A DNA stretch of 41,402 bases from a virus. The DNA is taken from the UHGV virus genome UHGV-0107473. One strand, 5' to 3'. The notes beneath the pieces are model-generated. The model was not told the origin of the DNA. It made no database searches and saw only the letters and a program-made list of their open reading frames with translations. The translations under genes were made by a program, and so were the position numbers. The first letter of the stretch is position 1, and the number at the start of each line of letters is the position of its first letter. This document shows, one piece after another, positions 1 through 41,402 of the stretch.

Positions 1-513
1 ACGTTCAGGAACGAAAGTAGAACGGTTTACCGACATAAATTTATCGTAAAGGTCGGACGTCGGATATTTTGTAAGTTCGTTCCATCCTAAAAATGGGTAT
101 TCGTGACCGTGAAAACCATCGTAATCTGCTGGCTTTTTAACGTGTCGAAATAATAATTCTTCGCCAGTAGGCCAAATCCATTTATAGGCGCTTGCCGATT
201 CTAAAAATTTAGCTTCCGGGAAAATAATCGGAAACCATTTTTTAGATTCGGTTACAAGGCCAGAAAGGTTATCAAACTCTCTATCGAAAATTACACCTTT
301 CCAGTATTTGCCATAGCCTAAACCAACACGACTAGCAAATCGCATTAATTGAGTTATCGTTTTACCGGGGCCGCGAGCGCCTTCATATAAAATATGTGAG
401 CAGGGGCAACTAATAGCTAATTCTTGCGAGCTATTAGGGATTGGTTGCCAACCTATTTCATAATTTACAGATTCGGCTATTTGACTAGGTTTAGTGTCGA
501 GTGTCGCTAACAT
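1..513 (-). CDS. Terminase large subunit, N-terminal ATPase part (wraps to the window end; continues at 41402..40329)
   Basis: My own translation of the minus strand from ATG 513..511 is open through base 1 (171 codons). It contains Walker A ILYEGARGPGKTI. It is in frame with the C-terminal piece at the window end. Confidence 0.8.
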   Translation of the reverse strand, partial: MLATLDTKPSQIAESVNYEIGWQPIPNSSQELAISCPCSHILYEGARGPGKTITQLMRFASRVGLGYGKYWKGVIFDREFDNLSGLVTESKKWFPIIFPEAKFLESASAYKWIWPTGEELLFRHVKKPADYDGFHGHEYPFLGWNELTKYPTSDLYDKFMSVNRSTFVPER

Positions 514-1024
514 TCAATAGCTCTTTTTGTTGTTTTTGCGCTGCTGATTCCCATTGGTCTAAATTGCCGTGGTCTTTAATAACTATTACTTTTGGCATAA
601 TTTGAGTATTAACAGTTACATTGGATTCTTTTTTAATAAACCCGTTAGATTCGGCATAAAGTTTAGCCAATTTTGCAAAATCGGAGTCGTCAAAAGATCT
701 TTTCATTCTATCCCAAACAGCCATTTTAAAATCGGTTTCTGTTGGTAAGAATGATTCGCCTGTTTTATCGTTATCTCGAATAGTTTGTTTAATAGCTAAA
801 ACTTCGGGGTCGTTAGGCCAATGCGCAGCAACCCATATAGCGCGATTGTTATTAGAAGGGAACATATCAAACGCTATCTTATAAGGGTCAGCGTCGGGCC
901 TTAACAGCCTAAGCGCGAAAGCTTCTTTTTGCTGACGTTCTAAATCTTTAGTATCGCTCATAAGAAAAAAGCCTTTGGTTAGTCGAGTATCATCAACTAT
1001 AAACCAAAGGCCGGGGAAAGTCAT
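491..1024 (-). CDS. Putative terminase small subunit (the true start may be the internal Met at 961)
   Basis: 177 aa ORF immediately upstream of TerL, overlapping it by 23 nt. The N-terminal region KDLERQQKEAFALRLL resembles the TerS HTH-like motif (LTxKQexF..eYl). Confidence 0.5.
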   Translation of the reverse strand: MTFPGLWFIVDDTRLTKGFFLMSDTKDLERQQKEAFALRLLRPDADPYKIAFDMFPSNNNRAIWVAAHWPNDPEVLAIKQTIRDNDKTGESFLPTETDFKMAVWDRMKRSFDDSDFAKLAKLYAESNGFIKKESNVTVNTQIMPKVIVIKDHGNLDQWESAAQKQQKELLNVSDTRH

Positions 1025-1296
1025 TTATTTTTAGAGCAGTTGGCTTTATATGCTCTATTGTGGGCTAATATCATTTTAGCCGTTTCGGGGCTTATTTCGC
1101 CTTCTTCTATTAATTTAATTTCATACTTAGTTAATGTTATTGGCTTAACCCATTTGCAAGCGGTATCAATAACTATTTTTTCAGTTGCTACCGCTTGCGG
1201 AATTGTCGTCGGATTTTGAATCGGAGCGCGACCAATCGCGGCGCAATTCGTCAGCAACGGAATTAATATCAGTGGAAATAACTTTATCGGTTTCAT
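1021..1296 (-). CDS. Putative o-spanin (Rz1-like), embedded in and overlapping the i-spanin gene in a different frame
   Basis: Signal-like N-terminus ending in LLTNC (weak lipobox, N at -1). Proline-rich mature part. Overlaps the 3' end of 1181..1522 in another frame. Its stop abuts the TerS start. Confidence 0.5.
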   Translation of the reverse strand: MKPIKLFPLILIPLLTNCAAIGRAPIQNPTTIPQAVATEKIVIDTACKWVKPITLTKYEIKLIEEGEISPETAKMILAHNRAYKANCSKNK

Positions 1297-1522
1297 CTTT
1301 AGCCGCCTTAACTGCGTTTAATTCACGTTCAGAGGCGGCGCGATTATTATTTATTTCGTTTACCGCTAAAGCCTCATTATCCGAAATTCTTTTGTTTGCG
1401 CTATCAACTTCATTTTCAGATTTACCGATTTTCTTTCCGGCAAAATAAATAGAAATTAAAGCGCCAAAAGCAACAATAATTCCAATTATATAAACTTTTA
1501 ATTTAGTCAATAGCGCTATCAT
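1181..1522 (-). CDS. Putative i-spanin (Rz-like), type II membrane protein
   Basis: N-terminal TM helix (YIIGIIVAFGALISIYFAG) followed by a charged coiled-coil periplasmic domain. Directly downstream of the endolysin. Confidence 0.6.
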   Translation of the reverse strand: MIALLTKLKVYIIGIIVAFGALISIYFAGKKIGKSENEVDSANKRISDNEALAVNEINNNRAASERELNAVKAAKDETDKVISTDINSVADELRRDWSRSDSKSDDNSASGSN

Positions 1523-1523
1523 T

Positions 1524-1991
1524 TTAAATCAGCCCTTTATAAGCGTCATAAGTTCCGGTTTTCATAACTTCAGCGTGACGTTTTGCACGTTCCGGCGTTT
1601 GTTTTGCCCACAAACTATTAAGCATCGCGTCGCCAGCTTTAGCATACTGTTCTTCGGCAATAAGGCGCAAAGTAGTTTTGAAATAATCAAGACCAGCAAC
1701 GCCCATTTGATAAGCCATCGAATAAAGGATATCGGCCCGAGCATCATTACACTTTAAAAGCGCTTTAGCAATATCGGGGCGCTTTTTCATTTCAGCGGTT
1801 TTTGTGTCGATCATATATTGTTTCCAAACATCGCCAACAACGCGAGGAACCGTAAACGTATAATTAGACAATGCCGCGCCTTTAGGCCCGATTTTAATTC
1901 CACCTGCGATTGTCGGATAGCCTTCGGTATCGCGATATACTTTTTCTTTATAGCCTTCTTCAAAATTAAGAATCGGAACTAACTTCGTCAT
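1524..1991 (-). CDS. Endolysin, GH24 T4-lysozyme-like
   Basis: NFEEGYKEKVYRDTEGYPTIAGGIKIG matches the phage lysozyme signature, with the catalytic Glu in EEGY. 155 aa. Confidence 0.85.
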   Translation of the reverse strand: MTKLVPILNFEEGYKEKVYRDTEGYPTIAGGIKIGPKGAALSNYTFTVPRVVGDVWKQYMIDTKTAEMKKRPDIAKALLKCNDARADILYSMAYQMGVAGLDYFKTTLRLIAEEQYAKAGDAMLNSLWAKQTPERAKRHAEVMKTGTYDAYKGLI

Positions 1992-2250
1992 TGTCTTTTC
2001 CTTTTAGATTTGACTGTTTAATCAGTCTTGCAAACATTGAAAGAATAAAAATACCTACGCCAATTAAAGGCGTGTACTTTTCAGGAATATAAGCCTTTAA
2101 ATCTGACGGAAGAAGGTTCCACGCATATAACGCAGCGTCAGGAGAAGCAATAAGAATAGAAGTTAATGTAGCGCCAATAGCGGCTAATCTCATTGACCAT
2201 AATTTGTGGGCCTGTTTCCATTCGGAAACTAATTGCACTTTTTTAGTCAT
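1966..2250 (-). CDS. Holin (two TM helices, charged C-terminus)
   Basis: 94 aa with two hydrophobic helices and a KGKDNDE tail. Overlaps the endolysin start by 26 nt. Confidence 0.65.
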   Translation of the reverse strand: MTKKVQLVSEWKQAHKLWSMRLAAIGATLTSILIASPDAALYAWNLLPSDLKAYIPEKYTPLIGVGIFILSMFARLIKQSNLKGKDNDEVSSDS

Positions 2251-2558
2251 TGCACTCTAGCCCCGCGAAGATATTTATCAACGTCTTGCTTTAGCGAATC
2301 AATATCCTTTGTGTTAGCGTCAGTTTTAACGGAAATTGAATCGACGCGACCGCCAAGAATTAAAACGTTTTGGTTAACTGTATTAAAAGAATCGTTTTGT
2401 TTTTCCAGACGCTCGTTAATTTTATCGAATGTGTTAATGAGAGAATCGACTTTGACATATAATCCGCCAAGCGAAAATATAATAGCGGCGGCGCATCCAA
2501 TTAACCACGGTAAAGGTAATTTAGTTTCGATAACGGTTTGCTTATTTTGGTCGCTCAT
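2247..2558 (-). CDS. Membrane-anchored coiled-coil protein, first gene of the lysis cassette (antiholin or lysis regulator candidate)
   Basis: N-terminal TM (PWLIGCAAAIIFSLGGLYV) then a coiled-coil. ATGA overlap with the holin start. Confidence 0.4.
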   Translation of the reverse strand: MSDQNKQTVIETKLPLPWLIGCAAAIIFSLGGLYVKVDSLINTFDKINERLEKQNDSFNTVNQNVLILGGRVDSISVKTDANTKDIDSLKQDVDKYLRGARVQ

Positions 2559-2587
2559 TGCGATATATCCGTTTTGGGAGTTTTCCC

Positions 2588-2617
2588 AAATATAGCGCGG
2601 CGATTAAGGCGGGTCAA
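2588..2617 (-). promoter_or_regulatory. Sigma70-like promoter reading into the lysis/late genes (-35 TTGACC, 17 nt spacer, -10 TATATT)
   Basis: The minus strand reads TTGACCcgccttaatcgccgcgcTATATT, about 30 nt upstream of ATG 2558. Confidence 0.5.
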
Positions 2618-2659
2618 AAAGAAAAGCCCCGGTAACATATAAAATGTTCATCCGGGGCT
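2616..2659 (-). terminator. Rho-independent terminator after the 2739..3290 gene
   Basis: agccccgg (19 nt loop) ccggggct hairpin, followed on the minus strand by tttcttttt. Confidence 0.65.
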
Positions 2660-2738
2660 AAGTAAATCAAGCACAGCGCAAACCCTACTACTCAACCTAA
2701 CAAGGTTAACTGTACTTGATAGACCAGGCTAACGCAAA

Positions 2739-3290
2739 TTAGATTGCGACGCGACCTACGCGAACGCCGTCACCGTCGATAGTTGCGGCAAAGTTGCGGC
2801 TATAAACTTTAACCGGAACCACTTCGCCAGAACGATTAGTTTTGGTGTCAGTCGGGTGCGGTTCGCTGAATTTGTCTTTAGCGCCAGCGATATTGGATTG
2901 AAGTTTTTTCAGCAGTTCTTCCGGCGTCTGACCTTCTTCACACGGTACGCGGAAAGATTGGCCGATTTCCAGTTTTTCGAACGGATATTTCATGGAACGG
3001 CCAGCGGCACCACGGCGCGACGGCGTAACGGCAACGTCTTCGATTTCAAACATGTTAGATTTTACCTTTTTCGGGGCCGGGGCGGCGGCTTCATTTTCGG
3101 TAAGCGGAGTGATCGAGCGAACGGCTACACGGCCTTCTGCGTCGGTCATTTCGCGGTTAATTTCGGCTTTGCCTTCTTTTTCCAGCGCTTCGGCGATATC
3201 GACGGTCTGATAAGAAAAACCAGCTTCGGCGGTTTCAGCTACAACGGTAGAAAACGCAGCGGCGAGAATTGCTTTGGTGATTTTAGCCAT
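2739..3290 (-). CDS. Moron-like secreted protein (predicted signal peptide), GC-rich relative to the genome
   Basis: N-terminus MAKITKAILAAAFSTVVAETAEA looks like a Sec signal with an AXA site. Local GC is about 55% against about 40% for the genome. Flanked by its own promoter and terminator. Shares the YPF-x-x-L-x-IG-x-x-F motif with ORF 7486..7761. Confidence 0.6.
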   Translation of the reverse strand: MAKITKAILAAAFSTVVAETAEAGFSYQTVDIAEALEKEGKAEINREMTDAEGRVAVRSITPLTENEAAAPAPKKVKSNMFEIEDVAVTPSRRGAAGRSMKYPFEKLEIGQSFRVPCEEGQTPEELLKKLQSNIAGAKDKFSEPHPTDTKTNRSGEVVPVKVYSRNFAATIDGDGVRVGRVAI

Positions 3291-3349
3291 TTTATAAATT
3301 CCTGTTAGGTTGATTGAAAAATGTTTTCGTGTTTCGTTCAGTGAATGTA

Positions 3350-3378
3350 ACTTTAAACTAGTCGGTTTTCGTTGTCAA
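3350..3378 (-). promoter_or_regulatory. Sigma70-like promoter for the moron gene (-35 TTGACA, 17 nt, -10 TAAAGT)
   Basis: The minus strand reads TTGACAacgaaaaccgactagttTAAAGT. An RBS (aggaa) lies 10 nt before ATG 3290. Confidence 0.5.
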
Positions 3379-3391
3379 CATCGATTTTAAA

Positions 3392-3760
3392 TTATTTTCT
3401 TCTCCTCCCCACATTATAAGCTTTCAAATCGGCGGTTACTTCTTTGCTTAACGACGCAAGACCGACAGAAGCGGCGCGTATGCCGTTTTGTGCGATAATA
3501 TCGACTTCGCGTATAAAGCCAGCGTTAACCAAATCAGCGTCGAGATTCAGCCTGTTTTCAAGCTGGTTAATTAGCTTAACGATATTGCACAAACAATGCT
3601 GCATATGCAAAGACGATTCGATAACGTTTTGCAAATCAGGGTTAACCCGGCTCAAGTCGATAAGCGGCAAGTAATCGGGCCAAGTTCGAGATTTTGTAAA
3701 AAGCCATTCGTTATCGGGATTGATTACAAAATCCATCGATTCGAGGTCTGAAGGTTTCAT
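3392..3760 (-). CDS. Hypothetical protein (122 aa from Met MKPSDL)
   Basis: The ORF-track ORF 3392..3826 overlaps the upstream 27-aa peptide. The internal Met at 3760 sits in a TAATGA overlap with that peptide's stop. Confidence 0.5.
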   Translation of the reverse strand: MKPSDLESMDFVINPDNEWLFTKSRTWPDYLPLIDLSRVNPDLQNVIESSLHMQHCLCNIVKLINQLENRLNLDADLVNAGFIREVDIIAQNGIRAASVGLASLSKEVTADLKAYNVGRRRK

Positions 3761-3843
3761 TACGCCACCAAAGCGTAAACAATACCGCCCCAAAACATAG
3801 CCAAACCAACAAAAATTAAACGCCAAACGATATATCGTGCCAT
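3760..3843 (-). CDS. 27-aa hydrophobic peptide MARYIVWRLIFVGLAMFWGGIVYALVA (single TM)
   Basis: Strong SD (GGAGGG) 8 nt upstream of the ATG. A promoter lies just upstream. Translationally coupled to the next gene. Confidence 0.45.
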   Translation of the reverse strand: MARYIVWRLIFVGLAMFWGGIVYALVA

Positions 3844-3874
3844 TGCGAAGCCCTCCGATTTAGTCTATGAACTA

Positions 3875-3902
3875 ACTATAGCATAACGAATCGAGAATGC
3901 AA
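3875..3902 (-). promoter_or_regulatory. Sigma70-like promoter (-35 TTGCAT, 16 nt, -10 TATAGT)
   Basis: The minus strand reads TTGCATtctcgattcgttatgcTATAGT, about 30 nt upstream of the small-peptide ATG. Confidence 0.45.
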
Positions 3903-3908
3903 GCGTTT

Positions 3909-4115
3909 TTATACAATATCTAAACGTTTTTCCATTCGTTTTAGGTATCGTAACAATGCAACGTCGGTATCTTTCTTGCATACGAACGTGTTATTGTTTG
4001 GCCCCATTATCCGATATAACAAAAAAGTTCCGTTTCTTGCGACAACAAAACAATTTTGTTTCTTGGCAAAATGGCGGCATAGTCTTAGCTCTTTAGTTTC
4101 GGTTTTAGGATTCAT
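3909..4115 (-). CDS. Hypothetical 68 aa (uncertain; overlaps a predicted promoter)
   Basis: ORF track. AGGA RBS 10 nt upstream. Confidence 0.25.
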   Translation of the reverse strand: MNPKTETKELRLCRHFAKKQNCFVVARNGTFLLYRIMGPNNNTFVCKKDTDVALLRYLKRMEKRLDIV

Positions 4116-4305
4116 AATTAGTTATCCTGTGAGGGTCAAAAGGTGGAATCTTGTTCCATCGATATATTTCCCCGTCAGATTCATAGTATTTTTCGCCGAA
4201 TCTGTTGGATAGAAAAGTGCATATGCGAGAAAGCGACCAACCTTCATTAAGAAGGCCAGCCGCTAAAAATCGCGCTTTTCGTAGTTCACATTTAGTGCAA
4301 TTCAT
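4105..4305 (-). CDS. Hypothetical 66 aa
   Basis: ORF track. Within the compact minus-strand early gene string. Confidence 0.3.
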   Translation of the reverse strand: MNCTKCELRKARFLAAGLLNEGWSLSRICTFLSNRFGEKYYESDGEIYRWNKIPPFDPHRITNYES

Positions 4306-4468
4306 CGGCCTTAGTTACCCGTTGAATAGCTTCAGTTAAAAGCCGCAAATTATCGCGAGATAAGTTTAACATTTCGACGTCTTCAGGTTCTACAGCAACT
4401 TCGTTAAGACGCTTGTTAATGTTGGCTTCATTGGCTTTAATTTTAGCGAGAAGTTCGATTAGCTTCAT
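4292..4468 (-). CDS. Hypothetical 58 aa, coiled-coil-like (MKLIELLAKIKANEANINKRL...), not in the ORF track because it is under 60 aa
   Basis: My own translation of the minus strand from ATG 4468. Fills the gap between neighbouring ORFs. Confidence 0.4.
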   Translation of the reverse strand: MKLIELLAKIKANEANINKRLNEVAVEPEDVEMLNLSRDNLRLLTEAIQRVTKADELH

Positions 4469-4473
4469 TAATG

Positions 4474-4668
4474 TTATTCCAAATCAAAAGGATTTACTAA
4501 AATAGAAACATCGACAAAAGGAGTAGGGTTTTCGCCTATCTGCTGTAAAGTTCCAATATCTATATCTATAAAAGCGCCGTCTTTTACTGCGAGTTGAATA
4601 GCATTATTTAGCTCACTGGCTAATTTTTTAATATTTGCTGAATGGTTAAGAGCTTCGTTTAAATTCAT
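4474..4668 (-). CDS. Hypothetical 64 aa
   Basis: ORF track. ATGA-type overlap with the next gene. Confidence 0.4.
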   Translation of the reverse strand: MNLNEALNHSANIKKLASELNNAIQLAVKDGAFIDIDIGTLQQIGENPTPFVDVSILVNPFDLE

Positions 4669-4865
4669 TTTAATAACCTTTTAAATAAAATGTGGGATTC
4701 GAAAGTTTCAGTTTTGCAAATGAAACCTTTATCGATAAGTCGATTTCTTATTATCTTGTGAGTGTTAACCCCGCCTAAAACAGATTTTAATACAGGAACC
4801 CTATTACGGCCTAACGAAAATCTAAATTCGATTTGTTCGGTTAGCCAATCGATATGGGTTATCAT
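4665..4865 (-). CDS. Hypothetical 66 aa
   Basis: ORF track. Confidence 0.4.
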   Translation of the reverse strand: MITHIDWLTEQIEFRFSLGRNRVPVLKSVLGGVNTHKIIRNRLIDKGFICKTETFESHILFKRLLK

Positions 4866-4873
4866 AATTAAAC

Positions 4874-5200
4874 CTAAATACCAAAATTAGGAATTATTTC
4901 GTTTGGGTCTCGCCCCGCTGCCTTCCATCCTCGGGCATATTCCATAGCCTGTATAGCATCCATCCAGCCGCCACAATTAGAGCATTTAAGCTTTAATTTA
5001 AACGGCAAAGGCGCGTCAGGAACAATAAACGAATGTTGTTTGCAATTGTTAAGCGCTTCACGATTCGCCTTTATCTGATTATAAATCCCTTGCGGGTCGT
5101 CAAAATTAATATGCGGATTACTCGGATTCGCCATCGTCACAATCCTCGCTATCTTCGCTAAATAATCTTGCTGAATTAAGATGTTCGCTAATTCCACCAA
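4874..5200 (-). CDS. Hypothetical protein (likely starts at the internal Met MANPSN, about 5134)
   Basis: The ORF overlaps the upstream gene by 83 nt unless the internal start is used. Contains a CSNCGGW motif. Confidence 0.4.
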   Translation of the reverse strand: MVELANILIQQDYLAKIARIVTMANPSNPHINFDDPQGIYNQIKANREALNNCKQHSFIVPDAPLPFKLKLKCSNCGGWMDAIQAMEYARGWKAAGRDPNEIIPNFGI

Positions 5201-5312
5201 AACCAGTTAGTGAACCGGTTTCCTCGCTTAACATTAAAATTTTCTTATCGCCTAACGTTGGCGATTCGTCTACAGCTTCTTGTAGAAATTCGATAAGTTC
5301 GCTAACAGTCAT
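5118..5312 (-). CDS. Acidic hypothetical protein, 64 aa (MTVSELIEFL...SEDSEDCDDGESE)
   Basis: The internal Met at 5312 lies 1 nt after the VRR-NUC stop. Acidic C-terminus. Confidence 0.4.
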   Translation of the reverse strand: MTVSELIEFLQEAVDESPTLGDKKILMLSEETGSLTGFGGISEHLNSARLFSEDSEDCDDGESE

Positions 5313-5313
5313 T

Positions 5314-5883
5314 TTAAAACCCTCGTTTACAATATTCGCGTAAATACCCGATTGCTTCAATGTAATTATAGCAAACTACAGCGACATAGCCAGCGGTTTT
5401 AGCATAGTTTATAAATTCTTTTTGTGATTCTCTAACGCCGCCTTTTGAAGTTGCTCTAACTGGCCTTTCGCTAGGCTTTTTCATTTCAATATAAAGCCCA
5501 CATACTAAAGCAAATCCGCCTAAAATTTTTGGTGTAACATGGTCGCCGAATGTTTCAAAATCGGACTGGTCAACGAGTTTAGGCGCGGGCAAATAAATAT
5601 CTAAAACGCCGTCTTTAACACCTTCGGCTTTCAGCTTGGCACCTCGAATCATGCGCGACTTTTCACTATCGCCGCGACTACCGCCGTTAGGGATATGGTG
5701 AAGCCAGCGCAATTCGTAAATAGCATCGGTAGTTCCATAAACCTGTTCGGCATAACCCGGTTCTTTATAGCATCGCTCATCGTCTGCCGCTTCGATGCCG
5801 TGACGCGCCGCCATATTGGCCCAGCAAAAAACGGCCTGTTGGTGGCTGGATTCGCTTTCTTTAGCGAGTTGGGAAGGGGTCAT
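5314..5883 (-). CDS. VRR-NUC domain nuclease (PD-(D/E)XK)
   Basis: GVLDIYLPAP...GLYIEMKKP...GYVAVVCYNYIEAIGYL fits the D...E.K core of VRR-NUC. Confidence 0.55.
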   Translation of the reverse strand: MTPSQLAKESESSHQQAVFCWANMAARHGIEAADDERCYKEPGYAEQVYGTTDAIYELRWLHHIPNGGSRGDSEKSRMIRGAKLKAEGVKDGVLDIYLPAPKLVDQSDFETFGDHVTPKILGGFALVCGLYIEMKKPSERPVRATSKGGVRESQKEFINYAKTAGYVAVVCYNYIEAIGYLREYCKRGF

Positions 5884-6080
5884 TTTAACTTACCTTTGTC
5901 AAATAGCGAATTGCCTTTAATTTTACTAAATGATTCGCGTTGTAGAACTAGCTGAACTTCAACGCCATTATATGTAAACAAATGGTAGGCGCTTTCAGTA
6001 ACGTAAGGCGGTTCGCGTGACATATCGGCCACGGCTTCTTCTACAAAATGCGGCAAGCTTTCTAAAGGTCGTTTAGCCAT
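5880..6080 (-). CDS. Hypothetical 66 aa
   Basis: ORF track. Confidence 0.4.
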   Translation of the reverse strand: MAKRPLESLPHFVEEAVADMSREPPYVTESAYHLFTYNGVEVQLVLQRESFSKIKGNSLFDKGKLK

Positions 6081-6258
6081 TTCGGTTTTTCCTTAAATAA
6101 TTTAAACGATTAATATAGCAATACGCCATAATAAAATCGGCCTTATGTCTAAAGAATGGTTTTGGCATTGGGCTAACATGCCAATAACCAGCGTGTAAAT
6201 AAATATGTGGTTTGGCGTGTTGTGTAGTTCTTAAATCAATCTGTTTTTGCGTCAACAT
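6073..6258 (-). CDS. Hypothetical 61 aa
   Basis: ORF track. Confidence 0.35.
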   Translation of the reverse strand: MLTQKQIDLRTTQHAKPHIYLHAGYWHVSPMPKPFFRHKADFIMAYCYINRLNYLRKNRNG

Positions 6259-6442
6259 TTATTTTACCCAATATCTTTAATACTTCGCTATCGTTACCGC
6301 GACGGCCTTTCGGTTTCATATATCGCCGTATTTTATAGCAAAGCTTACAGCGAGTCGAACGGCCTGTTTTGCGAGCCGCATCGCGAAAGAATTCGGCTTC
6401 CTCTTTGGTTTCTAAGCAAAGAGTACATGTTATAAAATTCAT
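6236..6442 (-). CDS. Small Cys4 zinc-ribbon protein
   Basis: CTLC...CKLC, basic, 68 aa. Confidence 0.4.
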   Translation of the reverse strand: MNFITCTLCLETKEEAEFFRDAARKTGRSTRCKLCYKIRRYMKPKGRRGNDSEVLKILGKINVDAKTD

Positions 6443-6723
6443 TAAAAATATTCTACGGTTAAGTAAACAACAATCATTGTAAAAACAATTGTAATTGAAA
6501 TTACTGCTAATGTAAAGCCAATAATATTAGGTTTTTCGTTATGAACATGGTTTAAACTTTCGGCTAATGCTTCAGCAAAGCCATTATTCCAAGCATCGCA
6601 AGCAACAGGACTAAGCATAGCCGAATAAGGATTATCGCTATAATATCCGTTAGCGTGATAGCATTCGTATCCTTTTTTGTATGCAGTATCGATATCATCA
6701 AACAAACTGTTTTTGTCAATCAT
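6442..6723 (-). CDS. Rmf-like (ribosome modulation factor-like) domain protein with a C-terminal TM helix
   Basis: AYKKGYECYHANGYYSDNPYSAMLSPVACDAWNNGFAEAL parallels Rmf's AHQRGYQAGIAGRSKEMCPYQTLNQRSQWLGGWREAM. The C-terminus IIGFTLAVISITIVFTMIVVYL is hydrophobic. Confidence 0.4.
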   Translation of the reverse strand: MIDKNSLFDDIDTAYKKGYECYHANGYYSDNPYSAMLSPVACDAWNNGFAEALAESLNHVHNEKPNIIGFTLAVISITIVFTMIVVYLTVEYF

Positions 6724-6857
6724 TTGCCCATTTCCTTCGCAAAATAATAAGTTTTAAGAATCGCCATAGCTACACGCCAAGATGAATCGTCTTTTTCTGA
6801 AGCCGCACGTTTGGCGGCATCTTGAGCAACAGCAAACAAAGACTCGGAAAGTTTCAT
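6720..6857 (-). CDS. Hypothetical 45 aa (MKLSESLFAVAQDAAKRAASEKDD...), not in the ORF track
   Basis: My own translation. GAGGG RBS. ATGA overlap with the downstream gene. Confidence 0.35.
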   Translation of the reverse strand: MKLSESLFAVAQDAAKRAASEKDDSSWRVAMAILKTYYFAKEMGK

Positions 6858-6859
6858 AA

Positions 6860-6985
6860 TCAAAAACCCTCGCATTCGAAAATATCAAAGTCGTCGCGTT
6901 CTTCTACTTCTTCGACTTCGCAATCGTCGAAATAGTCCCAATCAGAATCGTAAGAACGAACGTCGCGCGGTAATTTCTTAGTCAT
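6860..6985 (-). CDS. Very acidic 41-aa protein (MTKKLPRDVRSYDSDWDYFDDCEVEEVEERDDFDIFECEGF), DNA-mimic or anti-restriction candidate
   Basis: My own translation. GAGGA RBS 9 nt upstream. About 45% D/E with aromatic residues. Confidence 0.4.
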   Translation of the reverse strand: MTKKLPRDVRSYDSDWDYFDDCEVEEVEERDDFDIFECEGF

Positions 6986-7028
6986 TTTCGAATCCTCGTT
7001 TTGTCTTGATGTGATAATTATCGTCTAT

Positions 7029-7271
7029 TCAATCGCCTTTGTCAACAGCTTTTAGAACATTTTTTCTTTCGTATTTAACTACGGCTATCTTATCGTCTGA
7101 CGCAAGCGACAATTTAACGTCAGTGTAGGAGTGTTTCACATACAAAAATTCAGACCAGCTATAAAGGCGTATGTAGGTCTTGCCTTCGAATCTGCCCACA
7201 TTACTAATGTCGCGAACATCTACTAAAATAGTTTCGTCGTCAGTGTCTACAACTTCGAGCCAGTCAGCCAT
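7029..7271 (-). CDS. Hypothetical 80 aa
   Basis: ORF track. Confidence 0.4.
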   Translation of the reverse strand: MADWLEVVDTDDETILVDVRDISNVGRFEGKTYIRLYSWSEFLYVKHSYTDVKLSLASDDKIAVVKYERKNVLKAVDKGD

Positions 7272-7282
7272 TTTTGACCGCC

Positions 7283-7489
7283 TTATTTATTGTTTGGGCG
7301 ATGTTGTTTAATAGCTTTTAATAACGCTATCATATCGTCTATATCGTCTTCGTGAAGCTTCCATAAAACACTTTCGCCTTCAGGATAACCCTTTGCTGAA
7401 CCATGATTAACCATAACGATATTATCGACAATAGCGCCAAATAATTTACCGCGTTTTATAGCAATCTTTTCTATGTTAAAAGCCATCAT
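7283..7489 (-). CDS. Hypothetical 68 aa
   Basis: ORF track. Confidence 0.4.
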   Translation of the reverse strand: MMAFNIEKIAIKRGKLFGAIVDNIVMVNHGSAKGYPEGESVLWKLHEDDIDDMIALLKAIKQHRPNNK

Positions 7490-7761
7490 TCAATCCTCGC
7501 GACTTCTATCAGGTCTAAATCTTTGTGTTTAATAACGGTGAATTTCTTGGCTGTTTTCTTGCCCACGTTGAAGGCTGACAGTCGAACAGATGATTCGGAG
7601 AACTCGCCGATTTTGAACGTGAAGCACTCGCCGATTTTCAGACTGTCGAACGGATAGCGAGCGCGATGATGTTCGTTTTTGAAAGTGTCGCCTTTATCGA
7701 CAATCGCACATTTAATCTTACGCATAGCTTCAGGCGAAGCGGGTAGAATCTCGAAACTCAT
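7486..7761 (-). CDS. Hypothetical 91 aa, first gene after the AT-rich palindrome array; paralogous motif to the moron protein
   Basis: RARYPFDSLKIGECFTFKIG matches MKYPFEKLEIGQSFRVP in ORF 2739..3290. AAGGA RBS. Confidence 0.5.
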   Translation of the reverse strand: MSFEILPASPEAMRKIKCAIVDKGDTFKNEHHRARYPFDSLKIGECFTFKIGEFSESSVRLSAFNVGKKTAKKFTVIKHKDLDLIEVARIE

Positions 7762-7790
7762 AGCTAAAATCCTTATCGTTTTTAAGTAAT

Positions 7791-8048
7791 ACTAAGATAT
7801 ATAAGAAAGCTTTCTCTGTCAACCTTTATCTTAGTATAAGTTAAAATTTATCTTATATATAAGAAACGTTTATCTAATATATAAGATACATCTATCTAAT
7901 ATATAAGAAAGGCTTATCTTAGTATAAGAAAGGGTAAAAAGTATTATAAATAATCTAAAAATTAGTATCTATAAATTACTGATATATAAAGAAATAATAA
8001 AAATAATACTTATAATACTTTAATAAAATTTATCTTATATATAAGATA
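7791..8048. repeat. Array of about 7 copies of an 18-bp palindrome (consensus TATCTTATATATAAGATA) in an AT-rich non-coding region
   Basis: Copies at about 7791, 7828, 7849, 7871, 7894, 7915 and 8031. The copy at 8031..8048 is a perfect palindrome. Confidence 0.7.
7794..7822 (-). promoter_or_regulatory. Sigma70-like early promoter (-35 TTGACA, 17 nt, -10 TATCTT) overlapping the palindromic operator-like repeats
   Basis: The minus strand reads TTGACAgagaaagctttcttataTATCTT, about 35 nt upstream of ATG 7761. Confidence 0.45.
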
Positions 8049-8212
8049 GTAAGTTATATATTATAATATATCCCTCCCACTCTCCCCGAAAAAGTATTAA
8101 AAGTATTATTTTATTAAAACGTTACTTATCAATGACTTACGGGTATTATTTTGTATTATTTTCGGATTAACTATACTATTCAACAACTTACGTAACTTAT
8201 ATATCTTTATAT

Positions 8213-8242
8213 AATAAAAAAGCGCCCGGTTAAAGGCGCTTA
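8213..8242 (-). terminator. Rho-independent terminator after the BRCT-protein gene
   Basis: agcgcc-cggttaaa-ggcgct hairpin, followed on the minus strand by tttttatt. Confidence 0.7.
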
Positions 8243-8267
8243 GTCGATTCAATTAACGATTTATCGA

Positions 8268-9587
8268 CTACAGGCTACGGTGAACAAAATCGATAAGTCT
8301 GATAAAGTCGTTAATCTTGTTTTGGTATTCTGAATCCGATCTGCTACAGTTACTAATTTCTTTACTCGCTAAATCATAACGTTGATAAAAACGATGATTT
8401 GCACCAAGTTCTGATTTTCCACAATAGGCGATAGTCATTTGCGAAAGCCAGATTGGAAAATGATATTCTTTTCCGCAATCTTTAACCAAAATGCTACCGT
8501 CATGTTTAAGCTCAAACTGATAGCTCATGTATTCCGGTTCGGCTCTGATTCCGCGCCCTAACGCCTGAACAAAAACGCCGTCTTTGCCGATTTTAGAGGA
8601 CGCTTCTTTTAATTGCTTTTCGAATTCGGTAAGAATGTTTTTATGCGGAACATCCAAAAAAGCCATTTGCTTTAATATCGTTTGCATATCTTCCGAATCC
8701 AGAAAACTACTAATCAGCTTTTCATAGCTCGCGTCTATCGTCGGTGTTGCGCAGTTTACTTGCTCTTTTTCAGGATAAGGCACCAAAACATTGTATGCCT
8801 TATTGTGGGCATAGTTGCTAAACCGGTTTAGTTCCGCCGTAGCGGGACGTTCTCCGGTTGACTGGTGTAACCCTACAGGGTTAGCCGCCTGGCTTGTTTC
8901 CGGCTCGCTGTCGCGGTAAAACATGAGCACGATATCGCTTGACTTAATCACCTCGCACGATTCCGGCGTGACTTTGACAAACGCCACGCCTTCAACATTT
9001 GCTACTTCAGCGGCTTTTCTCATAGTTGCCGAGCGAATAGCCATTCGGTCTAAATCACGTTTAAGTTGATCGGCTACTTTTGTCATAGCTTCGCTAAAAG
9101 CCGTCGTATTAAAATTGCCAAAAATTTGTTTTTTAATAGCTTCTTCACGTTTCAAATTAAGCCATTCGTAAAGAAATTCCGCGCTAATCATCGGAATACC
9201 CAAAGATAAAGCGCGATTGATTTTCATTTTGTTAGGCTCATTGCCCACGATAACGCAATCTACTTTTTCAGTAATCGCGCCGCGAATTTTGCCATGATAA
9301 TTAATCGTTAGCGCGTCGGTTATTTCTATCCGTTTGTAAGGTGTTCCTGTAAACGCAAACGATTTGCCTTTTAGAAAATTTTTATCTTCTATCAAACAAT
9401 CGTTGATAATAACAAAATCATTTTCGTTTAAATTTAGAAAACGATCTAGAATTAAACCCGGCTTTACTTCGTCCGGTTCAACTAACATAATAGTTTTGTC
9501 ATTTTCCTGCATTACGTTAACCACACGTAACGGGTATTTGCCCTGTAAAGGATATTTGCCGTTAATCAGTTTGGTTTCAATAGTCAT
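8268..9587 (-). CDS. BRCT-domain protein (439 aa)
   Basis: Residues about 72-150 (KGKSFAFTGTPYKRIEITDALTINYHGKIRGAITEKVDCVIVGNEPNKMKINRALSLGIPMISAEFLYEWL) match the LigA-type BRCT pattern. The rest has no recognizable motifs. Confidence 0.6.
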   Translation of the reverse strand: MTIETKLINGKYPLQGKYPLRVVNVMQENDKTIMLVEPDEVKPGLILDRFLNLNENDFVIINDCLIEDKNFLKGKSFAFTGTPYKRIEITDALTINYHGKIRGAITEKVDCVIVGNEPNKMKINRALSLGIPMISAEFLYEWLNLKREEAIKKQIFGNFNTTAFSEAMTKVADQLKRDLDRMAIRSATMRKAAEVANVEGVAFVKVTPESCEVIKSSDIVLMFYRDSEPETSQAANPVGLHQSTGERPATAELNRFSNYAHNKAYNVLVPYPEKEQVNCATPTIDASYEKLISSFLDSEDMQTILKQMAFLDVPHKNILTEFEKQLKEASSKIGKDGVFVQALGRGIRAEPEYMSYQFELKHDGSILVKDCGKEYHFPIWLSQMTIAYCGKSELGANHRFYQRYDLASKEISNCSRSDSEYQNKINDFIRLIDFVHRSL

Positions 9588-9788
9588 TTACTTTTCCTCA
9601 ATTTGAATAAATATATCTGAATCGTTAGGGTTATTTAAATCGATTGATTTAAGCTCAATTAAAATGTTATGATGTTCGCTTAACTCCTTATAGAATTCTT
9701 CGATTTGGATTACTGGTAAAAACAAAATATAAGTTGGTTTAAGCGCAATTTTATAAAAAGGTATTACTATGGAAGCCATTTTATTCAT
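9588..9788 (-). CDS. Hypothetical 66 aa
   Basis: ORF track. Confidence 0.35.
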   Translation of the reverse strand: MNKMASIVIPFYKIALKPTYILFLPVIQIEEFYKELSEHHNILIELKSIDLNNPNDSDIFIQIEEK

Positions 9789-10023
9789 TCCATAACTTAA
9801 TAGTTACTAATCGGTTTTCAATCGCTTTTAAAGACTGGCAATTTTCTAAAGATTTGAATTTTCTTTTTGTCATAGCTTCATGTGGAAATACTGAAGCCCT
9901 GTTAATATCTTTTACCCATGTAATAATTTCTCGAGTCGGGGCGCATCCAGACGATCTAGTTACACAAACTGCAAATTCACCGTTTTCATTGATAAAAATA
10001 AAGCCTTTTCGTTCATCACTCAT
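9781..10023 (-). CDS. Hypothetical 80 aa
   Basis: ORF track. Confidence 0.4.
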   Translation of the reverse strand: MSDERKGFIFINENGEFAVCVTRSSGCAPTREIITWVKDINRASVFPHEAMTKRKFKSLENCQSLKAIENRLVTIKLWNE

Positions 10024-10024
10024 T

Positions 10025-10285
10025 TTATTTACTCCAATGAGAAGAAGCCATTTTGTTATAAACCGCGTTACCGTTAGGACGCGAGTTAACCCAAGATTCT
10101 ACAGCTTTGTCGGCGCCTTTTTCGGTCTTATATCCTTTGGTAATTTTTACCGAAGTCATTTCACCGTAACCATAATCTTTTTCAAACATGCCATAAAACA
10201 AACCATCAATATTTCTGACAATGGCGCGTTTAAATGCTTTGTTTCCGGTTTCTTTGTTGATTCGGTTTTCAAAGTAGATAGCCAT
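10025..10285 (-). CDS. Hypothetical protein (likely starts at MAIYFENRI with an AGGA RBS)
   Basis: The ORF-track ORF 10025..10348 has an internal Met with a good RBS. Confidence 0.4.
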   Translation of the reverse strand: MAIYFENRINKETGNKAFKRAIVRNIDGLFYGMFEKDYGYGEMTSVKITKGYKTEKGADKAVESWVNSRPNGNAVYNKMASSHWSK

Positions 10286-10378
10286 TTTGATTCGTCCTAT
10301 GTTTCGTTTTGATGTACTAACTATACAATCGACTTTAAAAATCGTCAATCATTATTTTGATTAAGTTTTGTAAAGACG

Positions 10379-10406
10379 TAAAAAAGCCGCATTTTCAGCG
10401 GCTTAG
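10379..10406 (-). terminator. Rho-independent terminator downstream of the primase-helicase and a small basic ORF
   Basis: aagccgc-attttca-gcggctt hairpin with a T-run on the minus strand. Confidence 0.65.
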
Positions 10407-10409
10407 TGT

Positions 10410-10574
10410 CTACTTTGTTTTCTTAAATCGTCTGAATGATTCCCGGCTTTCTCTATGCCAATGCTCATCATGTGACGGATGGTCTAACCCGGTAAAATCT
10501 TTGTTGCCACGCTCATACCATTTCTTTTTCTTACTGGTGTTTACAAGCTTTCCGTTTACAGTTTTGTAGCTCAT
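10410..10574 (-). CDS. Small basic 54-aa protein with His cluster (…DHPSHDEHWHRE…), not in the ORF track
   Basis: My own translation. Its ATG lies 1 nt after the primase-helicase stop. Followed directly by a terminator. Confidence 0.4.
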   Translation of the reverse strand: MSYKTVNGKLVNTSKKKKWYERGNKDFTGLDHPSHDEHWHRESRESFRRFKKTK

Positions 10575-10575
10575 T

Positions 10576-12888
10576 TTATAGTCCAAATGCTTTAGGGTTT
10601 GATATCGAAAACGCTCGTTGCGCGGTTCCGTATTCGGTTACTAACTTAGGCTTTGAAATTTCTAACAAATCCCCTCTATCCATCATGGTTTGTAGCGTCT
10701 TTTTAATGGCGTTTGTCGCGCCTGTTCTATCCTTTTTAAAGTGAACATTTCGAGCAAGCTTTTTATGAAGATAAGCATATGTTATGATTCGTTCACTATG
10801 CAATCTTGCGTTTCCTTCCCCAGCATACGCTTTGATTTCAGACCAGCTACTAATAACATAGGTTTTAACGGTTTCACAAAGTTTAACTATCTGTTGCGTT
10901 TCTTCGTTGTTAACACCGACTTCACCCATATCAAAACGACGCATGATGTTATTAACATCGGCTAAAACAAGGTTTATAGCCCATGTAGCCATATCGGAAT
11001 TAACAACAGGGTCGTAAGGGTTACAGCCAACGGCAATCAATGCTGAAAGCTTGAGCGCTTTAATGTGGGCGCGGTTCCAAAGTTCAGAGTTAACTTGGTT
11101 ATTACTTGCCCGCATTTTATCATCAACATAAAGGTTAAACTGTTTAAGCATCGAATTTGCATTTTCATCTAGCTGAACTTCAATCGCTTTGTGTTGATTA
11201 TTCAAATTTAAACAGTTGGCGCATACTTGAGCGGTTTTGTCTATTAAATCAAAATCAGGTCTAACGTTTAAATGGTTTTCGTTTAAATACGGGCGCTTAC
11301 CATAGTATTCGATAATAGTAAAGCGAGGCAACAAACCTTCTGTAATCATACCTTCGTGTAGTCCTTCGTAAAATCTTTCGGGAGTAGATTCGCCTAAAAG
11401 AGTTACCGAAGGGGCTAATACATTATCGGTGTTTTTTTCTCTATCGCTGTAGATACTTTGTTTTAAAACCTTTCCGTTGCCCGATTTGTTATAAATATCG
11501 AGTAGCATACGGCGTAAGCCTAACATGTGCGGCGATGCGTTTATGCTTCCCATTTGTTGTAAATGCAAACCAAATTCGCCAATTATACTGACAAAACTTT
11601 TAGATGATTTCGACAAATACTTAATTAATGCTTGCGGGGAATTTATTTCCCCCGGCCCGATAAATTCCATCGCCGAAGGAACCATTTTTACAACTTCGCG
11701 CATTATCAAGTCGATACCGCTTGAAATAGCTTCTTTACCAGTACCCGTCCCAGCGAGAAGCAACACGTATTGATTAAGGCCAGTACCGGAAATGTTATAA
11801 GCCCTGCCCACAATACCAGCAAATAAGCCAATCGCCCCGGCTAAGGCGATTTCGGGTACTGGTCGCGGGGCCGCTGCGTAAATGAATTGTGCAATCTCGC
11901 CAACCAGACCAGGCGGAACGGTAAACGCCGAGGCTACAGGCGTCGCAACTTCCGTAACATTTTGCGGGATATCTTCAACGATTTGCGATTGGGGAATATC
12001 GGCATTTTGCATCCTTTTTTCGATTATGGCGTTAATTTGATCGCGTAAACCTTCGATATCAACAGGCGGTAGCATTCGGTCAAAACATTTATCGAGCGCA
12101 TATTTTAAGCGATATTCCGCGCGTGATTTTTCGCGTTGCCCTAGCTTTGATTCTAAAAACAGCTTTTTAACTTGCGCCCGGTTTTCACTATAAAATGCGA
12201 TAATGTCTATCAATGCCAAATCGGCTTCGGATTGCGAAGGGTAATATTTTTGCCAATTACCGTAGTCATATAAATCTATAAATTTTTCGGCATTAGCCGC
12301 ATTACGCGCCATTTCCATCACTTCAGAATCATCGCGTTTAGCTTCGTCTAACCCGGCATAGTAGGCGGCAGCGTTTGGCCCTTTGCCCATTTGCGACCAA
12401 AGCGCATTAAAAAGCGCGTCATAATCTTTAATTTCTTCGTTTCTAAAAACATTCCCTGTCATAGTCATAAATCGAAGATTGGAATACACTTCAATTGAGG
12501 AACGTTTACGACCTGAAGGAATCGACCCTTTAATGATGATGTGTAATCCGGTTCCACTTGGCGAACGTTCAGCATAAGAAACGAATTCGTTATAGATTCG
12601 TAACTGGCGGTCGGCGTTACCCTGGTCGCCTTTTGTATCGTCCAAGTCAATAAATCCGTATGGGTCAGATTCGGTTAACACGAAACCCAAACCCGAATAC
12701 ATACCGGAATTCAGAGCGCCTAAAGCATCGTGATAGCTTCCCCATGTAGAAGAATCGTTTACCTTAGCCATTCTTCCGTTTATAGGGGAATAGGGAATTT
12801 TAGTAGGTTTGTCGCCGTCCGATTCCTCGAAGCGCCAAACGACCCATTGGTTATAGGCCCGCATTTCAACGGGAATATTATCGAACAT
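10576..12888 (-). CDS. Primase-helicase (N-terminal PrimPol-like domain plus C-terminal SF3/D5-type helicase)
   Basis: N-terminus YNQWVVWRFEE...GLGFVLTESDPYGFIDLDD is PrimPol-like. Walker A LLAGTGTGKEAISSG. 770 aa. Confidence 0.75.
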   Translation of the reverse strand: MFDNIPVEMRAYNQWVVWRFEESDGDKPTKIPYSPINGRMAKVNDSSTWGSYHDALGALNSGMYSGLGFVLTESDPYGFIDLDDTKGDQGNADRQLRIYNEFVSYAERSPSGTGLHIIIKGSIPSGRKRSSIEVYSNLRFMTMTGNVFRNEEIKDYDALFNALWSQMGKGPNAAAYYAGLDEAKRDDSEVMEMARNAANAEKFIDLYDYGNWQKYYPSQSEADLALIDIIAFYSENRAQVKKLFLESKLGQREKSRAEYRLKYALDKCFDRMLPPVDIEGLRDQINAIIEKRMQNADIPQSQIVEDIPQNVTEVATPVASAFTVPPGLVGEIAQFIYAAAPRPVPEIALAGAIGLFAGIVGRAYNISGTGLNQYVLLLAGTGTGKEAISSGIDLIMREVVKMVPSAMEFIGPGEINSPQALIKYLSKSSKSFVSIIGEFGLHLQQMGSINASPHMLGLRRMLLDIYNKSGNGKVLKQSIYSDREKNTDNVLAPSVTLLGESTPERFYEGLHEGMITEGLLPRFTIIEYYGKRPYLNENHLNVRPDFDLIDKTAQVCANCLNLNNQHKAIEVQLDENANSMLKQFNLYVDDKMRASNNQVNSELWNRAHIKALKLSALIAVGCNPYDPVVNSDMATWAINLVLADVNNIMRRFDMGEVGVNNEETQQIVKLCETVKTYVISSWSEIKAYAGEGNARLHSERIITYAYLHKKLARNVHFKKDRTGATNAIKKTLQTMMDRGDLLEISKPKLVTEYGTAQRAFSISNPKAFGL

Positions 12889-12889
12889 G

Positions 12890-13108
12890 TTAAGCGCCTT
12901 TGTTAGCGGTTTCTTTTAGGTAGTCGCGTAATGCTTCGATAGAGTTAACGCCGGGGTTTTTAATCTTCCCTGTTTCAACTCCGCTAATCCAGCCTACCGA
13001 CAAATCTAAGTCTTTAGCGATAGTAGCGTTAGTTAACCACTTTGGGCGGTTCGACAGTAAATTTCGTGTTTCATCAAGCAAAGATGATTTTTTGATTTTG
13101 TTTGACAT
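12890..13108 (-). CDS. XRE/Cro-like HTH transcriptional regulator (72 aa from ATG 13108; the ORF track uses an upstream GTG)
   Basis: LTNATIAKDLDLSVGWISGVETGK HTH. AAGG RBS 9 nt upstream of ATG 13108. Confidence 0.6.
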   Translation of the reverse strand: MSNKIKKSSLLDETRNLLSNRPKWLTNATIAKDLDLSVGWISGVETGKIKNPGVNSIEALRDYLKETANKGA

Positions 13109-13149
13109 TTCAATGCCTTGTGTAAAATGTGGGCTGATTTGATGCACTA

Positions 13150-13178
13150 ACTATAGCCGATTAAAATTTTATACGCAA
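13150..13178 (-). promoter_or_regulatory. Candidate promoter for the HTH/primase operon (-35 TTGCGT, 17 nt, -10 TATAGT)
   Basis: The minus strand reads TTGCGTataaaattttaatcggcTATAGT. Confidence 0.35.
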
Positions 13179-13193
13179 GATGCAAAATAATGA

Positions 13194-13222
13194 TTGACAG
13201 CGTGGCGCAACGGGGCTAATCT
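13194..13222 (+). promoter_or_regulatory. Near-consensus sigma70 promoter for the plus-strand replication/recombination operon (-35 TTGACA, 17 nt, -10 TAATCT)
   Basis: TTGACAgcgtggcgcaacggggcTAATCT, about 45 nt upstream of ATG 13271. Back-to-back with the minus-strand promoter. Confidence 0.55.
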
Positions 13223-13270
13223 TACACACATCGAAAGCAAACCCGAAACCTAACACAAGGATATAACGAT

Positions 13271-13708
13271 ATGTTTAATATGAATCCTAACGCTAATCGC
13301 GACGCTCTTTTAACCAAATGGCAAGATGCTAAAAACGCTTTAGACGCCGCTAAAGCCGCCGAAGCTTATTTGCGTCGTCAGGTTATGGAAACTCTTTTTA
13401 ACTTTGACGAAAACGAGCTTCGCGAAGGCACTGAAAACATCGAATTGGGTAACGGCTACGTTGCAAAGGCGGTTTTCAAAACTTCTTACAAACTCACTTC
13501 CGACGTTGATTCCATGTTAGACAAGCTGGAAGAAGAAAGCGAAGAAGGCGAGTTTATCGCTAAACGCTTAGTTAATTTCAAACCCGAGCTTTCTGTTAGC
13601 GAATACAAAAAGCTTCCCGCAAACTTACGCGCAATTGCTAACATGGCTGTTGTCACTAAACCTGCTATGCCAAGTTTTGAAATTGTCGCACCAAAAGCTA
13701 AAAAATAA
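13271..13708 (+). CDS. Hypothetical protein, first gene of the replication operon
   Basis: AAGGA RBS. 145 aa. No recognizable motif. Confidence 0.55.
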   Translation: MFNMNPNANRDALLTKWQDAKNALDAAKAAEAYLRRQVMETLFNFDENELREGTENIELGNGYVAKAVFKTSYKLTSDVDSMLDKLEEESEEGEFIAKRLVNFKPELSVSEYKKLPANLRAIANMAVVTKPAMPSFEIVAPKAKK

Positions 13709-13753
13709 TCGATTCGCCGCCTGAAATATGGCGGCAATGTTTGAGGTTAAATA

Positions 13754-14461
13754 ATGAATGCTCGCGACTTACAGCCTTCCGGTAATCTTGCTAAAAAATT
13801 CGGCGTTAAGTCGATTGTTTATGGCAAAGCTGGAATAGGCAAAACGCCGATAATTCAAACGGCACCGCGCCCGGTTTTACTTGCGGCTGAACCGGGTTTG
13901 CTTTCCATGAAAGGGACTAATGTTCCCACATGGGAATGCTACGACGCCAATAGCCCGACCGATGTTAAAAAATCATATAACCGGGTTATAGAATTTTTTG
14001 ATTGGTTTTTTCGCTCTAATGAGTCTAAAAATTTCGATACGTTAGGCGTTGATAGTTTATCGCAAGTCTGTGAAATTATATTGCGATACGAATTAGGGCG
14101 TAATAAAGATGGGCGAAAAGCCTATGGTGAATTATCGCGCTTTATTATGGAAAGCATTTGCGAACCTTTATATTATATGCCTAACAAGCATTTATATTTA
14201 ATTTGCAAGCAAGCTGTAAATGACGAAAACGGGCAGGTTGTTAAATGCCCTTATTTTCCGGGGCAAGATTTAAACGTTAAAATTCCTCATTTATTTGATG
14301 AAATTTTGCATTTAGATGAATATAATATTCCCGGTGTTGGTAAACAAATTGCCTTTCGTTGCAAGCCTAGTTTTGATACTAAGGCTCGCGATAGAAGCGG
14401 GATGTTAAACGAGTTCGAACCGCCAAACCTCGGCAATATTTTTGCCAAATGCTCACAATAG
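13754..14461 (+). CDS. Sak4-like RecA-family ATPase (AAA_24)
   Basis: N-terminal Walker A KSIVYGKAGIGKTP followed by LLAAEPG. About 235 aa, typical of Sak4. Confidence 0.65.
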   Translation: MNARDLQPSGNLAKKFGVKSIVYGKAGIGKTPIIQTAPRPVLLAAEPGLLSMKGTNVPTWECYDANSPTDVKKSYNRVIEFFDWFFRSNESKNFDTLGVDSLSQVCEIILRYELGRNKDGRKAYGELSRFIMESICEPLYYMPNKHLYLICKQAVNDENGQVVKCPYFPGQDLNVKIPHLFDEILHLDEYNIPGVGKQIAFRCKPSFDTKARDRSGMLNEFEPPNLGNIFAKCSQ

Positions 14462-14490
14462 TAATTAACGTTAATTAAGGAATCAAAAAC

Positions 14491-15240
14491 ATGGCTCAAT
14501 TAATCAGCCCATTTAACCCGAATAACTACAACCCTGAACAAAGCGCGGGTCAATTGCCGCTCGGCAAACATCCGGTAGTTATCGAAAGTTCCGAAGTAAA
14601 AGCAAATAAAGCTAACGACGGCGGTTATCTTCAGTTCAATCTGAAAATTATCGACGGGCCTAACGCTGGTATTACTGGCCCGTATCGCCTTAATCTTTAT
14701 CACGCTGACCAAACCACTTGCGAAATTGCTAACCGCCAGCTTTCGGCAGTTTGCCACGTTGTTAACGTTTTCGGCGATTTGACGTCTACCGACCCGCTTC
14801 ACAATATCCCGTTTATTGTCGAAGTAGTTCCGCAAAAAAATAAACCTGAATATACGCAGGTTTCGAAAGTATTCGATATTAACGGCAACGAACCGGGTAA
14901 AGCGCCAGCGGGCCAGGCTCAAACGCAACAGCCGCAAAACCAGCAACAGCAGCCGCATGGCGGAGCGGGCCAGCAGTGGGGCGGTCAACAGCAACAACCA
15001 GCTAACAACGGCGGTTGGGGCCAGCCTCCGGCAAACAACGGTCAGCAACAGCCGGAACAGCAGCAACCGCAACAGCCTAACGGCGGTCAGCAATGGGGAG
15101 CGCCGCAGGGCGGGCAACAGCCAGCTTGGGGTAACTCCCAGCAACAGCAGCAGCCGCATGGCGCTGAAAACGGCAACGGCTGGCAACAGCAGCAGCCGCA
15201 AAACAACGGAAATGGCGGAACGCCGTGGGGCCGGAAATAA
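14491..15240 (+). CDS. DUF669-like protein with a Q/G/P/W-rich low-complexity C-terminal tail (SSB-linker-like)
   Basis: Globular N-terminal domain of about 130 aa. The tail of about 115 aa has repeated GGQQWG/GGWGQ/NGWQQQQ units. Immediately downstream of the Sak4-like gene. Confidence 0.55.
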   Translation: MAQLISPFNPNNYNPEQSAGQLPLGKHPVVIESSEVKANKANDGGYLQFNLKIIDGPNAGITGPYRLNLYHADQTTCEIANRQLSAVCHVVNVFGDLTSTDPLHNIPFIVEVVPQKNKPEYTQVSKVFDINGNEPGKAPAGQAQTQQPQNQQQQPHGGAGQQWGGQQQQPANNGGWGQPPANNGQQQPEQQQPQQPNGGQQWGAPQGGQQPAWGNSQQQQQPHGAENGNGWQQQQPQNNGNGGTPWGRK

Positions 15241-15250
15241 AATAAAATTT

Positions 15251-15272
15251 GGGGCAAGGAAGCCCCATTTTA
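15251..15272 (+). terminator. Weak hairpin or attenuator after the DUF669-like gene
   Basis: ggggc-aaggaa-gcccc followed by atttt. Only a 5-bp stem. Confidence 0.25.
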
Positions 15273-15286
15273 AAAGGCGTCTAATT

Positions 15287-15793
15287 ATGGGTAGATTTCA
15301 GGAAGTTTTACCCGTTCCTACATGCTGCGATTGTTGCGGGTCAAAACGAATAATCTTTATTAAATCCGAAAGAAAAATTAAATCGTCAAGCTGGCCTTAT
15401 ATCTGGTTTTGTCAATCATGCAAAGCTTCCGTGTTTTGCCATCCTGAAACAAATAACCCATTGGGATATATGGCGGATAGCAAAACGAGACTTTTACGTA
15501 GAATATTGCATATAAAATTCGATGTAATATGGAAAACAGGAAAGTTAAAAAGGCGTGACTGTTACCGTTGGCTCGCATTAAAGTTAAACATATCTATAGA
15601 TAATTGTCATATATCTTGGCTAACCCCAAGACAATTAAAACAGGCAATTACAATAGTTGAAGAATTTTTAAATACCATCGAACCGGAAAAGAAGGTTTAT
15701 AAAAATGAGCGAAAACGAAAAGAAAAATACAAGCGCAATCGAGATAGATTTAAATACAAAAGGTACGGCGTTTCAATTAGCGAAACAGATTAA
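15287..15793 (+). CDS. Cys-rich zinc-ribbon-like protein with a very basic C-terminus (169 aa from MGRFQEV)
   Basis: CCDCCGSKR...CQSC...C. C-terminus KNERKRKEKYKRNRDRFKYKRYG. AAGG RBS. The upstream part of the ORF-track ORF 14957..15793 is a repeat-region artifact. Confidence 0.45.
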   Translation: MGRFQEVLPVPTCCDCCGSKRIIFIKSERKIKSSSWPYIWFCQSCKASVFCHPETNNPLGYMADSKTRLLRRILHIKFDVIWKTGKLKRRDCYRWLALKLNISIDNCHISWLTPRQLKQAITIVEEFLNTIEPEKKVYKNERKRKEKYKRNRDRFKYKRYGVSISETD

Positions 15794-16754
15794 AAGCGAT
15801 ATTGATGAATATTGCGAAAAGAAATTTGATGATGGTTTTCGTTGGCATCTTGGCGCGTCTTTGATTGGTCACGAATGCAAACGATACCTGTTTTATGTTT
15901 TTCGCTGGTGTTTTAAAGAAAATTTCGACGGGAGAATGCAACGCCTGTTTAATCGTGGGCATCGTGAAGAAGAACGTTTTATAGAATGGCTGGAAGGCAT
16001 CGGCTTTACTGTTTATGTTGACGACTGGTCAAACTGGTCGTTGTATTGGCATAATGAAAGCGATTCTTATTTTATTGATAAAAAAGATATTGATTTACAT
16101 GCTGGTGGTTATGATCTAGTAGATGTAACCGATAACGAAACCCATAGAAAAATAGCTAAAGCTATGGGTGTTAAGTTTAAACAATATCGTATATCTGAAG
16201 TTAACGGGCATTTCGGCGGCTCGTTAGATGGGATTGCCGTTGCGCCTGAACGTTACGGATTAAAAGAACCCTTATTACTTGAATTTAAAACTAATGGCAC
16301 TGGCGCGGGATATACCAAATTAGTTAACAGCGGTATCCAGTTAGCTAAACCTGTTCATTTCTCGCAAATGTCAACTTACGGAACCAATCCGGCATATGGA
16401 TTTAAATATGGTCTGTATTTAAATACAAATAAAAATGACGACGACATTCACGTTGAAATTGTATTTTTAAATGAAGAGCTGGGAAAACAAAACATTGTCA
16501 AAGCTGAAAAAATTATATTTTCTGAAACTCCACCGCCAAGACTTTCTGAAAATCCAACTTTTCATAAGTGCCAGTATTGCGCGGCTAAAGATATTTGCCA
16601 TACCGGGGCGCTTGTAAACAGAAACTGCCGAAGCTGTAAGTTTTCCAAGCCTGTTGAAAATGCGGAATTTTATTGCACGATTCATAATGGTATAATTCCG
16701 CGCGATTATATTATGACGACTTGCGATAAATATTCGAGCATTAACGATGATTAA
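15705..16754 (+). CDS. Cas4/RecB-like PD-(D/E)XK exonuclease with a 4Cys Fe-S cluster signature (exact start uncertain)
   Basis: GASLIGHECKRYLFYVF (N-terminal Cys). LLLEFKT (ExK). C-terminal CQYCAAKDIC (C-x2-C-x5-C). Confidence 0.65.
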   Translation: MSENEKKNTSAIEIDLNTKGTAFQLAKQIKSDIDEYCEKKFDDGFRWHLGASLIGHECKRYLFYVFRWCFKENFDGRMQRLFNRGHREEERFIEWLEGIGFTVYVDDWSNWSLYWHNESDSYFIDKKDIDLHAGGYDLVDVTDNETHRKIAKAMGVKFKQYRISEVNGHFGGSLDGIAVAPERYGLKEPLLLEFKTNGTGAGYTKLVNSGIQLAKPVHFSQMSTYGTNPAYGFKYGLYLNTNKNDDDIHVEIVFLNEELGKQNIVKAEKIIFSETPPPRLSENPTFHKCQYCAAKDICHTGALVNRNCRSCKFSKPVENAEFYCTIHNGIIPRDYIMTTCDKYSSINDD

Positions 16755-18393
16755 ATTACGATACTATCAGGAAGATGCGATAAGCGCTATTTTTAAATAT
16801 TTTAGTTCCCACAAAGGGAACCCGATTTTAGCGCTTCCGACAGGAACAGGGAAAAGTATTGTTATCGCCGAATTTGTTCGGCGAGTTTTGCAAACTTGGC
16901 CCGGTCAAAGAATAATAATGCTTACGCATGTTAAAGAGCTTATCGCACAAAACGCCGCTAAATTACAATCTATTTGGCCTAATGCCCCTATGGGGATTTA
17001 TAGCGCTGGTCTGAATAGCCGGGATATGATGATGCCGATAGTATTTGGCGGTGTTCAGTCTGTTTCTAAAGCCATTGAGCGGGAGTTAAAAGAACCTAAC
17101 AACTATATCCCTGACCATAGAAAGCATTTCGGGCATCGAGATTTAATTATTATTGACGAATGTCATTTAGTAAGCGATTCCGAAAATACGCAATATCAAT
17201 ATATTATAAGTGAATTGCGAAAAATCAATCCGCTTATAAAAGTTATTGGTTTAAGCGCAACACCATATCGATTAAAACACGGTATGCTTACAGAAGGTGA
17301 TAGTATTTTTACGGATATACCTTACGATATTACAGGCGTAGAATCGTTTAACAGGCTTATCGCTGAAGGTTATCTAGCGCCTTTATATCCGAGGCCGACA
17401 AATGCTGTAATAAACACAAATGGCGTAGGGCTATCAGGTGGAGATTTTAATAATAAGCAAATGAGCGCTGAAGTCGATAAAGTAATTTATCAGGCCGTTA
17501 GTGAAATGGTGCAATTGGGGCAAGATAGAAAAGCGTGGCTAGTTTTTTCGCAAGGTGTTGAAAATGCCGAAAAGATATCGTCATTGTTAAATAGTTTTGG
17601 CGTAGATGCTTGCGCTACTCATTCTAAATTGTCAGCTAAACAAAATGACGAAATTATTAGCGCTTACAAACACGGCGAGCTAAGAGCTTTGGTAAACGCT
17701 AACAAATTAACAACAGGATTTGACCATCCGCCAACCGATTTAATAGGCGTATTACGCGCCACAATGTCACCGGGGTTATGGGTACAAATGTTAGGGCGTG
17801 GAACAAGGCCAAGCCCTGAAACGGGAAAAACCCATTGCTTAGTTTTAGACTTTGCAGGAAACACTAAGCGACTTGGCCCGATAAACGACCCGGTTAAACC
17901 CCGAAAACCGGGCAAGGGCGAACCCGGTGATGCGATAGTTAAGCTATGCAAAATTTGCAACACCTACAATCACGGTTCGGCTAGATTTTGCGTCTGTTGT
18001 GGGAATGAATTTACATTCGAAAACAAGATTTTTAAAACCGCTTCGACTGAACAGTTAATAGCCAGCGATTTGCCAGTAATTGAATCTTACAAAGTCGATA
18101 AAGTGTTGTATAATCTACACGAAAAGAAAAACAAAAGCGGGTCGTTAATGTCGCCGCCGTCGATGAGAGTTACCTATTTTTGCGGCTTGCGTCGATTCGA
18201 CGAATGGGTGTGTTTTGAGCATAAAGGTTTCCCGTTACATAAAGCCCACGAATGGTGGAAGCAACGCCATTCTAGCGAACCGCCTGTTTTCACATGGCAA
18301 GCATTACAGGCAGTTTCCGAACTAAGAGCGCCCGAGTCGATTAAGGTTTGGGTAAACAAAGATAATCCAGAAATTGTTTCTGCGGAGTGGTAA
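16747..18393 (+). CDS. SF2 DEAH-box helicase with a C-terminal zinc ribbon
   Basis: Walker A ALPTGTGKS. DEAH box IIIDECH. CKICN...CVCCG. Confidence 0.75.
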   Translation: MIKLRYYQEDAISAIFKYFSSHKGNPILALPTGTGKSIVIAEFVRRVLQTWPGQRIIMLTHVKELIAQNAAKLQSIWPNAPMGIYSAGLNSRDMMMPIVFGGVQSVSKAIERELKEPNNYIPDHRKHFGHRDLIIIDECHLVSDSENTQYQYIISELRKINPLIKVIGLSATPYRLKHGMLTEGDSIFTDIPYDITGVESFNRLIAEGYLAPLYPRPTNAVINTNGVGLSGGDFNNKQMSAEVDKVIYQAVSEMVQLGQDRKAWLVFSQGVENAEKISSLLNSFGVDACATHSKLSAKQNDEIISAYKHGELRALVNANKLTTGFDHPPTDLIGVLRATMSPGLWVQMLGRGTRPSPETGKTHCLVLDFAGNTKRLGPINDPVKPRKPGKGEPGDAIVKLCKICNTYNHGSARFCVCCGNEFTFENKIFKTASTEQLIASDLPVIESYKVDKVLYNLHEKKNKSGSLMSPPSMRVTYFCGLRRFDEWVCFEHKGFPLHKAHEWWKQRHSSEPPVFTWQALQAVSELRAPESIKVWVNKDNPEIVSAEW

Positions 18394-18395
18394 AA

Positions 18396-19517
18396 ATGAG
18401 CGAATACCAGATAGATAACAAAGGAATAGACAATTTATTTGACGATGAACCGAAACGCAAAACAAGGGCTAAAAAGCCTGTTGTTGTCAATCCAGCGCAA
18501 TCGTTTTTAGACGCTGTAACTTTCGTATCCCATGCGCAAAAGAAAACTGGAGAACCGTCGCATACTCATTGCGCTATTTCTGGCGGTTATGTTTGCGCGT
18601 CAAATGGCGAACTAACAATAGCGGCTAAAGTTGAAGAAAATATTTCAATTGCGCCTAACACATTTAAACTTATTGCGGCGCTAAAGCAAGTAGTTAATGA
18701 TGTTGCTATAACAAAACTTTCTGATTTAAGTTTGGCTATAACTTCAGGCAATTTTAAAGCCGTTATTCCGTGTTATGACACTTCAGAAATATTCGGTATG
18801 AGCGCCCCGGATGAACCAATAGCGGTTGTTAATAACGATTTGATTTTGGCAATTGGCGACGTTATCGGATTAGCTAACGAAACAGCCGCCGAACCTCTAT
18901 TTGCAGGGATTATGATTCAAAAAAATACGGTTGTTGCTACTAACGGGGCTGTAATATTTGAGGCGTGGCATGGAATAGATTTGCCTCCGGCTAAAGTAAT
19001 TCCAAAATCTGCGGCTAAAGCGTTAGTAAAATGCAAAAAGAATTTAGTAAAATTGGGGTTTTCCGATTCTTCTATTACTTTTTGGTTTGATGACGATTCT
19101 TTTATTAAAACTCAATTGTATAAATTTGTTTACCCGCAATATGAACAAGCTATGCAGACTGATAAAGACTATGAAGAAATTCCGTCGACGTTTTTCGATG
19201 CTCTGAAAACTATAGCGCCTTTCGTCGAAGGAAATAAAGTAGTTTTTAAAAACGGTATGATTGTTACAGATTATCGCGAAGAAAACGCTTCTACTTATAA
19301 AATTGATTCGCTGCCTGAAGGAATTATGTTTAATCATAAGTATTTGCTAATGCTTAAACCAGTAGCTACTAATTTCACCTTTGACGATAACCCGGCAAAA
19401 CTATATTTCTATGGCCCTAGAACTAGAGGCGCTGTAATGGGATTGAGCAAAGGCGATTTGCATAAAGACAATGCCGAAAGTCAAGCTATGGAAATAGACG
19501 ACGATATTCCGTTTTAA
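18396..19517 (+). CDS. Sliding clamp (DnaN/beta-clamp homolog) with a C-terminal SSB-tip-like motif DDDIPF
   Basis: ETAAEPLFAGIMIQKNTVVATNGAVIF parallels the beta-clamp domain-2 motif (RYYLNGMLFE...VATDGHRLA). FNHKYLLMLK...AVMGL parallels the beta-clamp C-terminus (FNVSYVLDVL...VVMPMRL). It ends ...AMEIDDDIPF, like E. coli SSB (MDFDDDIPF). Confidence 0.55.
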   Translation: MSEYQIDNKGIDNLFDDEPKRKTRAKKPVVVNPAQSFLDAVTFVSHAQKKTGEPSHTHCAISGGYVCASNGELTIAAKVEENISIAPNTFKLIAALKQVVNDVAITKLSDLSLAITSGNFKAVIPCYDTSEIFGMSAPDEPIAVVNNDLILAIGDVIGLANETAAEPLFAGIMIQKNTVVATNGAVIFEAWHGIDLPPAKVIPKSAAKALVKCKKNLVKLGFSDSSITFWFDDDSFIKTQLYKFVYPQYEQAMQTDKDYEEIPSTFFDALKTIAPFVEGNKVVFKNGMIVTDYREENASTYKIDSLPEGIMFNHKYLLMLKPVATNFTFDDNPAKLYFYGPRTRGAVMGLSKGDLHKDNAESQAMEIDDDIPF

Positions 19518-19528
19518 GGGGCTGAACT

Positions 19529-21490
19529 ATGTTAGATAATCAAGGTTTTATAACGATAGGAAAACAACAACCTACCGAATTAGCTAAACTGGTAAGGCGC
19601 GAAGCAAAGCCTATAATTCGTTTTTCCGACGACGAATTAATGAAACTTACGCCGGGTAGTGTTTTAGTTTTCGATATAGAATGCTATATGAATTTCTTTT
19701 ATATAGCGTTCAAATGCCCGCTTACCGGAAAAGTTGTAGATTTCGAACTTTCGGAAAGATCTACAATTAACGTAATGAAGCTACAATTTATTTTGTGGCG
19801 TTTCCTTATTGTGGGCTTTAACTCAAATGCTTATGATATGATGATGATTAGACTTTGCTTAGAAGGTTTACAGCCTGTAGAACTAAAAGGATGGTCTAAC
19901 CAAATAATTAATAGTGATATGCGAGACTGGCAAACCGAACAGTTAATAAATAAAGAATTCGGTAAAAAGCCTTTTAACATAAACCACATAGATTTAATCG
20001 AAGTTTGCCCGTTACAGGCATCGTTAAAACTTTACGGCGGTCGATTGCATTCTACCCGTATGCAAGATTTACCGTTTGATCATATGTCTGAATTAAAAGA
20101 CGCTGAAAAAGACGAAGTTATTTATTATTGCGCTAACGATTTAGACGTAACTATTTTATTGTTTGTTAACTTAAAAGACCAATTAGAATTACGGTGCAAA
20201 CTTTCTGAAGAACATGGAATAGATTTACGTTCTAAATCAGATGCTCAAATCGCCGAAGCTGTTATTAAAAAAGAAGTTGAACGAATTACAGGTTTTGCAC
20301 CTCAAAAGCCTAAAATTGAATATGGTAAAAAATTTAAATTTATACCTCCTGAACATTTGCATTTTCAAACTGATTACATGAAAGAAAAGTTTAATCAGAT
20401 TTTAAACATGGAATTTGAAATTAACGACAAAGGTACTGTAGTTTTAGAAGATTTAAAAGAATTTGATTTAGTTATTGGTAAAACTGTTTATCGTATGGGT
20501 AAAGGCGGTTTACATAGTAAAGAAAAAATAGCATCATACCGCGCTACTGACACCATGCGAATTGTAGACCGCGATGTAGAATCTTATTACCCACGAATGA
20601 TTTTAAACTCCGGCCTTTATCCTGAAACTATGGGGTGCGTGTTTCTTGATGTTTTTGAAGTCATTGTAGACAGGCGATTAGAAGCAAAACATTCAGGAGA
20701 CAAAAAGACCGCCGATAGCTTAAAGATTACCATTAACGGTACTTTTGGAAAACTTGGGTCGAAATATTCAACCATGTACGCGCCAAATCTATTAATTCAG
20801 GTTACTGTAGGCGGTCAATTAAACCTGTTAATGCTAATTGAAATGTTAGAGTTACACGGAATAACGGTAGTTAGTGCTAATACCGACGGTATCGTTAGCT
20901 TAGTCGAAAAACATCAAGAAGAAACTTTCTTAAACATAATTACAGGATGGGAACATTTAACTAAACTTAAAACAGAAGAAACCGAATATAAGGCGTTATT
21001 TAGTCGCGATGTTAACAATTATATCGCAGTAAAACATGATAATTCGTGCAAACTGAAAGGAACATATTCTAATCCGTGGGCAGATGAAAAAATGGCAATT
21101 TTCCGTTTTCACAAAAACCCTGTTCACACAATTTGCATTGAAGCTGTAACCAAATTAATAACTGAAAACATACCGATTGAAAACACAATAGTAAATTGCA
21201 AAGATATAACTAAATTTATTATTGTGCGTAACGTTAAAGGCGGCGGTGAAAAGAACGGAATTTATTTAGGTAAGGCCGTAAGGTGGTATTATGGGGCTGG
21301 CGAACGTGGCGCAATAAACTATGTGGCGAGTGGAAATAAAGTAGCAACAAGCGAAGGCGCTGTACCTTTAATGGATTTACCAAACGAATTACCTAATGAT
21401 TTAGATTATGAAAGATATATTAATATAGCTAGCGAAATGCTATATGATATCGGATATTATAGACGACCTGAACAAATTATGTTTTTCTAA
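19529..21490 (+). CDS. Family B DNA polymerase with 3'-5' exonuclease domain (compact, 653 aa)
   Basis: Exo I DIEC. Exo II FNSNAYD. Exo III YYCANDLD. Pol motif A DVESYYP (DxxSLYPS). Motif B KITINGTFGK (KxxxNSxYG). Motif C NTDGIV (DTDS-like). Confidence 0.8.
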   Translation: MLDNQGFITIGKQQPTELAKLVRREAKPIIRFSDDELMKLTPGSVLVFDIECYMNFFYIAFKCPLTGKVVDFELSERSTINVMKLQFILWRFLIVGFNSNAYDMMMIRLCLEGLQPVELKGWSNQIINSDMRDWQTEQLINKEFGKKPFNINHIDLIEVCPLQASLKLYGGRLHSTRMQDLPFDHMSELKDAEKDEVIYYCANDLDVTILLFVNLKDQLELRCKLSEEHGIDLRSKSDAQIAEAVIKKEVERITGFAPQKPKIEYGKKFKFIPPEHLHFQTDYMKEKFNQILNMEFEINDKGTVVLEDLKEFDLVIGKTVYRMGKGGLHSKEKIASYRATDTMRIVDRDVESYYPRMILNSGLYPETMGCVFLDVFEVIVDRRLEAKHSGDKKTADSLKITINGTFGKLGSKYSTMYAPNLLIQVTVGGQLNLLMLIEMLELHGITVVSANTDGIVSLVEKHQEETFLNIITGWEHLTKLKTEETEYKALFSRDVNNYIAVKHDNSCKLKGTYSNPWADEKMAIFRFHKNPVHTICIEAVTKLITENIPIENTIVNCKDITKFIIVRNVKGGGEKNGIYLGKAVRWYYGAGERGAINYVASGNKVATSEGAVPLMDLPNELPNDLDYERYINIASEMLYDIGYYRRPEQIMFF

Positions 21491-21521
21491 AAATTGGCCC
21501 GGTAAATCCGGGCCTTTTACT
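21491..21521. terminator. Bidirectional rho-independent terminator between the convergent DNA polymerase and tail fiber genes
   Basis: ggcccgg-taaat-ccgggcc with an A-run before and a T-run after. Confidence 0.7.
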
Positions 21522-24500
21522 TATAACGATTTACCTTGAATCGCTCTAATAATAGCCGAAGAAATAGCGTAGCCGCCTGTTTCCGGGTCAGGATGTAGAC
21601 CGTCTGCAATCATCCACGGTCTCGCCGAACCATAAGCATAATCCGAAGGTTTTTCACCAAACGATTTTTGAAGATTTAAAAATGCAACATCCCGATCATT
21701 TTTCGCTATGTCATACATAACTTTGGCGTATGTTTCCATAGCAGTAGTATTTCCACCGGGCCTATTGTTTTCGGCTGGAATTATTAACAAAATGTCGGTA
21801 GTGGGTCTTGCCGCTCTTATTGTGTCAATCATTGTTAATAAATTCGCTCTAAATGTCGATGCTGTAAGCTTTGAACCTTGATCGTTAGTGCCTAACATTA
21901 TAGTTGTTAAATCCGGCGCTAAATTAGTAAATGCAGCAGACCATTTGGCATTCATTGCGTTAACCCAATGAGTTGTACGCGAGCCGCTTCCACCAAGTTT
22001 ATTTACGATAATTCCCGGAAGCGTTTCGTTTAGAATATTAACCCCATACAATGTTACAGGTGCCACATTTACAGTAAAGGTTAACAAGCTAGAACCAGAA
22101 GACGGAAGATTAGACAGTTTAACGATATTCATACCTGCCGGGTATTGTGTCAAATCCAAAATTTCAGGCGACGCCATTCCAGACGTTTGATACTGGATAG
22201 TTCCCGAGCCACCTTCAAAAAATAAATATTGTTCGAAGCCTAATCCAAAATCGTGATTATAGGAGATAGTAGCGCCAGCCGAAGCCGCCGTTACTGAAGA
22301 TATATCAGGCCCATTTCCGGTATTATAAGCACAAGTAAAGCCTGATTGGTTTACGTTAGTGTTAATAATATCGGTATTATCGCCGTTAGGGTCGAATCCA
22401 AACGACCGCCAGCCATAACCGATAGGCGGAACTAAAGTATTTATTGGCGAATTACTAAAGGTTGCCCACAACTTTTGAGCAACCTTTAGCGCATATCTAG
22501 GTGAAAAACGAGTATAGCTATCGCCCATTAAAGCCGCTGAAAGTCTTACGTTCTGACCATAAGAAAGCTTAGTTAACCGCATATGAGTTTCGCGAAGCCT
22601 TTCGATGCCAAACATATCTGGAATTTCGCTAACTTCGTTAGATAATCCACTTATCGGAGTTCCATCGGGTAAACTTGAAATATAGGAATATTCAAAAGGT
22701 TCGAAAGCTGTAGATGCGGAACCTTCTTCAATTTGAATTGATTCACGCCGAGCCGTACCAACGGTAATTCGAATAAAGTATATTTCACTACCTGTAGTGA
22801 TAGATGTTAAGTTTTGGCCCGAATCAGCTATAGTTAAAACAAACCCTTTAATATCTGAATATTCAGCTACAAACCTAGCGCCTAAATTAAGCTTATAAGT
22901 TGTATTAGGCTTAACAGGAATAAAATCGGAGTAATAATATGATGTTCCTCCGGGAACGATTACACCACTTTCGTTAATATATCCCGGCAGCGAAGTTCTG
23001 TAGTTAAACAAGTTTTTACCGACAGCCAACAAACCATGTTTTACAAAGTCTATATTTAGGCTATCGGCATCTACGATAGAACCCGGAACTTTTATCGGAG
23101 TTCCATCGGGTAATTGACTAGCAATTACAGCCGTATATGATTTTTTTTCAGGTAAGTATTTACCTTTAATTATTTGTAATGAATCTAATGCAGTTTGCAA
23201 AATAGTTACTCTCATATAGCTAGCTGTAGACGGGGCGGTTATTTGAGTAACCGAAGTAAGCGAGCTAACAAACGACTTATTAGCGTCATAAAACGCTACA
23301 AATCGCATGGATGCACTTGACGTATAAATAGCGCCGGGTTCTAATTTTATATAATCAGAATAAACATAATCTGAACCCGAAGCGCCTTGTGTCGGGAAAA
23401 CTGAACCAAATTCGTTAACCCAGCCATAAGTAGAAGCGTTTTTATCAAAAAGGTTTTGGCCTGAAACAAAAAGGCCGCTTTTTTTCAAGGTCGGAATAAT
23501 ATCGCCATATTGAACGGGGTTAGAATTATACGAATTAGGCGATTTTAAAGAAAATGGCTCGAAACTAGTTGCTAGCGTAGATTGTTCAATTTGCATAACG
23601 CTAACGTTAGTTGTGGGGATTTCAATTCGCAAAAACGCTGCGTTTGCTGGTATTACAAATGCGGCAATAGCTTTGGCGGTAAAACTAGTGTCGAATTGTC
23701 TGCTAATAAATGCGCCATTAGAATCGTAATAAGCAACACATTTAAATTGTTGGTTAGAGCAATATTGTTTAGTTGGGTCGATTGGTATATAATCTGAAAC
23801 TGTCATAGTAGCGTCAGAATCAGTAAACAACGTTCCTAACGTGCTTATGTGCTGACCAGCCGAACCGGAATAAGGATTATACAGATTTTTACCGGGGGTA
23901 AATCCCATCGACTTATATAAATTTATTAAAGCAGAATTAACAACATTTTTTAAAACAACTTCATAAGGCTTGAATGTAGATGTTCCCACGCCAAACGTTA
24001 AGTTATAAGAATTGTTGTTAGCTATTAAAACGGATACGCGCAAATAATAACAATTAGCTGGGATTGTAAAGGGCTGCGTGCTTTCGATATCACTAACGTA
24101 TTGAAAGTTTATATCGTAAAATGTCGCAACCCTTGTGGGCAAATTAGATGAATAAACTTCGCCAGGTTTAACAGGAATAAAATCGGAATAGCAATATGAT
24201 GCATTTACCGTAGGCTTACCAGTACCGCCAAATAAATAATAGCCGTTTGTAACGTTATTTTTATCAAATTTATTAACGCCAGCTTCGAAAACTTGAATTT
24301 TAGAATAAGGAACTTGCGCAATAGACGATCTTACTTTTCGATTAGTGGCTTCAAGTACGCCAGCCTTATTTATATATTCAGCGCTTACAAACTCACCCGG
24401 CCCCTGATAAATATTAACAACGGTATTATCAGGAATTAGCCCCGACGCTAAATCTTGATTTGCTAGGCTTTCGCTCATATACATACGAATAGTATTAGTT

Positions 24501-24841
24501 ACCGAAGTTGCGCCAATCAAATGCGCGATTTCTTCAGCAGTCCCGGAAGCATTAATGTAATACTTAAACGACACTGTATTAGACGGCCCTTGACCAACAC
24601 GAAATACTTCACCGTTAGAAGTTCCGGCGATACCTGCTATAGTTCCGTCAGGGTCACTTGATGTTATTTTAAAAGTTTTATCTGCAATCGTATAGTTATC
24701 AAGAAACTTAGCTAATGAGGGGTATTGTTTACCCTGCCGAGTAACTACGGTAACTGTTTTATCACCATTGACAAAAAGCGCCATAGAATCGGCATCTAAA
24801 GAAGCGTTTTCTAATTGAGTTTTTGTAATTAAATCTGACAT
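21521..24841 (-). CDS. Tail fiber/spike protein with 4 tandem putative carbohydrate-binding repeats and a C-terminal SGNH/GDSL esterase domain
   Basis: Four repeats of about 100-120 aa begin G[KQ]NL[FY][DN] and contain YSD[FY]IP[VI].P...Y...RFVA.YD. The C-terminus has the SGNH blocks GDS (LMGDSYT), GTND (IMLGTNDQ) and DGLHP. Confidence 0.7.
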   Translation of the reverse strand: MSDLITKTQLENASLDADSMALFVNGDKTVTVVTRQGKQYPSLAKFLDNYTIADKTFKITSSDPDGTIAGIAGTSNGEVFRVGQGPSNTVSFKYYINASGTAEEIAHLIGATSVTNTIRMYMSESLANQDLASGLIPDNTVVNIYQGPGEFVSAEYINKAGVLEATNRKVRSSIAQVPYSKIQVFEAGVNKFDKNNVTNGYYLFGGTGKPTVNASYCYSDFIPVKPGEVYSSNLPTRVATFYDINFQYVSDIESTQPFTIPANCYYLRVSVLIANNNSYNLTFGVGTSTFKPYEVVLKNVVNSALINLYKSMGFTPGKNLYNPYSGSAGQHISTLGTLFTDSDATMTVSDYIPIDPTKQYCSNQQFKCVAYYDSNGAFISRQFDTSFTAKAIAAFVIPANAAFLRIEIPTTNVSVMQIEQSTLATSFEPFSLKSPNSYNSNPVQYGDIIPTLKKSGLFVSGQNLFDKNASTYGWVNEFGSVFPTQGASGSDYVYSDYIKLEPGAIYTSSASMRFVAFYDANKSFVSSLTSVTQITAPSTASYMRVTILQTALDSLQIIKGKYLPEKKSYTAVIASQLPDGTPIKVPGSIVDADSLNIDFVKHGLLAVGKNLFNYRTSLPGYINESGVIVPGGTSYYYSDFIPVKPNTTYKLNLGARFVAEYSDIKGFVLTIADSGQNLTSITTGSEIYFIRITVGTARRESIQIEEGSASTAFEPFEYSYISSLPDGTPISGLSNEVSEIPDMFGIERLRETHMRLTKLSYGQNVRLSAALMGDSYTRFSPRYALKVAQKLWATFSNSPINTLVPPIGYGWRSFGFDPNGDNTDIINTNVNQSGFTCAYNTGNGPDISSVTAASAGATISYNHDFGLGFEQYLFFEGGSGTIQYQTSGMASPEILDLTQYPAGMNIVKLSNLPSSGSSLLTFTVNVAPVTLYGVNILNETLPGIIVNKLGGSGSRTTHWVNAMNAKWSAAFTNLAPDLTTIMLGTNDQGSKLTASTFRANLLTMIDTIRAARPTTDILLIIPAENNRPGGNTTAMETYAKVMYDIAKNDRDVAFLNLQKSFGEKPSDYAYGSARPWMIADGLHPDPETGGYAISSAIIRAIQGKSL

Positions 24842-24845
24842 TACT

Positions 24846-27389
24846 TTAATCCTCGGAAATGATCCCGTTTATAAAATCTTTATCGTTAGCGTAATAACGA
24901 GAATCGTAATTAATCGCGCGTACCGTATTTGTGTAAGGCGTATCCGGTTCTTTTTCACTAACAATAAACGCTAATTGCCTTGTGTCGTCACTAGCCACTA
25001 TCTGATAAACAGTTTTAGCATATTTATCTGAATCTGTCACTAACGGTAATCGCGGAGCATTTTGCAAAATAACTTTTTTACTGGTACTGCCCACACTTAC
25101 AGGAATAGATTCGACTGTTGAATCTGAAAGCTGTAAAAATATGGAATACGATTTTCCAGACTCAAAATTAACAGATTGTGATAATGTTAATTCTAAACCG
25201 TTTACATTATTAACTTCGCCTTCCATAATTATCGGGCGAGTATTGTCAGAGTTTAAAATCCTGTCAGTTAAAAGTAACAAATTAGATTCGTGAGTCGCTA
25301 TAAATTCGGTAGTTATATTTTGATGAATTATTTTATTATATGCACGATAAGCTAAAAAATGCGCATGTACCTTAGACCTTACGCCAATAGTATCGAGCTT
25401 TTTAGGATTAACAGCCGATTGGTCAGCAGGTACGTAATACGTAACCTTAGCATCATCTTCAGGCGAAATATAATCCAATTCTACGCCATCGTTATCGTTA
25501 ATATAACCAAATGTTGCTGTTCTTGTTTCCGAACCCGGTAACTTGTTACGATGGTTAAACAACATTACGCTGGAATCGGTTTCTTTTTCAAATGTTAATT
25601 TAATAGCGCTTCCACGCCTGTAAGCTTTACAAAAAACGGCGTCAGCTATAGCCATCGCTGTTTCTTCAAACGAAATATTGTTATCGTCAAATGTATAGCA
25701 GAATTGCGCGGCTAAATTGGTTCCAAAATACGACCTAACCGAATCTATAGTGTTATAAATATTAGAAACGTCTAATTCCGATAACTGACGATTCCCTATA
25801 GTTTTGTCTAAAGCTACCGCGCAAAAAATGTCGCTGGCTAAACTGGTAGGATACAATTCGGAAGTAAATGTATTGTCGGGATTGCGGCGAGGCAATTCGC
25901 GTTCAACTAACAATTTTGTTTTACGTTCTTTAACCGCTAATGCGCTTGCTGTCGAATATGTCCGAGTTCTTAAAATTGTTACATTCCCAAACGAATACGA
26001 ATACAAAGATTCGACAGCATAAAGTTCGGTAACTTTAATAGTATCGCTATACTGGTCGCCTTTGTGAGTATTGGTTTCGCTAGTTCTTCTAATTCTGATT
26101 CGACAAGGCCCGGTAAACGAAGTTACAAAGTCTACAGTAGTCCCGACAGCATCACGCGCCGAACTTGAACCGCTAATAGAGCCGTCATATGTTTGCGTTA
26201 ATCCTGTAGGATTACCACTAGAATCTAATTGTTTTATCTCAATCTGAAATGTAACAGTTTCTTTGTACTGGTTTCCGGTATTTTTACCAACGCGATAAAG
26301 ACCGTTATTAGCGCGAATATTAACTAATATTCTATCGCGTTCTTTCATGTTAAGGTCGAACGGGCCTACCCACTTAACAGAATCAGTCGTTAGGTGTGGG
26401 CTTAAATTACTTGTTTTTTGTTCAGGCAAAGTAGCTAAATCGTTCCAGTTAGCATTAACCGCTGACGGGTTAGACAAAATGATTTGTGAGTTAGTTACCG
26501 ACAATATCGTATAAGTTCCGTCTAAGTTTTTGCCTGTAGCGTATTCCGAATTAGCTATAACTAAAATATCATTATCGGAAAAATAATCTGTAAAATCTAA
26601 ATCAGTGTCGTCACTGTTAATCGTTTCTGGATACGCAAAATAAATATTACTATCCCCTGTTAAGTCTCCGCTATTTGCGGGCATTAAAGTTTGACCTGTA
26701 ACAGACGAAGAAGCTTTAGCGTTATAAAGTGGCGAGCCTACAAACGTTGAACCTATCGTAAAATAAGGAGTATCAGAAACTACGTTAGCGTTAGGACGAT
26801 AAACCATCATTGAGTTACCGGAAATTTCATCAAATCCGGTTTCATCATCAAAAGCGTCATAAATAGTATATGAGCCTTCGCCTAAACACATGGTCGCGTG
26901 TTCTATTTCTTGAGCGCCTTGTAATGTTTTATAAGGAACACAAGCTAAATCAGGCGTCGCTAATAGTTTGCCCACAATATAGGGGATGCGCTCATTAGGC
27001 CGCGCTTCGTTTTGCCTGTCAGACAACGAGTTGTTTGCTGACCCACTTTTCTGGCTTTTTGCCTCTACCTGTTGCGGTAATTTAGGCGCAAGGAAAAAGG
27101 CGGCGGCAACGGCAACAACGGCAATAACAGCGGCTATTATGGCTATAGTGCCTTCAGGCCATAACACGCAAAAAATAACGCCTTCGAGTTCCGACAGTTT
27201 TTTAATATCAGATTCGTCGATAGGCGTTACTTCAGTTAATGCCGAAATATGATTATGATATAAACGCGCATTATCGGGAAAAACTTCAAATCGATTAGCT
27301 AACGATTCTAATAGATTTTCGGTTTGTTGTATTTCCCATGTTTCAGAATCGTAAGGGTCATTGCAAATAACAAGTCTAATTGATTTCAT
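24846..27389 (-). CDS. Fusion of a gpI-like tail assembly domain to the N-terminal part of a gpJ-like tail tip protein
   Basis: The first 180 aa or so parallel lambda gpI (ubiquitin-like N-terminus, hydrophobic A/V/I stretch, LAPKLP, then an NSLSDRQNE...IPYIVGKLL-type segment). The downstream part contains P-x-x-I-R-x-R-R-x-T, paralleling the PFNIRMRRMT region of lambda J. Confidence 0.55.
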   Translation of the reverse strand: MKSIRLVICNDPYDSETWEIQQTENLLESLANRFEVFPDNARLYHNHISALTEVTPIDESDIKKLSELEGVIFCVLWPEGTIAIIAAVIAVVAVAAAFFLAPKLPQQVEAKSQKSGSANNSLSDRQNEARPNERIPYIVGKLLATPDLACVPYKTLQGAQEIEHATMCLGEGSYTIYDAFDDETGFDEISGNSMMVYRPNANVVSDTPYFTIGSTFVGSPLYNAKASSSVTGQTLMPANSGDLTGDSNIYFAYPETINSDDTDLDFTDYFSDNDILVIANSEYATGKNLDGTYTILSVTNSQIILSNPSAVNANWNDLATLPEQKTSNLSPHLTTDSVKWVGPFDLNMKERDRILVNIRANNGLYRVGKNTGNQYKETVTFQIEIKQLDSSGNPTGLTQTYDGSISGSSSARDAVGTTVDFVTSFTGPCRIRIRRTSETNTHKGDQYSDTIKVTELYAVESLYSYSFGNVTILRTRTYSTASALAVKERKTKLLVERELPRRNPDNTFTSELYPTSLASDIFCAVALDKTIGNRQLSELDVSNIYNTIDSVRSYFGTNLAAQFCYTFDDNNISFEETAMAIADAVFCKAYRRGSAIKLTFEKETDSSVMLFNHRNKLPGSETRTATFGYINDNDGVELDYISPEDDAKVTYYVPADQSAVNPKKLDTIGVRSKVHAHFLAYRAYNKIIHQNITTEFIATHESNLLLLTDRILNSDNTRPIIMEGEVNNVNGLELTLSQSVNFESGKSYSIFLQLSDSTVESIPVSVGSTSKKVILQNAPRLPLVTDSDKYAKTVYQIVASDDTRQLAFIVSEKEPDTPYTNTVRAINYDSRYYANDKDFINGIISED

Positions 27390-27729
27390 AAAAAGATACC
27401 TTTTTGAACCCTAGTTTGAGCGTTTCTAATAATTCATATTTTACACCGTCTTCGGTTATGTGTAAAATGCGCCCTTCGAGATAGATTCCAACATGAGAAA
27501 TATTTTTAGAATGAAGCCAAACTATACACGGCGATTTTGGTTCATAAATCTTTTTTAATTTGCGTAATTCTGAAAGTTTAGCGTTTCGTTTACGCCTTTC
27601 GGTCATAAATCCTTGTAATTGAATCGATAAATCGTAGCCAAACAAATCTAACCAAACTTCAGAAACAAAATGAGCGCAATTATAATTGCGCTTATCGTAT
27701 TGTTTATTTAAATAACTATCGGTATTCAT
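27376..27729 (-). CDS. gpK-like NlpC/P60 peptidase-domain minor tail protein
   Basis: YNCAHFVSEVW has the Cys nucleophile context. HVGIYL...H provides the His. Confidence 0.55.
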   Translation of the reverse strand: MNTDSYLNKQYDKRNYNCAHFVSEVWLDLFGYDLSIQLQGFMTERRKRNAKLSELRKLKKIYEPKSPCIVWLHSKNISHVGIYLEGRILHITEDGVKYELLETLKLGFKKVSFYEIN

Positions 27730-28316
27730 AAGAAGCCGCGCAAAGTTCTAAAAGGCCCGCTAACTGCATATGTAATTCCAGTTCTATTTATATTTAGAGA
27801 TGGGGCTTTAGCTTCAAATGTAGCGCCATCATTTTTAAAAGAAAACTGTTTAGCTTCGAGAATTAAAGGGCCATTCATTGGCGAAGATAAATCATCCGAA
27901 CGATATTCGCGATATAAAACTTTAGGCTTTATACCCATAGCGTTAGCGGCTCGGACTCTATCCAATTCTTTTGGTATAATTTCGCCTAAATCACCAAAAT
28001 CTATTTTTATAGAAAAATCTAAATCGCCAACATCGCTTTGCGCTGTAATTTTAACAGGATAATACTCAAAGAATACATTTTCGCCTGTTTCAAGATTTGC
28101 CCATAAACCGTTTTTGTTGTTTCTAACTATTCGATACAATCTACTAAAATTAGGATGTTGTATTTCAAATGTTTGTAAATCAACAACACGACTCGGCGAA
28201 TTAAAAAAGAAACCCACATAATCAGCCACGATAATTAATCTCCGGTAAATCATGGTTAACAAGCTTATCGAGTAAATTAAGAACTTCATAGGCGGCTTGC
28301 TCGCTTCCGTATTCAC
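27726..28316 (-). CDS. gpL-like minor tail protein (likely starts at an internal Met)
   Basis: Position between the gpM-like and gpK-like genes. The YVGFFFN segment resembles lambda L's ERYFFCN. Confidence 0.45.
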   Translation of the reverse strand: MNTEASKPPMKFLIYSISLLTMIYRRLIIVADYVGFFFNSPSRVVDLQTFEIQHPNFSRLYRIVRNNKNGLWANLETGENVFFEYYPVKITAQSDVGDLDFSIKIDFGDLGEIIPKELDRVRAANAMGIKPKVLYREYRSDDLSSPMNGPLILEAKQFSFKNDGATFEAKAPSLNINRTGITYAVSGPFRTLRGFL

Positions 28317-28710
28317 TGATAAGCATTATTAAAGTTTCATCATAATCATAATCATGTTCTATAGCTTCAATTTCAAGCTGACAGCCTACCGTGTAAGTAT
28401 GGCCCTGTTGACCAGTTAAACCCCAAGTGCCGGGGATAAAACGCGCCACATATTGCGTGGGAATTGCACTGTCTAAAATCAGATCTATTAAAAAAGGCTC
28501 ATTACCATTTTTAATATTAACAAGATAAAAGCGCCTTAAATATTCGTAATTATCCGGGCCTACAGTCCAAGAGCAATTAACATTGCTGGATGCGTTTAAA
28601 ATATCAACACGGAAGCGACTAGCGCCCCCGTCTAATTTAGTTGATATCGTTTCCTGCCCTACTTCTACAGAATATCCTGATTGATTGGGAGGGGTAACGA
28701 GCTTATACAT
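28222..28710 (-). CDS. gpM-like minor tail protein
   Basis: Immediately after the tape measure protein. 162 aa. Synteny with lambda M. Confidence 0.45.
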   Translation of the reverse strand: MYKLVTPPNQSGYSVEVGQETISTKLDGGASRFRVDILNASSNVNCSWTVGPDNYEYLRRFYLVNIKNGNEPFLIDLILDSAIPTQYVARFIPGTWGLTGQQGHTYTVGCQLEIEAIEHDYDYDETLIMLISEYGSEQAAYEVLNLLDKLVNHDLPEINYRG

Positions 28711-31700
28711 TTAGCGTTTCCTCGGAGCGTTTATATTTCGTTTTAATCCGCTTGATGTTTTGCTGTTTGGATCGTCCATATCTTTACCAATTACGCCGGG
28801 GGCATCGCGTTTAACAACTTCTGTAGCAACGTCGTTAGCGATAAGCCTTACAGTGTTTTCGTCAATTTGTTGCGCCGTGTAAGTTTGCGGAGTCCCATTA
28901 TTAATAACTTCAATATTAATTCCGCCTGAAGTTCCTGTAGATGATTTAGAAACTGAAGGCAACGACGCCGCGCCTTTACGTAAGTTTTCTAAATTATCGG
29001 CCCCGATTCGACTTGTTGAAGCGGCATCAAAAACATATTCTTTACCGTGTACAACACCAGCAACGGCATTAGTTGCCATATTACCAGTATAGCCGCCAGT
29101 CTGGAAGCCGCCCAACGCTGACGCAGCCGCGATAGTTTCGCCTACAGCGAATGTAGCCATCATCCCGGCGCTTGCTGGGGCGCTGTTACCACCAAACGTG
29201 GCAAGGCTGGCTAACGCTGCCGCTGGCCCCCATGCTGTAGCCATAGCTGTAGCAGCAGGAACCGTAGCAGCTACTGACGCCGCCATAGCTGACGTTTGCA
29301 AGGTTTGCCCTAATGCAGCGTTTACAGCCCATTGGATTCCTAATTGAATAAGGGACGAAATAAGCGCTCCGATAGCGTTTTGCGCTACGTTATACAATGC
29401 ATCGCTAAAGCTGGTAGTTCCGGCAATTGCACCGCCAATAGCATCGGCAAACCCTTTAGTAAACGTTTCGTTAAACTGACTAAAAGAATCAGCCATCCCT
29501 TTCATTACACCATCGAAAGAACTAGCTAAACTTCCGACAGAAGATAAAAGAACGTCTGAAAAATCGCCTTTACCCATAGACAATTTTAAATTAGCGGCTT
29601 CGACCCCTAATTGGTTCATACTGCGAATAAACGTATCTTGCGTTATTGAACCGTTGGCTAACGCTTGCGTGTATCCTTGAGCAGTTAGCGATAATTGCCG
29701 TAAACCTTCAGTGCCTTTTTTCGAAATATCATCCATTGCCGATTGTGCTATTTTAGCATCTTCTAAAGCTTGAATTTTATTTCGCAAAGCTTGGGTTTGT
29801 GCATTGGTTAAAGTAACGCCATCGGCAAGCAATTTGTTTTCAATTTGCTGCATTTGCGAAGATGTTCCGCGAGTAGCCGAACTTTCTCTAACTAATGCTA
29901 GTTGTTGATCTAGTTCTTTATTCGTTTGGCGCAACGGGTCGATAGTATTTAAATATTCTTCGCGAGCTTTTAAAATAACCCGGTTATATTGTTCCTGATT
30001 TATAGCGCCTTTAGCTAACAATTCGTTAGCGGCTTGCAAAGTTAAATTATAACCTTGATATGTTTTGGTAATGTCCCGGATTATTGAATCTTTAACTTTT
30101 TGTAGTTCCGATTTCGGGCCTTTTTTCTTTTTGCCATTATCGTAACCGTTGCCCGTTATATCCGGCCCGGTTCCGCGCAATTGACTAGGCGCGTTAGATG
30201 CTAATTGATTAATCATTCGGTCTACTGCGCGTCCTTGAGCATTTTTTTCAACTTCATTAACCCAAGCGCCTACCCAATCTTTAGCCGATAGTTTAGCAGT
30301 AGATTCTATTTCAGGCTTTAATTGTTTTTTGAATCCAGATAAATCTATTTTTAAACCAGTGTTAAAAATATCGCTTCCACCTAGTTTATTAGAAGCGGCA
30401 TTAGCTAACGAAAATAATTTGTCAAAAGCGCCCATAATGCCGTTAATCATTGTTTGAACAATGTCTAATACAGCATTTGAAACGCGAGTTACAACGTTAG
30501 ATAAAACAGTTGGAAGATTATTCCAAGCATTAATAATTAATGTTTTAGCATTAACGAAAAAGTTAATTATATTGTTAATTTCGTCTTTAGTGTTAGCGCC
30601 TAATACTTTTAAATCTTCCCACATACCGGAAAGCATTTCAGAGAATGACGGCCCCCATGCAGCGATAACAGGAGAAATAGCCGAAGCTAAAAAATCAGTA
30701 ACTGTTTCAGCAACAGCTAAAATAGTGTCGAATGCACCAACAGCATAATCTTTTAAAGTTAAAAAAGAACTACCAAAAACTTTAATTTCATCGCCAGCCA
30801 TAACGATATAAGCGATTAAGCTTGATAAAGCTACGGCAATTAATCCGATAGGGTTTCTGGCTAATGCTGCGGTAAATGTAATTACAGATCTGGTAGCGTT
30901 AGCCATCATAGCAACTAACGAAGGGCCAAAATAGGTAATCATTGCAACACCAGCAACACCAGCGGCAACAGCAACCGTATTTAAATTTTGAGAAAGCGTA
31001 ATTATCGCAGACGAAAGCGCCCTACTAGCCCCGGTAGATTGGTCTAACTGACCGATAAACTGTATCCATTCGTTACGCAAAACCGCTACAGATTGGCTTA
31101 ATGTGGGAATAGTTTTAGCAAATTTCGCGTCGACTGAACTTTCCATAATTTTAAAAGCATCATACATTACTTTAGCTGTAATTTTGCCTTCGGTAGAAAG
31201 TTGTTTAACGGCTGAAATTGGTTTATTTAAAGCTTTAGCTACAGCGTCTAAAACCATAGGCATGTTTTCAGAAATAGACCTGAATTCATCGCCTTGTAAT
31301 TTACCGGCGTTAAACGCCTGAGATAGTTGCAACAATGCCGACGCTGATTCTTGAGCAGTAGCGCCAGAAACGATAAGCCCTTTGTTAATTGTTTCGGTTA
31401 ATCTTAACGTATCTTCTTGCGTTTTACCCATGTACTTTAACGCGCGGTCGAAACGAGTAAACGCCGTGGCTGTTTCTTCGACTGGCGTTCTTGTTTTATT
31501 TGCTAAATCAAAAAGCCTTTCACTCAATTGTAAAACTTGCGTTTGAGTGTCGGAAACGTTTTGTAATTTGTTATTAAGTGTAGTGTATGAATCGGCAGCA
31601 TTAATAATCGCTGTTACCGACTGCGCCACCGTCATATAGGCGGCTAATTCACCGACAAGCCGCCTTAAACTTGTCGATGATTGATTTGCTGATGACGACA

Positions 31701-32091
31701 CTTTGCCTTGAGCTTGCGCCAAACGCAGCGCAGCGAGTTCTGCGCGGCTTTCAGCGGCTGCGGCGGCTGACGCTGCGGCACTTGCGCGGCTCAATGCTGC
31801 GTCGGCCCTAGCGTTTGCTGCGGCTAGTTTGGCGTTGGCTGCGGTTAGCCTGGCTGCGGCATTTGTCGCCCTTGTCATTCCGGCATCAAGACGATTAAGA
31901 GCCGGAACAATTTTAGCTAACTCGGCGCTTAATTGGCCCAAACTACCTATAGAGCTTAATTCTTTTTTTAATCTGGCGAGCGCTGGGGATGCCTTATCTG
32001 AAGCATTTGCAAGATTATTAAACGATGTCGCAATCTTATCAGCTTGCGCCGATGCCCTGTCGGTAATTTGAATGTCGATATTATCGGCCAT
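28711..32091 (-). CDS. Tape measure protein
   Basis: 1126 aa, Ala-rich coiled coils, Gly/Ala-rich hydrophobic C-terminal region. Lies between the chaperones and the minor tail genes. Confidence 0.85.
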   Translation of the reverse strand: MADNIDIQITDRASAQADKIATSFNNLANASDKASPALARLKKELSSIGSLGQLSAELAKIVPALNRLDAGMTRATNAAARLTAANAKLAAANARADAALSRASAAASAAAAAESRAELAALRLAQAQGKVSSSANQSSTSLRRLVGELAAYMTVAQSVTAIINAADSYTTLNNKLQNVSDTQTQVLQLSERLFDLANKTRTPVEETATAFTRFDRALKYMGKTQEDTLRLTETINKGLIVSGATAQESASALLQLSQAFNAGKLQGDEFRSISENMPMVLDAVAKALNKPISAVKQLSTEGKITAKVMYDAFKIMESSVDAKFAKTIPTLSQSVAVLRNEWIQFIGQLDQSTGASRALSSAIITLSQNLNTVAVAAGVAGVAMITYFGPSLVAMMANATRSVITFTAALARNPIGLIAVALSSLIAYIVMAGDEIKVFGSSFLTLKDYAVGAFDTILAVAETVTDFLASAISPVIAAWGPSFSEMLSGMWEDLKVLGANTKDEINNIINFFVNAKTLIINAWNNLPTVLSNVVTRVSNAVLDIVQTMINGIMGAFDKLFSLANAASNKLGGSDIFNTGLKIDLSGFKKQLKPEIESTAKLSAKDWVGAWVNEVEKNAQGRAVDRMINQLASNAPSQLRGTGPDITGNGYDNGKKKKGPKSELQKVKDSIIRDITKTYQGYNLTLQAANELLAKGAINQEQYNRVILKAREEYLNTIDPLRQTNKELDQQLALVRESSATRGTSSQMQQIENKLLADGVTLTNAQTQALRNKIQALEDAKIAQSAMDDISKKGTEGLRQLSLTAQGYTQALANGSITQDTFIRSMNQLGVEAANLKLSMGKGDFSDVLLSSVGSLASSFDGVMKGMADSFSQFNETFTKGFADAIGGAIAGTTSFSDALYNVAQNAIGALISSLIQLGIQWAVNAALGQTLQTSAMAASVAATVPAATAMATAWGPAAALASLATFGGNSAPASAGMMATFAVGETIAAASALGGFQTGGYTGNMATNAVAGVVHGKEYVFDAASTSRIGADNLENLRKGAASLPSVSKSSTGTSGGINIEVINNGTPQTYTAQQIDENTVRLIANDVATEVVKRDAPGVIGKDMDDPNSKTSSGLKRNINAPRKR

Positions 32092-32100
32092 AATTATAAC

Positions 32101-32532
32101 CTAAAATTTAAATTTAAGTTTGCTCACGTGTGCTTTGCCCACAATTACCGCGCGTTCAACAAATCCGGCAGGGGCTTGCTTAGAGCTTCCATTATTAAGT
32201 TCTGTAATGTAGTCTGCGTTGTTAGTAATAAATATTGTTTCGCCGGGTTTCTTTTTGCTTATGTTTCTTTCGGCTTCGGCGATAGTTTCGGCAACACTTT
32301 TACTATACGTGCTTCCGTAAATGCCGGGGTAGTGCGGTTCAACTTCTGAGGGGTAAGGCGCTACTAATGTAGCTTTCCAGTTAGATATAGCTTTCGAAGT
32401 GTCTACAGGCGTATTAGTCGCTAATTCTTTAACTATTTCTAAGGCGGTTCCTTTCGCGAATTCATTAGCCTGTAAAGGTATCGACTTCGCCGCTTTTCTT
32501 AACTTGGCTGATAAATCGCGAAAGGTCGCCAT
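32101..32532 (-). CDS. HK97 gp10-like tail component (from Met MATFRDL)
   Basis: NTPVDTSKAISNWKATL...YGSTYSKSVAE resembles the vPvdTG.Lr.Si core of the HK97 gp10 family. Confidence 0.4.
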   Translation of the reverse strand: MATFRDLSAKLRKAAKSIPLQANEFAKGTALEIVKELATNTPVDTSKAISNWKATLVAPYPSEVEPHYPGIYGSTYSKSVAETIAEAERNISKKKPGETIFITNNADYITELNNGSSKQAPAGFVERAVIVGKAHVSKLKFKF

Positions 32533-32536
32533 AATT

Positions 32537-32938
32537 TTAATTCCTTCTTCTTTTTTGGTTTTGTTTACCCTTATCAATATTTGAAGCGGTTTTATTTTTG
32601 CTTATCAACTTAGCTACATGGGCCTTATCCATTTCCCTAATCAAATAAACTAAGTCTTCTGTTTGTTCGGTATCAAATTGATAGCAAGCCGCATATTCAA
32701 AAATTTTACTTAATGGTATTCTTCCGGGGCCAAATGCATTAGAGCGTTCAGAATCTAAATCTAAAAAAGCTTCTAAATACAACCCTAATCCCGTTTGAAG
32801 TTCTGGCGCATTCTGAATTCGTTCAGGTATTGGCTTTCCTTCACGAACGGCTTGCTTGACTAACTGTTGCTCAATTGGGCCGATTTCAATCATATACGCC
32901 AGAAAATCAATTAGTTTTTTGCTTCTTCCTTCAGTTGC
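32537..32938 (-). CDS. T-like extension reading frame, expressed as a G-T fusion by a -1 frameshift
   Basis: This frame is open from 32938. It overlaps the end of the upstream gene in the -1 frame. The slippery heptamer lies at the overlap. Confidence 0.55.
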   Translation of the reverse strand, partial: ATEGRSKKLIDFLAYMIEIGPIEQQLVKQAVREGKPIPERIQNAPELQTGLGLYLEAFLDLDSERSNAFGPGRIPLSKIFEYAACYQFDTEQTEDLVYLIREMDKAHVAKLISKNKTASNIDKGKQNQKRRRN

Positions 32939-33333
32939 TCATCGCGATACAATGCGATATCAGAAGCTTGCTGTTGCAAATCGGAATAAAGTTCCGGCAA
33001 TTCGGTCATTAGCTTATAAGCTGTTTCCGAATTGAACGGCAGCGGCTGGTTAAACTGGTCGCGCACATTAGACCAGCCTTTGATAATTGTTTTACAGAAT
33101 ACACGTTTTAGGATATCTTCCGAAATAGATTCCGATAGTGTTCCCTGCTGCAATTGACGACGATAAGGCCGGGTGGCTTCTTCCAAAGCTTTTTGATAGG
33201 CTTTGTTAGCGCCGCCCATGCGGGCCAAAACGAAACTAATAACGGAATTGTCGTCGTCATTATGGCCTACGTTAACCGTTGCGCCTTCAGTTTCTTTAGT
33301 TTGGTTAGTAGAATATTGCGAATATAGAGACAT
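32911..33333 (-). CDS. Tail assembly chaperone (gpG-like, 140 aa, acidic)
   Basis: Position between the major tail and tape measure genes. 140 aa. Ends at the slippery site. Confidence 0.6.
   Translation of the reverse strand: MSLYSQYSTNQTKETEGATVNVGHNDDDNSVISFVLARMGGANKAYQKALEEATRPYRRQLQQGTLSESISEDILKRVFCKTIIKGWSNVRDQFNQPLPFNSETAYKLMTELPELYSDLQQQASDIALYRDEQLKEEAKN
32914..32920 (-). promoter_or_regulatory. Programmed -1 ribosomal frameshift site A AAA AAC immediately before the chaperone stop codon
   Basis: The minus-strand mRNA reads GCA AAA AAC TAA. After a -1 slip it reads AAA AAA CTA ATT GAT TTT ..., continuing into the 118-aa ORF frame. Confidence 0.6.
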
Positions 33334-33352
33334 TATTATTTTCCTCTTTAAT

Positions 33353-33383
33353 TAAAAAAGGCCGGAATTACCCGGCCTTTTAA
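33353..33383. terminator. Hairpin terminator or attenuator after the major tail protein gene
   Basis: aaaaaa-ggccgg-aattac-ccggcc-tttt. The next gene's RBS follows on the minus strand. Confidence 0.55.
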
Positions 33384-33394
33384 TATTAGCTTCT

Positions 33395-34936
33395 TTACTG
33401 CGGCATTGCAATATTCGGCAGGTAATTAAAACCTACATATAGCAAAGTATAGCCGTTTTCGTTTTCTTCGCCAGCAGGTTCCAGTGGAAGCATAACAGGT
33501 TCGTCTTTAGCAACATCGAGACGACCGCCGCCGCAACCTAAAAGCGGGATATCAAAAATAAAGCCTTTATTATCGTGGGCAAAAATCGCGTTAAGCGCGA
33601 TATCAGCGTTATTGCGGATTGCCCGCAAAGCTTCGACAGTTTGGAAATATGCCGTAACCGACCCGCCGACTTCAAATTGACCCGCGCTAATATCAAACGC
33701 GCCTAAAACGCCGATAGCTTTATTAGCCGTAAGATTGTTATTTACGGTAATAGTACCTTCGGAAATATAGGCAAATAGCGCGTCGGGATTCGAAGACGTT
33801 TTGTCTTTAATGTTCATTTTAAAACGATAAACATTAGATGCCGTATTATAAGGATCTTCGATTGCTACAGGTAAGCGCGTTCCGGTTAGAATTTCGTCGC
33901 CAGCTTCGCCAGTACGATAATACATATCGCAACCAGTATAGGAAATATCAATATTTACTAACTCGGCTTGCGAAAGGTTAAGCGTTAATTCGCTTGCAAC
34001 AGCCCCGGTTAGGTATTCGGCTTGGGTACTGGTAGCCCCTTCGCCTAGCTGACGCTCAAAGGTGTAAGAACGTTGCTTAATTAAGGGGCGTTCTTTTTCG
34101 TTTTTAATAACAACCCCGGCAAAAAATTTAATGCTTTTCCCGGTTCCGCTTTCGTTCGACGGCGAAAAAGTAGTGTCGTCAAACGATACCGATTTTGCAG
34201 AAACCGATTTAATGCGAACATAGCCCACATTATTAGTGAAACGGCTCGCAGCATCATCGCCGCCCAAAAATAGCCAGTTACCCGGAATAAAATTAGGGAA
34301 TGTTGTAAAATCGGTTGTTGTTGAAATGATCGACGGAATACCATCGACTACGGCAAAGTTAACGTCGCCTAAAAGAAGCTGACCACCAACACGATTAAAT
34401 TTTGCAGCGGAAGGCGGTGTAGTTTCATCAACCAGTGTTTCGGAAACAACAACCGTTGTAGCTGTAGAAGAAACAACAGTTTTTAAACCGTTATTGCTTG
34501 CGTTAGCAAAACCTTCGGCAAAAATAATTTGCCCTGCGACAAAATTAGTACCGCCTGAAGCCAGCGTATAAGTTTTAGTCGAAGCGGCGACAGCCGTAAT
34601 AGCGATTTGTGCGCCATTAATCGGAGCGGTTGAAGACGGTTCGCGAGCATCGGCAAACAGGAAGCCCTGTAAAAGCCGAGTCATATTGGAAACCGTAAAG
34701 TTTTGGTTAATACCCCCGGAAGCGTCCAAATCGGTGATATTACCTTTTTTACGCTGGCGCGATGCGGAAATAGGTTCGGCAGAAACGCGAGTGTAATCGC
34801 CGCCAAAATCGCTATATTCGTTAGGTTCCAGATTATACCAAATCGGAGAAGCTGGAAGTTGTTTTAAACATTCTTCTTCGGCATAAGCTAAAGAAGTGAT
34901 ATTAGAATCAATTTTGTTAATCGGGCAATCTGACAT
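33395..34936 (-). CDS. Putative major tail protein (513 aa, multi-domain)
   Basis: Position upstream of the chaperone/TMP genes and downstream of the neck genes. Confidence 0.5.
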   Translation of the reverse strand: MSDCPINKIDSNITSLAYAEEECLKQLPASPIWYNLEPNEYSDFGGDYTRVSAEPISASRQRKKGNITDLDASGGINQNFTVSNMTRLLQGFLFADAREPSSTAPINGAQIAITAVAASTKTYTLASGGTNFVAGQIIFAEGFANASNNGLKTVVSSTATTVVVSETLVDETTPPSAAKFNRVGGQLLLGDVNFAVVDGIPSIISTTTDFTTFPNFIPGNWLFLGGDDAASRFTNNVGYVRIKSVSAKSVSFDDTTFSPSNESGTGKSIKFFAGVVIKNEKERPLIKQRSYTFERQLGEGATSTQAEYLTGAVASELTLNLSQAELVNIDISYTGCDMYYRTGEAGDEILTGTRLPVAIEDPYNTASNVYRFKMNIKDKTSSNPDALFAYISEGTITVNNNLTANKAIGVLGAFDISAGQFEVGGSVTAYFQTVEALRAIRNNADIALNAIFAHDNKGFIFDIPLLGCGGGRLDVAKDEPVMLPLEPAGEENENGYTLLYVGFNYLPNIAMPQ

Positions 34937-34946
34937 AGTAACCTCT

Positions 34947-35402
34947 TCAGCCTAATTCGTCGAAACGATATTCGATTATTACGTTATTTCTATAAAATAA
35001 ATCTTCTTGCGGAAGTTCGTTTATTCTAGGATTTCTAAACCAAACGCCACCTTTAGCGCCTGAACTTTTAAAAGAATCTCTAATTGCCATAGACAATCGT
35101 TTTAAAATATCGTCAGATTCGGCTAAAGACTTTGGCGTGAAAACCTGAATAGTTAAAAATCCTGTATTAGTATACGACTTTTTGCCAATAGCGCCAACAC
35201 AAACAGAAAGCGAAGTTTGTGGGCTACTTATTGTTTGATACGAAACCCTAACCCAAACTTTAGACCCATCTACATTATTTTGTTTTTCAACATTAGGCCA
35301 TTGTATTTCAGGAAGATACCCAACAATATCGGGCGAATAAATTTTAAAAGATTCGTAAAATTTAGATAAAATGGAATCTATTGCATCATAATAATTAATC
35401 AT
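34947..35402 (-). CDS. Neck or tail terminator-like protein
   Basis: Synteny only (between head and tail genes). 151 aa. Confidence 0.35.
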   Translation of the reverse strand: MINYYDAIDSILSKFYESFKIYSPDIVGYLPEIQWPNVEKQNNVDGSKVWVRVSYQTISSPQTSLSVCVGAIGKKSYTNTGFLTIQVFTPKSLAESDDILKRLSMAIRDSFKSSGAKGGVWFRNPRINELPQEDLFYRNNVIIEYRFDELG

Positions 35403-35776
35403 TTTTTAAATTCCACCGTGTATAATACTTTTTGACCATTTGGCGATAAAAGGTCAATATTCAAAATACGATATTCTACCCCATCCCGAATAACAATGTC
35501 TTTAAGCGAAGGGGTAAACGAAACATTTCCCATTAGTCCGTAAACATCGCCTATTTTAGCTTCGGTTCCTGTTATAAAATGAATGAATTGGCGATTTTCT
35601 TTATTGATTGTAAAAAACGCCATTTCCGGTGTGTAGTCAGTTCCGGGTAAGGTTCCCGGTTTCCACGGTTTACCAGAATCGGGAATAGATTCATTTAATT
35701 GTCGCCAAATTACAGATTGCCCGTATTTTTTGATTAGTCTTTTAGCGGTTTCTATTTGTCGGTCATATCTTCCCAT
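35399..35776 (-). CDS. Neck or head-closure-like protein
   Basis: Synteny only. 125 aa. Confidence 0.35.
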   Translation of the reverse strand: MGRYDRQIETAKRLIKKYGQSVIWRQLNESIPDSGKPWKPGTLPGTDYTPEMAFFTINKENRQFIHFITGTEAKIGDVYGLMGNVSFTPSLKDIVIRDGVEYRILNIDLLSPNGQKVLYTVEFKK

Positions 35777-36295
35777 TTATACGCGCCTTGTGGTTAGTGA
35801 CATTCCGCAACCGCAACCGCCATTATACAATTTATTTAAAAGGGCATCGGCAGCGCCAAAATGTTTAGTCATTCCGACTTCTACAGGGTCGGCGTATTTA
35901 GTAGTAATTGGCCCTATAGTTTCTTCGGTTATATAATCTGAAGGCCCGTAGTTACTAAATAAATCAACACCAGAATTAACAACAATAACTAACGCCGCTT
36001 GCGCGTCTTTTAGTTGTTTAGGAATTTGATTATTTGCAAAGGATTTACAGTTAACCATTGCATTTTTTCTAGGCCAGCTTAACGCCTGATTTTCGTTGGT
36101 TCTTTCGCCTGAAAACTTACATTCTTTAGATTCAATATAATCTGAAGAATTAATTAACATTGCCGCTATTTCGTTATCGTCGTCGGGTAAAGTTACATTA
36201 CGATTAGAGGCATATGCTTTAGCGTATTCAACATCGATATAAGAATTAGAATCTTCTTTCCCCGTTCCATCTTCTACAATAATCGTAATAGCCAT
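35777..36295 (-). CDS. gp6-like head-tail connector/adaptor (start at MAITIIVEDG preferred over the ORF-track start at 36331)
   Basis: The N-terminus ITIIVEDG...LPDDDNEIAAMLINSSDYIES resembles the gp6-like connector family. The internal Met has an AAGG RBS; the upstream Met has none. Confidence 0.45.
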   Translation of the reverse strand: MAITIIVEDGTGKEDSNSYIDVEYAKAYASNRNVTLPDDDNEIAAMLINSSDYIESKECKFSGERTNENQALSWPRKNAMVNCKSFANNQIPKQLKDAQAALVIVVNSGVDLFSNYGPSDYITEETIGPITTKYADPVEVGMTKHFGAADALLNKLYNGGCGCGMSLTTRRV

Positions 36296-36348
36296 TTTAA
36301 TAACCTTTTTAAGCGGCCCCAATGCCCACATATTGAGGCCGCGATTTA

Positions 36349-36705
36349 TCAGGAAAGCGCGATTGTAATAACGCCGTCTGTTACCGTAATTGTTGCGGTG
36401 GTTCCTGTTCCAGTTACTCCGCTAACAGTATCGCCGCTAGTTACGATAGCCTGATTAGCGGGAAGCGTTGGGGCTGGCGGGTTATCGGGGTCGATAACCG
36501 GAACGGCACTGTAAGCGCTTGGGATTGTGCCAGCGACATAATCGGCGCTTTCTTTCCCGGCACCGTAATTAAAATTGCCAACGGCATTTCGGCTATAAAC
36601 CGAATACGGCGCTTCAGCAATGGCGTTAAGCTTTTCAATAGCTGTTTTTTCGGCGGCAGTTGCAACCGGGCCAGCAGTAAAAAACAATACTTTTTTAGTC
36701 GTCAT
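36349..36705 (-). CDS. Small structural protein with a C-terminal Ig-like/beta-strand region; N-terminus paralogous to ORF 36702..37043
   Basis: KKVLFFTAGPVATAAEKTAIEKL matches KILYFVDGPAPSNEDFEAAENM. C-terminus TGTGTTATITVTDGVITIAL. Confidence 0.45.
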   Translation of the reverse strand: MTTKKVLFFTAGPVATAAEKTAIEKLNAIAEAPYSVYSRNAVGNFNYGAGKESADYVAGTIPSAYSAVPVIDPDNPPAPTLPANQAIVTSGDTVSGVTGTGTTATITVTDGVITIALS

Positions 36706-37043
36706 TTTTTATCGCCCCAAGCTGGTTTAGATGCCGACTTAGTTTCCGCTTTAGGTTCTTTAACTTTTTCGACTTGAGGCGGGTTTTCGTCGCCGTTAAT
36801 CACTTCTTCCACTTTTTTATAAAATGCCGAAATAGCATCTTCAGCCGAAGGTTTATTTTTATAAATTTCGGGAATAAGACCAGCGACACCATCGCAATTT
36901 TCTAAGCTTTCGGCATCGCTAACCGCTCGGGCATTTCTGAAAACTACATGAGCTTTCATATTTTCAGCGGCTTCGAAGTCTTCGTTACTCGGGGCCGGGC
37001 CATCGACAAAATAAAGGATTTTGCATTTCTTGTTAAGTTTCAT
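36702..37043 (-). CDS. Small head-associated protein (decoration candidate), paralog of ORF 36349..36705
   Basis: Immediately downstream of the MCP terminator, with its own RBS. Shares the N-terminal motif. K/E-rich tail. Confidence 0.45.
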   Translation of the reverse strand: MKLNKKCKILYFVDGPAPSNEDFEAAENMKAHVVFRNARAVSDAESLENCDGVAGLIPEIYKNKPSAEDAISAFYKKVEEVINGDENPPQVEKVKEPKAETKSASKPAWGDKK

Positions 37044-37057
37044 AATATTTACCTTTA

Positions 37058-37088
37058 ATAAAAAAGGGGCCGAAGCCCCTTTTATGTT
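37058..37088. terminator. Rho-independent terminator after the major capsid gene
   Basis: aaaaa-aggggc-cgaa-gcccct-tttt. Perfect 6-bp GC stem flanked by an A-run and a T-run. Confidence 0.75.
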
Positions 37089-37111
37089 CGGCTATAAGGC
37101 CGGGTTTAAAA

Positions 37112-38074
37112 TTAGTGAGTTTTCAGCAATACGCCAGCCAAATCTTTTTTATCGGTAGCGTAGCGATCCCAGTTTGTAGAAGTCAGCAAAGCGGCGTTAG
37201 TCGGGGATTTACCACCGTTGGTTTTATCCCACGAATAACCCTTAACGCCGAGGTTATACGACCATTCGGCCTGATAGGTTCGAATAATGTTTTCGTCGCC
37301 GTTGCTGGTGTCAAAGTTGTCGTCGAAGTCGTTATTTTGATCGACGCGCAGACCGCCAGAAACAAGGCCCAGCGTGTTATAGGTTGTACCGGAAACTAAC
37401 TGCGCGGAATCGGTCATAATCAGCAGTTTACCGAATGGGTCGCGAGCTACGTTAACGCTTTCGTAGGTAAAAAGACGCTCGGAGTTATTAAGCGCATTAC
37501 CATAGAGTTTATGAAGCGTTGTGGAGTGCATAACCCAGGCGAGAATTTCACCGGAACGATCGCCGAATTTAGCTTGCGCCGTGTTCAGGTTAATAAAACT
37601 CGGCTGGTCAGCCGGGGCAGTAGCGCCAGTTACATCGGTAATGATTTCGCTATCGTTAGAAAGCGCAGTAACGCCGCAACCAATCGCGATATTGACCATA
37701 TCTGCCAGCGTAGAAACGGCAAGCTGACGACCCAGCGCCGCGCCGCGTTCTTCCTGGCTACGCTGAATCCAGTTCATTTCGCCGGGGTCGAGGCGTACCG
37801 GAGGCGTACCAGCGGCGACTTTAACCATAGTGTCGACCAGATGCTGCATATTAACTTCGGCAACAGTTCCCGAGCCATAAGCGTTACGGCGACGAACCAG
37901 ACCGCTAATATTTTTCCAAAAAGCTTCGTCGCTATAGTCGCCTTGATGGGCGGCAGATTGAAGAAGAATAGTGCCGCCAGAAGCCTGATTAAAAAGCGCT
38001 ACGTTCTGGCGAAGAACTTCGGTCATTGACGAATAGACATATTCGCTAAAAACGGCTAAATCTGAAAGTGCCAT
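37112..38074 (-). CDS. Major capsid protein
   Basis: 320 aa, directly after the scaffold gene and before a strong terminator. Confidence 0.75.
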   Translation of the reverse strand: MALSDLAVFSEYVYSSMTEVLRQNVALFNQASGGTILLQSAAHQGDYSDEAFWKNISGLVRRRNAYGSGTVAEVNMQHLVDTMVKVAAGTPPVRLDPGEMNWIQRSQEERGAALGRQLAVSTLADMVNIAIGCGVTALSNDSEIITDVTGATAPADQPSFINLNTAQAKFGDRSGEILAWVMHSTTLHKLYGNALNNSERLFTYESVNVARDPFGKLLIMTDSAQLVSGTTYNTLGLVSGGLRVDQNNDFDDNFDTSNGDENIIRTYQAEWSYNLGVKGYSWDKTNGGKSPTNAALLTSTNWDRYATDKKDLAGVLLKTH

Positions 38075-38087
38075 GATTTGATTTTCC

Positions 38088-38777
38088 TTATTCCGCCGAT
38101 TCTTTTTGCGCCTTCAAATGCGCGGCTAATTCCGCTGAAGACATTTTATTTAAATCGACATTTTGTGATTGAGGATTATTAAACTGATTACCACCGGAAC
38201 CAGCTTCTTTAGTTCCCCCGGCACCGCCAGAAGATTTATTAGCAATGATAATAGCAGAATAGTCGGGGTTAGCAACAAATTCCTTTTCTAAATCTTCCAT
38301 TGTCATCGCGGAAGCGTTACCGTCAGCGTCGGTAATACGAATTGTGGGCTTGTCGCCTTCGATATCCGCCTGAAGACGTTTAGCGATTTCGCTAACGAGA
38401 AGCTTAGGCGCTTTACTAATGCGGGTAGCAATAGACATTGCTTCGCTATTAACAAGGTTAGATGTAAGCTTGTTAATTTTAGCTTCGAAGGCTGTTTTTT
38501 GTGTTTCTAGTTTACCTTCGTAACTTCTTGTAAGCGTAGCAACATCTTTTTTAGATGTGTCGGATTCCAATTCGACTACGCGAGCTTCAGCAACAGCCAA
38601 TTTGTTTTCGGCTTCTTTGCGCAATTCAGATTCGCGATCTTTAGCGCGTTTTAAAGCGCCAGTGTCTTCGATTCCGGTAACATCAAGCGAATAACCTTCG
38701 CCGGATGTTTTGTATTCAGCTTTGATTGCATCGGGAAGCGCTTCAAATTCTTCTTTGGTAATTTTTAACTTTAACAT
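38088..38777 (-). CDS. Scaffolding protein
   Basis: 229 aa, acidic and coiled-coil rich. Lies between the portal and capsid genes. Confidence 0.7.
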   Translation of the reverse strand: MLKLKITKEEFEALPDAIKAEYKTSGEGYSLDVTGIEDTGALKRAKDRESELRKEAENKLAVAEARVVELESDTSKKDVATLTRSYEGKLETQKTAFEAKINKLTSNLVNSEAMSIATRISKAPKLLVSEIAKRLQADIEGDKPTIRITDADGNASAMTMEDLEKEFVANPDYSAIIIANKSSGGAGGTKEAGSGGNQFNNPQSQNVDLNKMSSAELAAHLKAQKESAE

Positions 38778-38838
38778 AGCTACTAGCCTTTTAGGTTATG
38801 CGGCACCGCCGCGATTAAGTTAACGTAGTTTAAAACAA

Positions 38839-40326
38839 TCATTGCGCATTGTCATTAGCTGACGCATATTTTACTGCTAATTTAGCTTGGGATTCTTTAT
38901 CAGCTAAAATTTCTTGCTTCGCTTTATCGTCTTGTTCGGTCGCAGTCCCGGCCCTGCGAAGACCTCCGCGCATTTCAGTCCAACTAATTGCGCCTTTCAT
39001 CCAAGAATCGATAATTTGAGTTCGTTCTTCCGGCGTTGTTTTAGAAACATCAAAATCAGTATTAAGAATGTATTCATCTTTGTCTGTCAATTTGATATTC
39101 ATGTACATAGCGCATTGCTCTAATGCCCACATAATAGCTTCGTTAACGTTTCGCGTTACCGTTGCGAGCGTAGAGCTTTCGCCGATGTTTTCTACTTTGG
39201 CTTCAAAAGCGGTTCGTTGTACTTGTTTTTGTTCAACCAGTTTAGCGCCTAATGCAACCATTTGACGCTCTTTAATTTCCATCGCCTCTTTAATCATCAT
39301 ATTGGGCGCGGCTTGAATTAACTTAGCATCCATGTTTTGACCTAGCGGAATACCGCCAGTAGAACCGAAATTAATTTTTTTGTCTAAAACGTCTTCATAC
39401 CATGTTTCAGTTAATCCACTTACAACAGGTGTAGGTTGACCAGTAATAAAACACGATTCTTCATAGTCAGCACTATTGCGAAAATGAGCGATATTTAAAT
39501 CAGCCAAATCATAAAAATTAGGATTATCGGGATTAGAATCGTTATTTTCTGAACCAATAAACATAAATGGAATGTAATTAAGAGGCTTTCCATCAGGGCC
39601 GCGAGGCTTAACCGACTTGGCTACTGCAAATACAGTTTCGGAATATGACTTGTCTTCTTTAAAGTCGGAATAGGAATTAGCTTCGCGATAAATATCAATA
39701 TTATATTCGCCGTCTTTGTCGAGATACAAAACCCGAAATTGAGGGGCTTCTTTTCTCTCAAACCCATCGTCAAAATAACAAAACGATTCGGCAAGAACCA
39801 CAAGCGACAATCTTTCTTCAGCGCCAAACTCAACAACTCGCCAGTTAATAATTTCTAGTGGTGAATATACGTTAATAGTTGGGCGAATATTACCGTTTTG
39901 TAATTCAGCTACAGTAGCGCCTTCTTTAGTTTCAGGGTAATCGACAAAAATTCCAGATCTGGAATAAGCAAGCGTCATAGCAAGCGACTTTTTAGAAAGC
40001 TGGTTAAGCGTTACCCCGCCGCCTGTAGCATTTTTAACAATCTTATCCATTTCTTTCGGTAAATTTACCACCGGGTCGCGCGAAAAAACTTGGCCTACTA
40101 ACCCGATAAGAGTTCGGCGCGTTACGTTATAAAAAACAGCACGTAGCAAATATTGGTCATAACGAGCAATATTTTCAGGGGATTTATTTGTCGGGTTAGG
40201 CATCGGCAAATATTTAGTTCTTTGAGCCTTAACCGTTTCCGAACCTGATAAGCAATCGCGAATTAAACGATAAAGCGGCATTAAAGATCGAATTTCTTTG
40301 CGAATAAAAGCAACGTTTTTAGACAT
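38839..40326 (-). CDS. Portal protein
   Basis: 495 aa, immediately downstream of TerL and upstream of the scaffold gene. Confidence 0.75.
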   Translation of the reverse strand: MSKNVAFIRKEIRSLMPLYRLIRDCLSGSETVKAQRTKYLPMPNPTNKSPENIARYDQYLLRAVFYNVTRRTLIGLVGQVFSRDPVVNLPKEMDKIVKNATGGGVTLNQLSKKSLAMTLAYSRSGIFVDYPETKEGATVAELQNGNIRPTINVYSPLEIINWRVVEFGAEERLSLVVLAESFCYFDDGFERKEAPQFRVLYLDKDGEYNIDIYREANSYSDFKEDKSYSETVFAVAKSVKPRGPDGKPLNYIPFMFIGSENNDSNPDNPNFYDLADLNIAHFRNSADYEESCFITGQPTPVVSGLTETWYEDVLDKKINFGSTGGIPLGQNMDAKLIQAAPNMMIKEAMEIKERQMVALGAKLVEQKQVQRTAFEAKVENIGESSTLATVTRNVNEAIMWALEQCAMYMNIKLTDKDEYILNTDFDVSKTTPEERTQIIDSWMKGAISWTEMRGGLRRAGTATEQDDKAKQEILADKESQAKLAVKYASANDNAQ

Positions 40327-40328
40327 TT

Positions 40329-41402
40329 TTATGCCCCATAATTAAGAGAAATTTTAACACCTTTGCCCGCAAATTTGCCCGAGCTTTTCAACACGCGATA
40401 GCGAGTCATATCATAAGGATGGTCTTCGGATGTTGTATCAACATCATCTAAAATCTTTTCATCCCTCGGTAATGTGGGGATAGTAGAAATAGATGCTATA
40501 CAATTTTCCATAAAATATAAACCCGGTTCACTTTTATTTTTTAAAACGGCTTCTAATCGTTCCCTGACTAACTGCATACCGTTAATTCGTGACCCCGGCG
40601 ATTTATCTGATTTTTCCCATTCAACGCCCTTAGCTTTCATTTTATCGTGAATGGTTTCAACATCACTTTCGTTTTTGTTATTAATTTGGTTATCGGCTGG
40701 CCCCGGCATAGGTTTTTTAGATATCCAGCCATTTAACATCAATGAATCTTCTACGGCTTTAATCTCTGAAGCAATTTCGCCAGCCGATTTTTTAAGACCT
40801 TTGTTTGTTCCTATTTCTTTTGTTCCGTATAATTCGTAAATTTGAATTAAAGTACCTTTAGGCGGGCAAAACGAATACTCTTGGCCTTGATAAACAATAG
40901 TAGCTTCTTCGCCATTAGCTTCGGCCCACCAGCCCACACTATAGGGATGCGTTGACCCCCAATCGAATGACCTGTCAATATACCATGTTGAAGGGATAAC
41001 AAATCGGGGTAAAACATGGCTGTTTCTTTGCCATACATCATCGAAAGCGCCGCCTGTTACAATATCCCAATCGCCATAAAGCCAAGCGCGGCGTAAATTT
41101 TCATCGGCAATGCTTTCTAGTTCAGCAACGTATTCAGGAGGAAGATAAATATTTTCACGATACGAACCAAAAATAGCAACTTGTGTTTTGGTTACGATAT
41201 CGTTCATTTGTTTTTGCGGGTTAAATACTTCTACTTCGGTTCTTACAACAGTCCCGCGCGGTGCAACGTCAATAAAGCGACGTTTAACCCAATTATGTCC
41301 CGGCCCATTCGGGTTAGTCGTACTAAATACTTCTAATGGAATTTTAGGTAACGGCTTACCGTCAGCAGTTTTATAATTGCCTTCGTCGTCTTTTGGCGTG
41401 TC
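40329..41402 (-). CDS. Terminase large subunit, C-terminal part (the frame is open to the window end; joins 1..513)
   Basis: My own translation of 41208..41402 gives ...IPLEVFSTTNPNGPGHNWVKRRF..., an ATPase-domain motif. It continues into the nuclease domain. There is no stop before base 41402. Confidence 0.8.
   Translation of the reverse strand, partial: DTPKDDEGNYKTADGKPLPKIPLEVFSTTNPNGPGHNWVKRRFIDVAPRGTVVRTEVEVFNPQKQMNDIVTKTQVAIFGSYRENIYLPPEYVAELESIADENLRRAWLYGDWDIVTGGAFDDVWQRNSHVLPRFVIPSTWYIDRSFDWGSTHPYSVGWWAEANGEEATIVYQGQEYSFCPPKGTLIQIYELYGTKEIGTNKGLKKSAGEIASEIKAVEDSLMLNGWISKKPMPGPADNQINNKNESDVETIHDKMKAKGVEWEKSDKSPGSRINGMQLVRERLEAVLKNKSEPGLYFMENCIASISTIPTLPRDEKILDDVDTTSEDHPYDMTRYRVLKSSGKFAGKGVKISLNYGA

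Follow-up and report, generated by a model that had tools for sequence, protein, structure and literature searches.

Gene content of the replication module

The window analysed here, the whole 41,402-nucleotide stretch of virus genome UHGV-0107473, carries a replication module that is common to its relatives and consists of Sak4, a DUF669 SSB, a Cas4-like exonuclease, an SF2 helicase, a sliding clamp and a polymerase. On the plus strand, a Sak4-like RecA-family annealing ATPase (13754–14461; PF13479, PHROG 124) is followed by a DUF669-type SSB with a Q/G/P/N-rich linker (14491–15240; Pfam DUF669, PHROG 6015), and these two genes adjoin each other in nearly all loci. Downstream lie a Cas4-domain exonuclease with a C-terminal four-Cys segment (15705–16754; PHROG 1990, E = 7e-100) and an SF2 helicase with ResIII/DEAD and Helicase_C domains, assigned by Pfam and PHROG (16747–18393). 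The clamp gene (18396–19517, stop codon included) is flanked by this helicase on one side and by a family-B DNA polymerase on the other (19529–21490; PHROG 1252, E = 5e-198, with PDB matches to family-B polymerases at E ~1e-4). A further member of the module, a primase of the prim-pol type whose C-terminal part resembles a helicase, is encoded on the minus strand (10576–12888; PHROG 3022, E = 2e-253).

A remote DnaN-fold clamp with a disordered tail

The clamp gene encodes a 373-residue plus-strand protein, and its ATG at 18396 is preceded by the stop codon of the helicase gene and a GGAG Shine-Dalgarno site. The protein matches PHROG 947, 'DNA polymerase processivity factor' (E = 2e-51), and the profile of its family matched H. 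pylori DnaN in the PDB in a collinear manner (E = 6e-4). A Pfam scan of the clamp gave no match at E ≤ 0.1 and a PDB search with the single sequence gave none either, so that the homology to DnaN is remote. We found that the AlphaFold2 monomer (pLDDT 89, pTM 0.82) places three tandem beta-alpha-beta-beta-beta domains in one chain of ~370 residues, and that the 50 best Foldseek matches of this model in the PDB are all bacterial beta clamps (E ~3e-19, TM ~0.72, ~360 aligned columns). The DnaN homology claimed in the initial annotation is supported by this full three-domain fold. The fold is that of DnaN and not an OB-fold, and the clamp is not an SSB; judging from the model, we regard it as a genuine DnaN-fold clamp. 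It is a remote phage branch of this fold, outside the curated cellular family.

The three-domain core (residues 34–350; 18495–19445) is modelled with a pLDDT mostly above 90 and aligns to bacterial DnaN with a Foldseek TM of 0.72. It is preceded by an N-terminal extension (residues 1–33; 18396–18494) in which an acidic and hydrophobic segment, IDNKGIDNLFDDE, gives way to the basic KRKTRAKK, and which is predicted to be disordered (pLDDT 47–57). A KPRARK-like basic stretch is present in nearly all clamp homologues, and an extra N-terminal short motif is found in part of the clade of phages with a tipped clamp.

The core has a pI of 5.3 and a net charge of about −7. Kazlauskas and Venclovas associated acidic clamps with rings that need loaders (PMC3201878); ring formation and loader dependence are assumed here, and the acidic core is consistent with ring clamps. 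No clamp-loader subunit was found in the annotation of phage Kmi2C, nor by Pfam and PHROG scans of the larger unassigned ORFs of the window and of the primase.

Bacterial genome maintenance relies on one docking peptide above all, the SSB-Ct, which is viewed as a feature of SSBs. The clamp carries such a peptide after its core. Residues 351–373, about 23 extra residues where some 20 had been estimated, have a pLDDT of only 54–60 and are accordingly modelled as disordered. They comprise a variable, low-confidence linker (residues 351–367; 19446–19496), SKGDLHKDNAESQAMEI, and a tip (residues 368–373; 19497–19514) whose sequence, DDDIPF, matches the hexapeptide of the E. coli SSB-Ct exactly, as the initial annotation had noticed. 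The ORF thus ends in SQAMEIDDDIPF, its last residues being AMEIDDDIPF and its 3′ codons GAC GAC GAT ATT CCG TTT TAA (19497–19517). E. coli SSB ends in MDFDDDIPF, a sequence to which chi and numerous further proteins bind (PMC11436948).

The tip is conserved on clamp homologues

Conservation of the tail had been named beforehand as one test of the proposal, and of the 87 clusters of homologues we found 70 with [DE]D[DE]IPF at the end. Among the 70 tipped clusters the last three positions are occupied by F (70/70), P (67/70) and I (65/70), and positions −4 to −6, which read DDD in the window, by D or E (66/70), D (60/70) and D or E (52/70). An aromatic residue is often present at −7 in the clamp family, as in DFDDDIPF of E. 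coli, and the consensus is also acidic at −8 and −9. The linker before the tip ranges from 2 to 43 residues across homologues and is unconserved and not alignable. In a family of 1826, 49 of the best 149 representatives at 50% identity carry the tip.

Since the homologues keep the tip while the linker varies, the tip is not a product of chance; together with the clean start and stop context, this conservation rules out chance or an annotation artefact as its source. Furthermore, among the 273 ORFs of at least 30 residues in the window, only the clamp has an acidic C-terminus with an aromatic end, apart from one spurious ORF of 34 residues. The sequence hallmarks of an SSB-Ct are present in the clamp tail: it ends in Phe with a free carboxylate, position −2 is Pro and position −3 hydrophobic, positions −4 to −6 are acidic, and the linker is disordered and unconserved. 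We found no evidence that the tail is a degradation tag, a reading that would leave the match to the SSB-Ct unexplained.

The acidic IPF tip is absent from the SSB of the module itself, in all 60 DUF669 orthologues compared. The DUF669 SSB of the window ends in TPWGRK (15220–15237), and its orthologues have a conserved tip of their own, PWGxR, with a Trp within the last seven residues in 56 of 60 and a net charge of 0 to +2 over the last ten residues in 60 of 60.

The tip moves between replisome proteins

Next we compared the carriers of the tip in 92 loci. The clamp bears it in 47, a small protein does so in 36, both do in 2 and the helicase in 2, with 3 loci lacking it and 2 being uninformative; further cases of helicase tips were found beyond this count. 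The small carrier, present in relatives without a clamp tip, is a four-Cys protein of 60–130 residues (PHROG 23504) whose gene directly follows that of the helicase, and apart from a Cys knot and the tip it contains little else. In E. coli phage Shy it ends in HDFDIPF, and across 120 clusters of its family the last positions are F (113), P (117) and I, V or L (114). Some of its tips are barely acidic (YTSTIPF in BcepGomr, WQIDIPF in VpKK5), and in the two loci with a tip on both clamp and small protein (L048 and L061) the acidity has been lost from the tip of the small protein. This protein belongs to no Pfam family, and Foldseek on its model gave nothing significant. Homology to the C-terminal four-Cys segment of the Cas4 exonuclease is unsupported, the HMM matches being weak and the hhalign probability 1.8%.

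The helicase is without a tip in the window. Its orthologues in Nonagvirus, Seuratvirus, Nipunavirus and Bixiavirus carry the tip at the C-terminus: the helicases of JenK1, PAJD-1, DoCa3, BUCT627 and slur01 end in DDDIPF or DYVPF, and that of JenK1, ending in PPDFDDDIPF, copies the host motif over 8–10 residues. Helicase tips are a feature of Queuovirinae and Bixiavirus. The phages with clamp tips, which include Kmi2C, the window and Septimatrevirus, form one monophyletic clade that branches from within the small-protein lineages, so that the small protein appears to be the ancestral carrier.

Variant tips (PPF, IQF, ISV) occur in L008, L056, L022 and L044, and L041 has DDDIPY in a shifted frame. 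Within the 92 loci, a detectable tip is truly absent only from the subclade formed by L019, L023 and L025, which indicates that it is dispensable in some backgrounds. Module and tip together span phages of alpha-, beta- and gammaproteobacteria and of a cyanobacterium.

Collectively, these results show that the tip is a portable feature of the replication module and not a peculiarity of the clamp, and that it relocates only onto replisome proteins, clamp and helicase, encoded beside the small protein. Any explanation must consequently fit all three carriers.

In one alternative reading the tail would be a peptide for the clamp itself, with IPF-COOH lying in the clamp's own hydrophobic cleft, so that the helicase or small protein would be tethered to the clamp in other phages and the clamp auto-inhibited or cross-linked here. 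The relocation pattern would then read as helicase–clamp coupling. Clamp-binding motifs are often C-terminal with hydrophobic or aromatic ends, and the tail exits beside the C-terminal strand RGAVMGL, whose counterpart in E. coli beta, identified from the alignment in the initial annotation, lines the peptide cleft. However, the tip lacks the Gln and Leu of QL[SD]LF and matches the SSB-Ct over 6–9 residues including the acidic run, the AlphaFold model leaves the tail undocked on the clamp at its pLDDT of 54–60, and it is difficult to see why a clamp should block its own cleft. Moreover, the cleft would already have a putative ligand in the conserved C-terminus of the polymerase, which ends in FF or xF in most relatives (LFF or QIMFF type) and in EQIMFF (21470–21487), a candidate clamp-binding motif, in the window. 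We consider this explanation very improbable.

In another reading the tip would be a decoy: abundant early proteins would display an SSB-Ct to compete with the host SSB for its partners, recruiting nothing to the phage fork and either shutting down host restart, repair or nucleases (ExoI, RecQ, PriA) or blunting the defences that depend on them. A carrier that is hardly more than a Cys knot and a tip is what one expects of a competitor, and SSB-Ct-like phage tips such as that of Bas52_0087 have been proposed to interfere with ExoI/SbcB (bioRxiv 10.64898/2026.04.29.721553). Nevertheless, a decoy would need no clamp or helicase as an anchor, the carrier gene is always inside the replication operon, and the tip moves only to neighbouring replisome proteins rather than to arbitrary abundant ones. 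This makes the decoy an unlikely explanation.

A proposed tether for partners with an SSB-Ct pocket

We hypothesize instead that the tip is a portable tether of the SSB-Ct type, by which a partner that has an SSB-Ct pocket is linked to the replisome of the phage, and we consider this reading probable. Under this hypothesis, the DnaN-type clamp would serve the adjacent family-B polymerase and present, at its C-terminus and on a fast-evolving flexible linker, acidic residues followed by Ile-Pro-Phe-COOH. The terminal Phe and its carboxylate would enter the SSB-Ct-type pocket of the partner, which may thereby be tethered to the clamp at the primer-template junction. Nearly every lineage follows the same arrangement, with one copy of the tip on a replisome component other than an SSB and a DUF669 SSB of its own that lacks it. 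Because a clamp or helicase does not coat ssDNA, the peptide would mark the primer-template junction or the fork and not ssDNA.

As partners of such a tether we prefer, tentatively, host SSB-interacting proteins, which a phage SSB without the tip would be unable to bring in. Among these, chi from the host clamp loader is the strongest candidate because the putative ring-type acidic clamp has no loader of phage origin; RNase HI and Topo III are alternatives. It is conceivable, with somewhat less confidence, that in a large family of siphophages the hub function of SSB has been detached and made portable, as an exact host SSB-Ct on clamp, helicase or four-Cys adaptor, delivering host proteins directly to the replisome, among them, with the clamp-borne tip, the clamp loader, so that through chi the loader-less clamp would be loaded. 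The hijack of the host SSB interactome or of chi-psi by the clamp tip, which the initial annotation envisaged from the peptide match, may be of this kind. To our knowledge chi is confined to proteobacteria, and given that the tip is also found in a cyanobacterial phage, chi is not its universal partner.

A phage-encoded partner, likeliest Sak4, is somewhat unlikely in our estimate and nearly as likely as the host partner class. The tip would then link the clamp or helicase to recombination-dependent replication or to some other activity of the phage, with no host protein involved; the DUF669 SSB, the primase, DUF7173, DUF3268 and the Cas4 exonuclease are further candidates of this kind. In favour of Sak4, the last six residues (NDYPPF) of the DUF669-type SSB of phage HK620 must be present for Sak4 to bind ssDNA coated with the SSB and for annealing to be stimulated (PMC5928155), and in the present module Sak4 lies beside a DUF669 protein without such a tip. 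Furthermore, the tip is kept whatever the host phylum, as the module is, and the weakly acidic tips of small proteins suggest a dedicated pocket that co-evolves with them; such tips would, on their sequence, fit a co-evolving phage partner better than the Asp-using host SSB-interacting proteins. On the other hand, the conserved PWGxR tip of DUF669 may already be the handle for Sak4, and the near-perfect copying of 8–10 residues of the host SSB-Ct by linker-borne tips exceeds the need of a private interaction.

Phage T7 offers a precedent for a phage-encoded partner, which there is the polymerase: its gp4 helicase-primase shares with the gp2.5 SSB an acidic, Phe-terminated tail, and these tails bind the gp5 polymerase (PMC12339929). 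In the present module the polymerase makes an improbable partner, given that in Me-ZS1 and VpKK5 a family-A enzyme replaces the family-B one and a tip carrier is nevertheless retained. The same swap weakens the suggestion in the initial annotation that the tip couples the phage PolB to host factors. A BRCT-domain protein (8268–9587, minus strand) was considered as a reader of the acidic-x-x-Phe-COOH end; among the loci compared, whose flanks may fall short of the gene, a homologue was seen only in Kmi2C, so it is no module-wide partner.

Comparison with known systems

The proposed tether resembles the bacterial SSB-Ct in its identical DDDIPF at the extreme C-terminus, the disordered and poorly conserved linker, the aromatic residue at −7 and the acidic residues at −8 and −9. 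It differs in its carrier, which is an OB-fold ssDNA-binding tetramer in bacteria and here a DnaN-fold clamp, or in relatives an SF2 helicase or a four-Cys mini-protein. The same holds for Bas52_0087, a phage protein with the host motif (FDDDIPF) and a presumed link to host ssDNA-processing factors: it is an OB-fold SSB-like protein, whereas the carrier here is no SSB.

In T7, as in this module, an SSB-type tail sits on a replisome protein other than an SSB, where it organises the phage replisome, and helicases are among the carriers in both. Unlike the tips described here, the T7 tails (for example DTDF) are generically acidic with a Phe and are not copies of the host SSB-Ct; T7 tails both its SSB and its helicase, whereas the SSB here is without the tip; T7 has no sliding clamp; and the tail binds the polymerase in T7, an unlikely partner here. 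HK620 shares the Sak4 and DUF669 gene pair and an SSB-Ct-like C-terminal hexapeptide, functionally required in that phage; there the tip is on the SSB, whereas here it is the clamp, helicase or small protein that bears the acidic IPF tip, the SSB ending in PWGxR.

With bacterial DnaN and the loader-less phage PolIII-beta homologues, the clamp has in common the three-domain fold, the acidic core and the lack of a phage clamp loader (PMC3201878, PMC4889955), as well as the presumed pairing with a polymerase that bears a C-terminal hydrophobic motif. In contrast to cellular DnaN, with which it has only 12–17% identity and whose Pfam models do not match it, the phage clamp is extended by a basic tail at the N-terminus and an SSB-Ct tail at the C-terminus, and its presumed partner polymerase belongs to family B and is not Pol III alpha.

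The initial annotation knew of no precedent, and in the openly searchable full-text literature, the paper on Kmi2C included, we came across no clamp or helicase described as bearing an SSB-Ct tip. The placement of the tip on clamp, helicase or mini-protein instead of the SSB points to an undescribed wiring of the viral replisome. If the tether reading is true, the peptide itself would be under selection as an autonomous, movable module, because it has long been conserved on the clamp, swaps between clamp, helicase and mini-protein, and differs from the tip of the cognate SSB. It would also offer a testable answer to an old question of comparative genomics, namely how loader-less phage PolIII-beta homologues function (PMC3201878, PMC4889955), and natural bivalent displays of the SSB-Ct would be at hand for probing the SSB interactome or inhibiting it. 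Each type of carrier is represented in cultured, tractable phages: the clamp tip in Kmi2C, Pseudomonas phage 73 and PaMx42, the small-protein tip in E. coli phage Shy, and the helicase tip in the 9g-like phages JenK1 and slur01.

A DnaN-fold clamp with an SSB-type C-terminal tip

The clamp gene (18396-19517, + strand) is an intact open reading frame of 373 codons, and its product ends ...ESQAMEIDDDIPF before the stop codon. Both neighbours placed beside it by the initial annotation are present: its ATG, with a GGAG site upstream, starts three bases past the stop codon of the SF2 helicase gene (16747-18393, +), and the polymerase gene (19529-21490, +; 653 aa) begins 11 bases after it. Open reading frames were called mechanically throughout. 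The window is close to a complete siphophage genome of about 41 kb, and its replication genes are 84% identical to those of Klebsiella phage vB_KmiS-Kmi2C (Kmi2C), in which the clamp orthologue is annotated as 'DNA polymerase processivity factor'.

The clamp protein matched nothing in Pfam or in a single-sequence PDB search. It matched PHROG 947 (processivity factor) at 2e-51, and a profile built from 56 homologues matched H. pylori DnaN collinearly at 6e-4. The top 50 PDB neighbours of a single-chain AlphaFold2 model (pLDDT 89, pTM 0.82) were exclusively bacterial beta clamps (E about 3e-19 and TM about 0.72, over about 360 aligned columns with 12-17% identity), and the DnaN homology proposed from the sequence is thus borne out by both profile and model. 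The modelled core, residues 34-350, is acidic, with a pI of 5.3 and a net charge of about -7, and residues 1-33 and 351-373 are of low confidence and were therefore modelled as flexible tails. As modelled, this shows a DnaN-fold clamp whose flexible tail presents the exact SSB-Ct peptide DDDIPF (the tip; residues 368-373, 19497..19514, +). The clamp family itself is already annotated in databases.

Conservation of the tip on the clamp

The SSB-Ct motif is textbook knowledge. Across 87 clusters of clamp homologues drawn from a collection of 5.8 billion proteins, the tip is present in 70, with F terminal in 70/70, P in 67/70 and I in 65/70, which establishes that the DDDIPF tail first noticed in a single protein is conserved in homologues. 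The acidic positions follow the same pattern, with D/E at -4 in 66/70, D at -5 in 60/70 and D/E at -6 in 52/70; position -7 is Tyr in 22/70, and E. coli SSB, which ends MDFDDDIPF, has Phe there (PMC11436948). The linker that joins the tip to the last strand of the clamp varies from 2 to 43 residues and is unalignable, and purifying selection is strong on the peptide only. The tail thus resembles that of bacterial SSB, in which a conserved tip likewise follows a disordered linker. When the clamp family was searched exhaustively by HMM, 1826 representatives at 50% identity were obtained (818 at E<=1e-30), and the tip is found in 49 of the top 149 of the 1826. No other open reading frame of the window has a similar C-terminal end.

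In one clamp subclade (homologues P0016, P0017, P0027 and P0028; locus L037) an H...C.C..C pattern stands immediately before EIPF, for example HPKDCRCADCEIPF. From its sequence this looks like a zinc knuckle, and it recalls the pre-tip Cys knot of the small protein described below.

The tip changes carrier between related loci

We compared 80 loci from IMG/VR with one another and with 14 stretches from cultured phages. Every one of them has a common replication module of DUF7173, Sak4, DUF669 SSB, DUF3268, Cas4-like exonuclease, SF2 helicase, clamp and polymerase, and a prim-pol primase is encoded close by. DUF7173 (13271-13708, +) is a conserved member in 51 loci and the DUF3268 zinc-finger protein (15233-15793, +) in 44.

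Short clamps, of about 330-345 aa, stop just after RGxxxG, and their loci carry a small same-strand open reading frame right behind the helicase gene that ends [DE][DE]IPF. This small protein belongs to PHROG 23504 ('unknown function') and to no Pfam family; it has an invariant CxxC...C...PP...C pattern, and its model, a single helix and a Cys knot, has no significant structural neighbours. Among 120 clusters the C-terminal end has F in 113, P in 117 and I/V/L in 114. Examples are encoded at L082 6526-6756 (E. coli phage Shy CDS0026, ending ...NGCAQHDFDIPF), L020 9254-9505 and L084 9458-9688, and further cultured carriers are Paracoccus R3, Sphingomonas Lucius, Rhizobium RHEph04, Vibrio VpKK5, Microcystis Me-ZS1 and Burkholderia BcepGomr.

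In other lineages the tip ends a disordered helicase C-terminal extension of 40-110 aa, and clamp and small protein have none. The helicase of JenK1 (Nonagvirus; L083 74-2077) ends ...LPPDFDDDIPF, its PPDFDDDIPF matching the PPMDFDDDIPF of E. coli SSB; those of slur01 (Seuratvirus), PAJD-1 and DoCa3 (Nipunavirus) and BUCT627 (Bixiavirus) end ...DDPDYVPF, ...ADLDDDIPF and ...TYEDDDIPF, respectively. Apart from that of JenK1, these tip-ended SF2 helicases are encoded at L089 1433-3208, L092 601-2511, L093 601-2376 and L094 1113-3089.

Counted over 92 loci chosen by similarity to the query, so that the figures are not prevalences, the tip is on the clamp in 47, on the small protein in 36, on both in 2, on the helicase in 2 and on no carrier in 3, with 2 uninformative. 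Nearly all lineages have a single carrier per module, which is either a replisome protein or the small protein encoded beside the helicase. In a neighbour-joining tree built from clamp cores, all clamp-tip sequences other than the two dual carriers fall into one clade that is nested among small-protein lineages. On this rough tree, parsimony suggests that the small protein is the ancestral carrier, with at least four carrier changes. We consider this relocation more interesting than the clamp case alone.

The dual carriers are L048 (small protein 1006-1227, clamp 1536-2690) and L061 (9747-9983, clamp 9980-11041); their clamp tips are DDDIPF and EDDIPF and their small-protein tips are non-acidic, having lost the acidic residues (FLIPF, MKIPF), and they may represent an evolutionary intermediate. 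The three tip-less loci (L019, L023, L025), where no IPF tip was detectable on any locus protein in any frame, form one subclade within the clamp-tip clade. In Queuovirinae-type members (L083, L086-L090) a 7-deazaguanine (queuosine-like) DNA-modification cluster separates the helicase and small-protein genes from the clamp, and the tip carrier remains by the helicase.

In the open-access literature we found no description of a clamp, a helicase or a member of this small-protein family that bears an SSB-Ct tip, so the view that the tipped clamp is without described precedent still holds; neither the Kmi2C paper nor two comparative studies of viral replicases (PMC3201878, PMC4889955) mention it. 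The nearest precedents are T7 gp4/gp2.5, HK620 SSB-Sak4 and the SSB-like Bas52_0087.

The SSB of the module has a different C-terminal end

The module's own SSB lacks the acidic tip. The DUF669 SSB (14491-15240, +) has a Q/G/P/N-rich, SSB-like linker and ends TPWGRK (15220-15237); in 56 of 60 orthologues one of the last seven residues is Trp (PWGQR, PWGAR and the like), and a net-acidic end occurs in none of the 60. This is at odds with the acidic tails described for DUF669 proteins (PMC4889955), and it differs from the NDYPPF end of the HK620 DUF669 SSB (PMC5928155). The conserved, non-acidic PWG[QA][RK] end constitutes a second, undescribed C-terminal motif of the module. Three clamp homologues of 410-492 aa (P0085, P0339, P0239) have long C-terminal extensions ending ...DGWGAR, ...DDGWGAR and ...SGWGTQA, a likeness to the DUF669 PWGxR end which suggests that this tip may be portable as well. 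Two long open reading frames overlapping the 3' half of the DUF669 gene (14500-15201, -; 14957-15793, +) probably stem from the gene's repetitive Q/G/P-rich coding sequence and are not themselves genes.

Possible partners of the tip

We lean towards a model in which the tip tethers a third party to the phage replisome: the terminal Phe/carboxylate and the Asp residues would enter an SSB-Ct-type pocket of the third party, which would thereby be held at the replisome. In E. coli beta, the strand corresponding to RGAVMGL lines the partner-binding face. Because the clamp C-terminus emerges beside this strand, the tail should project to the polymerase/loader side.

The Kmi2C annotation lists no clamp loader, and none emerged when the primase and nine of the larger window open reading frames without an assignment were scanned against Pfam and PHROG. 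Under the tether model, we tentatively propose host SSB-interacting proteins as the partner, because the phage SSB cannot recruit them, because the phage is without a clamp loader, and because linker-borne tips copy the host SSB motif over 8-10 residues. A phage protein as the tethered partner seems to us only slightly less likely; it would fit the acidic, Phe-ended tail that T7 gp4 helicase shares with gp2.5 and by which it binds the polymerase, and the retention of the tip across host phyla, including a cyanobacterium, in which chi should be absent. The precedent of HK620 Sak4 (PMC5928155) and the low acidity of the tip in some small proteins also point towards a phage partner. Decoy and self-binding models of the tip we regard as minor alternatives to tethering.

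Polymerase, clamp N-terminus and BRCT protein

The polymerase is of family B, with S. solfataricus PolB1, E. coli Pol II and Pol alpha as best PDB matches. It is an unlikely partner of the tip, since PolA replaces PolB in some module members. Its C-terminus is EQIMFF (21470-21487), and most of its orthologues likewise have FF or xF at the end (TASLFF, KQISFF, KQLQFF); Queuovirinae polymerases lack this hydrophobic end, which we infer to be a candidate clamp-binding motif.

Clamp residues 1-33 (18396-18494) are disordered and contain a basic KPRARK-like stretch, KRKTRAKK in the window, that cellular DnaN lacks. A short N-terminal motif, (I/L)(E/D)N(D/N)VP(I/L)P, occurs in 19 of the 47 clamp-tip loci (about 40% of the clade), the window variant being IDNKGIDNLFDD.

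A 439-aa protein (8268-9587, -) has a BRCT domain (PF00533, E=3e-8) like that of NAD-dependent ligase, and among the loci compared it occurs in the window and Kmi2C only.
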